A DNA stretch of 64,000 nt from Candidatus Poribacteria bacterium (lineage in GTDB: Bacteria > Poribacteria > WGA-4E > WGA-3G). Both the position numbers and the translations under genes were made by a program. Location: positions 2,496,001 through 2,560,000 of the forward strand of contig OZ240248.1 in NCBI GenBank assembly GCA_965198235.1. The letters run 5' to 3'. Under the pieces are notes generated by a model, which was not told the origin of the DNA, made no database searches, and saw only the letters and a program-made list of their open reading frames with translations. This document shows positions 1 to 64,000 of the stretch, piece after piece (position 1 is the first letter of the stretch; the number at the start of each line of letters is the position of its first letter).

Positions 1-572
1 AGGATGACGACTATAACACCGAGCCGCATTGTCCCGTCTTCAGGCTGGGCAGGTAACAGGGGGAAATAGAAGAATAGGTCTAACCCGTAGTCTTTAAGCC
101 CTAAAAGGACCGCACCGAGTGTGCCCATAAGGGCACCGATGAGTGCACCTGAGAATCCTTGAAATCCTGATTCAAGTAGGAACAACCGAACCACGAATCC
201 GTCCAACGCCCCGAGACATTTCATCGTTCCAATCTCACGGAAACGTTCTGTGACCGCCATCAGCATTGAATTCGCAATACCGACGACACAGACAATCAGC
301 GACATTACAATCAACCAAATATCTTTTGTGGAAATGCCTTTTTCCGTTGTCTCTTCAAATGTGTTAATTGTCGATTGTCGTCCGCTCTCCTGTAACGCGA
401 GACCGATTTCATTATTTGTCCACACCGACACGAGAAATGCAATACCGAGTGTAATGCCCGCTGTTGTGATGACTGAGCGCCCAAAGCGAATTTTCAAACT
501 CTGAAAACTAATGCGTAGAGATTCTACAAAAGGGAGATCGATTTGTTCTTCAATTGGTGTTCTTTGCTGCAA
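1..572 (-). CDS. FtsX-like ABC transporter permease (runs off window start)
   Basis: Hand translation: TTG start after AAGGAG; ...GIANSMLMAVTERFREIGTMKCLGA... is the FtsX/MacB permease signature. Not in the ORF track. Confidence 0.85.
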   Translation of the reverse strand, partial: MQQRTPIEEQIDLPFVESLRISFQSLKIRFGRSVITTAGITLGIAFLVSVWTNNEIGLALQESGRQSTINTFEETTEKGISTKDIWLIVMSLIVCVVGIANSMLMAVTERFREIGTMKCLGALDGFVVRLFLLESGFQGFSGALIGALMGTLGAVLLGLKDYGLDLFFYFPLLPAQPEDGTMRLGVIVVI

Positions 573-698
573 ATGTCTATCTCCTTATCCTTGATTTGTA
601 TTTGTTTATGTATATTGTATCAAATTTACAATTTTAGGTCAAGTTTTTCGTGTATGTGGTTCAGAACTTTTCAGTTTTCTATTGATTGTTCGGAGTAA

Positions 699-830
699 AT
701 CGCGACAAGGAGGTCCCTTCTACAAGGGTTGTCAGCCGTCAGCCATCAGCGGTCAGTAAACGTCGCGAGCATAGGTCCCTCCTACAGTGGAATAGCAATC
801 AGGAGTCGGGATTCGGAGATCCCTCCTACA
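699..830. repeat. Cluster of three REP-like (GTAG-type) elements
   Basis: Three copies ending (g/a)tccct(c/t)ctaca; the reverse complement of the first resembles tgtaggagcgacctcctggtcgcgat at 15945-15970. Confidence 0.6.
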
Positions 831-914
831 GGGATGGATACCTCTGGTCCCTGGATTATACAGGATTGACTTTTCGATTTCTCGTTGCTATACTGGGTGT
901 GAGGCAGGTACAAA

Positions 915-1529
915 TTGATGCTCCAAAAATTTTTTTCTTTCCCACTATTATTGTTATCTGTCGGCATATTGTACTGGAGTACGCCGACTTTTTCACATGA
1001 TGCTTTCTATCCGCACCATCGCGAGGATTTTGAAAGCATAACCCGCCGTCGCGAGTTGCGAAGCACTGTTATCCTGAGTACCGCTGTTTTTCTTTGTGTC
1101 CTTGGGACGATAGTTTACGTCGCTTTACGAAAGAGCAAAGATGCTGATGACACAGACGAAAGCGATGCAAAAACGGCTCAGGAACGCTTGGCGGACGTTG
1201 CACACAGAGCGGCAAGTGCGGCGGAATATGTCCTCAACACGGAGGGGAATATTGCGAAAGCCGCCGAAACAGCCCTAACAACATACGCTGAGGCATCCGG
1301 TGTGACATGGCAACCGCGTTCTTATGGACGGAGTTATGCTGAATCAGTTCCGTACCAAATTCGGTGCAAAATTGGATCTGATATTGTCACGCTCAGCATC
1401 AATGCTGAAGTTATCCAATTAAGAGCAGAGCACAACTTTTCTAAATCAGGTTTCGGTTCGCAAGGAACGCCGGAAAGTGCAAGTGTTGTGCTAAGAATCG
1501 CAGGTGAGGAAAAGGAAGAAGGCGTTTAG
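915..1529 (+). CDS. Hypothetical membrane-anchored protein
   Basis: 204-aa ORF with signal-like N-terminus and one TM segment; no family recognised. Confidence 0.6.
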   Translation: MMLQKFFSFPLLLLSVGILYWSTPTFSHDAFYPHHREDFESITRRRELRSTVILSTAVFLCVLGTIVYVALRKSKDADDTDESDAKTAQERLADVAHRAASAAEYVLNTEGNIAKAAETALTTYAEASGVTWQPRSYGRSYAESVPYQIRCKIGSDIVTLSINAEVIQLRAEHNFSKSGFGSQGTPESASVVLRIAGEEKEEGV

Positions 1530-1549
1530 TGTGGGTAATAACCGGTAAA

Positions 1550-2302
1550 TTACGTACAGAGTCGGTTGATAAGCGACGCGCTGTAGCCTGCTCCGAAACC
1601 GTTATCGATATTCACAACTGTGACACCGGACGCGCAACTGTTTAGCATCCCTAATAGAGCGGCGAGCCCTCCGAAACTGGCACCGTAGCCGATACTCGTC
1701 GGCACCGCAATGACGGGGCAGTCCACCAATCCACCGACAACACTTGGGAGTGCGCCTTCCATGCCCGCGACGACGATGATAACCCGTGCGTTTAGGAGTT
1801 TCTCATGATTGCTCATGAGTCGGTGTAACCCTGCCACACCGACATCGTAAAGACGTTCCGGTTGGTTTCCCATTATCAGTGCGGTTTCGGCAGCTTCCTC
1901 GGCTACTGGTAAATCGGAGGTGCCTGCAGAAACGACGAGGATACCTGGAACGCCTCCCTCTTCCTCGGATCGCGAGACGGTGATCGTTCGTCCAAGTTCA
2001 TTATAGCGTGCTGCGGGTTGAACCTCTTTCACCGCTTTGTACATGTCAGGGGTGGCACGCGTTGCGAGGAGCGGATGCCCGGCAGCGAGGATACGTTCAC
2101 TAATCTGCTTGACCTGTTCTACCGTCTTTCCTTGACAGAAGATGACTTCGGGAAATCCGGTGCGAAGTTGACGATGGTGATCGATTTTTGAAAATCCCAA
2201 ATCTTCAAAAGGAAGTGTGCGGAGAGATTGCAGAGCATCATCCACTGCAATCTCTCCACCTTTAATCTGTTCAAGCAGGATTCTCAGCTTTTCAATTTCC
2301 AT
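1550..2302 (-). CDS. larB: Nickel pincer cofactor biosynthesis protein LarB (AIR carboxylase-like)
   Basis: [45 protein letters not shown] and VNIDNGFGA motifs. Confidence 0.92.
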
Positions 2303-2402
2303 TCATTTAATAGCGTGGCACGTCTACTGATCACTGTACTTGTAGGTACGTACCTCAGTGTCCGAGACCTTTTATTTTCCTCCGCATACCGCGGAAGAAC
2401 GC

Positions 2403-2813
2403 TTAGGCTTCCTCGGTAGCCTTTTCATCGGTTTCTTCGGCGTTGTCCATACCCGGGATAGACCCAGCAATTTGGGTTCGGACATCCGCGGAAACTTTAC
2501 GTCCTGTTTCCACAGCACTTTTTACCTGCTCGCCAGCTTGTTGGAGGTGTTCTTTTCCAGTGTCTACAATGCTGTGGACGCTTTCTTTGCTCTGTTCCAT
2601 GATGGTCTGAACGCCTTGCCGCGCGCTGTCAGATGCTTGGTTCGCGATCTCAACCGTTCGGTTTTTGGCTTCAATCGAAGTGTCACGAATCTTCTGTCGG
2701 GTTTCCTTGCCGGAACTCGGGGCATAGAGCAGGCTGATAACCGCACCTGCCATGAAGCCGGTAAAAAAGGCGAAGACCACTGCGAGCCCGTTGTTCTGTT
2801 CATTATTACTCAT
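2403..2813 (-). CDS. YtxH domain protein
   Basis: GFMAGAVISLLYAPSSGKETR motif; start taken at MSNNEQ. Confidence 0.85.
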   Translation of the reverse strand: MSNNEQNNGLAVVFAFFTGFMAGAVISLLYAPSSGKETRQKIRDTSIEAKNRTVEIANQASDSARQGVQTIMEQSKESVHSIVDTGKEHLQQAGEQVKSAVETGRKVSADVRTQIAGSIPGMDNAEETDEKATEEA

Positions 2814-3055
2814 TTTTTTATCCTTTCTGTTACATTGAGATTGTTTTGGTGCAGCTTGCATATCTCCAAATTTGGAGTTGTTTTAGCGTAGCTTGCTGGA
2901 TCCAAAACACGTTGTTAAAGTTTACGAAAATCAGGGTGGAAAGTTTCAATTCTCGTGTTTATTTCTTGCTGGATTCTTTTTTATTGTGTCCTGTTACGAT
3001 TTGAATATTATACTGCTTTTTTAACGTAGGAAACTGACAAGTTCGCCGTATTTGA

Positions 3056-3613
3056 TTATTCGTTCGCCGCAGCGGATATTGGAACATCCTCTTCTGATTC
3101 GGACGGTTGTGTAGAGGCGAAACTATCCCATCCGGCTTTGATGCCTTGCCACAAACTTACGATATCAGCAAGTGAAACTGCTATCTGATTGCGGAAAAAT
3201 GCCGCTTGTTCAATCGTCTGACCAGAAAAACTGCTCACTTTTTGAACCACTTCATCAAGTTCTTGAATGCTTTGGTTCAGAACAATAGTCATTTCTTGGA
3301 TATTGTGCACGGTGGGTTGAATTTCGGACTCGCTAATCCCGTGTAAGGAAGCGGTCAACCCATTTAGATTTTGCAGCAGCTCCGGTAGTTCCTTGTTCAC
3401 CTCTTTCACCGTCCGATCCACGTCGGTAATCAATTCTCCGATCTCTTGATTAACGATGCTTTCGGTGGAGTTCAACGTATTTCGGATGCTGTTCAACGAG
3501 TTTCGGAGGCTACCGGCAGCGGCGCACAAATATCCCGCAAGAGCGGTAAGGGCAATTAGAAGGATCCCTAAACTGAATTTCCAAAAGAGTGAAGCAATTA
3601 AACTCCAATCCAT
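3056..3613 (-). CDS. DUF948/YtxG-like membrane-anchored coiled-coil protein
   Basis: N-terminal TM plus heptad-rich region; adjacent to the YtxH-like gene, as in the ytxGH arrangement. Confidence 0.6.
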   Translation of the reverse strand: MDWSLIASLFWKFSLGILLIALTALAGYLCAAAGSLRNSLNSIRNTLNSTESIVNQEIGELITDVDRTVKEVNKELPELLQNLNGLTASLHGISESEIQPTVHNIQEMTIVLNQSIQELDEVVQKVSSFSGQTIEQAAFFRNQIAVSLADIVSLWQGIKAGWDSFASTQPSESEEDVPISAAANE

Positions 3614-3701
3614 GACCTCTCCTTTGTGCGTTATAAGATACCGCTTCCGGTAAACGGTTTTTCACGCACACATCTGTCTCGCAGAAGGGGGTGTCTGCAA
3701 G

Positions 3702-6359
3702 CTAAGCTTTAAGTTGTTGTCCGACGATTTCGCTGGTTTTCGCAATTGCGGCGTTCACTTTGCTCGGATTCTTGCCGCCACCTTGTGCGAGTTCTGGGCG
3801 TCCCCCACCGCGACCGTCAGCCAGTTGGGTGAGTTCGGAGACGATTTTACCCGCATGCAAATCGCGGTTCTTCACCAAGTCTGATGTTACACCAACTACG
3901 AAGGCGACTTCGTTTCCTGACACGGCAGCAAGTGCAACGACACCAGATTCTAAACGGGTTTTGAGTTCATCAACAAGCCTCCGCAACCCGTTCCTATCCG
4001 CGTCTGTTACGAGTGATGCGACAACCCGCACGTTTTCGACAAGTGTCGCCCCTTCGACCAAGGTGCTGACGTTGGCGAGAGCGTGCTGGCTTTTGAGTTG
4101 TTGAAGTTGCTGTTCAAGGTCCCGTTGTTCCTGAAGCAGTCGTTCGATCCGTTCGGGCAGAGCGGTTTTGGGCGTTTTCAGCAGATTCGCCACATTGGTG
4201 AGAAGCGCGGTGTCTTCTTGAACCGTGGCTACCGCGGCAGTACCTGTCAGTGCTTCAACGCGTCGGACACCTGCAGCGATACTGCTTTCGCTCATCAGTT
4301 TCACAAAACCGAGTTCACCCGTTGCGTCAACGTGGGTGCCGCCGCAGAGTTCAACGCTATAGGTGCCAGCTTGCACAACGCGCACAATGTCGCCGTACTT
4401 ATCGCCGAAGAAGGCTAAAGCCCCTTTTGATTTCGCCTCATCTAACGGCATTTCATTGATAGACAACGCGTCATTTCCTCGAATTTTTTCGTTGATAAAT
4501 TCTTCAATGTCTCGCAATTGTTCTGGTGAAGCAGATTCGTAGTGTGAAAAGTCGAACCGCAATCTACCAGCTTCAACGAGCGAACCAGCTTGCGCGACGT
4601 GTGTTCCGAGTACTTCCCGCAACCCACTGTGTAAAAGATGTGTTGCTGTATGACTCACGGCGACAGCGTTTCGGCGTCCGCTATCTATTTGTGCTTGCAC
4701 CGAGGTATACGGCGTGATTTCACCCTCAAGTACCTTACACTTATGAACGACTAAGTCTGCTGAGGGTTTGAGTGTATCTTCTACAGCCAACCTCGCATTT
4801 CCACTCTCAATTGTGCCGACATCGCCGACTTGTCCACCCGATTCACCGTAAAAAGGAGTTCGGTTCAGCAGGACAAACACCTCATCTCCCTGTTGCGCGC
4901 TGGCTACGGATTCCGCGTCGGCGATTAAAGCGACGATTTCTGCATCGACGTTGTTTTGCGTGTAACCGACGAATTCCGTTTCGCCATGCTCTTTAAGGAC
5001 CTCTGCGTAAACAGAGATCTCTTCGTCTTTGGTGCCACCTCTGGCTTCCCATGCTGCCCGCCCACGCGAGCGTTGCTCCTCCATACTGTGTTCAAAGCCG
5101 ACATCGTCAACCCTGAACCCGCGCTCACGTGCGAGCATCTGGGTCAAATCCAGGGGAAAGCCGAAGGTATCGTACAACTCAAACGCACGCTTTCCATCAA
5201 TTTGTGTGCCGTTCTGATCCTTGAGCGTGTCAAATGAGCGATCGAGGAGTTCCAAACCGCGTTCGATTGTTTGATGAAACCGGTGCTCTTCACCCTGAAT
5301 CGTGCGAGTGATAAACTCATGGCGCGGCAGAACATCAGGAAATACATCGCCGAGCAATTCGATGACGTTATCAACAAGCCGGTAGATGAACGCTTCGTTC
5401 ATCTCTAATTTCTTGCCGTAAAGCACAGCCCGTCGCAAGATTCTGCGGATGACATAGCCTCGACCCTCGTTAGAGGGCATTACACCGTCGCCGATGGCAA
5501 AGGTCAAACACCGAATATGATCAGCAATAACTCGGTGTGGTAACCCGCGTTCATCATCGAAATACGCGGTGTCTGTCATATCAGCAATTGTTGTCAACAG
5601 CGGCGTAAACAGATCCGTCTTGTAGTTTGAGTCAACTCCTTGCAATATGGAGGTAATCCGCTCAAATCCCATGCCTGTATCTACGTGTGTTGCTGGCAAG
5701 GGTTCAAGCGTGCCGTTTTCGTTTCGGTTGTACTGAATGAACACCAGATTCCAGAATTCCCTGAAGCGATCGCTCGTATTAGGACCTGCGTCTGGGTCAT
5801 TTGCGGTTTCAGGATAGGCTTCTACGCCCATGTCAACAAAGAGTTCGCTACAAGGACCGCAGGGACCTGTCTCACCCATTTCCCAAAAGTTGTCCTTATC
5901 GCAACGACGGATACGCGAGAGCGGGAGGTCTGTCTCTTGGAGCCAGAGTTTTTCTGCTTCGTCGTCTTCGAGATAGATTGTCGCCCAGATACGTTCCTTT
6001 GGAATCTTCCAGAGTTCGGTTACCAGTTCCCATGCAAAGGCAATAGCTTCCTGCTTGTAATAATCACCGAATGACCAGTTTCCGAGCATCTCAAAGAAGG
6101 TATGGTGGCTTGGTGAGTAACCAACCTCTTCGAGATCGTTGTGTTTGCCACTGACTCGCAGACATTTTTGTGTGTCAACGGCGCGCGTGTACTCCCGCTG
6201 TCCGATACCGAGAAACACATCCTTGAATTGGTTCATACCTGCGTTGGTGAACAACAGCGTCGGGTCACCTGCTGGTATCAAGGACGCACTCGGCACGATA
6301 GCATGCCCGTGTTTGCGGAAGTATTCTAAGAAACTGGCTCTAATTTCATCTGATGTCAT
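3702..6359 (-). CDS. alaS: Alanine--tRNA ligase
   Basis: LLFTNAGMNQFK, HTFFEMLGNWSFGDY, HTATHLL, ELCGGTH and C-terminal DHHA1 GGGRPELAQGGG. Confidence 0.99.
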   Translation of the reverse strand: MTSDEIRASFLEYFRKHGHAIVPSASLIPAGDPTLLFTNAGMNQFKDVFLGIGQREYTRAVDTQKCLRVSGKHNDLEEVGYSPSHHTFFEMLGNWSFGDYYKQEAIAFAWELVTELWKIPKERIWATIYLEDDEAEKLWLQETDLPLSRIRRCDKDNFWEMGETGPCGPCSELFVDMGVEAYPETANDPDAGPNTSDRFREFWNLVFIQYNRNENGTLEPLPATHVDTGMGFERITSILQGVDSNYKTDLFTPLLTTIADMTDTAYFDDERGLPHRVIADHIRCLTFAIGDGVMPSNEGRGYVIRRILRRAVLYGKKLEMNEAFIYRLVDNVIELLGDVFPDVLPRHEFITRTIQGEEHRFHQTIERGLELLDRSFDTLKDQNGTQIDGKRAFELYDTFGFPLDLTQMLARERGFRVDDVGFEHSMEEQRSRGRAAWEARGGTKDEEISVYAEVLKEHGETEFVGYTQNNVDAEIVALIADAESVASAQQGDEVFVLLNRTPFYGESGGQVGDVGTIESGNARLAVEDTLKPSADLVVHKCKVLEGEITPYTSVQAQIDSGRRNAVAVSHTATHLLHSGLREVLGTHVAQAGSLVEAGRLRFDFSHYESASPEQLRDIEEFINEKIRGNDALSINEMPLDEAKSKGALAFFGDKYGDIVRVVQAGTYSVELCGGTHVDATGELGFVKLMSESSIAAGVRRVEALTGTAAVATVQEDTALLTNVANLLKTPKTALPERIERLLQEQRDLEQQLQQLKSQHALANVSTLVEGATLVENVRVVASLVTDADRNGLRRLVDELKTRLESGVVALAAVSGNEVAFVVGVTSDLVKNRDLHAGKIVSELTQLADGRGGGRPELAQGGGKNPSKVNAAIAKTSEIVGQQLKA

Positions 6360-6390
6360 GTTAGGCTCTCTCCTACGTTATCCTATTCCA

Positions 6391-6419
6391 ATTATAGTCT
6401 ATTCATACAGAGAAGTCAA
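6391..6419 (-). promoter_or_regulatory. Sigma70 promoter of alaS
   Basis: TTGACT-17 nt-TATAAT on the minus strand, about 30 nt upstream of the start. Confidence 0.75.
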
Positions 6420-6522
6420 GAGAAAACAGAAAACACATAACCGTACGTGTTTAGAGAAAAGTATCAACTGCCTCAACAACCCATGATTGCCCCAATGGGT
6501 CGATCATGGCAAGAGATTATAT

Positions 6523-7203
6523 TTAAAAAATCTGCTCGAGTACGTGTCGGACAGTTTCTGATCTGAACCCACGTCGTGCCAAAAACCCGTGTAATCGACG
6601 TTTGGCGACATGAATCGGCAACCCTTTATACTGCTTCGCCCGTTTTTGGGCAATCTGGAGGGCGACTTTCGTTTCGTCTTCAGTTTCTACTTTCGCTACA
6701 ACTTGTTCCGCTGTTTCTCGGTCGATGCCTTTGTTGATGAGTTCGTTCTTGAGCAGCGTTTTTCCACGCGGATTAGATTTTTGTCTACGAACTATCCAAT
6801 TCTCTGCAAACTTCCGGTCGCGAATATGCCCCGAATGAATCAACTCCTCAATAGATGTTTCAATGGCTTTGGTTGAGAAGCCTCCTCGCTCAAGTCGCTG
6901 TTCCAGCTCATTTTTAGTATAAATTTTGGGCTTTCCTGCGGGTCGAGGAGCCTCTGACCCTTCTGCTGTGATGTTATCTTTCTCTTCACGGAGTAATCTG
7001 AGCGCGTAGTTCTTCGCACGCATCACTTCATCAGCCGCAATTAACTTTTCGATGGTCTCGGCTTCAATTTCTAAACCGATACGCAATCCAAATTTTTCAA
7101 CCAAAGATGTATGAATCACAACAAATGGAGTGCCATTCAGAAAGAGTTGTTGATGTGAAGGCAATTCAGGTACTGCTTGAATACTGGTAATTTTCTGCTT
7201 CAT
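6523..7203 (-). CDS. recX: Regulatory protein RecX
   Basis: DRKFAENWI..RGKTLLKNELINKGID and RRLHGFLARRGF repeats. Confidence 0.88.
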   Translation of the reverse strand: MKQKITSIQAVPELPSHQQLFLNGTPFVVIHTSLVEKFGLRIGLEIEAETIEKLIAADEVMRAKNYALRLLREEKDNITAEGSEAPRPAGKPKIYTKNELEQRLERGGFSTKAIETSIEELIHSGHIRDRKFAENWIVRRQKSNPRGKTLLKNELINKGIDRETAEQVVAKVETEDETKVALQIAQKRAKQYKGLPIHVAKRRLHGFLARRGFRSETVRHVLEQIF

Positions 7204-7342
7204 GTTTGTTAGACACCTGCCCTGCACAGTATGTAGCGTAACAGTGAGCGCGAGGTTTAAGGAAAGTTGTTTGGCAACCCCTATTACAGAGACCTCGCGC
7301 TTTAATAGAATGTGTATTCGCTATGACAAAAGGCTATAGCGT

Positions 7343-7975
7343 TTATTCGCCACCGTTGCTACCTGCCCAGAGAGCACCACGTTGCAGGAGCGTTCCAAAC
7401 ATATCGTGCTGACACGCTGCAGCGTCATGACCGAGCGCGAGATAAAACACTTTGCCTTCGCCCCAATCCTTCGTCCATGCGACCGGCGCGGCGTTACCTT
7501 TCCATAACGCTGACGCAAGTATGTGATTCCGACGATCGTAATCGAGGATATACTGTTCATCCGTCACCACAAACTCGTCAAGTCCTTCTGTGATCTCATG
7601 TTCACTGTCGACAATGCTGACTTGATAGTCACGGTAGCGCGGATGTGTAACAAAATAACCGCCTACCATTGAGCGGTACTCTGGACACCCGCGGAACGAA
7701 TCTGCTGCCGAGTGTACACCGACATATCCTTTGCCTGAAGCGACGTGGTTGAGCAAACCGTTCTTCTGCGCGTCCGAAATCTCGCCAACTGTGTAATAGA
7801 AAACGATGAGATCGTACGGATCTAAATTCGGTGAAACGAGAGCATCCAAGTCTTCCTCGACTCTGGTAATCTCAAATGCATCTCCCTGTGAGAGCACCTT
7901 CACAATTTCATCACTACAGCCTTTCCAGTCATGGATTGCTCCGCCTGCAAAGACAAGTGTGTTAATTTTTGCCAT
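7343..7975 (-). CDS. ThuA-like (trehalose utilisation) domain protein
   Basis: GKGYVGVHSA, HEIT.GL, DEQY and GKVFYLALGH motifs. Confidence 0.85.
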   Translation of the reverse strand: MAKINTLVFAGGAIHDWKGCSDEIVKVLSQGDAFEITRVEEDLDALVSPNLDPYDLIVFYYTVGEISDAQKNGLLNHVASGKGYVGVHSAADSFRGCPEYRSMVGGYFVTHPRYRDYQVSIVDSEHEITEGLDEFVVTDEQYILDYDRRNHILASALWKGNAAPVAWTKDWGEGKVFYLALGHDAAACQHDMFGTLLQRGALWAGSNGGE

Positions 7976-8091
7976 GAGTTAGCCTCCTTGCTATGTAATA
8001 CTGCTATTATATCACGCGTGCAAAAATGCAATCAACTTTTTTTGGTATTTCGATTTTTGTTTATAGTGGCTGAAGGCTGCATGCTCCTAAT

Positions 8092-8120
8092 TTGCCTGAA
8101 GACCAGTCTTGTGATATAAT
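8092..8120 (+). promoter_or_regulatory. Sigma70 promoter of coaD
   Basis: TTGCCT-17 nt-TATAAT with extended -10 TG. Confidence 0.7.
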
Positions 8121-8188
8121 CATAAAGTGTGAGGAGAAGCCGCTATTTCGTTGGTCGTTGTCAGCAATTTTTACCAGAAGGTATCCAC

Positions 8189-8701
8189 ATGTCAAAAAAA
8201 ATCGCCATCTTCCCCGCGAGTTTTGATCCAGTTACCAATGGGCACGTCGACCTCATTGATCGCATTTGCACGCTTGGTGTCTTTGATGAACTCGTTGTTG
8301 CCATCGGTGTTAATCCCGCTAAACCGGCGCGTTTTACACTTGAGGAACGCACCGAGATGCTTAAGACTGTCATCGAACCGTATCCACAAGCCACGATTGA
8401 TGGCTATACTGGGTTGACGGTACATTACGCACAGACGCGCGGCGCGTGTGCTATCATCCGTGGGCTTCGCGAAATCTCTGATTTTGAGTGGGAATTCAAA
8501 ATGGCGCGGATGAATCAACAGATCGCTCCGGACATTGATACCCTCTTTATGATGGCAAATACACAGTATGCGCATATTAGTTCAACGCTCGTGATGGAGG
8601 TTGTGCAGATGGCACAGCGGAAAGTGAGCGAGGAGAAGTTACGGGAGATGGTGCCGGCAGTTGTGGTCGAATTTATTAAGCGGAAATTTGATGTGTTGTA
8701 A
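8189..8701 (+). CDS. coaD: Pantetheine-phosphate adenylyltransferase
   Basis: SFDPVTNGHVD, IIRGLR..SDFEWE and ISSTLV motifs. Confidence 0.95.
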   Translation: MSKKIAIFPASFDPVTNGHVDLIDRICTLGVFDELVVAIGVNPAKPARFTLEERTEMLKTVIEPYPQATIDGYTGLTVHYAQTRGACAIIRGLREISDFEWEFKMARMNQQIAPDIDTLFMMANTQYAHISSTLVMEVVQMAQRKVSEEKLREMVPAVVVEFIKRKFDVL

Positions 8702-8712
8702 ATGGTTGTCAG

Positions 8713-11046
8713 TTAAAACCGATTGTCCAAACTCAGACTCACATTGAAACCTGGGGCGTTTACACCCGTACCGTGTGGACGATACCGTCGATCAAGCAGG
8801 TTTTCGAGTGATAGCGTCAAGTGTGTGTAATCGAAGAGTTTAATCCCGCCACGAACGTTGAGGGTCCACCACCCTGGGGTCCCGGCATCTACTGCATAGC
8901 CATTGGAATCGAATTCAACTTCGGCTGGATCGCGTGTTTTTCCGGGCATCCGTGGGTCGCGGATATCGCTTCGGTTCATTCGTCTCTGTTCTGCTGCAGC
9001 ACGCACATAGAGGGTCGCCCAATACTGTGTATTCAACGGTTCCCACTGAACCCCAACGATCCCGTTCAATGGAGGCTCCCTACGAACACGTGCTTCCCAA
9101 GGCTTCTTCGGATCTGGTGCTTTGCCACCAATTTTGAGGACTTCCCCACGTATCACTGCTGCATTACCGTAGACCGACCAGACGGGGGCAATCGGGATCA
9201 ACCCAGCTAATTCAACTCCCTGAAACTGTGCTTCATCAACATTGTCAAAAACGAGTACGTCAATCCCCTCGTATTCTTTGATAAGATCTTTATGGAGTTG
9301 CGGTAGTGTTTCACCTTTGTATGCCTCTTGAACGGGTTTGCGCGCAACTAAACCGCTAACCCGGCTGTGGAATAGGGTTAGAGCACCACGGAAGTAGGAG
9401 TGCTTCGCCTTGAGACCGCTCTCAACTGTCCACGAAGTTTCCGGTCTAAGATCTGGACTCGGTGCTGTGACACCCTCATTGGTGACTTCCACCGCTGTTG
9501 TATCGTTCAACGAAGGCGCACGAAATGCTGTTCCAAAGGTGCTTACGAAGTTCAGGTACTCTGTCAAACCGACCACCACTCCGGCACTTCCGGTCAAACT
9601 GTTGTCGAATACATTGAACGCATCAAAAGCCTTATCTCGGATAGAGAGGTCTGCATTGGTCTGATAAAACGTAGCGCGTCCGCCGAGTGTGAGTTCGACA
9701 CGGTCGTGTACCCTAATTTCATCTTGAAGATACAGACTTGCATCCCAGAACTGAGAACCGTTAATGAAACGTCCAAGGTTTTCGTTAATATCTTCTTTGC
9801 CCGTTTTGATATCCGTTTTGACGGTACGACTCTGAATCATGTCCAAGTAGAATTCACCGCCGCCGACCAAGCGTTGTCGAGGCAGGATTGAACTGACCGC
9901 TTGCGCGCTTAAGCCGATGGTGTTAACCGTGTCATATCGCTGTCGTCGAGACGTTGCGTCCAGTTTCACCTCATTTCGTCCCTCTTTTTGGCGGTGATAA
10001 GAGGCTGTCAGACGGAACGAGTCGATACTTCCCTCTACTGGAGTTACTAAATAATTGGCATAGATGAGATCACGGTTTTGCGGCTCAAAAAAGAATTCAT
10101 CAAACTCCTGTGGTGCGATTTTATCGTAGCGCGGTGTTTGCGGCTGCTTCCACATCTGGTAGGCAACGTTGATCGTGCTTGTGTCGCTGAGTTGATACGC
10201 AATCTTTGCATCGGCATCGTAGGCTTTCCAACCCAGCGGACCTTCGGTGTCAATGAGCCATCTCTTAGGGATATTATCTTTTGACAGTTTACTGATCTCA
10301 TCATAGTCATAGAGCTTCACACCGCCTGGCATTTCGTTCACGATTTCAAATTTCCGGTTTTTGTAGTGAAGATCGTACCCGCTGCCAGGGTTCATATCCC
10401 CATAGAATCGCACGCCACCGCCAGCAATGAATCCAAATTGCCCCTTATTTCCTGTTACCTCCAACCGACCGAGTCGTTCCTGTGTAGCTGTCGTGTAGCG
10501 GGCAAAGAGTCGCGGGTGGACATCCCAAGTTTGCTGTGCTGGATTGAGTGGTACCGCTTTCGTAAAGAAACTAACGACACCCCCCATAGCACCGCTTCCA
10601 TATAGCATGGAGCTTGAACCAAGTAACACCTCTGCTCGATCTAAAATTTCTGGTCCGATGGTTGCCGTGTACTGATTTGGCCCTGAACGAAATGTTGAAT
10701 TGTTCAGACGGACCCAGTCGACTTGTATCAACGTCTGGTAACCCGTTAAGCCTCGGAGTAGCGGTGAGCCTTGTCCGACTGTCGTCTGCTGTGCGCTAAC
10801 GCCGACGACATCACGAAGTAGGTTGGACCCGTGCTCTGCGTTGGTCCGTTCCAATTGTTTTAGATTAAGAACAGTAATGGCGTTAGGCGTTTTGAAAGGC
10901 TCTTTCTCTGCACGCGTTGCTGTTACCGTGACCTCCTCCACTTCTGCAACATTTTCGTCGCAGTCCTTCTCGGCGTGCGCGTGGGGAATCCAACTCAATG
11001 ATAGACTTAGATTTATGATTAGAAAAAGATAAAGCGATTTTTGCAT
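8713..11046 (-). CDS. TonB-dependent receptor
   Basis: Signal peptide, TonB box EEVTVTATR, plug RG..YGSGAMGGV, ENLLDRRY and C-terminal Phe. Confidence 0.93.
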   Translation of the reverse strand: MQKSLYLFLIINLSLSLSWIPHAHAEKDCDENVAEVEEVTVTATRAEKEPFKTPNAITVLNLKQLERTNAEHGSNLLRDVVGVSAQQTTVGQGSPLLRGLTGYQTLIQVDWVRLNNSTFRSGPNQYTATIGPEILDRAEVLLGSSSMLYGSGAMGGVVSFFTKAVPLNPAQQTWDVHPRLFARYTTATQERLGRLEVTGNKGQFGFIAGGGVRFYGDMNPGSGYDLHYKNRKFEIVNEMPGGVKLYDYDEISKLSKDNIPKRWLIDTEGPLGWKAYDADAKIAYQLSDTSTINVAYQMWKQPQTPRYDKIAPQEFDEFFFEPQNRDLIYANYLVTPVEGSIDSFRLTASYHRQKEGRNEVKLDATSRRQRYDTVNTIGLSAQAVSSILPRQRLVGGGEFYLDMIQSRTVKTDIKTGKEDINENLGRFINGSQFWDASLYLQDEIRVHDRVELTLGGRATFYQTNADLSIRDKAFDAFNVFDNSLTGSAGVVVGLTEYLNFVSTFGTAFRAPSLNDTTAVEVTNEGVTAPSPDLRPETSWTVESGLKAKHSYFRGALTLFHSRVSGLVARKPVQEAYKGETLPQLHKDLIKEYEGIDVLVFDNVDEAQFQGVELAGLIPIAPVWSVYGNAAVIRGEVLKIGGKAPDPKKPWEARVRREPPLNGIVGVQWEPLNTQYWATLYVRAAAEQRRMNRSDIRDPRMPGKTRDPAEVEFDSNGYAVDAGTPGWWTLNVRGGIKLFDYTHLTLSLENLLDRRYRPHGTGVNAPGFNVSLSLDNRF

Positions 11047-11085
11047 GGTAGCGTCCTCCTGTGCTTTACTTCTTGCAAAACTTCT

Positions 11086-11101
11086 TGCAAATTGTATGCC
11101 A
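11086..11101 (-). promoter_or_regulatory. Sigma54 (-24/-12) promoter of the TonB receptor
   Basis: TGGCATACAATTTGCA (GG-N10-GC) 40 nt upstream of the ATG. Confidence 0.65.
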
Positions 11102-11417
11102 TTCGTAATTTCGCATAAAATAGGCGAATTTCGACCCATTTCTGTCATAATTTGTGCTATGTTGTTCATTTATTAAACACTTTTTTAATTTTCCTTGCGG
11201 TTTGGTGAAGTGGGTTTGATAAATGATGTTCCTCTCCGTAGATGCTTCGCAGTGAGAACCGGCGCGATGCTTGGGCTTGCGCTATCTTTTCAAAGAATTC
11301 GCTTGAGTTTTTGTTGCAAGTTGTGATAAGTTACACCTTAAGGTTAAACCGCAAGCGATAACAGCGTCAGAAGTACGAACGTAGTGGAAAGCAGCCCAGG
11401 AGGCCATAAATTAAAAT

Positions 11418-12419
11418 ATGTCGAAACAGAAATTAAACTTCGCATTCATCGGGTGTGGCGGCAATGCACGTGGGCACGGACGCAGTGTCTCAAGTGTCGA
11501 AGATGTAGAGATTGTTGCGCTCGCCGATCCAAGTGAAGCTTCGCTTGATGCGTTCAAAGAGACCGTCGGTTTAGACGATTCACTTCCTACTTACGTAGAT
11601 CACGTTGAGATGTTAGATGCTGTCAAACCGGATGCCGTCGTTATTAGTTCACCGCATGGACTTCACTTCCAACATATTATGGACGCACTTGACGCAGGAT
11701 GCCACGTCCATACCGAGAAACCGATGGTCTGCACGGTAGACCATGCCAAGCAGGTGATTGCGAAGGTAGAAGAGACCGGTTTGCACCTGATGATAGGTTA
11801 CCAACGGCATTTGAGCCCTACCTATCAATACTGTCGCCAAGTGGTACAGAGTGGTGAACTCGGGCGCGTTAACTTCGTCACCGCGCATCAGTCGCAGAAT
11901 TGGTATCGGAATCAGCAGGGTAAATGGCGACAAGACCCGTTTCTCGGTGGCGGTGGACAGCTGAACGACTCAGGGAGCCACCTGATTGACATTCTCCTTT
12001 GGGTGTTGGAAGCGAGTCCCGACACCGTTTTCGCGATGATAGATAACTTGGACATTGAGGTGGATGTGCTCACTGCGATGTCGATTAAGTTTGATACCGG
12101 TGCCTTGTGCAATATCAGCATTGTCGGGCATGCTTATGGCGGCGTTCGAGAAGATTTTTCTATCTGGCTTGAAGAGGGCGCGCTTTATATCCGCGCAGGT
12201 CAGCTCTACCGCCAAGAACGGGACGGGCAGTCAGAACTTGTTGATGAATCTGAAATGCCGGAGCAGGCAAACAAGGATGTCGCTTTTATTGAGATTATCC
12301 GAGGTGAACGGACAGAGAACCCGATCGGTGTTGAAAACGGTTTGCGTGTCATCCAATTGACCGAAGCTGCATGGCAATCTGCCGAACTCGGCAGACCTGT
12401 CAAGGTCGATCTGAGTTGA
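11418..12419 (+). CDS. Gfo/Idh/MocA family oxidoreductase
   Basis: IGCGG Rossmann motif, EKPM and GGGQLNDSGSH. Confidence 0.92.
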   Translation: MSKQKLNFAFIGCGGNARGHGRSVSSVEDVEIVALADPSEASLDAFKETVGLDDSLPTYVDHVEMLDAVKPDAVVISSPHGLHFQHIMDALDAGCHVHTEKPMVCTVDHAKQVIAKVEETGLHLMIGYQRHLSPTYQYCRQVVQSGELGRVNFVTAHQSQNWYRNQQGKWRQDPFLGGGGQLNDSGSHLIDILLWVLEASPDTVFAMIDNLDIEVDVLTAMSIKFDTGALCNISIVGHAYGGVREDFSIWLEEGALYIRAGQLYRQERDGQSELVDESEMPEQANKDVAFIEIIRGERTENPIGVENGLRVIQLTEAAWQSAELGRPVKVDLS

Positions 12420-12488
12420 CATGCTGCTGTTCTGTGAGGTAGGATAAAGTAGATGGAGTTCTACCTCAGTAATCCGTTAGAGGCACAC

Positions 12489-12734
12489 ATGAATCGAAGA
12501 GATGCTTTGTTTGAAAAAGCGCAGCGGAACCCAAACGGATTAAAATTTAACATGTTTGAGCGACTCATGCGTCAATGTGGATGGACGCAACGTCGTCAGC
12601 GCGGAAGTCATCGGGTTTGGTATTCACCTAACGGATACAGACTTATTGTTCAATCCAATAGATCCATAGCAAAGGGGTACCGAGTCCGGCAATTTCTCAC
12701 GCAATATAATCAGGAAACAGAAAATGAAGAATAG
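12489..12734 (+). CDS. hicA: HicA family toxin
   Basis: GW..RRQRGSHRVW motif; overlaps hicB. Confidence 0.85.
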   Translation: MNRRDALFEKAQRNPNGLKFNMFERLMRQCGWTQRRQRGSHRVWYSPNGYRLIVQSNRSIAKGYRVRQFLTQYNQETENEE

Positions 12735-13080
12735 CCACGACGACTTTGACGGATTCACCGTCAAGATGTTCCTTGATGAAGATGGTGATTATCTCGCACA
12801 TTTCATTGAACTTCCAAATGTTTCGGCTTTCGCACCGACTCCCGCCGAGACGTTGGTAGAATTGAAGACAGCGTGGGAATTGATGAAAGAATGCTATCGA
12901 GAGGATAATATTTCTGTCCCAAAAGCCCCGGCGCGGGAATTAAATGAAGCATCGTTCAACGTCTCCATTGATCCACAACTTCATCACTACTTAGCAGATG
13001 AAGCTGCAAAAGCAGGGATGAGTCTGTCTGCCTTTGTCGCTCAAAAATTGGCACGGACAACAGGTTTTGACATCGGATAA
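12724..13080 (+). CDS. hicB: HicB family antitoxin
   Basis: AHFIELPNVSAFAPT N-domain plus RHH (FNVSIDPQLH..GMSLSAFV). Confidence 0.88.
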   Translation: MKNSHDDFDGFTVKMFLDEDGDYLAHFIELPNVSAFAPTPAETLVELKTAWELMKECYREDNISVPKAPARELNEASFNVSIDPQLHHYLADEAAKAGMSLSAFVAQKLARTTGFDIG

Positions 13081-13098
13081 AAATCAGATCACCGGAGA

Positions 13099-13866
13099 GT
13101 GTTAATGCTTGAGGTCCAAAACCTGTGCAAATCCTTTGACAAGAAACCCTTTCTTACAAAACTTACGTTTCAGGTGGCAGCCGGGGAGTGCCTCGTTCTA
13201 CTCGGTAAGAATGGTGCAGGCAAAACGCTCCTCCTCAATATTTTGGCGACCTTAGTTGAACCCACGTCAGGGAGCGTCTCTATTGATGGCATTGATGCGT
13301 TTGCAAACCTGAAACAGGTGCGTCCAAGCATAGGGTATGTCTCCGTTGCGTTTGAAGGGTATCCTGAGTTGTCCGTTGTAAATTACCTCAATTTTTTTGC
13401 CGCTGCATACAAATTAGAGAAAAAGGGGCGTGTGGGAGCAATCAATACCGTCCTTGAATTAATGGACATCCAGCACCTACGTGAGGTCAAAATTGGTGCG
13501 CTATCAGCAGGGGAACAGCATCGACTTTTATTCGCCAAAACTTTTCTACACGAACCACAGTTATGGTTGCTTGACGAACCGCTCACACCACTCGATCCGA
13601 GTGGACAGGTCGAGATGACGGAGTTGCTCGGTGAACTCCAAGCGATGGGAAAAACTGTCGTAATGGCTACCAATCGTCTTGAGGATGTCCATCGGTTGTA
13701 TAGTTCTGATTCGCACGTCGAAAACCTCGTTGGGATCTTGAACAATGGTCAATTCGCTGTCTTCAATACCTTTGGCAAGTTACGGCAGGAAGTTGCAGAA
13801 GTTGATAATACAGAAGTCCCTTCACCAAGTTGGTTAAATGAACTTTTCGCACAGCTTACAAACTAA
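13099..13866 (+). CDS. ABC transporter ATP-binding protein
   Basis: Walker A GKNGAGKT, LSAGE signature and LLDEP. Confidence 0.9.
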   Translation: MLMLEVQNLCKSFDKKPFLTKLTFQVAAGECLVLLGKNGAGKTLLLNILATLVEPTSGSVSIDGIDAFANLKQVRPSIGYVSVAFEGYPELSVVNYLNFFAAAYKLEKKGRVGAINTVLELMDIQHLREVKIGALSAGEQHRLLFAKTFLHEPQLWLLDEPLTPLDPSGQVEMTELLGELQAMGKTVVMATNRLEDVHRLYSSDSHVENLVGILNNGQFAVFNTFGKLRQEVAEVDNTEVPSPSWLNELFAQLTN

Positions 13867-13904
13867 AAATTGCGCTACAAAAGTCTGGAGGTTACAAAAA
13901 CATA

Positions 13905-14678
13905 ATGTCAGATATCGGAAAATTCTTTCAGGAAAACGGATACTATTTCGCCAAAGGTGTCTATTCGTCCGAAGAAATCAATGCGATGGAGAATGACTTT
14001 GATCGGGTCGTGGATCAACTCCTCAAAAGCGATGAAAACGTCAACGCGCGCTGGGGTGGCAGATTGATGGATGCCCTTGATGGTGGCGAATCTATTATCA
14101 TCCATACCCACAATATTCAAAGTTTCTCTGCTGTCTGGATGCAGGCATTCTTGCAGAAAAAGTTTCTTGATGTTACCGAAGCCCTCATCGGACCGGATAT
14201 TATGCTCCATCATTCCAAACTTTTCTGCAAACCACCGGAGCAAGGTGCCCCCTTCCCGATGCACCAAGATTGGCAGTATTTTCCGTCTGTCAAAGACAGC
14301 ATGATAGCTGCTATTGTCTATGTCTCAGAGGCTACGGATGAAATGGGGTGTGTCCGCGTCTACCCGGGTTCTCACAAGCAGCTCGGACGCACAGATGGTA
14401 TGATGGGAAGCGGAAAGAACGTTGAAATTACCGAGCGATATCCGATTGAAGAAGCGACCGTTTTAGAGGCGGAACCCGGCGATGTGCTTTTCTTTAGTTA
14501 CTTCACCCTGCACGGTTCGATGCCAAACCGCTCAAACCAAACGCGAAAGAGCGTCCTCGTTCAGATGCATGCCGGTGATGATGAGATCGAAGCCGAAAAT
14601 CGCCACACCAACGTCCAATTGGTGCTGCGTGGCTGGAACCATCTCGCAACCCGTTCCTCTGTTGGCGGGATTAGATGA
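13905..14678 (+). CDS. Phytanoyl-CoA dioxygenase (PhyH) family protein
   Basis: HQD..GSH..HGS.PN 2-His-1-carboxylate motifs. Confidence 0.9.
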   Translation: MSDIGKFFQENGYYFAKGVYSSEEINAMENDFDRVVDQLLKSDENVNARWGGRLMDALDGGESIIIHTHNIQSFSAVWMQAFLQKKFLDVTEALIGPDIMLHHSKLFCKPPEQGAPFPMHQDWQYFPSVKDSMIAAIVYVSEATDEMGCVRVYPGSHKQLGRTDGMMGSGKNVEITERYPIEEATVLEAEPGDVLFFSYFTLHGSMPNRSNQTRKSVLVQMHAGDDEIEAENRHTNVQLVLRGWNHLATRSSVGGIR

Positions 14679-14938
14679 GGGTCACATAATCCTTGGTTTG
14701 TAGTAGCGCAATTCATTGCGCGTCTGTGGGCTTTGACGGGTTTCCCTACTACGAAACTTAAGCACGTATCCAGGGTGCCTTAAAAAATCTACTTCATTTA
14801 GATTGTGTTCTTTACGTGGTGTGATTTCTTAGATTGCGTCTGGTATCCCGCAAACTCTCACTGCGAGGCAAGTTTGGGGTACAAAGCACAGCGAGTAATG
14901 AACCACCCGCAATTAGATAATAACTTAAGGAGAATTAA

Positions 14939-15934
14939 ATGATTAGAGTCGCAAAGCTCAGTATGGCGCATGTCCACGCCGGTGGCTATGCTCGAAGAAT
15001 CCATGAAAACCCTGAAACCGAACTTGTTGCTGTCTGGGACGAAGAGGAATACGGTGGAAGAGCAGCAGCAGAACAGTACGAAGTCCCTTTCTACACAGAT
15101 CTCGATGAAGTCCTCAGCCGCGATGATGTGGATGCAGTCTCTGTTGACGCGATCACGTCCGACCATCCCCGTGTAATAATCGCCGCCGCTGAAGCCGGGA
15201 AACATATCTTCACAGAGAAGGCACTCGCTATTACCGTCGCGGGGTGCGATCCAATTATTGATGCCGTCGAGAAAGCGGGTGTAAAGTTCATGATTTCGCT
15301 GCCTTCGCGTTGCAATCCAGAAATCCTGTTTGCGAAAAAGGCGATTGATGACGGACTGATTGGTGACATAACGTTCGGGAGGGGACGGATTGCGCATTCC
15401 GCCGCATTGGATAGTTGGTTCAGTGGAACGAGCGCGTGGTTTGCAGATCCAGAACGCGCCGGTGGCGGTGCCCTTTTTGACTTGGGGTGTCACCGTGTTG
15501 ATGTTATTCGGTGGTTGATGGGTGAACCGAAGAGTGCTATCGCTAAGATTAACAACTTTACCGGCAACTTCCCGATTGATGACAACAGCGTTTCCGTCGT
15601 TGAATTCGCAAACAAAGCACTCGGCGTGATTGATGTCGCTTGGACGCACCGTTCCGGTCCGAACCTGCTTGAAATCTACGGTACGGAAGGCTCGTTCGCC
15701 GCAGGACACGGCGAGATGCATTTTGAAACCCGTAAACTTTCTGATGAGGAGAAGGCGGCATACATCGCCAACGCTCCCGCGGCACCACCTGAACCGATGC
15801 AACAGTGGATTAACGCTATCCTTCGTGATGAACCGATGACCATTACTATCCAAGATGGACGGAACCTCACAGAGTTGATGCAAGCGTTCTATATATCCTC
15901 TGAACAGGGACAGTCAATTGATTTTCCTCTTTAA
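14939..15934 (+). CDS. Gfo/Idh/MocA family oxidoreductase
   Basis: GKHIFTEKA and GGGALFDLGCH. Confidence 0.9.
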   Translation: MIRVAKLSMAHVHAGGYARRIHENPETELVAVWDEEEYGGRAAAEQYEVPFYTDLDEVLSRDDVDAVSVDAITSDHPRVIIAAAEAGKHIFTEKALAITVAGCDPIIDAVEKAGVKFMISLPSRCNPEILFAKKAIDDGLIGDITFGRGRIAHSAALDSWFSGTSAWFADPERAGGGALFDLGCHRVDVIRWLMGEPKSAIAKINNFTGNFPIDDNSVSVVEFANKALGVIDVAWTHRSGPNLLEIYGTEGSFAAGHGEMHFETRKLSDEEKAAYIANAPAAPPEPMQQWINAILRDEPMTITIQDGRNLTELMQAFYISSEQGQSIDFPL

Positions 15935-15981
15935 AAAAACGGTTTGTAGGAGCGACCTCCTGGTCGCGATAGAGGTGTATT

Positions 15982-18477
15982 ATGCAAGACTACCAACCAA
16001 TTTCACTTTCCGCTTTGTGCAATGTCGGTCCAGAAATTATCGGTGAGAACGCAACGCCGAACCTCGGAGCACAGACGTTCCACGGGCTACCTTTCGACAT
16101 CGCTGAAGGCACATCCTGTTTCTTAGGCTTCGGTGAAAACGTTAACACCGAACCTATCCAAGTTCCTGTCGGTGCAAGTCCGAAGCGGGTTATTTTTGTG
16201 CATCGTCTGCTTGAGACCCGCATCCCTGAAGGCGAACCGATCGGCAGGCTGATTGCCAATTACGTTTTCCATTACACTGATGGTGAAACGGTGAGTGTGC
16301 CGATTCGCGAACGCTTCGAGATCGGAGGTGTGCCGCAAGGATGGGGGCAACAGACGTTCCTCGCTATACCCGACCGGCAGGAAAGTTTATCGCCACGCCA
16401 CGAGGGACCTTGGGGATCCGCTGGCAACCGACAGACGGAAGTGAGCCAAGGGACACCGCACGACTACTATTTGTGGGTGTGGAAGAATCCGAGAGACGGC
16501 GTTGAAGTCGCGTCAATTGAAATTCAACCACAGGAACGACGTTTTATTGTTGCGGCAATCACGCTCGGTTACCTCGACGAAAGTCCGATACCGCGTCGTC
16601 CCCGCCGCGAAGTCAAAATCACGCTTCCCCAATCTGATGATGCCGACAGACCCTTTGATATGGAAGTCGATGTTGACCGTGGCTCAGCAACATATCCGTA
16701 TCCGTTGCCGGAGAACGCTCCCGATGCCTTTATCAACGACGATTTCAAAGGTTGGGGTGAATCCCAAAACAACAAAAGCAGTCCTGTGTACGTTGAAGTA
16801 TCTGCTACTCCCTCCGCAAGTGTTGAGGTCAAGAACCACGGCGAAACGCTCGGCACTGTCAACTGGGGAGAGGTCCAAAAAAAGGGTGTCGTTCAACCCA
16901 ACGAACGGGTTAAGATAGAGGTCATTGACAGTGGCAGAAACTGGGTGCATACCACCGTGATTGACGAGGAAACGAACAGACCAGTGCCGTGTCGTGTCCA
17001 TTTCCGTTCCCCGCACGGGGTGCCGTACGCGCCGCACGGGCACCATGCCCACGTCAATTCAAACATGGGGACATGGCACGTAGATGTCGGTGGTGATGTG
17101 CGACTCGGACAGATTAGTTACGCCTACATTGACGGTACGTGTCAAGGGTGGCTGCCTCGCGGAGACGTTATCGTCGATGTTGCCCGCGGCTTTGAATATA
17201 CGCCTTTACGTACCACCGTTAACATAAAGCCGGGGCAGCGTGAGTTGACGCTGCGCTTAAAGCGGTGGTGCGATATGAACGCCGAACGCTATTTCAGCGG
17301 CGATACACACGTCCATTTCCTCTCTACACAGGGCGCGCATACCGAAGCACAAGGCGAAGATCTCGGCGTTGTCAATCTTCTCCTCTCGCAATGGGGGCAT
17401 CTTTTCACAAATACAGAAGAGTTCATCGGGAGACCCACAACTTCTGCTGATGGACGGAGCATTGTCTATGCGACACAGGAGAATCGTCAGCATCTCCTCG
17501 GTCATCTCACACTGCTTGGCTTAAAGGAGCAGGTCGCGCCGTGGTGTTCAGATGGTCCCGGAGAAGCCGAACTCGGTGGAAATATGGAGGTCACGCTTTC
17601 GCACTGGGCGGATGCGTGCCACGCGCAGGGTGGCACTGTTGTTTTGCCACACATTCCGAATCCGAATTGTGAGCCGGCGACACTCATTGCTACCGGACGT
17701 GTTGACGCTGTTGAATACCTTACCAACGCCATGTATGGACACCTTGAGTACTACCGCTACCTCAACTGCGGCTATAAACTTCCGCTCGTTGGCGGAACGG
17801 ATAAGATGAGTAGCGATGTCCCGGTAGGTGTTTATCGCACCTACGTCCACATCCCCGATAATGAGGAATTCAATTACGATAACTGGTGCAAATACATGAG
17901 TGCCGGAAACACATTCCTCAGCGGTGGTCCCATGATCCGTCTTACAGTTGATGGACAACCGATTGGTAGCACTATCAATCTACCGGGGAACGGTGGCACG
18001 GTTGAGGTAGAAGCCTCCGCAGATTCCATCTTCCCTATCCATACGTTGCAGATTATTCAGGCAGGACACGTCGTTGCTTCCACTGAGGAGAAAGATGGCA
18101 AAGCGCATCTACGCCTGAAAGCGAATCTGAAAGTGGACAAGCATTCGTGGATTGCTGCGCGGTGCGGTGGACCTAACTATGCACAAGCCGTGCCACACCA
18201 CGATGGATGGGGACGCGGCATCATTGCCCACACCTCTCCGGTCTACATTGCAGTCGGCGGCGAGTGGTGGATGTTTGACCCGGAAACGGCGAACTACATG
18301 CTAACCTTGATTGAGGGTGGGTTGTCCTATATTCAACAGACAGCGCGCCATCACGAACACGGGACCGTGACGCACCACCATGGTGAGGATGACCATTTGG
18401 AGTTCCTCTCTCGTCCGTTCCAAGAGGCACGAGAGGCGATTCACCGTCGGATGCATCAATTGGGTATTCCGCATTAA
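15982..18477 (+). CDS. CehA/McbA family metallohydrolase (PHP-like)
   Basis: SGDTHVH, GHL, GGTD and AHTSPVY motifs. Confidence 0.8.
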   Translation: MQDYQPISLSALCNVGPEIIGENATPNLGAQTFHGLPFDIAEGTSCFLGFGENVNTEPIQVPVGASPKRVIFVHRLLETRIPEGEPIGRLIANYVFHYTDGETVSVPIRERFEIGGVPQGWGQQTFLAIPDRQESLSPRHEGPWGSAGNRQTEVSQGTPHDYYLWVWKNPRDGVEVASIEIQPQERRFIVAAITLGYLDESPIPRRPRREVKITLPQSDDADRPFDMEVDVDRGSATYPYPLPENAPDAFINDDFKGWGESQNNKSSPVYVEVSATPSASVEVKNHGETLGTVNWGEVQKKGVVQPNERVKIEVIDSGRNWVHTTVIDEETNRPVPCRVHFRSPHGVPYAPHGHHAHVNSNMGTWHVDVGGDVRLGQISYAYIDGTCQGWLPRGDVIVDVARGFEYTPLRTTVNIKPGQRELTLRLKRWCDMNAERYFSGDTHVHFLSTQGAHTEAQGEDLGVVNLLLSQWGHLFTNTEEFIGRPTTSADGRSIVYATQENRQHLLGHLTLLGLKEQVAPWCSDGPGEAELGGNMEVTLSHWADACHAQGGTVVLPHIPNPNCEPATLIATGRVDAVEYLTNAMYGHLEYYRYLNCGYKLPLVGGTDKMSSDVPVGVYRTYVHIPDNEEFNYDNWCKYMSAGNTFLSGGPMIRLTVDGQPIGSTINLPGNGGTVEVEASADSIFPIHTLQIIQAGHVVASTEEKDGKAHLRLKANLKVDKHSWIAARCGGPNYAQAVPHHDGWGRGIIAHTSPVYIAVGGEWWMFDPETANYMLTLIEGGLSYIQQTARHHEHGTVTHHHGEDDHLEFLSRPFQEAREAIHRRMHQLGIPH

Positions 18478-18525
18478 AGGAGTAGGCACACGCCGTGTGC
18501 CGTTAAACACTTGAGGGAGACAAAC

Positions 18526-19500
18526 ATGCCAAAAGAATTAGTCGCGGTTGCCCCTCGGCAGCCCGTCTTGAAAGAATATGAAGATGGTCCCGTTCCCGCG
18601 GATAGCGTCCGAGTTCAGGTCGAATTCGGGGCACCCAAACGCGGCACTGAACTGACAGCGTACTACGGATACGGCGGCGGAAATTTCCCATTGAGACTTG
18701 GGAATATGTGTGTCGGAAAGATCATTGAGATCGGGGACGACGTTGACGGTTTCGCGATTGGAGAACGCGTGGCAAGCCACGGGCACCTCAAGGAGACACA
18801 CACATGGCGCGCAGGGGGTGTCCTCAAGATGCCTGACCAGATGACGTGGAAACAGGCGGTCTGCTACGATCCAGCACACTTCGCAATGTCTGCTATTCGT
18901 GATGGTAAAGTCCGTGTTGGTGAGCGGGTTGCTGTCTTTGGGCTTGGTGCCATTGGGTTGATGACGGTGCAGATGGCACGGATCGCAGGGGCTGACTTTG
19001 TTGCTGCCGTAGACCCGATTGAAAGACGGCGGAAAGTCGCTGAAAAGACGGGAGCGGAACTTGTCATTGACCCAACTGCTTGCAATGTCGGCGAAGTGCT
19101 CAAAGAAGCGACCGGTGGGCTCGGCGTTGACGTGGCTGTAGAAACCAGTGCAATCTACGAAGCACTCGATGATGCCCTTCGTAGCGTCACTTTTGAAGGA
19201 ACAATCGTCTACGCGGGACGAGCGAAAGCCTGTACAGGTGGACTTGACCTCGGGGCTGTCGCGCACGTCAACATTCCGAACATAATCTTTGCACGCGCCA
19301 ACAGTGATCCGAACCGCGATCATCCGCGTTGGAATTTCAAGCGTATTATTGATACCTGTTGGAAGTGGCTTGCTGAAGGACGATTTGAATGTGAAGATGT
19401 TGTTGATCCAGTGGTGCCATTTGAAGATTCAGTCGAAGCCTACATAGAGATGGACAATCACCCTGAGCGGAGCGTCAAATTGGGCATCTCCTTCGGTTGA
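18526..19500 (+). CDS. Zinc-binding alcohol dehydrogenase (MDR) family protein
   Basis: GTE, VFGLGAIGL and AVDP motifs. Confidence 0.88.
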   Translation: MPKELVAVAPRQPVLKEYEDGPVPADSVRVQVEFGAPKRGTELTAYYGYGGGNFPLRLGNMCVGKIIEIGDDVDGFAIGERVASHGHLKETHTWRAGGVLKMPDQMTWKQAVCYDPAHFAMSAIRDGKVRVGERVAVFGLGAIGLMTVQMARIAGADFVAAVDPIERRRKVAEKTGAELVIDPTACNVGEVLKEATGGLGVDVAVETSAIYEALDDALRSVTFEGTIVYAGRAKACTGGLDLGAVAHVNIPNIIFARANSDPNRDHPRWNFKRIIDTCWKWLAEGRFECEDVVDPVVPFEDSVEAYIEMDNHPERSVKLGISFG

Positions 19501-19655
19501 GGTTTTTTAATTATTAGGTTTTCGCTCTGCGCTCCGCTTCGCTTACACGCAGGTTTCTGGTGATGCTAAAGACGTAACCTGCAACAACGGCGCAGGCGGA
19601 TATACGGAAAGGTACTTCAATATCCAAACCTACCTCACCGAACCGCAAGGTATAA

Positions 19656-20561
19656 TTAAAAAGTGGCAATCAAAAAAATGCCGAGTACCATCACAACAGC
19701 CGCGATGAATCGGCGTTTTGTATAAGTTTCTTTTAAGGCGTATCCACCGAGCAAAACAACGAAAATGACAGAACACTGCCGAACCGCAGTCACGTAGCTG
19801 ACCTTTTCTGTCATCAAAGTGTAGAGAATGAGCGAATAGGATACCAACGAGAGTCCAACAACAGCGAGTGCCCGCTTCCATTCCGTTCGTCCAATCTGGA
19901 TAATTTGCTGGTGTGGAAACCGGACGAGGATGAACGTTCCATAAAGAACTTGCGCGCAAGCATTTTCCATCAAATAGTAGGTCACGGCGCGCCATAAAAG
20001 TGCCTCTGTCGAGTAGCGATGAAATTCAGACATCCCTTGCTTGTCTATCAGTGAGTATGCGATAACGCTGGCAAGGGTGGCATAAGCCCAAAGGGCATCA
20101 TGGTCGCGAAGGAAACGAAAGAATGCTTTGAACTGGATGCGCGCTTCGCGTTGTTGATAGAGGAGTATGGAAGCCATCACACATAAGATACCTATCAAGC
20201 CTTGCTCGGAAATTCGTTCCTTTAGGAAAAGAAAGGCAAAGAGTGGTAGGAAAGCTGGTGCGGCGCGCGTAATAGGATAGATAAATGAAATCTCGCCAAT
20301 GGTATAAGCGTGCGTCAAAGACAGCTTGTATAACAGGTGGACAAAGGCGGAGCCAGCAATATAGACCCATACCGGTTTCGGAACCACCGGTTGCTTGATA
20401 CCAAAGGCGATGAACGCTATTACTAAGGTGTAAAATCCGCACCAAAAAAAGAGGATGCGTGTGTCTCTGCTGGATTTGCTGTAGAAATTCCATAAGGCGT
20501 GGCAAAATGCTGACAGCAGAATTAAGGCAATTGAAGTAAAGGTCATAGGACCCCTTGTCAT
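19656..20561 (-). CDS. EamA/DMT family transporter
   Basis: About 10 TM segments; SAFCHALWN, YPITR and YSLIDK. Confidence 0.88.
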   Translation of the reverse strand: MTRGPMTFTSIALILLSAFCHALWNFYSKSSRDTRILFFWCGFYTLVIAFIAFGIKQPVVPKPVWVYIAGSAFVHLLYKLSLTHAYTIGEISFIYPITRAAPAFLPLFAFLFLKERISEQGLIGILCVMASILLYQQREARIQFKAFFRFLRDHDALWAYATLASVIAYSLIDKQGMSEFHRYSTEALLWRAVTYYLMENACAQVLYGTFILVRFPHQQIIQIGRTEWKRALAVVGLSLVSYSLILYTLMTEKVSYVTAVRQCSVIFVVLLGGYALKETYTKRRFIAAVVMVLGIFLIATF

Positions 20562-20613
20562 TTGTAGTTAACGATCTTGTATCGTTCTTTTTTTAACCCT
20601 ACAGGAGGTAATT

Positions 20614-21570
20614 ATGTTCAAAAAATCAAAAAAATACCAGTTTTTTATTCTATGTGGGCTTGTCTTCGGTATACTTGCCCTCACAGCAACTGTTACCCTC
20701 ACACAAGAATCGTGGTTTCCGTCCGAATGGGGTGCCGATGATCGGCGGGGTGCCGTAAACCGATTAACGCCAGAGAAAGTATTGGAAGCCGCGAGTTTGA
20801 TTAAAACGGGTGAAGTCTATCAACTCGGCAGAGTCTATGAAAGCGGTATCCCCGTCTTCGGAACGCGGCATTATAGCCTGCGAATTCCAGCGATGTCAGG
20901 TCCGCTCGGTGAAAACAAAACGACGTGGTTTGAGGAGATCTTCAGTGGCGAGATCGGTCAGGTCGGTACGCAGTTTGATGGACTTGGCCACATCGGCATT
21001 GGCGACCTCTACTACAACGGATTGCACCAGCGCGATTTCGCGAAAGCTGAAGGACTCACGGAACTCGGTGTTGAGAACGTGGGACCCATCGTGACGCGTG
21101 GTGTCCTCATTGATGTCGCTGGTTATAAAGGCGTTGAACATCTTAGCGATAGCTATGAAATTACACGCCCTGATCTGGAGGGTGCGCTGAAAAAACAGGG
21201 CGTTCAGATTACCCCCGGTGATGTCGCTATCATTCACACCGGCTGGGGTAAATTCTGGATGACGGATAATGATCGCTACAATACCACGGAACCCGGTATC
21301 GGGTTAGAAGCAGGGCAATACCTCGTCGACCAGAAGATTGTAATGTTGTGTTGCGATAACTGGGGAATCGAGGTCGTCCCGAATCCTGATGAGACCCTCG
21401 CGTTTCCAGTGCATCAACTGTTTATTGTCAAACACGGTATCTATAACCTTGAGAACATTATCACGGAGGAGTTGGCGGCAGCGAAGGTTTACGAATTCGC
21501 CTTCAGTTTCGCACCACTGCGTCTCAAAGGCGCAACCGGTTCCCCCGGCAATCCGATCGCTATTCGATAG
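20614..21570 (+). CDS. Cyclase family (kynurenine formamidase-like) protein with signal peptide
   Basis: GTQFDGLGH, TRGVLID, HTGWG and GATGSPGNPIA. Confidence 0.88.
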   Translation: MFKKSKKYQFFILCGLVFGILALTATVTLTQESWFPSEWGADDRRGAVNRLTPEKVLEAASLIKTGEVYQLGRVYESGIPVFGTRHYSLRIPAMSGPLGENKTTWFEEIFSGEIGQVGTQFDGLGHIGIGDLYYNGLHQRDFAKAEGLTELGVENVGPIVTRGVLIDVAGYKGVEHLSDSYEITRPDLEGALKKQGVQITPGDVAIIHTGWGKFWMTDNDRYNTTEPGIGLEAGQYLVDQKIVMLCCDNWGIEVVPNPDETLAFPVHQLFIVKHGIYNLENIITEELAAAKVYEFAFSFAPLRLKGATGSPGNPIAIR

Positions 21571-21577
21571 TTTCTTA

Positions 21578-21622
21578 TGATGGGGCAGCAGCCGCGCTGT
21601 CCCATCATCCTTTCTTTTTTCC
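21578..21622 (+). terminator. Rho-independent terminator
   Basis: ATGATGGGGCAGC..GCTGTCCCATCAT stem followed by a T-rich tail after the cyclase gene. Confidence 0.55.
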
Positions 21623-21632
21623 CATCCGCATT

Positions 21633-21757
21633 TGCACAAATCCGTGCAGGCATATTCCTGTTTGCCCCATTTCGTGCAGTCATCACCCACGCTCAACCCA
21701 CTAAATCCGTAATATCTCCTGTTTTTTCCATTATTTTAAATTGGCATAGAAATTGCT
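21633..21757 (+). promoter_or_regulatory. Sigma54 promoter with two upstream NtrC-like activator sites
   Basis: TTGGCATAGAAATTGCT at 21741-21757; TGCAC-N6-GTGCA at 21633 and TGCCC-N6-GTGCA at 21663, 30 bp apart. Confidence 0.65.
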
Positions 21758-21828
21758 ATTTACTTGGCAAGGTTAACAAGGAGATGTTCGTTGTGGTGAC
21801 CCGAGTTTTCCAGCAGACCTTTTTGAAA

Positions 21829-22305
21829 ATGCACAGATTTGCGTTCACTTTACATTTCGCGTTTATCACAAGCATTTTGCTGGCAGGATGTACGGCACCG
21901 GCACATTTGAGGCATAGGTCACATCCCTCTACCTCAGAACTCTCGTCGGAAGAGAAAATGCAGCAAACTGTGGACGCATGGAAGGGAACGCACATTTCAA
22001 AGGCTGTTCAGAAATGGGGATCACCGAACGAAGTTAGCGATGACGGGACAGGTTGGCAAATCTACGTTTGGCAAATACCTGTATTAAGGTACTTAGGCAA
22101 TCAGGAGCACAGAATGATACCTCGACCAGGGCAACGGAGACCTTCCAGACAGGACCTTGGCGGTTTGCGGCAGGGGGTGGGTAGGGCATACCTGTCCACA
22201 GGCTACGCATACGAGATTACATTTTATACGCGTCCAAGCGGCATAATTTACAAAACACTTGCAAAAAAGAATCATGATGCCGCAAGTGAACTCTATTGGA
22301 AGTAG
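21829..22305 (+). CDS. Hypothetical lipoprotein
   Basis: LLAGC lipobox; W.G...S..V.KWGSP motif. Confidence 0.65.
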   Translation: MHRFAFTLHFAFITSILLAGCTAPAHLRHRSHPSTSELSSEEKMQQTVDAWKGTHISKAVQKWGSPNEVSDDGTGWQIYVWQIPVLRYLGNQEHRMIPRPGQRRPSRQDLGGLRQGVGRAYLSTGYAYEITFYTRPSGIIYKTLAKKNHDAASELYWK

Positions 22306-22455
22306 GGGGCGAGTTTCCGTAAAAGAACGCAATAAGTCGTCTTGGACTTGAAGAACTCTTGAAAAAGGTATCATTGAGGCAGGCGAAACCTGCATTGGCG
22401 GTAAGTCTCGTATTTGGACCTACATTGAGCCAAAATGAAACGGAGGTAAAAACCA

Positions 22456-23031
22456 ATGTCAAGTAGAACTTATTCTTTGCGCATATGTGTGGCAATCGGA
22501 GTGTGGCTACTCACAGTAGGTTGCGCATCCTTATATCAGTCATTTCCGAGACGGATAGAGGCTACACGCTTGTCCTGCTGGGCATATCCAGAGATCGTTG
22601 ATGGCAATCTTGCTACAACCAATAGCTTGAAAGTAAAGAGTGGGAACAGGGATAGTATCCAATATGGCGATTGGTTGGAAGGGAAAGATAAGGCTGTGGC
22701 ATGGATTCAACTTGACACGCTTACGCCTGTTGCTTACATCAAGGTGCGTCCGGTTTCACGTATTTATCGTCTCTCAGTAGATACAACGACCGCAGAGTTC
22801 GGCATAGATCATGGAAAATCATATCTCTTTGAGCCAGTGAAAAGTCATAAGATCGCTAAATCCGAGGATGGTGCAGTGATACATATTGACATTGACAGAC
22901 CAGTTCGGATACTGCGAGTTTCTATCTATGCCAATCGTGATTTAGCAGGTGCTACACGAGAACCATTGACTCATGAAATGAAAGCTCCCTTCGAGGATAT
23001 TGTGATTCGGGAAATTCAGGTGTATCAGTGA
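22456..23031 (+). CDS. Hypothetical lipoprotein (discoidin/F5/8C-like hints)
   Basis: LTVGC lipobox; IVDGNLAT and IREIQVY; GGAGG RBS. Confidence 0.6.
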   Translation: MSSRTYSLRICVAIGVWLLTVGCASLYQSFPRRIEATRLSCWAYPEIVDGNLATTNSLKVKSGNRDSIQYGDWLEGKDKAVAWIQLDTLTPVAYIKVRPVSRIYRLSVDTTTAEFGIDHGKSYLFEPVKSHKIAKSEDGAVIHIDIDRPVRILRVSIYANRDLAGATREPLTHEMKAPFEDIVIREIQVYQ

Positions 23032-23855
23032 TGAAAATACCCACAATTTCAATTGCATCGCATCGCATCACGCGACTCATTATCGGCGGCAACCCGTATA
23101 GTGGCATCTCACACCGCTCCGTGACGGCATCGGAAGCCATGGAGGATTACTATACAACGCGCCAAATTATGGTAGACCTCCGGCAAGCAGAGGAGAACGG
23201 AATTAACACCGTCCTCGCTCGTGCTGACAGGCATATCATGCGGACCCTCAACGAATACTGGAACGCAGGCGGCACAATTCAGTGGATTGCCCAAACACCA
23301 AAAGATACAGAGTACGCAAACCTCGACGAATACCTACAGATTATCGCACGCTATAAACCGATTGCTATCTACCACCACGGTGGCACAACCGATAAATTGT
23401 ATGCCGAAGGACGACTCGGTTCCTTACGCGATGGGCTCAAACGTATCCGCGACCTCGGTTGTGCAGTCGGAATCGGTACGCATGATCCGCAGGTTCTCAA
23501 GTACTGCTACACTGAAGGATATGATGTTGACTTTTATGTCTGTGCGTTGTATAATCATACAAAACATAGAGAACTCTATCTGCCGAACGATCGGGATGCA
23601 GCATTCGTCGCCATAGAAGCGATACCGCTACCGGTAATTGCCATAAAGGTATTAGCCGCTGGTAGGAACGAGCCACGTGAAGCCTTTCAACTCGCGCTTG
23701 AGAATATCAAACCGACGGATGCCATGGCGGTCGGCATGTACACCCAATTTCAATCAGACCAGATCCACCAGAATGCAGTAACTGTTGCAAAATTATTGTC
23801 TGAATCAGAATTATCAGGATTCGAGGATTTACGGGATTTGAGAAAAGATCGTTAG
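23028..23855 (+). CDS. Aldo/keto reductase-like TIM-barrel protein
   Basis: ITRLIIGGNP, VGIGTH and IAIKVLAAGR. Confidence 0.7.
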   Translation: MMKIPTISIASHRITRLIIGGNPYSGISHRSVTASEAMEDYYTTRQIMVDLRQAEENGINTVLARADRHIMRTLNEYWNAGGTIQWIAQTPKDTEYANLDEYLQIIARYKPIAIYHHGGTTDKLYAEGRLGSLRDGLKRIRDLGCAVGIGTHDPQVLKYCYTEGYDVDFYVCALYNHTKHRELYLPNDRDAAFVAIEAIPLPVIAIKVLAAGRNEPREAFQLALENIKPTDAMAVGMYTQFQSDQIHQNAVTVAKLLSESELSGFEDLRDLRKDR

Positions 23856-23892
23856 TGCTTTGTCAATTTTGAAATTGAAGGGAATTAAGTTC

Positions 23893-23920
23893 GTAGTAGG
23901 GCAATTCATTGCCCTACTAC
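23893..23920. repeat. REP-like palindrome (GTAG type)
   Basis: GTAGTAGGGCAAT-TC-ATTGCCCTACTAC; related copy at about 14700-14722. Confidence 0.65.
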
Positions 23921-23948
23921 AAACACACCCTTGGAAAGACACAACGCA

Positions 23949-24602
23949 ATGAACCGAATTGTAGAACCGGAAGTCATGGATACCGCGGAAGCCGCCGAAG
24001 CCTACGATGCGATGGAGCACGGTGAGGTCGACCGAGCTTTTGTGGACCGTGTTGTCGCTCTCGGTGCGAGCACTGGACATTTTCTTGATGTCGGCACCGG
24101 TCCCGCGCAGATTCCGATCCTACTCGCACAACGTTGTCCGGATATCCATATCACCGCCATCGACTTGTCTGAAGAAATGTTAAAGATAGCGAAACGCCAC
24201 GTCGCAGATGTCGGTCTCACCGATCGGATAACCCTCGAACTCGTCGATGCCAAGACCCTACCCTACCCCGATAACACCTTTGACGGACTCATCTCCAACA
24301 GCATTGTACATCACATCCACGATGCGATGACAGCACTCCAAGAGATGGGCAGAGTTGCGCGTCCCAAAGGAACTGTTCTTATCCGCGACCTCATCCGTCC
24401 TGAAACGCCCGCAGATGCACAAGCCTTTGTTGATCGCTATACTGCAGATGACACCCCTTATCAACAGAAATTGTATTACGACTCCTTCCTTGCCGCGTTC
24501 ACCATTGCCGAAGTCAACGAGATGCTGACACAGATGGACATGCCGGGTGCCGCCGTCGTCCAAAGCACTGACCGGCATTGGTCTATTGAGCGTGCTGTCT
24601 AA
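23949..24602 (+). CDS. Class I SAM-dependent methyltransferase
   Basis: LDVGTGPA, IDLSEEML and FDGLISNSIVHH. Confidence 0.9.
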   Translation: MNRIVEPEVMDTAEAAEAYDAMEHGEVDRAFVDRVVALGASTGHFLDVGTGPAQIPILLAQRCPDIHITAIDLSEEMLKIAKRHVADVGLTDRITLELVDAKTLPYPDNTFDGLISNSIVHHIHDAMTALQEMGRVARPKGTVLIRDLIRPETPADAQAFVDRYTADDTPYQQKLYYDSFLAAFTIAEVNEMLTQMDMPGAAVVQSTDRHWSIERAV

Positions 24603-24665
24603 TCAATCTTCCCGCCAAGACCCCATGCTTCAGCTTGGGGATGTAGGCGGGTTTTCACTTTTCCC

Positions 24666-24694
24666 TTGACATAAGTCGTCAAAAACGTTAGAAT
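24666..24694 (+). promoter_or_regulatory. Near-consensus sigma70 promoter inside the IS derivative
   Basis: TTGACA-17 nt-TAGAAT. Confidence 0.7.
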
Positions 24695-24891
24695 AATCTT
24701 GTAGTGCAAGGTTGCGAGTTAGGCTGCTGTTTGCTACCCCCGTGTGTGACTCGTGTAAAGCTACAGCACAAGACGGAAAAGAAACAGCATGCTGTATGTC
24801 ATATTTGAGTGTAATGGACACAACAGGTCAAAGTGTTGGTCCGATAAAGTTCACTCTCAGAACAAAAAGGCACTTTTTAGTGCGAGGCTCG

Positions 24892-24987
24892 CTTAGTGCG
24901 CCTCTGTGGAGCAGACGTAAGACCTTCCTCGGAAAGCAGACTGCGATGAAGCACAAGCCCCACCCTTTAGGGTGTGGGTGCTATGAC
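24892..24987 (+). ncRNA. Putative omegaRNA (reRNA) scaffold, copy 2
   Basis: Homologous to the sequence 3' of tnpB (36089-36184); terminal hairpin CCCAC.CTTTAG.GTGTGGG. Confidence 0.6.
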
Positions 24988-25048
24988 AATAGTTACAAAT
25001 CCCCAAGATTCAAATCCAAAATTTTGCACTTCCATAGGAGAAATCGCA

Positions 25049-25795
25049 ATGCCCAAAGTTACATTAGTATTGTCACTATGCTTGCTTTTAATTCTTACCA
25101 GCCTCAGCATCGCCAACGTTGCAGAAGACGGACTCGTCGCTTATTGGCCCTTTGATGAAGGCAAGGGTAAAGAAGCCATAGATCTCACAGGCAACGGACA
25201 CGACGGAGAGTTTAACGGTAAGCCGAAATGGGTTGAGGGAAAGTTCGGGACCGGGCTTGAATTTGACGGTGTGCAGGACCATGTCGTTGTCGCAGACGAT
25301 CCTGCCTTCGCAATCGAGGAAAATATTACCCTCATGGCGTGGTTCAGCCCAAACGATTCACTCACCGGTCACCGCTTAATGAGTAAAAATAACTCCATCT
25401 TCGTCATCTTTGACTTCGGTAATGCAGACAGCATCGATTTTCTTGTCAAACCGAACAATACTTTCGCTCAATCCACAACGACCGATTGGAAAGTCGGTGA
25501 ATGGTATCACTTCGCAGGCACCTTTGATGGAAAAACAATGAAGGTTTACATAAACGGCAAACTCGAAGGTGACGCTGCCAACAATGTACCGATTGCTCCT
25601 TCCCCTTTAGAACTCTGGATTGGTGGCGATGATCTCGGCAACGCCACCGACCACTTCCCCGGCAAAATTGATGAAGTGCGACTCTATGAGAAAACCTTAA
25701 GCGAAGCCGACATCCAAAAGGTCATGGAGACACCGCAGGATGTAGAAGCGCGTGGGAAACTCACCACAACATGGGGGAAAATAAAAGGTCTTTAA
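25049..25795 (+). CDS. Secreted LamG-like jellyroll protein
   Basis: GLVAYWPFDEG, GKFGTGLEFDG, WYHFAGTFDG, IDEVRLY; tail GKLTTTWGKIK. Confidence 0.88.
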   Translation: MPKVTLVLSLCLLLILTSLSIANVAEDGLVAYWPFDEGKGKEAIDLTGNGHDGEFNGKPKWVEGKFGTGLEFDGVQDHVVVADDPAFAIEENITLMAWFSPNDSLTGHRLMSKNNSIFVIFDFGNADSIDFLVKPNNTFAQSTTTDWKVGEWYHFAGTFDGKTMKVYINGKLEGDAANNVPIAPSPLELWIGGDDLGNATDHFPGKIDEVRLYEKTLSEADIQKVMETPQDVEARGKLTTTWGKIKGL

Positions 25796-25806
25796 AAGGA
25801 ATTTAC

Positions 25807-27426
25807 ATGGCGACCCAGCAGAAACGCCCCGTCGTTCTCATCATTCGAGACGGTTGGGGCAATAATCCGTATCCCGAATTTCAGCACGCGAACGCCGTTC
25901 ATCTCGCAAAAACACCCGTAGATGACTGGCTACGACAAAACTATCCGAACGTCCAAATCCATACCTCTGGCGAAAATGTCGGTTTACCCCCTGGTGTCAT
26001 TGGCAACAGTGAAGTCGGGCATCAGAACATTGGGGCAGGACGCATCGTGAATCAAGAACTCCTCCGTATCAGCACCATGATCCGCTCCGGCGAGTTTACT
26101 CAGAATAAGGTGCTTTTAGACGCAATTGCCCATGTCAAAAAGCACGGAACACATCTCCATCTCATGGGGTTAGCAAGCGACGCTGGCGTTCACAGTTCAC
26201 TTGAACATTTATATGCACTACTCACACTCGCCAAGACGAACGGACTCAAGGCTAATCAGGTCTTGATTCACAATTTCAGTGATGGACGGGATTGTCAACC
26301 CGACCTCGGTATCCAGTTCTGTGAGCAGATTGAAGCGAAATTGAAAGAGATCGGCATCGGACAAATTGCCTCGGTTGTTGGTCGCTATTATGCAATGGAC
26401 CGGGATGACCGGTGGGAGCGCGTTGAGGTGGCGTATCGTCTCTTGACCGAAGGTGTCGGCGACCGCGTCGCTACCGCCACAGATGCCTATCGTGACTATT
26501 ACGAGAACCCCGATGACACCAACCGTAAAGGCGATGAATTCGTCCGTCCGTCTGTAGTTGTTGACAGCGACGGTGAACCGCTGCCTCGCATCGCCGACGG
26601 AGATGCCGTCGTTTTCTATAACTTCCGGGGTGATCGCCCCAGAGAACTCACCAAAGCGTTTTGTCTTGATGAATTCCCGTTTCAAGGGGAAGGGAAAGAT
26701 GGTGTCACTCGACAGATGGGCTTTAAACGGAATTGCAAACCGAGCGTTAAGTTTGTTACAATGACCGAGTACGAGCAGGGAATGCCCGTTGAAGCGGCTG
26801 TCAAAAAACCACCCAAAATGCAGAATACACTCGGTACCTACGTCAGCCAAGCAGGATTAACGCAATTCCGATGCGCAGAGACCGAGAAATTTCCACACGT
26901 TACCTTCTTTTTCAACGACTACCGAGATGAACCATACAAAGGCGAAGATCGGCAGATCATCGCCTCCCCACGTGACGTGACTACCTACGACCAAAAACCA
27001 GAGATGTCAGCACCGGGCGTGACGGCGGAAATGTTGCGCCGAATCGGCTCCGATAAATATGACTTGATCGTGCTCAACTACGCCAATGGTGACATGGTTG
27101 GGCATACCGGTTCGCTTTCAGCTGCTATTAAGGCAGTTGAGGCAGTTGATACAGGGGTCGGAAAGATCGTCGATGCCGTGCTTAAGAAGGACGGCGCGCT
27201 CATCGTCACCGCAGACCACGGTAACTGTGAGCAGATGATTGATCCAGGAACCGGCGGTATCCACACCTCACATACCACGTATGACGTAGATCTTATCGTT
27301 GTTGATAACCAACGCAAGGAACAACAACTCCGTGAAGGCGGGCGGCTTGCCGACATTGCACCCACAACACTCCGCCTTCTCGGTTTGGCGCAACCCACTG
27401 AAATGACAGGTGAATCACTAATCTAA
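25807..27426 (+). CDS. gpmI: 2,3-bisphosphoglycerate-independent phosphoglycerate mutase
   Basis: DGWG, GNSEVGH, GRYYAMDRD, AETEK and TADHGN. Confidence 0.97.
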   Translation: MATQQKRPVVLIIRDGWGNNPYPEFQHANAVHLAKTPVDDWLRQNYPNVQIHTSGENVGLPPGVIGNSEVGHQNIGAGRIVNQELLRISTMIRSGEFTQNKVLLDAIAHVKKHGTHLHLMGLASDAGVHSSLEHLYALLTLAKTNGLKANQVLIHNFSDGRDCQPDLGIQFCEQIEAKLKEIGIGQIASVVGRYYAMDRDDRWERVEVAYRLLTEGVGDRVATATDAYRDYYENPDDTNRKGDEFVRPSVVVDSDGEPLPRIADGDAVVFYNFRGDRPRELTKAFCLDEFPFQGEGKDGVTRQMGFKRNCKPSVKFVTMTEYEQGMPVEAAVKKPPKMQNTLGTYVSQAGLTQFRCAETEKFPHVTFFFNDYRDEPYKGEDRQIIASPRDVTTYDQKPEMSAPGVTAEMLRRIGSDKYDLIVLNYANGDMVGHTGSLSAAIKAVEAVDTGVGKIVDAVLKKDGALIVTADHGNCEQMIDPGTGGIHTSHTTYDVDLIVVDNQRKEQQLREGGRLADIAPTTLRLLGLAQPTEMTGESLI

Positions 27427-27457
27427 TTTATTCCTATGAAACTAAGGAGGTTTTGGC

Positions 27458-28453
27458 ATGTCCACACCGATTGACCAACAAGTTAGCAGGGATTTCAGGC
27501 TATTCGCTGGGAGCGCGAACCCGGCATTGGCGAAGGAAATCGCTGCAATTTTAGGCGTTGAACTCGGTAAAATTACAATCGGTCCGTTTCCGAACGATGA
27601 GACTCGCGTCCAGATTGAGGAAAGTATCCGAGGTACGGATATTTATGTTGTGCAGCCAACAAGTCAACCTGCCAATGAAAACCTGATGGAGTTGCTCATC
27701 ACGATTGATGCGATGAAACGTGCGTCAGCCCGGCAGATTACCGCAATTATTCCGTATTTTGGGTATTCCCGCCAAGATCATAAAACAACAGGACGCGAAC
27801 CAATCAGTGCCAAGCTTGTAGCCAATCTATTGACGACAGCAGGTGCGAGTCGGGTCATGGCTCTGGACCTACATGTGCCACAGATACAGGGCTTCTTCGA
27901 TATCCCTATGGATCACCTGACTGCCGTGACGACTTTGGTAAATTACTTCCGCGAGAAGCAGGTCGAAAATGGCGTAATTGTTGCCCCCGACGCGGGCCGC
28001 GCTAAGTTAGCAGAGAAATACGCCGATATGCTTGGGCTTCCGTTAGCCATCATGCACAAACGACGAACCGGTATTGATGGGCAGAGCGTTAAATTCGTCG
28101 AACTTGTTGGGGATGTCAAAGGGAAAACCCCAATTATCACCGACGATGAAATACAAACGGGCGGAACTATTCGCCAACAAGCCATGGCGTTGGCAGAGGC
28201 TGGTGCAGAGCCTGCTTATGTGAGTATCGCACACCCGATATTGGTTGGTCCGGCGTTGGAACGCCTCGATCACTCGTCAATTCGTGAGGTGGTCACCACC
28301 AATACGATCCCTGTTCCTGCTGAAAAGCAGTTGGATGGGAAAGTTAAGGTGCTTTCTATCGCGCCACTCCTCTCGCAAGCCATATTGAGAGTACATCAAC
28401 ATCGATCAGTGAGTCAGGTTTTCCGGGATCAGCACCTTGATTTCCCCGTCTAA
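27458..28453 (+). CDS. prs: Ribose-phosphate pyrophosphokinase
   Basis: PYFGYSRQD, DLHVPQIQGFF, APDAG and DDEIQTGGT. Confidence 0.96.
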   Translation: MSTPIDQQVSRDFRLFAGSANPALAKEIAAILGVELGKITIGPFPNDETRVQIEESIRGTDIYVVQPTSQPANENLMELLITIDAMKRASARQITAIIPYFGYSRQDHKTTGREPISAKLVANLLTTAGASRVMALDLHVPQIQGFFDIPMDHLTAVTTLVNYFREKQVENGVIVAPDAGRAKLAEKYADMLGLPLAIMHKRRTGIDGQSVKFVELVGDVKGKTPIITDDEIQTGGTIRQQAMALAEAGAEPAYVSIAHPILVGPALERLDHSSIREVVTTNTIPVPAEKQLDGKVKVLSIAPLLSQAILRVHQHRSVSQVFRDQHLDFPV

Positions 28454-28511
28454 TTTGTAGGTTACCCAACTCGCCGCTGAGAACTGACTCACGTGATGGA
28501 CAGGCGGGCAC

Positions 28512-29612
28512 ATGGACAAAAAACCGATACTTTACCTCAGCCATTGCGGTTCGAGCATCGGTGGCGGTGAAAAGCAACTCGCTTATCTCGTCACAAATAT
28601 CGACCGAGAGTGCTATCATCCGCTCGTCGTTTGTCCTGATGATGGTGTTTTCGCGGAGCACTTGCGGTATGCCGATATTCCAACAGTCATTCTGGATCTT
28701 CCGCCGTGGCGAAAAACGAAATCATTGGTAGCGAGGTACAGTGCCGCCAGAAAATTAGTTTCACTTGCCAAGGTGCACGACGCTCACCTCGTCCATACCT
28801 CGGATTCGTGGTTTAACCCGTATCTGTGGTCCGTTAAAAAACAGTTGAAAATCCCTGTTGTTTCACATGTCCGGAATCTCCTCACGCCGACTCAGGTGCG
28901 AAAATACAGATTCGATCGGATGGACAGTATTATCGCTATCTCGGAGCAGAGCAGTGTTCCATTGATTCAAGCAGGGATTGATGCTCAAAAGATTGATGTT
29001 GTCCACAATTGTGTTGATTTATCGGTTTTTCAACCGGCTTCTGAACCCGTCCACTCGGCGGAATATGTCGTCGGTATCGTAGGTAGAATTGAACCCTTCA
29101 AACGTCAGAAAACGTTTGTTGAGATAGCCGCTAAGGTCGCGGCACAGTACAAGGAGATTAGGTTTCTTATTATCGGCGGCGCGCTGGGGACACCGGAGCA
29201 TCGCACCTACGAACGGGAAGTCCATCAGTTGGTGACCAAGCATGGGTTGCAGGAATTTGTTTACTTCACAGGCCACCGCACCGATATGCCCAAGGCGATG
29301 CAGGAACTTGATCTACTCGTAACCCTTTCAGCGGGGAGTGTTATCGCCGAGGCGATGGCGGCAGGTAAGCCCGTCATCGGCACTCCAGTTGGCAGTACCG
29401 CTGAAATGATTACTCATGGTGAAACAGGATACATTGTGCCCTTAGACCCGATAGAAGAAATCGCAGATAAGATTGTTGAACTTGCTAAAGATCCGGACCG
29501 AAGCGGACGTATGGGGCAAAGGGCAAGAAAATACGCCGAGGAAGTCTTTGGCGTTGAAATGCATGTCCAGAAGGTACAGAGCATTTATGAGAAATTGTTA
29601 AACATGGGTTGA
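28512..29612 (+). CDS. Glycosyltransferase family 4
   Basis: GGGEKQ, VGRIEPFK and EAMAAGKPVI. Confidence 0.9.
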   Translation: MDKKPILYLSHCGSSIGGGEKQLAYLVTNIDRECYHPLVVCPDDGVFAEHLRYADIPTVILDLPPWRKTKSLVARYSAARKLVSLAKVHDAHLVHTSDSWFNPYLWSVKKQLKIPVVSHVRNLLTPTQVRKYRFDRMDSIIAISEQSSVPLIQAGIDAQKIDVVHNCVDLSVFQPASEPVHSAEYVVGIVGRIEPFKRQKTFVEIAAKVAAQYKEIRFLIIGGALGTPEHRTYEREVHQLVTKHGLQEFVYFTGHRTDMPKAMQELDLLVTLSAGSVIAEAMAAGKPVIGTPVGSTAEMITHGETGYIVPLDPIEEIADKIVELAKDPDRSGRMGQRARKYAEEVFGVEMHVQKVQSIYEKLLNMG

Positions 29613-29675
29613 AATTATTAAGGAATTTGATGTATAATAGAAGCATCATTTCGCTAAGAGGAGTGTAACAGAACA

Positions 29676-30539
29676 ATGCTCACGCAAGAACAACGTGATT
29701 TTTATGGCGAAAACGGCTATATCGGCGTTGAGGCGGTATTAACAGCAGAGGAGGTCGCGGATCTCCAACGCGTCACCGGTGAATTCGTCGAAAAATCGAG
29801 AGAGGTCACCGAACATACCGACATCTTCGATCTGGAACCCGGGCATACACCTGCCAACCCGCGTGTGCGGCGTATCAAAAATCCGGGGCTACACCACATC
29901 GTTTACGATTACACCTTACGGCACCCCAAGATTTTGGATATCGTAGAGCAACTCATCGGGTCGGGGGTTCGGTATAATGGACATAAATTGAACATGAAGT
30001 ATCCGGAGTTTGGAAGTCCGGTGGAATGGCATCAGGACTGGGCATTCTATCCGCACACCAACGACGATCTACTTGCAGTCGGTGTCGTGATTGATGACAT
30101 GACTGTAGAGAACGGCGCATTGATGATACTTCCCGGCTCCCACAAGGGACCGACTTTGGATCATCACCAGGATGGAGCTTTTATTGGGGCAGTTACCGAC
30201 CCCGATTTCACATCAGAAGGTGCTGTGCCTGTTGAGTTGAAGGCGGGTGGAATCACAATCCATCACGTTCGGGCGTTGCACGGCTCTGCCCCGAACACCT
30301 CAGACAAACCGCGCCGCTTAATGCTTGCCCAGTACTGTGCTGTAGACGCATGGCCCCTGAAGGGTATTCCAGATTGGGAGACTTTCAACGGATTCATCAT
30401 CCGCGGCGAACCGACGAATCAACCTCGTATGGCAGCTGCACCCGTGCGTATGCCGGAACCTTACGCAGAACTAAAAGGTTCGATCTACGAAGTACAATCT
30501 CTACTTGACGATCCGCTTTATGCTAACAAGGGACAGTAG
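29676..30539 (+). CDS. Phytanoyl-CoA dioxygenase (PhyH) family protein
   Basis: WHQD, PGSH and HGSAPN. Confidence 0.9.
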   Translation: MLTQEQRDFYGENGYIGVEAVLTAEEVADLQRVTGEFVEKSREVTEHTDIFDLEPGHTPANPRVRRIKNPGLHHIVYDYTLRHPKILDIVEQLIGSGVRYNGHKLNMKYPEFGSPVEWHQDWAFYPHTNDDLLAVGVVIDDMTVENGALMILPGSHKGPTLDHHQDGAFIGAVTDPDFTSEGAVPVELKAGGITIHHVRALHGSAPNTSDKPRRLMLAQYCAVDAWPLKGIPDWETFNGFIIRGEPTNQPRMAAAPVRMPEPYAELKGSIYEVQSLLDDPLYANKGQ

Positions 30540-30572
30540 GTTAGAAATCGAATAATTTCTGGACAAAATAGA

Positions 30573-30599
30573 AAGTGCGAGGCACAGAGACCTCGCACT
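30573..30599. terminator. Probable bidirectional terminator between convergent genes
   Basis: AGTGCGAGG-N8-CCTCGCACT. Confidence 0.5.
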
Positions 30600-30664
30600 A
30601 ACACACAGATTTGAGTCTTTTAATAAAATAGAAGGCGAGTCAATCTCGCCCTGCCGACTCAGGT

Positions 30665-31039
30665 TTAGTTGGCAATTTGCGCGCTAAAAGGGCCTGCATC
30701 TGTAACTGCCTTCACGAGCGCGTCGTTCTCAACCTTGTCTTTCTCAACTTTCACCACAGCTTTATTTTCTTCCATAGAAACACTGACAACCTCAGAGACA
30801 CCGGTAACCTTTGTAAGTGCATCCTGCACCGCACTGGTACACGCGCCTCACGTCATACCGGTCACAGCCAGTGTCACTTCTTCGACTGTTGCTTCTACCG
30901 TTTGCGCTGGTGCTGCTTCTTCTACCGTTTGCGCTGGTGCTGCTTCTTCTGCCTCTTTCTTTGATGTGTCTGCACACGCGAACACAAACAGCAGTGCTGC
31001 AAAGCAGACAAATAGCATACTCGCGTTTAACTGACGCAT
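30665..31039 (-). CDS. Heavy-metal-associated (HMA/CopZ-like) lipoprotein, predicted selenoprotein (GMT-U-GAC)
   Basis: In-frame TGA at 30848-30850 replaces the first Cys of GMTCxxC; frame continues GACTSAVQDALTKVTGV...FSAQIAN*; lipobox VFAC; SECIS-like hairpin. Confidence 0.88.
30812..30850 (-). promoter_or_regulatory. Bacterial SECIS-like element
   Basis: GGTGCA-GGA-TGCACT hairpin, loop 23 nt after UGA; identical in the paralog. Confidence 0.7.
30893..30950. repeat. 27-nt tandem duplication encoding EEAAPAQTV x2
   Basis: TCTACCGTTTGCGCTGGTGCTGCTTCT repeated. Confidence 0.8.
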
Positions 31040-31194
31040 AAGTTTAATCCCCTTATTTGTAGGGACGATCTCTCGATCGCGCCTCTTCGACTTTAGTTCT
31101 AATGGTTGAAACATTATCTGATTAGGCTGCAAGAGCGTTGCAACCCGTCCATATAAAAAGAAAGGGTGGGTAAACCCACCCCTCCGATTCAGCC

Positions 31195-31590
31195 TTATTG
31201 GGCGACTTCGGCACTAAAGCCCGCGCCTTCAACTGCAGCAGTGAGATCGGCAGTCGCAACTTTACCCTTCTCAATTTTCACCACAGCTGTGTTATTCGCG
31301 TCAGAGACGCTCACCACTTCAGAGACACCGGTGACTTTACTGAGTGCATCCTGCACCGCACTGGTACACGCGCCTCACGTCATACCTGTAACATTCAGTG
31401 TTATCTCTTCAATGGCGGCTTCCTCCATGGCTTCTGCCGTGTCTTCCTTCATGTCTTCCTTCATGTCGGATTCCATTGCGGTTTCCTCTACCGTGGATTC
31501 AGACATCTCTGCCTGTTTCCCGATCATACCACAACCTACCATGAATGCAAAGGCGACAAGACAAATTAGCGATAATCTTACAATATGCAT
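31195..31590 (-). CDS. HMA lipoprotein, predicted selenoprotein (GMT-U-GAC), with Met-rich linker
   Basis: In-frame TGA at 31375-31377; continues GACTSAVQDALSKVTGV...GFSAEVAQ*; lipobox MVGC; GGAGG RBS. Confidence 0.88.
31339..31377 (-). promoter_or_regulatory. Bacterial SECIS-like element
   Basis: Same 44-nt block as around 30816-30859. Confidence 0.7.
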
Positions 31591-31700
31591 GGGTTAACCT
31601 CCTTGAATAATTATTTATCTATAACATTCTAACGGATATTCGTTTTCTTGGCAACATATTTTTTTTGCGAATTCAAAATTACCCACCGAATATGCAAAAT

Positions 31701-32030
31701 TTACCGACGACGATAGCCCACTTGTTCTGAAAGCGCGTATAATTGCGAATTTTTCATAAAACGGATATCCTGTCCGCGCAGTTTCGATCCATAGCGTTTT
31801 TCCAAAAATCGTATCCGCTCCTGTCGATCCGAAAGCGGCATCGATTTAGGTGCCTGCATCTTTATCAGATCGGCACGCGACAATTTCTTGGGATCTACAG
31901 AGACCTGAGGTCCTTCGTAATAACACTTCGGACACAACGAATAGCGCGGATAACGAAGTCGACCACAGCGGCATCGTGCCGTTCCGTCAGGTCCACCGAG
32001 TACCTCTTTCTGGGTTTGTTCTGTCGCCAT
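31701..32030 (-). CDS. Small basic hypothetical protein with CxC...CxxC possible zinc ribbon
   Basis: CRCG..CPKC; GGAGG RBS before MATEQ; directly follows the GIY-YIG gene. Confidence 0.6.
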   Translation of the reverse strand: MATEQTQKEVLGGPDGTARCRCGRLRYPRYSLCPKCYYEGPQVSVDPKKLSRADLIKMQAPKSMPLSDRQERIRFLEKRYGSKLRGQDIRFMKNSQLYALSEQVGYRRR

Positions 32031-32034
32031 CGGG

Positions 32035-32775
32035 TTACCTCCGGTGGACATCTAAAAACGTGAAGACCTTCTGAATCCGTTGCAACTGCTTTTGAAGTGA
32101 AGCAGCCCGCTCAAATTGCAGTGCCTCCGAGGCTCTATCTCGTTTTGCAACCAGACTTGTCTGCACTTTTTCGTACTCGCCGTCCAGCAGATTGACGATA
32201 TCCATTATCATTTCTCCATAAAGTTCGCGCGTAATGAGTGCGGCGCAAGGCGCCTCGCAGCGTTTCAGGTGGTACTGGAAACAGGCGCGAAATCCTGGAA
32301 TCGGCGTGATTTCCCCTTCACACGTGCGAACTGGGAAGATACGCTGTAAAACATTGATCGCTTCATCCGTCCATCGCCGACTTGACAACGGACCGAAATA
32401 CCGCGCACCATCTGGCTGTGTTTCGGATACTCTTTCAAGGCGCGGAAAAGCCTCTCCGATATCTATCCGAATGAACCAAGATGTCCGTCCAAACTTCAGA
32501 GCGGTGTTATAGGAAGGTTGATATTCTTGGATGAGTCGCGATTCTAAGAAGAGTGCTTCCTGTTCCGAACGACAGATCTGATACCGAACATCTGTTGTCC
32601 ACCGGATAAGCCGTTTGATTTTGTTTGGGCGTCTTTTGGTCTTGTGGAGATAGGAACGGACGCGCTTCCGTAGACATTTCGCCTTGCCGATATAAAGGAT
32701 TTTCCCCGAAGCCCCGCGAAAAAAGTAAACGCCCGGGTCCAAAGGGGCATCGGCTACCATTTCTTGAGTTAGCAT
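32035..32775 (-). CDS. UvrC N-terminal-like GIY-YIG nuclease (Cho-like) with UVR domain
   Basis: PGVYFF..LYIGKAKCLRKRVRSY, EALFLE, YFGP, RTC..C..C.APC and LQFERAA; lacks the RNase H and HhH domains. Confidence 0.85.
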   Translation of the reverse strand: MLTQEMVADAPLDPGVYFFRGASGKILYIGKAKCLRKRVRSYLHKTKRRPNKIKRLIRWTTDVRYQICRSEQEALFLESRLIQEYQPSYNTALKFGRTSWFIRIDIGEAFPRLERVSETQPDGARYFGPLSSRRWTDEAINVLQRIFPVRTCEGEITPIPGFRACFQYHLKRCEAPCAALITRELYGEMIMDIVNLLDGEYEKVQTSLVAKRDRASEALQFERAASLQKQLQRIQKVFTFLDVHRR

Positions 32776-32910
32776 TGTTCAATTCACAGAGTAATGTTTG
32801 CTGTTACACTCTATCATATTTTCCAAAATTATTCAACAGCAAAAACGTAGGCAGAACCTTGACACATTTTTCCCTTTCTGCTAAACTCGTATACAAAGGG
32901 AGGAAGAAAA

Positions 32911-33654
32911 ATGAAACAAATATTTTGGTTTGTTATCATTGGTAGTTTGTGTGTGGCAACAAATCCTCTTTCGGCGGAACTGCTAGACGATGCAGTCGGC
33001 ATCTGGCTTTTTGACGAAGGCAAAGGCGGTGTTGCAGCGGATACATCGGGCAATGGGAACGACGGTGCAATTACTGGCGCGAAGTGGGCAGAAGGCAAAT
33101 TCGGCGGCGCATTGGAATTTGAACCACCCCATGTTGTGACCGTTAAACCCTCTGATAGCATCAATTTCAAAGACCAGATGACCATCGCAACTTGGGTCTA
33201 TATGAATAAAGGTGTTTCCGATACCGCTATTCGACGGAACGGTTCCTACTTACTGGAGGTTCAATCAGCAACCGAGCGCGTACCGGGCGGCTATGTCTTC
33301 GGCATCTGGTCGGGGGGTGGGTTTACCGGTGGCGTGTGGGGAAAAACCGTCATCGACCCCGAAAAATGGTATCACATCGTTGGACTCTACGATGGCAATG
33401 AAATGAAACTTTATGTAGATGGCACGCTTGAATCTGCCGTCAAACAGGGCGGTGATGTAAGTCAGGCAGGTGAGCTACTGTTTGGGACTTTTGGGGGTGA
33501 GAAGTTTATCGGCAGATTGGACGAAATAATCTTCTTTGACCGGGGTATCACGGAAGCAGAGATCGCTGAGTTGATGACAGGTGTGGAAGCTGTCCTGCCT
33601 GTCTCTCCAAACGGTTTGCTGACAACCACTTGGGGACGACTCAAGACGAGGTAG
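32911..33654 (+). CDS. Secreted LamG-like jellyroll protein
   Basis: IWLFDEGKG, GKFGGALEF and WYHIVGLYDG; tail LLTTTWGRLK. Confidence 0.88.
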   Translation: MKQIFWFVIIGSLCVATNPLSAELLDDAVGIWLFDEGKGGVAADTSGNGNDGAITGAKWAEGKFGGALEFEPPHVVTVKPSDSINFKDQMTIATWVYMNKGVSDTAIRRNGSYLLEVQSATERVPGGYVFGIWSGGGFTGGVWGKTVIDPEKWYHIVGLYDGNEMKLYVDGTLESAVKQGGDVSQAGELLFGTFGGEKFIGRLDEIIFFDRGITEAEIAELMTGVEAVLPVSPNGLLTTTWGRLKTR

Positions 33655-33754
33655 TAGAAAACCAGTTTTGCTGTGTGCTTTGTAAGTCTGTCCTTCAGGA
33701 CGCTTTTGCTACTCATGGACGTTTGATTGATAGAAAGGTGAAAAAAGACGCTTT

Positions 33755-34612
33755 ATGCACAATTGGGAACCGACTCCTGACCAAAAAGAGCAATACGAGA
33801 CCGAAGGCTACTTTATCCTCCGGGATGTTATCCCAAAGGACGTGGCGGCGGAACTCCGCGGTGTTATTCGCAACGTTATCATGTTACCCGATCCGGGGAA
33901 ATTCGTCGATTTCGATCCGATGGATCCGATGGACGACTCACCGCAAGGACGCATTGCTCGCTATCGCAAACTCAATAACTTCTGTGTCCAATCCCCGCTG
34001 ATATGGCACAACGTGCATGCTGCTCCGGCAGTACTCAATATCGCACGCTATTTCCTCGGCGACGATATTATCATGAAGTTCAACAGTTGTTTCCTCAAAC
34101 CATCGCACACTGGCAGCGCAACTCCGTGGCACCAAGACAATGGACTCTGGCGCGACGGTGAAACGGAGCCTTTCAACTTCTGGATACCCCTTGAACCCGC
34201 AACCCGGGAAAATGGATGCATGCAATTCATCCCCGGTAGCCACAAAACCGAGATCGTTGAACACGTCTTGTATCCCGATAGCATACACGGTGAACTGCCA
34301 CGGGAAGCCGTTCAGGAGATGATCGAAAAGCACGGTATACATCATATTGAATTGGATCCTGGAGATGTCGTCATTTGGCACAGCAGTATGTGGCACTATA
34401 GTCCGCCGAACAAGAGCGAAAAGAGCCGTATTGCTGTCGCGGGGGTCTATACAAATCTAAAAATTGCCAAGACGAGCAAACGTTTCTGGCACAATTTCCG
34501 ATGGGTGATGAAGAGGGGTGAAGTATGTAAACAATTTCCACCGGAAGCTATTCCAGTGGAAGATGATGCCACTGAAAAACCGAAGCCGTTTCCGCCTGCT
34601 GAGGACTACTAA
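33755..34612 (+). CDS. Phytanoyl-CoA dioxygenase (PhyH) family protein
   Basis: WHQD, PGSH and HYSPPN. Confidence 0.9.
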   Translation: MHNWEPTPDQKEQYETEGYFILRDVIPKDVAAELRGVIRNVIMLPDPGKFVDFDPMDPMDDSPQGRIARYRKLNNFCVQSPLIWHNVHAAPAVLNIARYFLGDDIIMKFNSCFLKPSHTGSATPWHQDNGLWRDGETEPFNFWIPLEPATRENGCMQFIPGSHKTEIVEHVLYPDSIHGELPREAVQEMIEKHGIHHIELDPGDVVIWHSSMWHYSPPNKSEKSRIAVAGVYTNLKIAKTSKRFWHNFRWVMKRGEVCKQFPPEAIPVEDDATEKPKPFPPAEDY

Positions 34613-34615
34613 CCA

Positions 34616-34800
34616 ATGGCATTGAAGAAGCCAAATATCGTTGTCTATCTGTCTGACGATCACGGTTGGGAATACCTCGGTTGTTATGGAAACCCACAGA
34701 TCCAAACCCCACATCTCGATGGTCTCGCTGAGGAGGGAATCCGTTTTACACATGCGTTCACACCGACACCGACATGTGCCCCGTCTCGCTCCACCCTTTA
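34616..34800 (+). pseudogene. Sulfatase, N-terminal fragment
   Basis: KPNIVVYLSDDHG...TPHLD...CAPSR (CxPxR); ends at the IS left end. Confidence 0.85.
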
Positions 34801-34989
34801 TCAATCTTCCCGCCAAGACCCCATGCTTTAGCTTGCGGGATGTAGGCAGGCATTATGTTTTACAATAAAAAAGGTTGACTTTAAGATATAATTATAGTAT
34901 CACGTTGGCAGACATGACAAGCGTAATCGCAAGGTTACGTGTCTGCCTACCGACTTGTTAGGGGTTAAAGACGTGATACGTGAAACCTT

Positions 34990-36093
34990 ATGCACACTTA
35001 CAAATATCAGTTTGAACACCAATCTAACACGATCCGTCTTGGCAATCTGCTTGACGATATGCACCAAGTGCATGTCTATTTCCACTTGTGGCAACGTCAG
35101 CGATATAAAGACGGATTGCCGCATGCGAACTATCACGCGATGTCTGCTCACTTGACGGTGTTGAAAAAGACGACGCATCGGCATTGGAATGCTTTGCCGA
35201 GTCAAGCAATCCAATGTGAGTTGAAACGTATTGATAGAGCCTATCAACGCTTTTTAAATAAACTTGGGGGTAGACCCCATATCAAGCCGAAGCATAAGTT
35301 TAAATCTATAACCTTCCCAGGGCAGTCTGGCTGGAAGATACAAGATAATCGTATCACAATAACTTTTAGAGAATGGGATCCTGATAGCCGTAAATGGAAC
35401 CCTAAGCGAACCCCTTACTCATTTTACAAACACCGCGATTGGCACGGTAATATCAATCGAATAACAATAAAGCGTGATAACTGTGGTGATTATTGGCTCT
35501 GTATTACCACAGATTTTGTGGATACCGAAATCTTACCGACAACAGGTCAGAGCGTTGGGGCAGACTTCGGTATGGACACTTACTTGACACTCAACACAGG
35601 TGAGAAGATACACCACCCGCAACCTTTGAAACACTCCTTGAACGAACTTCGGAAACTCAATAAGGCACTGAGCCGTAAGGTCAAAGGTTCTGGTAATTGG
35701 TGGCGTGCTGTCAGAGCACTCGCACGGCTCTACCGAAAAATAGCGAATCAACGTAAGGATTGGCATTGGAAACTTGCTACCTATTTCTGTCGGAAGTTTG
35801 ATACCATCGCTACCGAGACGCTGAACCTTGATGGCATGAAACGTCTGTGGGGTCGTAAGGTCTCTGACCTTGCTTTTTACCAGTTTGTTGAGATATTGAA
35901 GTATAAGTGTATCAAACATGGACGTGAGTTCCGTCAAGTCGGGCAATGGACAGCGACAACGAAACCTTGCTCTGATTGTGGCTATCACAACAACAATGTT
36001 TCTCTCTCTGATAGGCAATGGATATGTCCTGAATGTGGTTCTCACCACGACAGAGACATCAACGCTGCGATAAACATTTTGAGGCTTGCTTAG
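34990..36093 (+). CDS. tnpB: RNA-guided endonuclease TnpB
   Basis: RuvC-I GADFG, RuvC-II ETLNL, zinc finger CSDCG/CPECG and RuvC-III HDRDINAAINI. Confidence 0.95.
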   Translation: MHTYKYQFEHQSNTIRLGNLLDDMHQVHVYFHLWQRQRYKDGLPHANYHAMSAHLTVLKKTTHRHWNALPSQAIQCELKRIDRAYQRFLNKLGGRPHIKPKHKFKSITFPGQSGWKIQDNRITITFREWDPDSRKWNPKRTPYSFYKHRDWHGNINRITIKRDNCGDYWLCITTDFVDTEILPTTGQSVGADFGMDTYLTLNTGEKIHHPQPLKHSLNELRKLNKALSRKVKGSGNWWRAVRALARLYRKIANQRKDWHWKLATYFCRKFDTIATETLNLDGMKRLWGRKVSDLAFYQFVEILKYKCIKHGREFRQVGQWTATTKPCSDCGYHNNNVSLSDRQWICPECGSHHDRDINAAINILRLA

Positions 36094-36184
36094 AACGCCT
36101 CTGTGGAGCAGACATAAGCCCTTCCTCGGAAGGCAAACTGCTACGAAGCACAAGTCCCACGCTTTAGCGTGTGGGTGCTATGAC
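36089..36184 (+). ncRNA. Putative omegaRNA scaffold of TnpB
   Basis: Conserved right-end region after tnpB, ending GCTATGAC. Confidence 0.65.
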
Positions 36185-36364
36185 CTCACCCAACATCACC
36201 CTGTAGAGGAATTATATGATGTGACGGCGGATCCGTATGAGTTCAACAATTTGGCTTTCAGTGCGGAAATGCGCCCAATTCTTGAAGAAATGCGCGCCGA
36301 TGTCCGGCACTGGATGCACTCACAAAACGATGAAGGGAGACGTGAAACATGCAATCTAAACTGA
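36185..36364 (+). pseudogene. Sulfatase, C-terminal fragment
   Basis: HHPVEELYDVTADPYEFNNLA motif. Confidence 0.85.
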
Positions 36365-36993
36365 TGAACAATTGGATTGTAAACCTGAGATCGCCATTTT
36401 CGAGTAAGGCTGATTTAGCAGGTTTCTCAGTTCTATGCGCCGTTATTATTTTCTTCTGCCTTGCGTGTGGCAATGCAGAACGAACGACCCACATTGTAAC
36501 AGCACCGGAGGACGCAGCTCAAAAACTCCCTATGGGCGAAGGGTTGGACCTCGGCGCACTCGCCCCCGGATTCTCGCTTCCAGATGGTGATGGGGAATTC
36601 CATAGTCTTTCAGAGTATCGCGGACAGAAACTTGTTATTGTTTTTTACCGCACCGGCACATGAGGCGACTGCCGAACGCAACTCGGTGAGTTGCAGGAAG
36701 GTTATGAAAACATTCAAGCCGAAGGTGCCGAACTGATCGCTATCAGTTCTGATCCGATAGCGACTGTTAATTCAACACAGCAGACGCTTCAAATTGCCTA
36801 TCTCTTGCTCTCGGATGAAAAAACTAAGACAATAGAGGCTTATAATGTTGTTGACCCGAGTGAAATCGAGGTAGCACGTCCAGTGGTCTATATTGTTAAT
36901 CAGGATGGTAACATCGCGTGGAAATACCTTGATGCCAGGAGTGGTAAACGTATCGGTCCTGAACCAATACTTGCACAGTTGAAGAAATTTTAG
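36349..36993 (+). CDS. AhpC/TSA (peroxiredoxin-like) lipoprotein, predicted selenoprotein (UxxC)
   Basis: ORFs 36349-36663 and 36691-36993 are in frame: APGFSLPD..VFYRTGT-U-GDCRTQLGELQ..LIAISSD..ARPVVYIV; hairpin GCAACTC-GGT-GAGTTGC after the UGA. Confidence 0.88.
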
Positions 36994-37009
36994 GAGGAGT
37001 CTTTTAATA

Positions 37010-37822
37010 ATGATTGACGTTTGCTATTTTGCTGATGAAGTTTCTAAAACCGATTTTGAGGAAGCCATTAAACTCGGTGTTGAAGCCGGGGCAAATACCG
37101 TCGAAATCCGCGGCGGTGTTTGGGGAAAACACGTGACCGAGATTGACGATGACGATGTGAAACGTGTTCAAGATGTGCTTGGTGCTTATAATGTCCGTGT
37201 TGCGAGTGTCGGATCGCCCTTCGGTAAATGCTCTATTGACGATTCTCAGGAGTACGAACAGCATCAACGACACTTTGATCGGATGGTGACCTTGGCACAC
37301 GCATTTGATACCCAAGTCATTCGAGGATTTACGTTTTGGAATCCAAATCGTCGGACGAAAGGCGCGCCGCGCCCGGATATTAACGACTATATGGAACGCA
37401 TCGTCGAGAAACTCTCGCTTGTCGTTCCGGTTGCAGAGCGCGCGAACGTTACGCTGTGCTTTGAAAACGAGAGTGCCTGTCTCGCCGGAACCTGTGAAGA
37501 GACGCGTGCTGTCATCAATGCGCTCGGAAATAGTCCCGCCCTCACCTCGTGCTGGGATGTCAATAACGGTCTACACTGTGGAGAAAATCCCTTGCCGGAT
37601 GGGTACACCCATATTAAGGGGTTGGTGCGGCATGTCCATGTGAAACCGAACAGTGAGAAAAACCTTGATCCGATTGGTGACACGGAATTGCACTATAAAC
37701 AGGTGTTGGAAGTGCTCGTCGCTGATGGATTCACGGGCGCAGCGAGTATTGAACATTGGGGACAACCAGAAGATATGTTGAAGGGTGTGCGGCAACTGCG
37801 TGCCTTAGTTGATGCCATATAA
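37010..37822 (+). CDS. Sugar phosphate isomerase/epimerase (AP endonuclease 2 TIM barrel)
   Basis: FADE, FENE, WD..N, HVHVK and SIEH motifs. Confidence 0.85.
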   Translation: MIDVCYFADEVSKTDFEEAIKLGVEAGANTVEIRGGVWGKHVTEIDDDDVKRVQDVLGAYNVRVASVGSPFGKCSIDDSQEYEQHQRHFDRMVTLAHAFDTQVIRGFTFWNPNRRTKGAPRPDINDYMERIVEKLSLVVPVAERANVTLCFENESACLAGTCEETRAVINALGNSPALTSCWDVNNGLHCGENPLPDGYTHIKGLVRHVHVKPNSEKNLDPIGDTELHYKQVLEVLVADGFTGAASIEHWGQPEDMLKGVRQLRALVDAI

Positions 37823-37847
37823 CTGCTTATGGATAAAGGAGAACACA

Positions 37848-38834
37848 ATGCAACTGAAGCCGGATGCACCGCAATTAACTTGGCAGGGGGCTGTCTCCCT
37901 ACAGAAAACCGAGGACTGGGTGATGCCGTGGCGCACACCACACCCGATGCATGTCCTATTCCCAGAGCCGTTACTTGAACGCTCAGCGATGCCCGCAGGC
38001 GTTCGCATCAGTTTTCGGAGCAATACGACGCGGATTTCAGGTAATATCGTGCCACAGAACGAAAGCGGGATGCTTGATCTCTGTTGTGATGGTGAAGTCG
38101 TAGTCTCGCTTGACCTGACTCAGAAAGACAGTTTCACTTTTGAAGGGTTGTCCGATGGGGAAAAATTGATTGAGTTGTGGCTGCCGCAATTCGGAATGTT
38201 TCAACTTCGCAGCTTAGAAGTAGATGATGGCGTAACACTGCGACCATTCGCCGACGCTCGACCCCGGTGGGTGACTTATGGGAGCTCTATCACACAGTGC
38301 CGGACAGCGGCATCGCCGACACAAACATGGCCCGCAATTGTCGCACGTGAACATGGGCTAAATTTAACCTGTCTCGGTTACGGTGGACAGTGCCATCTCG
38401 ATGCAATGGTGGCACGGATGATCCGCGATCTGCCGGCTGATTATATCTCGATGTGTCTCGGCATTAACATCCAAGGAGCATCCAGTTTAGGACCGCGAGC
38501 GTTTCGTCCCGCAATTATCGGGGCAGTCCAGGTTGTCCGTGAGAAACATCCGGATATACCACTTGTGCTAATGTCCCCGATCTACTCTCCACCGAGGGAA
38601 GAAAATCCAAACGCCGTAGGGTTTCATCTCAGGGGTATGCGTGAAGAGGTGCAAGCCGCTGCCGAGGCTCTTCAATCACACGGTGATCGGCACATCCATT
38701 ACGTTGACGGGTTGAGTGTGTTTGGGTCTGATTATGAACATCTGCTCCCAGATGCCCTGCATCCGGATGCGGAGGGCTACCGGGTTATGGGCAAGAATTT
38801 CATAACTGAGGTGGCTGAGAAATTTTTTGTATGA
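37848..38834 (+). CDS. SGNH/GDSL hydrolase
   Basis: YGSSITQ, LGYGG, LGIN and DALHP. Confidence 0.88.
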   Translation: MQLKPDAPQLTWQGAVSLQKTEDWVMPWRTPHPMHVLFPEPLLERSAMPAGVRISFRSNTTRISGNIVPQNESGMLDLCCDGEVVVSLDLTQKDSFTFEGLSDGEKLIELWLPQFGMFQLRSLEVDDGVTLRPFADARPRWVTYGSSITQCRTAASPTQTWPAIVAREHGLNLTCLGYGGQCHLDAMVARMIRDLPADYISMCLGINIQGASSLGPRAFRPAIIGAVQVVREKHPDIPLVLMSPIYSPPREENPNAVGFHLRGMREEVQAAAEALQSHGDRHIHYVDGLSVFGSDYEHLLPDALHPDAEGYRVMGKNFITEVAEKFFV

Positions 38835-38896
38835 ATAAAGAAGGGCGGGAACATTTTCCCGCCCAGATCTCTTTGTCGTTAAGAACGGACTGGCGT

Positions 38897-39655
38897 CTAT
38901 TGGGCTTTCAATGTCGCCCACGTCGTCGCTAACTTACCTTTCGACGAAACGTCTAACGCAGCCTCCCAGCCTTCCTCGGCGAGGAGTTGAATGTCCTCTT
39001 CTTCTAACGCCACACCTTTTTTGGTGACGAAAACCTCATCTAATCCACCAACGAGATTTTCACTGCCCCAGCCACCGAACTTCAGAATAGCTGGACTGTC
39101 CATAGTCGCGCCGACATTCCGTTCTGTCTCCTTTTTACCGTTCACGTACAACGAGATGACCCCTTTTTTACGAACAGCGACGGTATGATGCCAACCCTTT
39201 CCGACAATATCGGTTTTACCGTCGTCAATGTGTTGTCCGCCTCCCTCGAAAATAAAGAAACCGGTGTCTCTGTCGATACTTGAACTCATCGCCCAGAATC
39301 CGGCACCGCCGTTCCGTTTGATGATGACGTAGGCATCTTTATTGTCCGAGTTCATCCAACATCCGACAGTAAAATCATCATCCTCAAAGTTGAAAAGGTC
39401 GTTATGCTCAATAACGACATATTTCGGGCTTCCATCAAATTCCAATGCTTTGCCGAACTTTCCATTTATCCATTTGGGTCCGTCAAATTCCCCATCGTTC
39501 CCGTTCTCAGTAAAATCTTTAACAGCTTGTCCTTTACCTTCATCAAAAAGCCAGATGCCAGCAAAGTCGTCGATGTTAATTTCGGCAGTGCCAAGCGAGA
39601 TAATGATGAGGCTGAGGCAGATGCTACACAGTATTGTGAGCCCACGAAATTTCAT
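38897..39655 (-). CDS. Secreted LamG-like jellyroll protein
   Basis: IWLFDEGKG, GKFGKALEFDG and WHH; tail GKLATTWATLK. Confidence 0.88.
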   Translation of the reverse strand: MKFRGLTILCSICLSLIIISLGTAEINIDDFAGIWLFDEGKGQAVKDFTENGNDGEFDGPKWINGKFGKALEFDGSPKYVVIEHNDLFNFEDDDFTVGCWMNSDNKDAYVIIKRNGGAGFWAMSSSIDRDTGFFIFEGGGQHIDDGKTDIVGKGWHHTVAVRKKGVISLYVNGKKETERNVGATMDSPAILKFGGWGSENLVGGLDEVFVTKKGVALEEEDIQLLAEEGWEAALDVSSKGKLATTWATLKAQ

Positions 39656-39657
39656 GT

Positions 39658-40716
39658 CTATCCTCCTATCTCCACAGCGTTTCCGGTCTCTGCGGAAGCG
39701 TAAATAGCGTCGGTTATTTTCTGAACAACAAGGGCTTTTTCCAAACTCGTTGAAGGCTGTCGGTTTTCTCGGATGGCGGCAGCGAAATCAGACAACGGCG
39801 TGCTGTGTTCTGTTTCAGATATTTCATCTGCTTTTACGAGAGTTGTAGACACCACGCCGTCTTTTGTTGTGGGACGATTATAGATGACGGTTTCCGGTTT
39901 TCCGTCCTGCATATTCAGTTTCAGGGAACCTTCTGTGCCGATAATCTCCCAATCTGCGTGCGAATGCATCGTCATGAATTCACCGCGTTCCACGCTTAGC
40001 ACAATATCGCCCTCACAACGGATAATTGCAGTATAGTGCGTTTCAGCATCGGAGCCAGGGGCGATATGCGATTCAAACACCTCAGGCACGGTCCACGTTT
40101 GCGCAAATACGGTTTGTGGCTTGAGTTGCCACCCTGTAATACCGAGCAGATAGTCGAGGTCATAGCATCCCCAGTTGACAAGGATGCCACCACCGTTGAG
40201 GGCTTTAATCAACCGCCAGGCGGGACGTGGTGTGTCCGGTTCTTTCCTCGCCCCTACGATGGCGCGGCAGTGGACGGTACGGAGCTCTCCCAGACCACCC
40301 ATCGTGATAAGCTCCGTTGCAAGCCGAGCGGATGCCGTGAAACGCTTCCGTGAGGAACAGCATCCTGAGATTAAGTCACCCCGTGCAGCGATGAGTTGTT
40401 CAACCTCAGCGGCGTTCATCGCGATCGGTTTTTCAATCAGCACATGCTTGCCTCTTTCAAATGCGCGCAAGGCGACTGCGGTCCGGTATTGCGTAGGAAA
40501 CGCGAGGACAACTGCTTCGACATCATCATCGTTGAGCATATCAACGTCGTTGCTATACATTTTGGGGGGATTGAAACGTTCAGTCGCACTTGTTCTGTTT
40601 GCTTCGATGAGGTCCGCTGCAGCAACTAACTCAATATGTGATGCCTCTGATGCGATACTGAGGTGCCTGCTTCCGATCACACCGCACCCAATTACGCCTA
40701 CTTTTACGGGTGTCAT
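39658..40716 (-). CDS. Gfo/Idh/MocA family oxidoreductase
   Basis: VGVIGCGVIG, HVLIEKP and GGGIL. Confidence 0.9.
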   Translation of the reverse strand: MTPVKVGVIGCGVIGSRHLSIASEASHIELVAAADLIEANRTSATERFNPPKMYSNDVDMLNDDDVEAVVLAFPTQYRTAVALRAFERGKHVLIEKPIAMNAAEVEQLIAARGDLISGCCSSRKRFTASARLATELITMGGLGELRTVHCRAIVGARKEPDTPRPAWRLIKALNGGGILVNWGCYDLDYLLGITGWQLKPQTVFAQTWTVPEVFESHIAPGSDAETHYTAIIRCEGDIVLSVERGEFMTMHSHADWEIIGTEGSLKLNMQDGKPETVIYNRPTTKDGVVSTTLVKADEISETEHSTPLSDFAAAIRENRQPSTSLEKALVVQKITDAIYASAETGNAVEIGG

Positions 40717-40961
40717 ACTTTTGGTAGCAAATTTCTGGCTTGCAGAAAAGCCCTTTCTCAAGATGAAGTCTAAGCGACAGGAGCAATTCCTGATCACTAC
40801 CCACAGTTGGAATTAAGCCCAAACTTATTTGTTTAGTATGGCATAGACAGGAATTGATGTCAAAGAAATTGTGGGTAGGTTCACACGGGGCAGCAAAATT
40901 TACGGCGGGGAAAGATGGGCGAATCTACAGAATCCGCCCTATCAAAGGAGAGTGTGTTACT

Positions 40962-41750
40962 TTAGAGTGAAGATTTGATTTGCGCCCAACGGGTCGCGAG
41001 TTTGCCCAGCGGTTGTACGGGAAGACCCTCCGCTTCAAAGATTTGTTCAACTTCGTCTGCTGAAAGAGCTTTACTGTAAATCATGACTTCGTCGATGATA
41101 CCTACAAAGCCGCCATCGCCTGCTTTACCAATTTCGGTTTCTGAACCACCGGTTGTCATAGGTCCGTTGTAGTTTTGTTCTTTCTCTAATTCACCATCAA
41201 CATAGAGTTGCATCTTTTTCTTATTAACAATGCCCACCATGTGGTGCCATTCGCCTTTTTTGAAAGTAGCAGCACCGAACCCGCCATCGCCTTGCCATCC
41301 GGGTGTGACAATGAATTCCATTTCCTGTCCGGCATTTCTACCATCAAAACGTAACGCCCAACCGTTGATATCGCGCTGCGCTACAATCGTCCCGCAACAT
41401 CCAGCGACAACACCTTTGACAGGACTATCGCTGTCAGCATTCACCCAGGCGACAACGCTCATCTCTTCTGCACCGGCGAATTCTAATGAAGCGGTGCCCG
41501 GAATATGGACGAAATTCTCGCCGCTGAATTCAAGTGCCTTTCCGACTTTGCCTGGAACGGGTTTCGGGTTCCCATCGAGTTCGCCATCGTTGTCGCCTAA
41601 AACATCCTCAACGACACCACCAGCAATAGTGCCTTCATCAAAGGGCCAGTAGCTAACTACACCATCTAATGGAAGTTGAGCGGACGTTAAAGGGGCAACT
41701 ACAAAGAGGCTCGCAATGAATAGGATTGACACTGATGTTCTTAGTAACAT
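40962..41750 (-). CDS. Secreted LamG-like jellyroll protein
   Basis: YWPFDEG, GKVGKALEF and IIDEVMIY; tail GKLATRWAQIK. Confidence 0.88.
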   Translation of the reverse strand: MLLRTSVSILFIASLFVVAPLTSAQLPLDGVVSYWPFDEGTIAGGVVEDVLGDNDGELDGNPKPVPGKVGKALEFSGENFVHIPGTASLEFAGAEEMSVVAWVNADSDSPVKGVVAGCCGTIVAQRDINGWALRFDGRNAGQEMEFIVTPGWQGDGGFGAATFKKGEWHHMVGIVNKKKMQLYVDGELEKEQNYNGPMTTGGSETEIGKAGDGGFVGIIDEVMIYSKALSADEVEQIFEAEGLPVQPLGKLATRWAQIKSSL

Positions 41751-41823
41751 GTAATTTCATCTCCTCGTATTTAGGTTCAGAAAAAGGCGGGTAAGGGCAA
41801 GCATCACCCGCCTATTGATTGGA

Positions 41824-42627
41824 TTAATACTGCTGTTTAACACTCGCCCAGGTTGTGGAGAGTTTATCCTCGGGTTCAACGGGTGTCAGAAGCAACGCCG
41901 AAAGCCCTTTATCCATCATCATTTTGATCTCGCCAGCACTCAGTGCGATGTTGAAAATGGCGACTTCATCAATGACCGCATCGCCGAATCTACCGTCACA
42001 ACAGGTGTCTCTCCCGATAAAAAGTTCTCCATCGTCGGCATCAATCGGATTGGTATTGATTGTCATTGTGCTTTCTACCACACCATCGATATAGATGTTC
42101 CACTCACCCGTTGCGCTGTCAAAGGTGGTGGTATAGAGATGCCAATCGGTGAGGTCACCCGGTCCGACTTCGCCGTCGCGCCAGCCGCCAGGCTTGTTCC
42201 AGCATCCACCGTTACAAATGGGCCACGAAACGTTTTTTGTTCCTTGGTTAGGGTGGATGATATACGCATTCCGTTTTTCAACCATCCAGCCGTGCTGATT
42301 CCAGTTATCTGTCATGCTTTTAACCCAGATTGAGACGGTGATAGCATCAGTCGGATTCACGTGTGCAGGAACTTCAACGTAAGCGTCTGAGCCATTGAGT
42401 TCTAACCCCGAACCAAATACTCCGCTAACCCACGTCGGGTTACCTACCACCGCTGCATCAAGTGCGCTATCTGAGGAATCTGCGGCAACGTCCCCGCTAC
42501 CTTCATCGAACAGCCAGAGGCCTGTCAACGTCCTCATCTCAAGTTGCGCGAGCGCAGGGCTACCCGGTAGACAGACACTCAACATTAGGCTGAGTCCTAC
42601 AAAGGTTAATCGCGTCATAAATTTCAT
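41824..42627 (-). CDS. Secreted LamG-like jellyroll protein
   Basis: LWLFDEGSG and IDEVAIFN; tail DKLSTTWASVK. Confidence 0.88.
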   Translation of the reverse strand: MKFMTRLTFVGLSLMLSVCLPGSPALAQLEMRTLTGLWLFDEGSGDVAADSSDSALDAAVVGNPTWVSGVFGSGLELNGSDAYVEVPAHVNPTDAITVSIWVKSMTDNWNQHGWMVEKRNAYIIHPNQGTKNVSWPICNGGCWNKPGGWRDGEVGPGDLTDWHLYTTTFDSATGEWNIYIDGVVESTMTINTNPIDADDGELFIGRDTCCDGRFGDAVIDEVAIFNIALSAGEIKMMMDKGLSALLLTPVEPEDKLSTTWASVKQQY

Positions 42628-42840
42628 AGAAATCTCCTAATCTATTTAGATGTTTGCGTCTGGACAAATCGTGTTTGATAGGTTTGTGAAACTTTTTCAC
42701 ACTACGTCTAATTATTATGCCATGAATATTGAACGGGTGTCAATCCAAATTTTCAAGGAGTAAGACCACTCGCCACATCGCCGTTTCTTCTATACAAATG
42801 TCAGCAAAACTGGAAACTGAACGTGCCCTATACTTTTCGA

Positions 42841-42870
42841 TTGACACGAATTATTAAGTCGTGGTATTAT
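42841..42870 (+). promoter_or_regulatory. Sigma70 promoter
   Basis: TTGACA-18 nt-TATTAT with extended -10 TG. Confidence 0.65.
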
Positions 42871-43032
42871 ATTAGACATAGAATGAAGCGCGTAAGTTTC
42901 AGTTCACGGTTCTTGAACAGTCCATGGGGCACTACCTAAAACGAAGGGCGCTGATTGCAAGCCCATCTCAAGATGTAAGGAGGATGGCGTTCATTCCACT
43001 CAAAAGGGTGGGTTTCGACGCTGTGAAATTTG

Positions 43033-44922
43033 ATGAAACTGAGAAAGCAAATCTTATCTATTCTGGTAGTTATGCTACTGCTTGCCGCAGTGCCGTTCGC
43101 GCTTGCACAAAAAGCATGGGTGACGGTGAGCGAATCCAAGTGGCAAGCTACCTTTTCCGATGTCTTTTTTGTAGACGCACAGCATGGATGGATTGTCGGT
43201 AGCAATTCAACCATTTTGCATACCATCGATGGTGGTGCAACATGGAACAGGCAACCGAGTCAACCGCTACCATTTGATAATCTTGAGTTAAAGAAAGTCC
43301 GCTTTATCGACCCACAGGTTGGCTGGGTCGTCGGTGACAATGGCACAATATTGAAGACGACAGATGGCGGACAGACTTGGATGAAAAAAAATACAGGTAC
43401 CCGCACCGCACTATTGGCTGTTTCTTTTCCTGATGATAAACACGGCTGGGCAAGCGGAGACGGAGGCCTCATCATCGGCACGAAAAACGGTGGCACAACC
43501 TGGACGAAACAGCAACTGGACACCAACAATACGATTGAAGGAATCGACTTTGTGAGTGCAATGGTCGGTTGGGCGGCGGGCGGCGGTGGAACCCTCCTCC
43601 ATACCAAAGATGGGGGGCAGACATGGAAATTCCAGACCAGTGCCACAGTCAACACACTCGATGCTATTTCCATGTTAAATGACAAAGTAGGCTGGGCCGT
43701 TGGTGCCGGGGGTGCTATCGTTGCAACGGTTGACGGTGCCGAGTGGGTCGTTCAAGAGAGTAAAGTCCCCAATTCTAACGGTATGCCTGAGCCTGTTTGG
43801 GATGTCCATTTTGCCGATGGAAAAGTGGGCATTGCTGCCGCCGAATTCGGGGTAATTCTTCGGACAACGGATGGCGGCATGACCTGGGGACCGCTTGAAC
43901 CGCGACCCGTTGCGTCTCGTCTACAAGGTGTCCACATGCTCAGCCCAACCGAAGCATGGATGGTCGGAAACGACGCAACTATCCTGCACACAACCGATGG
44001 CGGAGACACTTGGGATATCGTTTCCAGTTCAAGCCATTTACGCAGTGCTTATTTCCATGACGACAAACTCGGTTGGGCGGTCGGTTTGTCAGGGAGCGTT
44101 TTGCACACCAACGATGGCGGCGAAACGTGGCAACCTCAGCTGAGCGGTAACGTCTTTGAACTCTTCGGAGTCGGGTTTGTGGATGAGAACAGGGGTTATA
44201 TCGTCGGAAGCAACGCCGCTTTAGCCGAAACACTTGATGGTGGGAAAACGTGGCATGGGGTTAGCGATCCAGGCGATGAAGGCCACGGCACTGCCCAGCG
44301 AATCCAATTTGAAGGCATAATGAGTTGGCGGAGTGCTATGGGATCCTATGGCATGAGTTTTGGTACCCCAACACACGCTTGGGCAGTCGGAGAAACCGGA
44401 AGGGTTATGCACACTAACGACGCAGGACAAACATGGTTGGGACAAGACATAGATCCCATGATGACAGGCGCAGGCTTTAACAACCTCTATGGTGTCCACT
44501 TCATAAATGAAAGGGTCGGTTGGATAGTTGGTGATGCTGGAACTATCGCAAAGACGATGGATGCCGGGCTAAGTTGGACACCTATCTTGCAAGGACCGAA
44601 ATTGAATGATGTCTATGCCATCGACGAGCAGACCGCCTGGATCGCTGGCGACCAAGGTGCCATCATGGCAACCACGGATGGTGGCGCAACATGGGTCGAT
44701 CAGACAGTCCCAACGGATGCTAACCTGAATACTATTCTGTTCCGAGATGCCAACGAAGGCTGGGCAGCCGGAAACAATGGAACGATTCTTTACACCTCTG
44801 ATGGCGGTGTTACTTGGTTGATGCAAGAATCACCTACGATGAGCCATCTATGGGATCTCGTCCAAACGCCAAGTGGTCAGATCTGGGCAGTTGGCGATTC
44901 TACAACTATTGTCCGCTATTAG
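43033..44922 (+). CDS. YCF48-like BNR-repeat beta-propeller protein, secreted
   Basis: About 13 repeats of GW.VG..G.IL.T.DGG.TW. Confidence 0.9.
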   Translation: MKLRKQILSILVVMLLLAAVPFALAQKAWVTVSESKWQATFSDVFFVDAQHGWIVGSNSTILHTIDGGATWNRQPSQPLPFDNLELKKVRFIDPQVGWVVGDNGTILKTTDGGQTWMKKNTGTRTALLAVSFPDDKHGWASGDGGLIIGTKNGGTTWTKQQLDTNNTIEGIDFVSAMVGWAAGGGGTLLHTKDGGQTWKFQTSATVNTLDAISMLNDKVGWAVGAGGAIVATVDGAEWVVQESKVPNSNGMPEPVWDVHFADGKVGIAAAEFGVILRTTDGGMTWGPLEPRPVASRLQGVHMLSPTEAWMVGNDATILHTTDGGDTWDIVSSSSHLRSAYFHDDKLGWAVGLSGSVLHTNDGGETWQPQLSGNVFELFGVGFVDENRGYIVGSNAALAETLDGGKTWHGVSDPGDEGHGTAQRIQFEGIMSWRSAMGSYGMSFGTPTHAWAVGETGRVMHTNDAGQTWLGQDIDPMMTGAGFNNLYGVHFINERVGWIVGDAGTIAKTMDAGLSWTPILQGPKLNDVYAIDEQTAWIAGDQGAIMATTDGGATWVDQTVPTDANLNTILFRDANEGWAAGNNGTILYTSDGGVTWLMQESPTMSHLWDLVQTPSGQIWAVGDSTTIVRY

Positions 44923-45040
44923 ATACTGTTTACATAACGTGGTGGGCGGGTCCTATACCCGCCTACTTTCATGATTTCATTAGTAGAGACGTGTTTTCGT
45001 AAATGCCCGTCTTTAACTAATATTGGAGGACGCAACCGCA

Positions 45041-46441
45041 ATGAATACATTACGGTTCTGCCACTTCGTATGTGTTGGAACCTTTCTATTCCTTCTAATT
45101 AATCTCTCTGTTGTAGCACAAGAACCACAGGTTTTGACATTAGAGGAAAGTATTGAGATTGCCGAACAGAGCAATCTTACCCTTCAGACTGCTGAGCAGA
45201 ACCTCAAAACTGCCGAGGCACAAGTTCGCGCAACACGCGCCGGACTCTTGCCAAGAATAACAGCCAGTGGTAATTACACCTATTTTAAAGATATACAAAA
45301 ATCGGTAATTCAAGCCGAGGGCGGGTTTGGGTTTCCAATGCCGGACAGAGAAATGGATGGTCCGGTGCCACCCAGCGCGGATAACGAATCCGACCTGATT
45401 GAGTTGGAATTCGGTGCCCATCACAACGTTCAAGGCACGGTCAGTTTAACACAACCTATCTTCGCCTGGGGACGCTATTATTACGGTTATCAAACCGCAA
45501 CACTCAACTATCAAGCAATACAACGTGATGTTGATGCCGCTTATAATCAACTCCGCTTAGATGTGTCCGAAGCGTTCTATGGTGCGTTGGTCGCGCAAGA
45601 CTTTGTAAGAGTCGCCCAACAAAGTGTTTCCTTGGTTGAAGAGCAACTCACAATCGCAGAGGCATCGCTTAATGCGGGTGCTGCAACCAATTTCGATGTA
45701 CTTCGTGCCAAGGTCCAACTCGCAAATGCCGAATCGCAACTCATTCGCGCCCAGAATGGTGTCCAAACTGCCAAGGATGCCTATAAAACGGTGCTGAACA
45801 TACCCCTCTCTGAAAACATATCAGTTAAAGGAACACTTGAAGTTCCAGAGAACCATAAAATACCGGCGTTAAACCTCGCAGCACTCGTCCAACAGGCACT
45901 TGAAAATCGTCCCGAAATGCATCGCACACAATTTACTGAACATGCTGCCCGTAAACAGATTGATGTCGCCAAGACGCTGAGCCGTCCAGATCTCGGCTTC
46001 TTCAGTAACTATCAAATTTCACAAAATGAAAGACTAACCGAAATGAATAGAATTTGGAGCCTCGGGGTCCAAATCAATATTCCGATTTTCGATGGATTTG
46101 CGACGCGCGCAGCCGTGCAACAAAGCGAGTCTGCTCTAAAGCAGGTCCAGTTGGGCGGGACGCAAATGAAAGTCGGAGTTGAATTTGAGGTGCGTGCTGC
46201 GTATCTCAATCTCCGTGGGGCAGAAGCGATCATTGGGGTCCAGCGCGAGGCAGTCGCCCAAGCGCTCGAGAGTGTACGTATCGCGAATCTCCAATTTCAG
46301 AACGGGATAATTACCACGGTCGCATTGACTGACACACAACTCGCACTGGCACAGGCAGAAGTTAACCGTCTTCAGGCATATCACGATTACATTGTCGGCT
46401 TAGCAAGGCTCGAAAAAGCGATAGGACAAAAACTACAATAA
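45041..46441 (+). CDS. TolC family outer membrane protein
   Basis: LTLEESIEIA, two OEP repeats and ARLEKAIG. Confidence 0.9.
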   Translation: MNTLRFCHFVCVGTFLFLLINLSVVAQEPQVLTLEESIEIAEQSNLTLQTAEQNLKTAEAQVRATRAGLLPRITASGNYTYFKDIQKSVIQAEGGFGFPMPDREMDGPVPPSADNESDLIELEFGAHHNVQGTVSLTQPIFAWGRYYYGYQTATLNYQAIQRDVDAAYNQLRLDVSEAFYGALVAQDFVRVAQQSVSLVEEQLTIAEASLNAGAATNFDVLRAKVQLANAESQLIRAQNGVQTAKDAYKTVLNIPLSENISVKGTLEVPENHKIPALNLAALVQQALENRPEMHRTQFTEHAARKQIDVAKTLSRPDLGFFSNYQISQNERLTEMNRIWSLGVQINIPIFDGFATRAAVQQSESALKQVQLGGTQMKVGVEFEVRAAYLNLRGAEAIIGVQREAVAQALESVRIANLQFQNGIITTVALTDTQLALAQAEVNRLQAYHDYIVGLARLEKAIGQKLQ

Positions 46442-46483
46442 ACAGAAAATTCTTAACGATGTCGGTTAAAAGGAGAAAAAGAA

Positions 46484-48091
46484 TTGAAGAAAGTATTGAT
46501 TGGCATTCTCATAATATTAGCAATAGCCGTGGTTATTAGCCTGCCGCGGTTTCTAAAACCGGAAAAATCCACAATCCAGCAAGCACAAGCCACAGTCCTT
46601 AAGCCGGTGGAAATTGCAAAGGCAACACGCGGAGAGATTCGTTCAGAACTCGAATTATCCGGCACTATTCAAGCGGAATCACAAGTCAGCGTCTTTCCCA
46701 AAGTAGCCGGTCGTCTCGTTATCTTAAACGTAGATGAGGGGCACAGTGTAGAGAAAGAGGCATCTCTTGCTGTTGTGGAGCATGAGGAACTCAAACTCGC
46801 GGTGCAACAGGCAGAAGCGGCGCTGGAAGCGGCGGAAACCGCTTATGCCCAGACAAAACAGCTCGCAAAAGTGCGTGTACACTCGCAGATTGCCCAGGCA
46901 AGGGCGCAGTTCCGCTCCGCAGAGATCGCACGACAACAAGTAGTCGACCTCTCTGAAATCCGAGCAGTCACACAAATAGAGCAGGCACAAGCCGCATTGG
47001 AGTCTCTTGTTGCAAATCTCCAGAAAATTAAAAGCGGTGCTCGCGATGAAGACCGGCGACAAGCGCAGGCAGGACTGAGTCAAGCCGACGCGAACCTTAC
47101 GAATGCCAGAAGCAATCACGAACGCATGGTGGAGCTCTTCCAAAATGGCGCGATTAGCCAGCAATCTCTTGAAGGTGCGAAGACGCAGTTAGATATTGCC
47201 GTTGCCCAACATAGAATAGCTTCTGAACAACTTCAACTTATCAATAACGGCGCGCGTGCTGAGGATATTCAAGCCATGGAGGCACAAGTTGAGCAGGCGG
47301 AAGCCTCCTTACGACTCGCACAGACCCAAGCCGCTACGAGGACATGGGAGAAAGACATTGAACTTGCGGATTTCCAAGTCGAAACTGCACGTGCTGTACT
47401 CACCTCCGCGGAAGCCTTAAAGACTGCCAAAAGTTGGGAAGCCGAAATTACGTCCGCGAAAACCGCACGCACGCAGGCACACATTGCTCTTAAGCTCGCT
47501 CAAAAACGTCTGAACGATGCCACAATTCACGCTCCGATTTCCGGGGTCGTCTCCAGACGCTACTTGGATTTAGGGGGCATGGCACTTCCTGCATCACCGC
47601 TTTTTGAGATCGTTAATATTGATACCGTTAAAGCCACCGTTGAGGTTATTGAAGTCCAGTTGAGCCAATTGGCACTCAATCAACAGGCGTCCATAGAGAT
47701 TGATGGCATAGATGCCCAGATGTCCGGTAGTGTTGCTTTTATTAGTCCAACTTTAATGCCGGCGCGTCGCACAGCTACCGTTGAAGTCCGCATTGACAAC
47801 CCACACGGAACTCTTAAACCGGGGATGTTCGCGAAAGTTACCATTCCTATCGAAGTACATACAGATGCAATTCTCATCTCGCGTGCCTCACTCATTGAGG
47901 GTGCTGACGCAAAGACGCAGAACGTTTTCGTCATTGAGGATGGGGTAAGCCAGCGTCGTGTTGTGGAAATAGGCCTTTTGCGGGGTGGTGAAGCTGAAGT
48001 CCTTAGCGGACTTACCGAAGGCGAAGCAGTTGTCACTGCTGGACAACATTCTCTAAAACAGGGGGAAAGTGTTCGGATCGTTAATCCGTAG
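46484..48091 (+). CDS. Efflux RND periplasmic adaptor (MFP) with long helical insert
   Basis: Lipoyl halves VAGRL..VDEG and IHAPISG; LKPGMFA; GLTEGEAVV. Confidence 0.9.
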   Translation: MKKVLIGILIILAIAVVISLPRFLKPEKSTIQQAQATVLKPVEIAKATRGEIRSELELSGTIQAESQVSVFPKVAGRLVILNVDEGHSVEKEASLAVVEHEELKLAVQQAEAALEAAETAYAQTKQLAKVRVHSQIAQARAQFRSAEIARQQVVDLSEIRAVTQIEQAQAALESLVANLQKIKSGARDEDRRQAQAGLSQADANLTNARSNHERMVELFQNGAISQQSLEGAKTQLDIAVAQHRIASEQLQLINNGARAEDIQAMEAQVEQAEASLRLAQTQAATRTWEKDIELADFQVETARAVLTSAEALKTAKSWEAEITSAKTARTQAHIALKLAQKRLNDATIHAPISGVVSRRYLDLGGMALPASPLFEIVNIDTVKATVEVIEVQLSQLALNQQASIEIDGIDAQMSGSVAFISPTLMPARRTATVEVRIDNPHGTLKPGMFAKVTIPIEVHTDAILISRASLIEGADAKTQNVFVIEDGVSQRRVVEIGLLRGGEAEVLSGLTEGEAVVTAGQHSLKQGESVRIVNP

Positions 48092-48350
48092 ATGTTTTTA
48101 TAGTGCTGCTACGCTATTGATGGAATAGAGAGGTTTTGTAGGTGTTGTTTGAAAAAAGGCTTGATAAATTAAGGGGATAGATGTAACATGGTGTCGCAAC
48201 ACTTATTATCCTCATGAAACTGAGGATGTTTTAGAGCAGTACCGTGTCAAGGAAAATTGGGTGAGACCCGTTTAAGCGCATTTTCCGTTCTGAGTTCGAG
48301 AAAGGGGTTGCCAACGACGTTCATACAATGAAGTCTGGTTGGGAAGGCAA

Positions 48351-49865
48351 ATGAAAGTTGAACAACTCCACGGTCCCAGAGTGAAATCCTTTCAGGTCCT
48401 TGAGTTGGAGTATCTTTTGCAGGAGGATTCTCCTGAACTCTTCTTTTCGTTTGGCTTACAAAAGGGTGGACATGTGATTGTCACCCGTGCGCCTGCAAGA
48501 CTTGACATTATGGGCGGTATCGCTGATTACTGCGGCGCGAATGTTTTTGAAATGACCCTCAACCGCACCGCAATCGCCGCGTGCCAAGCGAGGGAAGGTA
48601 GAAACCTCTGTGCCATCACGCTCCACGCGGGAAGTCAATTCAAACCCAACTTTCATCTCTCGCTTGATAGTTTCTATACGAATGGCACTCTCAAAACGTA
48701 TTCACAGATTCGGGAACGTTTCAGCCAAGAAACGGGAGCCGAGTGGACGGGGTATATCCTTGGGGCTTTTTATGTCCTCCTCAAAGAGGGGAAGATCGAT
48801 CAATTTCCGCACGGTGCTACGATAGTTATCAAAAGCGATATTCCGATCGGTGGTGGCGTAGCTTCCTCTGCCGCTATTGAAGTTGCTACACTGATGGCGA
48901 TCAACCGACTCTATGATTTAGAATTAGGCGCGATGGAGATAGCGCGCCTCGCACAAATCGTTGAAAATAGAATCGTTGGTGCCCCTTGTGGGATTATGGA
49001 TCAGGTGACTGCTGCCGCTGGCACGTCAACAAAGATTCTCTCAATTCTTTGTCAACCGGACAAAATTCTCGAATTCGTTTCATGTCCATTAAACGTGAGT
49101 TTTGTCGGTATCTATACGAAGGTCCGCAGAAGCACGACGAGCACTGCCTATATTGACACACGCGCTGGGGCCTTTATGGGATTAACTATCCTCAAAGCGG
49201 CGTTTTCATCAGAAGCGGGTCTCGATTCCGAGGGAAGCGGCATCGCTCGAAAAATATCCGAGGCGTTAGTAGATAACTACCTGTGCAACCTTTCTGTACA
49301 GGATTTTCGCGAGCAGTGTGAACACTTGTTGCCTGAGCAGATGCACGGTGCTGAGTTTCTTGACAAGTACGGCGAAACAGTTGATACCGCTACACAGGTT
49401 GACCCGGAGAAGTTATATTCTATTAGGAGTCGGGTACAACACGCAATTTACGAAAATGCACGTGTCAGACGATTTATTGCTGCTATAAAAAACGCCGATA
49501 AAGATTCTGAGCGTATCCAAGACTACCTTAGCGAAGCAGGTAATCTCATGTACGAATCCAATGCGAGTTACCGCGATCTGGCAGGACTCGGTTCCCGTGA
49601 AGTTGATGGACTTGTGAACATCGCTCGGAAGATTGGAGAACAGGGGGGTATCTACGGTGCCAAAATTACCGGTGGTGGCGGGGGCGGCACTGTTGCCTTG
49701 CTATGCCATGGGAATGTGGAAAATTCGCTGACACAAATTCTCGCGGCTTACAAACTGGCTTGGGGAATCGATGGAGAACTTATCCGAGGGAACGGTGCTG
49801 GTGCGCTTGAATTTGGTCATATCCTTTGGGAGTTGAAAGAACTTGAACCGCCTACACATTTTTAG
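48351..49865 (+). CDS. GHMP kinase (galactokinase/arabinokinase-like)
   Basis: APARLDIMGGIADY, PIGGGVASSAA, CGIMDQ and GAKITGGGGGG. Confidence 0.85.
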   Translation: MKVEQLHGPRVKSFQVLELEYLLQEDSPELFFSFGLQKGGHVIVTRAPARLDIMGGIADYCGANVFEMTLNRTAIAACQAREGRNLCAITLHAGSQFKPNFHLSLDSFYTNGTLKTYSQIRERFSQETGAEWTGYILGAFYVLLKEGKIDQFPHGATIVIKSDIPIGGGVASSAAIEVATLMAINRLYDLELGAMEIARLAQIVENRIVGAPCGIMDQVTAAAGTSTKILSILCQPDKILEFVSCPLNVSFVGIYTKVRRSTTSTAYIDTRAGAFMGLTILKAAFSSEAGLDSEGSGIARKISEALVDNYLCNLSVQDFREQCEHLLPEQMHGAEFLDKYGETVDTATQVDPEKLYSIRSRVQHAIYENARVRRFIAAIKNADKDSERIQDYLSEAGNLMYESNASYRDLAGLGSREVDGLVNIARKIGEQGGIYGAKITGGGGGGTVALLCHGNVENSLTQILAAYKLAWGIDGELIRGNGAGALEFGHILWELKELEPPTHF

Positions 49866-50028
49866 CGATTTTTTAACGATTGAAACGGGCGCGGTAACCT
49901 TGGGGAAACGCCCAAGCAAAAACCCCCTACGACAATAAACTTTTCACAACCCAAAGAGGGATAGACTTAACCGGAAACCACCGCGAAACGAAGTAGAGCG
50001 GTGCCCAGAGTTAATAATTTAAAAAACT

Positions 50029-51990
50029 GTGCAAAACCTTGACGAACAAAACCGGCGCCGTGAGCCTGGTGTTACATGGCGTGCCATCCTTATTGCCATC
50101 TTCTTAATTCCCCCTAACGTCTTTTGGGTCATCGAAGTTGAGTGTGTCTGGCACTCTGGGCATCCAACGACCATCTCTCTCTTTTGGAATGTCGTTCTCA
50201 ACATCTTTTTTCTGATCTTGATAAACCTTTTTCTGAAGCGTGTCGCCCCGCGATCCGCGCTAACACAGGGCGAGATGATTACCATTTACGCGATGCTTTC
50301 TATCGCCTCTGGTTTGGCTGGTCATGATACCTTAGCCCTGACAATTCCGGCACTCCCCCATGCATTCTGGTTTGCAACAATTGAGAACGATTGGACGGAT
50401 ATGTTCCACAATTATATTCCGCAACATCTCGTTGTTGCAGATAGGGAAATTATCCGTGGGTTTTATGAGGGCAACACCCCATTTTACAACGCTAAAATTG
50501 GCGGGGCATGGATAAAGCCGACCTTGTGGTGGACATCGTTGGTTATCGCCCTTGGTACCATCATGATCAGCATGAATGTGCTGATTCGGAAGCAGTGGAC
50601 AGAACACGAAAAACTGTCATACCCTATCATCCAACTCCCGATGGCAATTACAGAGGGTGGGGGTGCTGCACAACTTTTCCGAAATCGTGTTCTATGGTAC
50701 GGGTTCATTATCGCTGCACTGCTGAATGTTTGGCACGGCTTGGCGCACTTCTTTCCAGTCCTCCCGGATTTCAGTGTCCGCCATAACGCCCGTAATTGGG
50801 GGACAGTCTTCACCGAAAAACCGTGGAACGCTGTCGGGGGTATCCCTGTACCCTTCTACCCGTTTGTAATCGGCTTGGGATTCCTTTTGCCACTCGATCT
50901 CTCCTTCTCACTTTGGTTTTTCTATCTGTTTGAGAAAGCACAGCGGGTTTTCGGCAGCGCACTCGCAATCCCAGCCCCCTTTCCCTATAATAGCGAACAA
51001 TCGATTGGCGGTTGGATGGCGATCTTTGTCATCGCACTCCTCGTAACCCGAAGGCACATTGCAAACGTTGTACGCACCGTCTTGGGGATGCCAGGCGGTA
51101 TTGACGACTCGCAAGAGCCGATCCGCTACCGGACAGCACTCTTGCTCATTGTTGTTTCCAGTTTCTTTATTGTATGGTTCTGTCTGAAGGCGGGAATGAC
51201 GCTCCCAATTATTCTCCCTTTCTTCGCGTTCTTCTTTGCCATCTCGTTAGCGATTACGCGCGTCCGAGCGGAACTCGGCCCCCCTGCACATGAGATGGCA
51301 GGTATGTGTAACGCGCAACAGTTCTTAGTCAATATTCTGGGAACACGCCGCATTGGACCTAATAACCTGACCGTTTTCCCCTACTTCTGGTTTTTCAGCG
51401 GGCGCGGCTACCGCGAACATATCATGCCCCATCAACTTGAAGCCTTCAAGATGGCGGAACGGACAAATATGAACACGAAAAAGTTGGTTTTGGCGATGAT
51501 TATTGCTGTTGTTTTGGGGTCCCTCGCATCATTTTGGGCAACTCTTAGTGAACTTTATCGTCTCGGTGGTGCGATCACGGGGGCCGGCGGTGGCATTGGT
51601 CCGTCGGTCGGGCATATCGGTCAATTCGGTTGGCTTGCCGGTCTGTTCGCCTTCCCGCGCGACCCTGACATCCCTGCAATAACCTTCATGGCAGGCGGCA
51701 TGGGCTTCACTTTCTTCCTTATGGTCATGCGGATGCGTTTCATTTGGTGGCCCCTCCATCCAGCGGGCTATCCTATCTCCATGACGGGCGGCGTTGGCTA
51801 TTTTTGGAGTTGTCTCGTTATCAGTAGTTTTCTCAAATGGATGGCACTCCGATTCGGGGGACCGGGGACCTATCGAACGATGGTCTTTTTCTTTTTCGGG
51901 GTTATCCTTGGTGAATACTGTGTTGGGGCATTCTGGAGTGTTTTGAGTGTCATTATTCGTGAACCTATCTACGACTTCGCACCGGGTTAG
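50029..51990 (+). CDS. Polytopic membrane protein (DUF6785/DUF6784-like, putative transporter)
   Basis: Many TMs; RKQW.EHEKLSYP, RVRAELG and WWPLHPAGY. Confidence 0.75.
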   Translation: MQNLDEQNRRREPGVTWRAILIAIFLIPPNVFWVIEVECVWHSGHPTTISLFWNVVLNIFFLILINLFLKRVAPRSALTQGEMITIYAMLSIASGLAGHDTLALTIPALPHAFWFATIENDWTDMFHNYIPQHLVVADREIIRGFYEGNTPFYNAKIGGAWIKPTLWWTSLVIALGTIMISMNVLIRKQWTEHEKLSYPIIQLPMAITEGGGAAQLFRNRVLWYGFIIAALLNVWHGLAHFFPVLPDFSVRHNARNWGTVFTEKPWNAVGGIPVPFYPFVIGLGFLLPLDLSFSLWFFYLFEKAQRVFGSALAIPAPFPYNSEQSIGGWMAIFVIALLVTRRHIANVVRTVLGMPGGIDDSQEPIRYRTALLLIVVSSFFIVWFCLKAGMTLPIILPFFAFFFAISLAITRVRAELGPPAHEMAGMCNAQQFLVNILGTRRIGPNNLTVFPYFWFFSGRGYREHIMPHQLEAFKMAERTNMNTKKLVLAMIIAVVLGSLASFWATLSELYRLGGAITGAGGGIGPSVGHIGQFGWLAGLFAFPRDPDIPAITFMAGGMGFTFFLMVMRMRFIWWPLHPAGYPISMTGGVGYFWSCLVISSFLKWMALRFGGPGTYRTMVFFFFGVILGEYCVGAFWSVLSVIIREPIYDFAPG

Positions 51991-52136
51991 TTTTTTAATT
52001 TACCTTACGGTTAAACGACGAAGGGTCGAGATTTGACGGTTATCTATTACAAGTCGCCCTCCATTTCATTACGGGATAGGTTTTCGTTACTATCGGGAAT
52101 TGAAGTTCCCTCCTACGAAGTCCATATAGGCTGATC

Positions 52137-52173
52137 GGAAACCTGCGCGAAACGTAGTGGAGCGCAGTCCAGG
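52137..52173 (+). repeat. Dispersed hairpin repeat (other copies about 49973-50008, 19525-19558 minus, partial 11370-11400)
   Basis: GGAAAC-[6 bp stem]-GAAACGWAGTRGA-[stem]-CCAG. Confidence 0.6.
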
Positions 52174-52178
52174 ATCTC

Positions 52179-53234
52179 ATGGTTAAAAAATTGTTTTACT
52201 TTTATCTTCTAATAGCAATTCTCGTTCCAGCGACAACATGCCTCGCGGCGGACGAAGGTGCACATGCCGCCGAATTTCTCAGCCACGGTGTAGGTGCGCG
52301 TGCCTTGGGAATGGGCGGGGCATTCGTTGCCATTGCCGATGACGCAACCGCGACTTACTGGAATCCCGCTGGACTTACTAAAGTCAAGAAACATAGTTTC
52401 TCGGCGATGTATTCCGATACCTTTAGCACTGGAGACGGGAGTTGGCTCAGCAGAGGCTTAGTTACCTACAACTTCGTCAACTACGTCTATCAAATCGAGG
52501 ATATCGGCAGCATCGGTCTGAGTTGGATCCGACTCGGCGTTGACGATATACCACGCACGACTTTCATTGATGTCAACAATAACGGTTTCCTCGGCGATTT
52601 TCAGGATAAAAATGGCAACGGCATCAAAGAGGACGGCGAACCCTATATCGACAAACCTGAAGTTGCCGAGTATTTCAGTAATACCGATAACGCTCTGCTC
52701 ATCTCTTATGCACGTCAAGTCCACTCTATGGCAGCTGTCGGCGGCAACCTCAAACTCCTCAACCAATCCATTTTTGAGAACAGTGGAAACGGTTTTGGTA
52801 TTGACATTGGTCTGATTGCGGAGCCTTACAAAGGTTTACGAATTGGTGCAATGTTATTAGATGCAACGGGCACCCAAGTCCGTTGGGATACTGCCGACAC
52901 ACCGACGTTCACACGCACGCGCCGACTTCGATTTGGCACAGCTTACCACTTTGCCGTTCCACGTCTCGGTAAAGGGGCTATTGGCGCGGATTTTGAAACC
53001 GACCAAGCCGATCTGGAGGTAGGCGGTGCTGGCGGTGGACTCGTTCTTCGCGTAGGCGCGGAATACTGGCTCTTCAATACCCTCGCACTCCGTGGGGGCT
53101 GGAATGGACATGGGCTCTCTGCAGGTGCCGGACTCCGCTTGCGGATAAACGCTATGTCGTTTTTCGTCAACTACGCCTTCAACACCCACACCCTTGGCGG
53201 TTCACAACGAATCTCTGTCTCCGGCGAATTTTAA
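52179..53234 (+). CDS. PorV/PorQ (UPF0164)-like outer membrane beta-barrel
   Basis: GVGARALGMGGAFVAIADDATATYWNPAGL; GAEYW; C-terminal Phe. Confidence 0.85.
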   Translation: MVKKLFYFYLLIAILVPATTCLAADEGAHAAEFLSHGVGARALGMGGAFVAIADDATATYWNPAGLTKVKKHSFSAMYSDTFSTGDGSWLSRGLVTYNFVNYVYQIEDIGSIGLSWIRLGVDDIPRTTFIDVNNNGFLGDFQDKNGNGIKEDGEPYIDKPEVAEYFSNTDNALLISYARQVHSMAAVGGNLKLLNQSIFENSGNGFGIDIGLIAEPYKGLRIGAMLLDATGTQVRWDTADTPTFTRTRRLRFGTAYHFAVPRLGKGAIGADFETDQADLEVGGAGGGLVLRVGAEYWLFNTLALRGGWNGHGLSAGAGLRLRINAMSFFVNYAFNTHTLGGSQRISVSGEF

Positions 53235-53302
53235 TCGTCCCGTACCTCACAGATACCTCGTAAATCTAATTTTCGCTGTAGTTCCCAAAAGTGCATCCAT
53301 GA

Positions 53303-53460
53303 ATGTGTATGAAGGGATGGCAAAGTCCCCTGGCGAAGCAGTATGGCATTCACGGGGTTCCGTCCGCGTGGCTCGTTGACAGAGAAGGCAAATTAATCTC
53401 GTATGGGGCGAGAGGGACAACGTTATGGCAGCTGGTTGCAGAAGCGATGAAAAATGACTG
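53303..53460 (+). pseudogene. C-terminal remnant of a TlpA-like thioredoxin
   Basis: GWQSPLAKQYGIHGVPSAWLVDREGKL..ARG, with no CxxC-containing N-terminus. Confidence 0.65.
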
Positions 53461-53587
53461 GCTGATTAACTCCCGATTGCCGAAAGCCTTTGCAGAGACC
53501 TTGCAGTTCGTGGGGACGGGTTGTCGGATTCTCCGCGGGTGTTTCCGCGACTTCGCGAATAAAAGGCGTAAGAAACGATGGATCGTC

Positions 53588-56500
53588 CTATCTTTGAGAT
53601 AACTCGTTGTGATATTCTTCCCCAAGGTGTCTGTGAAATATCCCGTGCTGTTGCGTCGCAATATAAAGTCTGTCATTGCTGATAACGAGAGAGAGAACTT
53701 TATCAGGCACACTCGGAGAGATTTGCTCCCAGCGTCCACCCGTATCTAAGCGATAGACACCCATCTCGCCAGCACCATAAACCGTCATGGTGTCCACAGC
53801 AAACCTGTCCATGACGATACGCTCACCCATTCTATCGGTTAGCACGCGCCAGGATTCTCCGTTCTGTGAAGTCAAAACACCTTTGTCGGTGGCGACATAA
53901 ACCATTGAACCCGCAAAGACGATCTCGTTGAAACCAGAAAAGCGGAGTGGAAGACTCGATGTAATATCTCTCCAGCTGTTTCCACTATCAAATGATTGGA
54001 ACAGTCTACCTTCCCGCTTTCCCACGTAGACGGTTTCCGCTGAAACTGCTAACTTGAATCCTTTTCTCGAATCCTCACTCGACTGTTTACCGAGATCTAT
54101 AAGTCCTATGTTTGTCCATTCCGGATCGCCAGGTTTCCATTTGAAAAGCCTTCGTTGATGCTCTATGTAAAAAGTTTCACCACTAACTGCAAACCCACCG
54201 ACTTTTGCAAAGGACGCAATATAGGACAATGCCTTTCTTAACTTAGGATCTTTTTCCATATCATTAGGCAAGTAGATTTCTTCTGCCTCTGCTATAACTG
54301 TTACCAGTTCGTTGGACAGCATTTCTCCTTTGAAAGCGGGTACTTCTTGAATAGGAGCGAGTACATCACCCTCTACAGATAGACGAAAAACACGCAGATT
54401 GTATTTTTCAGGAATAATCCCATAAAGACCTCCATCTGCACTCACTATCTTTGAATTATAAGAGAAATTGATGTGAGAACGCCCCTGTTCGATTGGTTCA
54501 AATGTCTGTTCATTGGTATCAATGCGAACACTTTTCCATGATTCACCACCGTCGGTTGATTGGACAATATCACTACCCGTATGGTACATAGAGCTTATTG
54601 TTGAAAGTTACCAAACCCTGCATCCTCGTTCCCACGATACCATTCGTAAATGGATGCCATGAGGCACCAGCATCGATCGTGCGATGAATTCCAAACTCCC
54701 CGGCTCTGTAGAAAGTATTTTCATCAACCGCTACAACTGGAAAGATATTCTGTTTCACTGAATCTGTGTCTAATCCTAAGTTCGTCCATATCTGTCCCCC
54801 ATCATTTGAACGGAAACTGAGGACGGCATCTAAGACCAAAAGCCTCTTACCAGAAACCAAGATTTTGACACTACGCGGTGCCCGCATGACAGAAGATTCA
54901 TTTTTAGGTGTTATCTCAGCCCATGATTCTCCTAAGTCGGTTGAGTGGAAAATCTTCCATGGGGGTGTCTTGTCTTTACTTACTATTTGTATCGCATACT
55001 TTCCACCTGTTTTGGGTGGTCCTAATACAAAAGGATCGGAGCCCATTCCAACATAGAGATTGTTTCCCATTTTTGCTAAGGAGTGGACTGCATTGGATAC
55101 GTCCACCGGCAATTGCTCCCATACATCCGAATTAAGGCGATAGAGACCTTCATTTGTGCCAGCAAACACTGTATTTCCAACTGTAGTTACTGCATAAATG
55201 CGTTTGCCCGACAATCCTTCGTTTAAAGGTGTCCACTGCTTGCCACCATCTATAGAGTGAAAAATACCATTGTCTCGTAAAGCCAAATACATTGAAACAA
55301 GACCTTGCGAACTGTTCTCTTGTGTTTCACCCCTAATAACGAGTCCAACGGCATGTCCTTTCGGACGGGGAGCTAAAGCGTTCCACGTCTCTCCATTATC
55401 AATTGAAGTAAACACTTGATTAGGATAGACGATATAGAGCACGCCTCTATGCTCAGTCATGGGCATTCCGAATCCTCTGATGGGTGTGTTAACATCGATC
55501 GGTGTCCACGCAGCTGCATCTGCTGTCAATCTGTAGATATTGGTTGACGTAGTGGCATAGACTGTGCCGCCAGATGTAGCAAAGATTTCAAATACAGGGC
55601 TTCCTTGTGGTCCACTTGCCTGCGTCCATTGCGAGGTAGAGGATCTGAACGAATTGTTCTGCGTATTCGGTGCCAAGACCTTCTCAGAAGTCCGCAGACC
55701 GACACCAGTATTTTCGCTCAGGGCAACATCCCTGCCAGTCTGCGTTCGCACCGCCGATTTTGAATCAATAGCAAGGGTAATCGGTGTATCAATGATTTCA
55801 ATCGTGGGTTCAGATAGTGCCTCAAAACTATACGGCTTTTGAAAACGGAGGAGGTATTGATTGCTTATACCCAGCATCAAGAGGAATACTAATACTGTCG
55901 CTGTCCCAAAGGCTACCCACGGGAGCAAGGGTTTCCCAACCGGAGGCGGTATTGGCTTCATCTCAGCGACTTGCCGCATAATGTTCTGCGTCAAACCCGT
56001 GGATATATGCACACCGCCGAGAACTTCCTGAACCAAGAGTTCTTCTTCCTGTTCTAAACGCTTTCTCGCACGCTGAAGTCGACTCGTAACGGTGTGCACT
56101 GACACACCTAAAAATTTGCCTATTTCTTTGGACTTCATTCCACCGAGATAGTAGAGCGTTATCACAGTGCGCTCACTCTCTGGCAGTTTTTCCAGGAGAT
56201 TTTTTACGAGGCGATAGCGACGCTCAGTCGCTTCTGCCTCTCGCTGCTCTAACACATAGTGGTTGTAAGAGGAGTGTTCGATTTCTTCCATTGGGGTGGA
56301 TGCCAGCGATTGCATCTTAGATTTGGTCCGTTGAATCCAATTAATGCAGAGCCGATTCGCAATGACATACAACCATCCGGCAAACTGACTTGGCTCCTTT
56401 AGGGTCGAGAGGTTTTTATAGGCGTTTAGGAAGGTGTCTTGCGTAATCTCTTCAGCATAGTGAAAATCGCCAATCTTTCGCCACACGAGCGCGTGGATAC

Positions 56501-56591
56501 CCTTCTGATACTTTTCAACTAAAGTACTGAATGCCGTGTCATCACCAGCCAAAATTTGGTTGATTAATTGAGCATCATTTTCTTGTTTCAT
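53588..56591 (-). pseudogene. ECF sigma factor fused to TM and BNR beta-propeller sensor; frameshift at about 54584
   Basis: Sigma regions 2 and 4 (AEEITQDTF, FAGWLY, LPESER, SRLQRAR), a TM helix and S.D.G.TW repeats. One extra C in GTA-C-CAT splits LYVHTGSDI into ORFs 54573-56591 and 53588-54589. Confidence 0.8.
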
Positions 56592-56618
56592 GGAACGATC
56601 CTAACGAACAGAATAGTT

Positions 56619-56802
56619 AACCTAAGTTGCCACCTTTGTAGCATAATCTTTTAGATTGGGTTTTCCATGTGTGCGCAAACTGAAAGTGGACGCTACAAAC
56701 CTCTACGGATATTGTCCCGCAAGCCTCTATAGGCTTGCGCAGACCTCTTTGATGAAAAACGGCATCTGCATACCTAAAATCTTGTCCGTGGCAACTTGGG
56801 TT
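56619..56802. mobile_element. MITE with 15-bp terminal inverted repeats and target-site duplication
   Basis: AACCTAAGTTGCCAC / GTGGCAACTTGGGTT (14 of 15 match), flanked by direct repeats ATAGTT. Confidence 0.75.
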
Positions 56803-56955
56803 ATAGTTATTATATGCATATTATAATGTTAAAGACACAATTTTAGTCTAAAAACGTGCCTAACGCCAAAAAAAGAAAAAAGCACTTGAAATTATGGAAA
56901 AACTTTCTGAAGTAGAAACAAACTCCAAACGCCAAATGTCTCAATTACATTGTTT

Positions 56956-57621
56956 CTACTCAGGCTCCCATCGGAACTTCGTTTCCCGTTTTCCGCCGAT
57001 ACTTTCAAGTTCTTCACTAATTTTCATTGTCTTTTCAATGAGAAGGTGCTCATTACTGATAGTCTCAACGTTGAGTCTCAGTAAAGGCTCGGTATTGGAT
57101 TCTCGGAGGTTGAACCGCCAACTGTCATACTCCAGGCTATCAGAATCAGATGGGCAACCATCTGTGAGAAACCTGACCGATAAACCGTCAATTGGTGTTT
57201 CAATGCAAGGATGGTTTCCCAAAGAGCGTACCGTCTGTCGGATCATTTCCATTGCGTCTTGGATATGCTCACAAGTTTCAAGCGAGAAGTCAGTTACGAG
57301 AACATCACCATTCAGCACAAAAAACGGAAAGGTGTGGATATGCTTCATAGCGTTGAAGATCGCACCGCCTGTGCCGAGTTTTTTATTTTCTTTGGCGTAG
57401 CGGATGTGCATACCTTCGCGGTAGACCCCAACGTGTTCACAGAGCAGATTATGCAGATGCCCCGAAGCCAAAATAGTCTCTTTGACACCTACCTCTTTTA
57501 GCAAATTCAGTTGCCAGTCTAAGACAGAACGTCCACCAATTTCCAACAGGATTTTTGGAATTTTTTTGCTGAGGTTTCCGAGTCGCGTCGCTAAACCGCC
57601 ACACAAAATAACTGCTTGCAT
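56956..57621 (-). pseudogene. In-frame fusion of nucleotidyltransferase N-half and phosphomannomutase domain IV (likely deletion product)
   Basis: ILCGGLATRL..PK..LGTGGA..NGD, then DGLSV..WRFNLRESNTEPLLRLNVE. Confidence 0.7.
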
Positions 57622-57955
57622 GGTTTCCTTTTATTTTCCTTTACAAGGAGGAGTGGCAGCAAAAAACCGCCACATCCGTTGGTATTGACGAAAATCCCAG
57701 AGTCTATAAGGCATATCCATTGATAGTTCCCTTTTGGAGAGACTCTCTGGAAGGTTTTCAATTAACTCATGAGAAAGTGAATCTGTGCTTCTTTGGGAAA
57801 TATATCAAAACCTGAACCTATGCAGGAATGAATCCTAACTTAGACAGAATCACTTTTGCTTTCCTCAGCATACTGATTTGCATGTGTTTCTGCATCAAAT
57901 GGCGGCTATGCAATTCAGGTTCTAGGAGTTTCCGTCTTTCTTTTCTCGTCTATGT

Positions 57956-58213
57956 TTAGGATGGCACACATACACTATCTGAGTGTATACAAGTCCCCCC
58001 TGAATTCCACTTTGTACACCAAACTACGCAAACTTCTCCTTCGTCGCAAACCACAGTGCAACCAACACTGGCACTAACCGGTGTAGTAAACATTATTTCG
58101 GTTAACAAGAAACTCCCAATTCCTACAGTTAACACCAGCGGTGCCTTGACACCAGTTTTGCCTTCCTCAGATTGCAAAAATGTATGAATCTTACGACGTA
58201 GATTTTTCTTCAT
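57956..58213 (-). CDS. Putative RiPP/secreted Cys-rich peptide precursor 1 (6 Cys)
   Basis: AAAGGAGGT RBS; leader shared with two paralogs; core SVGCTVVCDEGEVCVVWCTKWNSGGTCIHSDSVCVPS. Confidence 0.75.
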   Translation of the reverse strand: MKKNLRRKIHTFLQSEEGKTGVKAPLVLTVGIGSFLLTEIMFTTPVSASVGCTVVCDEGEVCVVWCTKWNSGGTCIHSDSVCVPS

Positions 58214-58381
58214 TCGAGTTCACCTCCTTTCTCTTATCAGTACTTTCATTTCCAGAATGAACAACTTCCATAAGAGAACAGACCTTCTGGAAATGCTTGA
58301 AAACAGATACAATCTCAGCAGTTCTAACATTTTGAATAATATCACTGCTAAAGTGTTTTCAAGGTGATTAAATCTAAAACA

Positions 58382-59383
58382 TTATTTCCTTTTCACTTCT
58401 GCCCATTGTGTGGTTAGCAACTGCGGGCGGGGCGATACAGACAATGCATACGCCGGATCAAACCAACTCCCGAGATGGTGCGCGAAGCCGACATGTGTCA
58501 GTTGTATCGGCTCTCCACCATTGAGTGCGATTTTGAATACTTGTAGGCGAATAGGTCGCACAGCATCAACATCATCTGCCTGAACATAAAGCAGCTCTTC
58601 TCCATTCGGAGACCACGTAGGGTTGACAGCTCGTGGACCCGCTTCATCAATAACTTGTTGGAGACCCGTGCCGTCACGGTTTACAACATAAATTGTCTCT
58701 CTCTCAAAATCCTCACGTCGAAGTTCAACTCGATTCACCCACGAAAATGCGACTTTGTCGCCACCTGGAGACCATTCAGGAGACCGGACCCACATTGGGG
58801 TTTTGGGGAAACGGAGGAATGACTGTTTTTTCGTCTGAATGTTGAGCAAACTGATACGTCTCGGTTTGTCAACGGCTCCACTGATATAGGCGATTTCCGT
58901 GCCATTGGGAGACCAGGTAGGTGTGCCACCAATAGCCACCTGCTCCTCCTTTCCTCCATTTATCGCCCCGATGTACAAGAACCACGCGCCACGCTCAAAC
59001 CGAGAATAAGCAATCTGTTTCCCATCTGGAGACCAAGTTGGAGACCCTCTATCCGCTGATTTTTCAAACACCTGTTGGACGTTTTCACCATCTGGATCCA
59101 TCAGATACAGGTCCCAACCCTCGCCCCGATCTCGGTCGGAAGCAAAAAGAATCTGTTCACCAGTGGGAGAAAAAACAGGTCCAACATCATCTGCCTTGTG
59201 CTTTGTGAGATTCACCTGTTGTGTGCCATCTGGATTCATAATGTAGATATCTCGATTACCGTCTCGGTTTGCCGCAAACACAATTTTGGCAGTCGCCGGT
59301 GCTTTCCCTGACACTAAACAAGTATTCGCGCTTAACAATACAAAATTTAAGAAAAACAGTAGGAAAAAATGTTGACGTTTCAA
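58382..59383 (-). CDS. TolB-like PD40 beta-propeller, secreted, with C-terminal TTQW tail
   Basis: P.WSPDG repeats; DIYIMNPDG; ends VSPRPQLLTTQWAEVKRK. Confidence 0.88.
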   Translation of the reverse strand: MKRQHFFLLFFLNFVLLSANTCLVSGKAPATAKIVFAANRDGNRDIYIMNPDGTQQVNLTKHKADDVGPVFSPTGEQILFASDRDRGEGWDLYLMDPDGENVQQVFEKSADRGSPTWSPDGKQIAYSRFERGAWFLYIGAINGGKEEQVAIGGTPTWSPNGTEIAYISGAVDKPRRISLLNIQTKKQSFLRFPKTPMWVRSPEWSPGGDKVAFSWVNRVELRREDFERETIYVVNRDGTGLQQVIDEAGPRAVNPTWSPNGEELLYVQADDVDAVRPIRLQVFKIALNGGEPIQLTHVGFAHHLGSWFDPAYALSVSPRPQLLTTQWAEVKRK

Positions 59384-59611
59384 GGGAAATCCTCCGAAAG
59401 CGGAAGGGGTTCAATTCCAAACCATATCGTCTGAGTCTATACTCCCCATCGTTCAACTGATGATACAGCCCCTCCTATTAAAAATCGTGGAAACTCCAAT
59501 GATTCTGCCTCCACCTCCAAATCATTTTAAGGTCGTAAAAAAATTGCAGTCTGGAATGCTGGAAATGTTGCTCAATAATATGCCAACACTTCCAGCAAAC
59601 ACTTTAATCAT

Positions 59612-59838
59612 TTAGCCACTTACACAAGTACCTACTGGATCACAGAGATTAGGCGGGTGCTTGCACTGGTTATTATCCATACAAGGTTGTGCCGCCGCCT
59701 CTGGTGCTCCAACAATAACCTGTGCAAGCAGGATACTACCAGTCGCAACGCCGAGGGTCAATGGGGATTTGACTCCCACTTTGCCTTCCTCGGATTGAAC
59801 AAATTCGCGGATTTTACCACGCAAATTTTTTTCTTCAT
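59612..59838 (-). CDS. Putative peptide precursor 2 (4 Cys); ATG out of frame owing to an A7 tract
   Basis: AGAAAGGAG RBS then ATG AAG A7 TTTGCG; the conserved NLRGKIREF lies in the -1 frame; core QPCMDNNQCKHPPNLCDPVGTCVSG. Confidence 0.7.
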
Positions 59839-59845
59839 CTTGTTT

Positions 59846-60031
59846 TTTCTCCTTTCTGCCGGTGCTTCTACTCCAGCAAGATTGGATTCCCAACTCTGAT
59901 TGGGAAATCCATTTCCAAGACGAATACTATCGCTACGGGAGTGAAGCCTTTCCCTTGGAAATGCTTGAAAACAAATATAACTTTAGCAAATCTGAGATCT
60001 TGAATAACATTACTACCAAAGTGCTTTCAAG
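59846..60031 (-). ncRNA. Conserved structured 5' leader of peptide genes (related copies 58247-58363 and 61503-61620)
   Basis: Several hairpins with compensatory changes and G-U pairs that form only on the minus strand. Confidence 0.55.
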
Positions 60032-60049
60032 GCGATTAAATATAAAACG

Positions 60050-61027
60050 CTATTTCTTTTTTACTTTTCCCCATTGTGTGGTTAGCAACTGCGGTTGTGG
60101 TGAAACCGGCAAAGCAAACGCAGGATCGAACCAATCGTCGGGAACATTCCAGATACTAATATCTGTCAATTGCTCAACCTCTCTCCCGTCCAATGTAATT
60201 TTGAAGACGTGTGTCTGTCTTATCTGTTTTAAACGTCCTCTATAAACGAGCGCGTCTCCACGTGGTGACCAAACCGGTGCAGCAGCACCCACACCAGGCT
60301 CACGCACAAGTTCTTGGAGACCCGTTCCATCACGATTCAGCGTATAGATCTCCCCTTCATCTTGAGGTCGCTTTTGATGCCACATAAAGGCGAGCCTGGT
60401 TCCGTCCGGTGACCAAACAGGCTCTCTCGCTGTGCTGATGTCATCGGGTGGGAAAAAATGCTTCTGTTTTCGCGTGCGGACGTTCAGAATATATATGTTC
60501 AGGCGGTCAGGTGCTACCCTGACGACATAGGCGATTTCTGTCCCATCCGGAGACCAATCGGGTGTGCCGCCAATCGCCACGCGTTCCTCGTTTTTCCCAT
60601 CACTTGTGGCGATATAGATGTACCCTACACCAGCATCAAAGCGTTTGTAAGCGATCTGTTTCCCGTCAGGTGCCCAAGTTGGATGTCTTCTATCCGTTGA
60701 TTTTTCAAATACCCGTTGGGTGTTTCTACCATCCGGATCCATCAGATACAGGTCTGAGCTTCCAGGAAACCTATCCCGATTCGAGGCAAAAAGAATTTGC
60801 TCGCCAGTGGGTGAAAATACGCCACTAACATCAGCTGCGCGATGATTGGTTAGATTTGTCGGTTGGCTTCCGTCCGGATTCATTAGATAGACTTCCATAT
60901 TTCCATCACGGTATGTGCTAATGATGATTTTTGCAGTTTCGGGTGCTTTTGCTAAAAGAGGGCAAACACTTGTAACTAACAGTGTGAAGTTAAAAGCGTA
61001 AGAGAGAAGCAATAGCGTTCGTTTCAT
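60050..61027 (-). CDS. TolB-like PD40 beta-propeller, secreted, with C-terminal TTQW tail
   Basis: Paralog of 58382-59383; WSPDG repeats; ends VSPQPQLLTTQWGKVKKK. Confidence 0.88.
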   Translation of the reverse strand: MKRTLLLLSYAFNFTLLVTSVCPLLAKAPETAKIIISTYRDGNMEVYLMNPDGSQPTNLTNHRAADVSGVFSPTGEQILFASNRDRFPGSSDLYLMDPDGRNTQRVFEKSTDRRHPTWAPDGKQIAYKRFDAGVGYIYIATSDGKNEERVAIGGTPDWSPDGTEIAYVVRVAPDRLNIYILNVRTRKQKHFFPPDDISTAREPVWSPDGTRLAFMWHQKRPQDEGEIYTLNRDGTGLQELVREPGVGAAAPVWSPRGDALVYRGRLKQIRQTHVFKITLDGREVEQLTDISIWNVPDDWFDPAFALPVSPQPQLLTTQWGKVKKK

Positions 61028-61261
61028 GAAAAATCCCTCCTTATTTGAGAGCGTAATTCAGATCTGTTAGAAGAAGTATGCCATGGATCAATCCAAAGAG
61101 CTATGGCTTCGTCAGATTTATCTTGACGATTGGCAGTTTACTACACAAGATGCCCGCATCAAACCTAAACGACTCTATTCGTCAACAGATGGTTGACAAA
61201 GCACTAGCGTGTCGTGGCAAAATGCTATCACGCCCTAGGCTTATCTCTCAGCTTCCCTCAA

Positions 61262-61495
61262 TTAGGGAGTTTCGCAACTGCCGTGGTGTTCTAAGCAGTT
61301 AAAAGGAAAAATATGCTTACAATCCTCATCATCGTCGCACGGTGCTCCCGCCTCAACAGGTGTTGTCCCAACGATTGCGTTTGCTAATAGAACACTACCC
61401 GTCGCTACACCAAGCGTCAGCGGTGCTTTGGCTCCCACCTTGCCTTCCTCAGATGCGAGGAACTCACGGATTTTACCGCGAAGATTATTTTTCAT
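61262..61495 (-). CDS. Putative peptide precursor 3 (4 Cys)
   Basis: AGAAAGGAG RBS; conserved leader; core GAPCDDDEDCKHIFPFNCLEHHGSCETP. Confidence 0.75.
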   Translation of the reverse strand: MKNNLRGKIREFLASEEGKVGAKAPLTLGVATGSVLLANAIVGTTPVEAGAPCDDDEDCKHIFPFNCLEHHGSCETP

Positions 61496-61696
61496 CTTAG
61501 ATTTTCTCCTTTCTGCCGGTGCTTCTACTCCGGCGAGATTGATTTCCCAACTGAAGTTGAGAAACCCATTTCCAGGGCGAATACTATCGCTACGGGAGTG
61601 AAGCCCTCCCCCTGGACATGCTTTCTAATGGCTTTTCAAAAGGCTTATCATCTTTGTTGGTTGTTTGAACGGTGTTATCCAATCCGTGCCTTGTAA

Positions 61697-62230
61697 TTAT
61701 TGGCACGGTGTTCCACTTGCACGCAGGAGTTGATTGGCTTGGAATTGATGTCCATCAACGAAAATCGTCGGAGAGGCACGAACGCCGAGTTCCGCAGCGC
61801 GCTTGATGTTTTCTCGGAAAAGCTGTTCTGCTTCCGAACTGTCAAATAATTCCTGAATCTTCGCCACATCAATGCCGAGTTTCTCTGCACACTTTTCCCA
61901 ACTCTTGTCCAATTTCTTGCCCCGACACAAAATGTAGTCGAGGTACTTCTCAGGATACTCTTGTGCTATCAGGAGTTGTCGGATGTTTTCCGCTACTTCG
62001 GGATAACCGTGAAGGCTCGTAAACGGTGTTATGTCTTGTGCGGAAGGTTCCGCCTTCTCCTGCGCAATAAATTGAAGTTTGAAGTCGATTTTATCACCAA
62101 ATTCCTTCACGATCGGAATAATCTTTTCTTCCGCTTGAACGCCATAAGGACAATAACTCATGACAAAGAGTTCCAGTGTCGGTTTTCCCATACGTGCCGT
62201 GCGAGAGGTCAAGAGTTCCTCCAAGTTCAT
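61697..62230 (-). CDS. GILT/DsbA-like thioredoxin-fold protein
   Basis: LELFVMSYCPYG, SLHG..E, two further Cys and cis-Pro ASPTIFVDG. Confidence 0.75.
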   Translation of the reverse strand: MNLEELLTSRTARMGKPTLELFVMSYCPYGVQAEEKIIPIVKEFGDKIDFKLQFIAQEKAEPSAQDITPFTSLHGYPEVAENIRQLLIAQEYPEKYLDYILCRGKKLDKSWEKCAEKLGIDVAKIQELFDSSEAEQLFRENIKRAAELGVRASPTIFVDGHQFQANQLLRASGTPCQ

Positions 62231-62233
62231 CGG

Positions 62234-63020
62234 CTATCGGCTATGGTCGACATCCTTGGTATGGAGTGTCACCACCTCTGCGAACCCCGGGGAATGTTTA
62301 GCGTCGTGGCATTGCAAACAGAGACCTGTATCCGCACCGCTACGGATGTTGCTCTTTTTCGGATTGCCCACGTGCTGTTTGCCAGGACCGTGACAGGTCT
62401 CACACTGCACGCCTTTGAGCGTTGAATCCTGATCGCCTATCTGAAAACCCGTTGAATAACCGAGTCCAGTGGCATGGCAGGAGACACACCCTGCATCGAA
62501 ATAGCGTTCTTTTTTTAGAAGGGTTTCATAGGCGAAAGTGTGACGCGTTGCTGACCATTGGAGGTATTCTTGCTGATGACACCGCTGACACGCCGTCGCC
62601 GAGACATACCCGTTTTGTGGGTCTCGTTCCAAATGTTGGTTCGCAAACAGAGGTGTGCGGGTTCTTCGGTCTTGGGAGATCTCTTGGTAAAAGTCAGTTA
62701 GCAATTGACGCACCGATTCGGATTCCTCTACATCGCCTGTTAATGACAATGGGGTCGCGTAATGGCGTGTGAGTTCTCCATCTGAATCTATCCAAAGTGC
62801 TAAAAATCCTAACGTTTTGCCTTCAGGTTTGGAGCCAACGTAAAGCGTTCCACTCTCAGACTTCGTTATTTCAAGTTCGTCGGGCTGGATCACGACATCA
62901 ATGTGCTTCGACACTTCGACATTGCCCAAAGCCACAACAACATCTGCTTGTGATACTGCTTGCTCCTGGACGACATCAGCGACAAAAGCAATTGTCCGCT
63001 GTCCAACTTGTTTGATAAGG
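62234..63020 (-). pseudogene. Tetraheme cytochrome c (c554-like) with partial 5'-nucleotidase-like domain; 5' end missing
   Basis: Four CxxCH motifs (CQRCH, CVSCH, CETCH, CLQCH); no signal peptide; frame begins inside the upstream gene. Confidence 0.75.
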
Positions 63021-63450
63021 TGAGCGTCTCTAATTCTGCATCCTTTGCCAAGTGTATCAGAAGTTGGTAGCGATTTAGATTTGTTACGTAGTCCAGCGAT
63101 GTTTTCTCTTTCGTAAAGTGAAACGGCACCAATAACTTCGGTTTCCGATTCTCCTGTTTCCAACTGTCGGTGGTTTGCTCCACCGCCCCATCTATTGGAC
63201 TTAAAAGTGAGCCTTGCTGTCCAAGCCGTTCCAAGCGTTCAATCCCGTCAAAGATAGAGGTGATCTTATATTTTTCCTTGAGCCCTTCAACGATCTGGTA
63301 TTCCGTCTGAGTCCCATAGCGATCCAGAATCTCCCATTCCACATCATTAACCTGAATGATGTCGTTCGTCTCAAGGTCTGCGACATATTTGCGACCCCCC
63401 TGTTCAAATTTATGGTGACGGTTCAAGCGGTAGCGCGTGTGAAATGCCAT
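63020..63450 (-). pseudogene. RRE (RiPP recognition element) domain protein, truncated; probably an RRE-glycosyltransferase
   Basis: HKFEQGGRKYVADLETNDIIQVNDVEWEIL...KY....I...I..LE.L...G.LLSP closely parallels the N-terminal RRE of SCIFF/CteB-type maturases (recalled, not searched). Confidence 0.65.
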
Positions 63451-63475
63451 AATTAACTTTGCTCCCTTCTGGTAT

Positions 63476-64000
63476 TTAAGCGGTTGCATGGATTAAGCCG
63501 CGAACCCTTTTGAGAATCGCCTTTGCTTCTGCTTCATCCTCGATTAAATCAGCAAGAAGTGCCTCAACTTCTCTCGCAGTATGGTTTTTCAGGAGAGTCA
63601 TCACGAGTCCTTCTTCAACACGCTGAGAATAGAGTACATCTCCCATCAGAGAGCGTTCATAGTGTTTGTTCATACCCAATAGAATGGACTTATATTTTAG
63701 GTGCCGTTGTTCTGAATCTGATGCTTCAATTTCGGTGGCAAAAACATTCAAAAGCCCATTTGGACTAACGAGCTGTCTTTTTCGATGGAGTTCCTCAAAG
63801 AATTGGATAATGCGGCGTGCGGTTTTGTCCCATGTAAACGACAATGCGCGTTCTCTCGCTTTTTGAGAAAGTGCCTCCCGCATCTCATCATCGTTCAACA
63901 GCAGATTAATCTTCTCTGAGAAGTCTATGGGTGATGGATAACTCACGAGTGTTCCTATATCGCTATTAAAATTATCAGCGTCCGCAACCAAGCCTGCATC
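63476..64000 (-). CDS. Glycosyltransferase family 4, C-terminal part with extra helical tail (runs off window end)
   Basis: DAGLV...KINLLLNDDEMREALSQKARERALSFTWDKTARRI. Confidence 0.8.
   Translation of the reverse strand, partial: DAGLVADADNFNSDIGTLVSYPSPIDFSEKINLLLNDDEMREALSQKARERALSFTWDKTARRIIQFFEELHRKRQLVSPNGLLNVFATEIEASDSEQRHLKYKSILLGMNKHYERSLMGDVLYSQRVEEGLVMTLLKNHTAREVEALLADLIEDEAEAKAILKRVRGLIHATA

Follow-up and report, generated by a model that had tools for sequence, protein, structure and literature searches.

Genes for cysteine-rich peptides, PD40 propellers and truncated glycosyltransferase and redox proteins at a locus of Candidatus Poribacteria

The peptide genes and their family

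The window, as the whole analysed stretch of 64,000 nucleotides is called here, carries on its minus strand three peptide genes interleaved with PD40 (TolB-like) beta-propeller genes. These are p1 (61262–61495; 77 aa), p2 (59612–59893 as listed and 59612–59838 from its ATG) and p3 (57956–58213; 85 aa), the final one of the locus. Their products have a common N-terminus of about 48 residues, within which nearly all of the 27 invariant alignment columns lie, and divergent C-termini with four, four and six Cys, respectively; in p1 the leader is followed by an AxA-like site and a core ending in G-S-C. The short sequence AGAAAGGAG is found 6–9 nt upstream of the ATG in p1, p2 and p3, and the description in the earlier note of three short ORFs with ribosome-binding sites, a shared leader and cores of 6, 4 and 4 Cys is confirmed.

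The last 40–50 codons of a glycosyltransferase gene, GT-B, form a conserved 5' flank before p1, p2 and a fourth peptide gene, p4. Before p1 the copy comprises about 47 codons (61495–61635, minus strand; tblastn residues 535–581, 66% identity) and carries the p1 ribosome-binding site, before p2 it comprises about 50 codons (59838–59987, minus strand; residues 532–581, 68% identity), while the upstream region of p3 differs from that of the other peptides. The ATG of p2 (59838–59836) is out of frame with its leader, since the run of seven A (59832–59826) would need eight; X1 DNA contigs show no indel at this run, and in the RNA contig of a relative two letters are missing at 59832. Contigs identical to the window were found in RNA libraries of one study (contigs only) for p3 (57931–58308, 0 differences), for pieces of the PD40 genes and for the p2 region.

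Of the genome's 98,636 stop-to-stop ORFs, a hidden Markov model of the leader, a search proposed earlier, matched exactly four (E 2e-32 to 5e-30), p4 (G000:C1:960783–961004) being the additional one; the best match after them reached only E 1.1, so that the likeness of the peptides is not due to chance. Elsewhere at least 250 homologous clusters of 70–100 aa were obtained, for which all names given by the sources are Candidatus Poribacteria, and among 1.84 billion representatives searched only 92 clusters match the family. The peptide is present in 65 of the 176 genomes of the phylum, in up to 19 copies per genome and in tandem arrays with a period of about 1.1–1.7 kb. No Pfam or NCBIfam model matches p1, p2 or p3, only one longer protein carrying the leader was found, and a chimeric methyltransferase-peptide protein (P0054) was also recorded.

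In 167 unique peptides the mean pairwise identity is 78% for the leader versus 30% for the core (1500 sampled pairs), which bears out the supposed combination of conserved leader and variable core. Four Cys are present in 131 of the 167, G-[S/T]-C at the last Cys likewise in 131, and the AxA site that had been pointed out lies 0–5 residues ahead of the first Cys in 141 and nine residues ahead in one more. Leader residues S15, E16, G18, K23 and P25 are invariant and stand directly before a 19-residue hydrophobic stretch.

Neighbouring genes and erosion of the locus

The most regular partners of the peptides are the PD40 propellers, which the earlier note had omitted. The partner of p1 (60050–61027, minus strand; 325 aa; PD40 E 1.7e-22) has an N-terminus resembling a signal sequence and a C-terminal tail that is conserved, and that of p2 lies at 58382–59383 (minus strand; 333 aa; E 4.8e-27). 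Among 78 peptides of relatives, 57 are followed by a PD40 gene and 10 by the nucleotidyltransferase and phosphomannomutase genes, while 17 are preceded by full-length GT-B. These proteins resemble TolB of the Tol-Pal system in six-bladed propeller repeats and periplasmic targeting; however, they score only 150–156 bits (155.6 for the 325-aa protein) against the TIGR02800 cut-off of 343, are about 330 aa long, lack the N-terminal domain of TolB, are present in many copies per genome and possess a family-specific C-terminal tail.

At the other end of the locus the 199-aa ORF (62890–63489, minus strand; NCBIfam not_ScfB N-terminus E 8.7e-6; PqqD E 0.05) begins with a domain of RRE fold, as had been proposed. 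The domain (residues about 14–105) is intact and confidently folded in the AlphaFold2 model (pLDDT at least 94 at residues 20–95); the top Foldseek match is CteB (5wgg/5why; E 5e-5, rmsd 1.0–1.8 Å over 72–74 residues), followed by lasso B1 proteins, McbB, LynD/TruD, PbtF and PqqD, and its profile matches CteB residues 4–84 in PDB sequences at E 5.1e-14. In relatives this domain is the start of RRE-GT4 fusions of about 550 aa (open frames of 535–620 aa), situated directly upstream of the peptides, in agreement with the supposed link to a GT4 enzyme. The remnant of one such fusion, GT-B, holds the RRE and the start of the glycosyltransferase fold (63013–63450, minus strand; 88% identical by tblastn to residues 1–146 of a 581-aa relative), and the last 40 or so residues of the 199-aa ORF are out-of-frame read-through. 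Of the second, GT-A, the window contains the 3' part with the GT4 catalytic domain (63476–64000, minus strand; Glycos_transf_1 E 5.2e-28), and the 447-aa ORF extends to the window-equivalent position 64819 (L002 3476–4819). A 571-aa relative matches it by tblastn at residues 123–571 only (91% identity); the upstream GT4 described before is thus present as a catalytic domain, but it is a second RRE-GT4 that lost here its N-terminal 122 or so residues, the RRE-like domain of relatives.

The glycosyltransferases of the locus have the GT-B fold (MshA match E 1.3e-13). In alignment A4 the motif E-E-x-F-G-x3-L-E is found in all 11 A-type rows and in none of the 21 B-type rows; GT-A retains the catalytic E-x7-E motif, the first Glu is missing in GT-B, and the Pfam glycosyltransferase scores of GT-B fall under the gathering cut-offs. 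That this first Glu acts in catalysis, and that one catalytic glycosyltransferase is paired with one that is not, are both assumptions.

The cytochrome and the GILT protein of the earlier note do belong to a module of the conserved locus, but they are one truncated gene and not two. The "cytochrome" ORF (62234–63163, minus strand; 309 aa with four CXXCH; Cytochrome_C554 E 7.5e-15) and the "GILT" ORF (61697–62230, minus strand; DSBA E 2.3e-11, GILT E 2.1e-9) are the last 441 residues of one exported 616-aa protein consisting of a UshA-like metallophosphatase, a tetrahaem cytochrome c554-like domain and a DsbA-like thioredoxin fold, a make-up backed by the Pfam and NCBIfam matches of the full-length relative. 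The remnant (61700–63025, minus strand; residues 176–616) is 86% identical by blastp to this relative over 442 residues and is split by an in-frame TAG (62236–62234) that faces Glu. Residues 1–175 are missing and with them the signal sequence, the N-terminus being hydrophobic in relatives; c-type cytochromes need an export signal. The thioredoxin-fold domain has C-P-[Y/F]-G with a single Cys and not CxxC.

A deletion has joined fragments of two different genes, which is why the ORFs of 199 and 309 aa share 274 nt. An X1 DNA contig that covers 62804–63127 with 0 differences crosses this GT-B/tri-domain junction, and an RNA-library contig of a relative has 1174 extra letters exactly at the breakpoint. 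Further downstream the 221-aa fusion remnant (56956–57621, minus strand) unites residues 1–126 of a sugar-1-phosphate nucleotidyltransferase with the last 105 or so residues of a phosphomannomutase (Pfam NTP_transferase at residues 3–124, PGM_PMM_IV at 165–192, tblastn agreeing), which in relatives are separate genes of 243 and 485 aa. A fusion of ECF sigma factor, membrane segment and BNR/Ycf48-like propeller (53588–56591, minus strand), recognised by phmmer against an intact 984-aa paralogue and by the Pfam hits of the latter, is split into ORFs of 672 and 333 aa overlapping by 17 nt. Of a peptidase A24 paralogue 27 codons are left.

Judged by alignment with relatives, the RRE protein, GT4, cytochrome and "GILT" of this genome are all truncated remnants; the window is not the intact biosynthetic cluster it had been taken for. 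Deletions, a nonsense codon and frameshifts appear to have removed the catalytic part of GT-B, the RRE of GT-A and the A24 paralogue. In the same erosion the redox protein apparently lost its export signal and the locus its sugar-nucleotide genes, and the peptide genes, three or four in number, are left with their PD40 partners.

The locus in relatives and its probable role

The gene map of relatives covers 19 loci of 14 genomes, which were picked for holding arrays, are related and so are not independent samples, and it shows only the gene families probed for. Intact relatives encode the fusion of ECF sigma factor and extracytoplasmic propeller, two RRE-GT paralogues, one to many cassettes of a peptide of about 75 aa followed by a PD40 gene, a SAM methyltransferase, the tri-domain redox protein, the nucleotidyltransferase with the phosphomannomutase, and the A24 paralogue. 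The latter (378 aa, an intramembrane aspartyl peptidase of prepilin/preflagellin type; Arc_PepC 27.7 bits with a cut-off of 23.4, Peptidase_A24 E 3.2e-5) is distinct from the one canonical PilD per genome. In tallies of genomes with matches it occurs in 58 of 65 peptide-positive versus 12 of 111 peptide-negative genomes, the present genome being one of the seven exceptions, and the RRE domain occurs in 54 of the 65.

Gene linkage was also examined in the g6 and g4 loci. The sister genus g6 keeps the peptide, PD40, A24 peptidase, tri-domain protein and ECF sigma fusion; however, no RRE-GT or methyltransferase was found in the four g6 loci examined, and 10 of 11 peptide-positive g6 genomes have no RRE match. 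Glycosylation therefore looks accessory rather than essential to the system, and RRE recognition, to which the leader had been attributed, cannot explain its conservation.

According to these data the best explanation, with a probability of about one half, is that a gene system of sponge-symbiont Poribacteria, lineage-wide and undescribed, is present in the window as an eroded copy. Its peptides would be exported, disulfide-rich and probably glycosylated, each with a cognate propeller. Folds and gene linkage are established, and every following step is one that we infer. The charged N-terminus of the peptide would be bound in the cytoplasm by RRE domains, and GT-A would add a hexose from locally made nucleotide sugar, with the Ser/Thr conserved within G-[S/T]-C, or else a Cys, as candidate acceptor and GT-B as a putative non-catalytic, substrate-holding partner. 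With the hydrophobic segment inserted into the membrane, removal of the leader may fall to the A24 paralogue (close to the invariant Gly18), to signal peptidase I (at AxA) or to the two together. Two or three disulfides would be made by the thioredoxin-fold domain in concert with the tetrahaem domain to which it is coupled, and the mature hypervariable knob may then bind to the adjoining PD40 propeller, which would serve as its receptor, chaperone or immunity partner.

Several known systems are similar in part. Glycocins such as sublancin and glycocin F are ribosomal peptides with two disulfides, a sugar on Ser, Thr or Cys and thiol-disulfide oxidoreductase genes; their enzymes are, however, GT2 (GT-A fold) without RRE, and a double-glycine leader is cut by a C39-ABC exporter, whereas here GT4, a hydrophobic leader with AxA, a linked A24 paralogue and a PD40 protein per peptide are found. 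In GtfA/GtfB a catalytic GT4 and a GT-B-fold paralogue without catalytic residues glycosylate serine-rich adhesins before export, which the pairing of GT-A with GT-B would resemble, but the substrates here are tiny Cys-rich peptides with putative RRE recruitment, and no accessory Sec genes were seen. RRE-dependent RiPPs also have short precursors in which the leader is conserved and the Cys-rich core varies, and the nearest RRE is that of CteB, a SCIFF thioether radical-SAM maturase (30% identity), which likewise carries a PqqD-like RRE at the N-terminus of a tailoring enzyme. In contrast, the poribacterial leader has an AxA site and a stretch that spans the membrane, the enzyme joined to the RRE is a GT4 of GT-B fold instead of a radical SAM/SPASM enzyme, and the mapped loci showed no rSAM gene. 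Fusions of RREs with PF00535 (GT2) glycosyltransferases are described as a new observation in a 2025 paper (PMC12710340), whose passages on such fusions leave PF00534/GT4 unmentioned.

Alternative explanations

A real but minor possibility is that the peptides are mini-pilin-like or membrane-anchored surface proteins and not RiPP natural products. The leader would then be a class III (prepilin/Flp-like) signal cut by the A24 paralogue after Gly18, the helix would stay behind as an anchor or as the core of a filament, and the Cys-rich knob would be exposed and, like pilins, glycosylated, with the arrays providing surface variation. The A24 paralogue, with its archaeal-type C-terminal domain, its association with the peptides and its retention in the minimal g6 locus, agrees with this, as do the charged N-terminus and the invariant residues ahead of a hydrophobic helix in a protein of about 75 aa, the F-x-x-S-E-E-G of the leader, which we take to resemble the Flp cleavage motif, and the conserved 5' flank retained by each downstream cassette. 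One T2SSE-type ATPase and one canonical PilD in each of five genomes checked indicate that a type IV filament machine exists. However, Flp_Fap matches none of 21 genomes and the peptides match no pilin family; an invariant Lys occupies position +5 after Gly18, where pilins typically carry Glu; the mapped loci show, among the families probed, no gene for an assembly ATPase, platform or secretin; and cleavage at the AxA site would free the knob from the helix.

It is rather improbable that the cassettes are polymorphic antagonism modules, in which the peptide would be a bacteriocin-like toxin, the propeller its immunity or export partner, and downstream "orphan" cassettes would recombine into the expressed position via the GT-B 3' end and the leader. 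The tandem arrays, the regular PD40 neighbour and the GT-B-derived flanks of p1, p2 and p4 are compatible with such an arrangement, and the chimeric P0054 together with the deletions in the window points to frequent recombination. On the other hand, a 72-member alignment shows the PD40 proteins to be fairly conserved without an obvious hypervariable region, their export signals imply that the peptide would be met outside the cytoplasm, and no toxin domain or dedicated exporter was seen.

It is very improbable that the window, with a discrete RRE protein, GT4, tetrahaem cytochrome and GILT/DsbA acting on three peptides, works as a cluster in its own right. The RRE is indeed intact and has discrete counterparts in other RiPP pathways (lasso B1 proteins, PqqD), GT-A retains its catalytic motif, and the ORFs of p1, p3 and the two PD40 genes are intact. 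However, the RRE ORF ends out of frame, the cytochrome part lacks its export signal and carries a TAG, no second A24 paralogue copy was found in the genome at E ≤ 1e-5, the sugar-nucleotide genes survive as a single fused fragment, the sigma fusion is in two pieces and p2 has a frameshift.

The locus-specific A24 paralogue, the methyltransferase and the sugar-nucleotide genes had also been left out of the earlier note.

Leader peptides and their family

All genes of the locus lie on the minus strand of the window. Three of them encode the Cys-rich peptides p1 (61262-61495), p2 (59612-59838) and p3 (57956-58213), in which the earlier note had seen a conserved leader and a variable core; this was borne out by 27 invariant columns in p1-p3, nearly all in the first 48 residues, and by a mean identity over 167 unique peptides of 78% in the leader vs 30% in the core. 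A short precursor with such a leader and core, as required of RRE-dependent RiPPs, is accordingly at hand. The leader HMM search that had been asked for picked out four ORFs genome-wide at E <= 5e-30, with no other below E 1, and the fourth copy (p4), located elsewhere in the genome, has PD40 genes on either side.

At least 250 matching clusters, 42-135 aa in length, were obtained from 5.8 billion proteins, where all named ones are "hypothetical protein" of Candidatus Poribacteria with no functional name from any source, and a protein atlas gave two Poribacteria "hypothetical" clusters only, at 0.89 and 0.84. When 1.84 billion representatives were searched exhaustively with a profile, only 92 clusters were found, nearly all short, with the leader on a longer protein in one case only, which argues against its being an export signal in general use in the lineage.

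The peptide core is not free-form. Four Cys were found in 131 of the 167 unique peptides, with the common spacing C-x5-C-x5-7-C-x4-13-C, and G-[S/T]-C stands at the last Cys likewise in 131/167, while A-x-A lies 0-5 residues ahead of the first Cys in 141 peptides and 9 residues ahead in one more. The ATG of p2 is out of frame, since its A run holds 7 A where 8 are required, and DNA contigs of sequencing run X1 agree with the window at this site. An RNA-library contig (run X6, record 13) over 59549-59910 equals the window sequence plus one extra letter; if this letter falls in the A7 run at 59832-59826, the ATG of p2 would come into frame, through transcript slippage or as a strain variant.

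The degraded locus of the window

Read 5' to 3' on its strand, the locus starts with a GT4 gene (63476-64000), a 447-aa ORF whose start is outside the window (3476-4819 of L002, a fetched stretch that includes the window's end and the DNA beyond). It is followed by a 199-aa ORF with the RRE (62890-63489), a 309-aa ORF with four CXXCH motifs (62234-63163) that overlaps the latter by 274 nt, and a 177-aa DsbA/GILT-like ORF (61697-62230). Then come p1, a PD40 propeller of 325 aa (60050-61027), p2, a PD40 propeller of 333 aa (58382-59383), p3, a nucleotidyltransferase-like ORF of 221 aa (56956-57621) and an ECF sigma/BNR-propeller fusion (53588-56591), which is split into 672-aa and 333-aa ORFs with a 17-nt overlap and has a single 984-aa ORF as its paralogue in the fetched stretch L003. 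The peptides and the four upstream genes had been rightly described before, and the two PD40 genes had gone unmentioned.

The window is a degraded example of the system, as mapped by tblastn with the proteins of relatives. Of the two paralogous RRE-GT4 glycosyltransferases of these relatives, GT-A retains residues 123-571 only, so it is without its RRE, and GT-B retains residues 1-146 only; with both cut, no intact tailoring enzyme stands beside a precursor in the window, while the relatives possess one. The discrete RRE protein that had been proposed is the stump of GT-B, and the RRE match in 59 other genomes of the phylum is the start of an open frame of mostly 535-620 aa. The "cytochrome" and the "GILT" protein, taken previously for separate genes, belong to a single gene; over 442 residues its identity to a relative is 86%, and a TAG stands where the relative has Glu. 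Its tri-domain product, a 616-aa phosphatase-like/tetrahaem/thioredoxin-fold protein in relatives, retains residues 176-616 only, with the breakpoint at window 63013-63025, and the hydrophobic export sequence was lost with its N-terminus. Also, nucleotidyltransferase residues 1-126 are fused to a phosphomannomutase tail, and the A24 paralogue, a prepilin-type peptidase, is reduced to 27 codons in a second locus of the genome.

The deletion junction is spanned by an X1 DNA contig with no difference, which is not independent support because X1 may be the source sample. In a relative's contig from an RNA library (depth 170) 1174 extra letters, the length required for the remainder of GT-B, stand exactly at the junction and are followed by a p2-like peptide. 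In front of p1, p2 and p4, ~150 conserved nt reproduce the last 40-50 GT-B codons, and the cassettes were therefore duplicated together with this flank. Sequences of p3, the p2 region and PD40 are present in RNA-library contigs of one study, which gave no cover on 56900-57847 and 61640-62824; as the contigs come from one study, the missing cover is no evidence of silence.

The second eroded locus (L003 7621-11346; ~958.6-962.3 kb of the same contig) contains PD40, p4, PD40, an intact 299-aa methyltransferase, the 27-codon A24 stump and an RRE fragment of GT-A (residues 4-61), with the intact 984-aa sigma fusion opposite. Just past the end of the window (L002 5853-8617) a GIY-YIG/integrase-core fragment ORF, a 358-aa PD40 gene and a 341-aa DDE transposase are located, debris of mobile elements that is probably connected with GT-A having lost its 5' end.

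The conserved locus and its glycosyltransferases in relatives

The locus was mapped on 19 stretches from 14 genomes, picked for holding arrays. The mapped order is GT-A, GT-B, (peptide, PD40) repeats, a 298-aa SAM methyltransferase and the 378-aa A24-family peptidase paralogue, and then the 616-aa protein, which combines a UshA-like phosphatase part with four CXXCH motifs and a DsbA-like domain, more cassettes, nucleotidyltransferase and phosphomannomutase, and the sigma fusion. Peptides are followed by PD40 in 57/78 cases and by the sugar genes in 10/78, and full-length GT-B directly precedes a peptide in 17/78. The sister genus g6 (four loci) has a smaller unit, made up of the sigma fusion, a peptide with its PD40, the A24 paralogue and the tri-domain protein, GT and methyltransferase being absent from these four loci. 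A candidate promoter or operator in g6 is the conserved element TTTGCACC ... CTGTGTCAT.AATTAT (stretches L072-L075), located 150-190 nt ahead of the peptides in the space that separates the peptide gene from the divergent sigma-fusion gene.

Among 176 genomes, counted in a manual tally of listed genomes where related genomes are not independent, the peptide was present in 65, the RRE domain in 60 (54 with peptide) and the A24 paralogue in 70 (58 with peptide, the other 12 being among the 111 genomes that lack it). This paralogue comes on top of a single canonical PilD per genome, and peptide genes number up to 19 per genome. One relative protein (P0054) is a 101-aa chimera of a methyltransferase N-terminus joined to a peptide from residue ~20, a further sign of recombination among the locus parts.

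The RRE assignment of the earlier note was upheld when the first 115 residues of the 199-aa ORF were modelled with 27 relatives, which gave strands followed by three helices with pLDDT >=94 for residues 20-95, i.e. the PqqD-like fold of three strands and three helices in a pathway protein. The top Foldseek match in PDB was CteB (5wgg/5why; E 5e-5, rmsd 1.0-1.8 A over 72-74 residues, 30% identity), followed by lasso B1 proteins with bound leaders, McbB, LynD/TruD, PbtF and PqqD, and the RRE-domain profile matches CteB residues 4-84 at E 5.1e-14. Single-sequence Pfam/NCBIfam support is weak (PqqD E 0.05; not_ScfB E 8.7e-6). The predicted complex of RRE residues 14-105 with leader residues 1-50 scored 0.02 vs a mark of 0.32, which counts neither way on binding.

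A full-length 581-aa relative was modelled as an RRE plus a glycosyltransferase of GT-B fold, with MshA, glycogen synthase and BshA as the nearest solved structures, and a second, paralogous RRE-GT4 of ~571 aa is encoded upstream of its gene. GT-A is matched by Glycos_transf_1 with 98.2 bits and carries E-E-x-F-G-x3-L-E in 11/11 A-type rows, which corresponds to the E-x7-E motif of GT4. GT-B reached 25.4 bits vs the cut-off of 26.4 and lacks the motif: B-type rows possess a two-residue deletion there and the first Glu is absent in 21/21. The first Glu of E-x7-E is catalytically important in GT4 enzymes, and because of its absence GT-B may be a non-catalytic, substrate-holding partner. A third, divergent RRE-GT pair, 21-25% identical to the main pair, lies in the same super-loci (L047 9346-12698, L052 1804-5210 and L062 3688-7094), and in L047 it adjoins a 662-aa cytochrome-type variant.

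Comparison with known systems and proposed working

The closest likeness is to RRE-dependent RiPPs, with which the system shares leader, core and RRE; the lack of RRE-GT in g6 and the single-Cys thioredoxin motif weigh against a simple reading of this kind. It lacks the features by which the proteins of glycocins, SCIFF, TolB and CxxC DsbA are defined, and its peptides do not match the Flp pilin model. Glycocins would be comparable by analogy in a sugar and two disulfides, and the contrast with them drawn earlier holds: in place of a SunS-like GT2 of GT-A fold there are Glycos_transf_1/GT4 matches and structural matches of GT-B fold, and in place of the double-glycine leader with its C39-ABC exporter the leader ends in AxA, no such exporter being noticed on inspection of the mapped loci. 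Flp/type IV pilins were kept as a resemblance only: the dedicated A24 peptidase, a pilin-type feature with a putative cleavage role, is present and linked in relatives and deleted in this genome, while no Pfam family matches the peptides and PF04964 matches 0/21 genomes (8 with peptides), the Caulobacter control being found. The thioredoxin domain is above the Pfam cut-offs (DSBA 44.3 bits, GILT 38.1 bits), and its motif, C-P-Y-G here and C-P-F-G in relatives, has one Cys, unlike a CxxC oxidoreductase. A SCIFF/ranthipeptide radical SAM/SPASM maturase was rejected, as the NCBIfam match covers only positions 3-76 of a 450-position model and the full-length relatives of the RRE ORF are glycosyltransferases. 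The propellers are not TolB of Tol-Pal (150.7 and 155.6 bits vs the cut-off of 343.15, with matches beginning at profile positions 170-195).

RRE-GT2 fusions were noted bioinformatically in 2025 (PMC12710340). The searched literature yielded nothing on RRE-GT4, A24 peptidases with RiPP leaders or the peptide family, and supplementary RRE-fusion tables (PMC12710340, PMC7470986) may list RRE-GT4.

From the established folds, gene linkage and conservation pattern a tentative reading can be proposed, with a probability of about 0.3, in which the ribosomal products of Poribacteria would include a new class: peptides with hypervariable, disulfide-knotted cores, recruited by RRE to GT4, released by a dedicated A24 intramembrane protease, folded by a haem-coupled thioredoxin-fold protein and each provided with a cognate beta-propeller, in recombining arrays that would bring diversity to a ligand/receptor or toxin/immunity repertoire within the sponge holobiont. 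In the most likely working of the system, RRE-guided glycosylation would take place in the cytoplasm with sugar nucleotides from the linked genes, and the 19-residue hydrophobic segment would then insert into the membrane. Cleavage of the leader might fall to the A24 paralogue (near the invariant Gly18), to signal peptidase (at AxA) or to both, the haem-coupled thioredoxin-fold domain would form the disulfides, and each knob would bind the neighbouring PD40. The best-conserved part of PD40 in 72 paralogues is the last ~30 residues, D-W-F-D-P-A-[YF]-A-L-P-V-S-P-Q-P-Q-L-L-T-T-x-W-G-K-[VL]-K (e.g. window 60050-60140), which may serve as a signal for docking or sorting.

As symbionts of sponges, Poribacteria are dominant and uncultured, and the peptide system ranks with the most expanded of their small-gene families. 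Four of its parts are without joint description in the searched literature: the RRE on GT4, the A24 paralogue by RiPP-like precursors, the tetrahaem/thioredoxin-fold fusion, and a PD40 for every peptide. In sponge microbiomes TolB-like propellers are enriched, a finding that lacks an explanation (PMC5735121), and the peptide/PD40 cassettes offer one. The present locus also indicates that a tidy-looking cluster can be a wreck, the intact relatives being the ones worth studying.

The leader profile provides a direct genome-mining route to hundreds of natural Cys-framework variants. In the distant relatives P0328, P0329, P0331 and P0332 the motif [KR]-K-[IL]-x-D-F-[IL]-x-x-E-D-G-[RQ]-[IV]-G is followed by a hydrophobic stretch and a Cys-rich tail, so that leaders of this type may not be confined to the close family.
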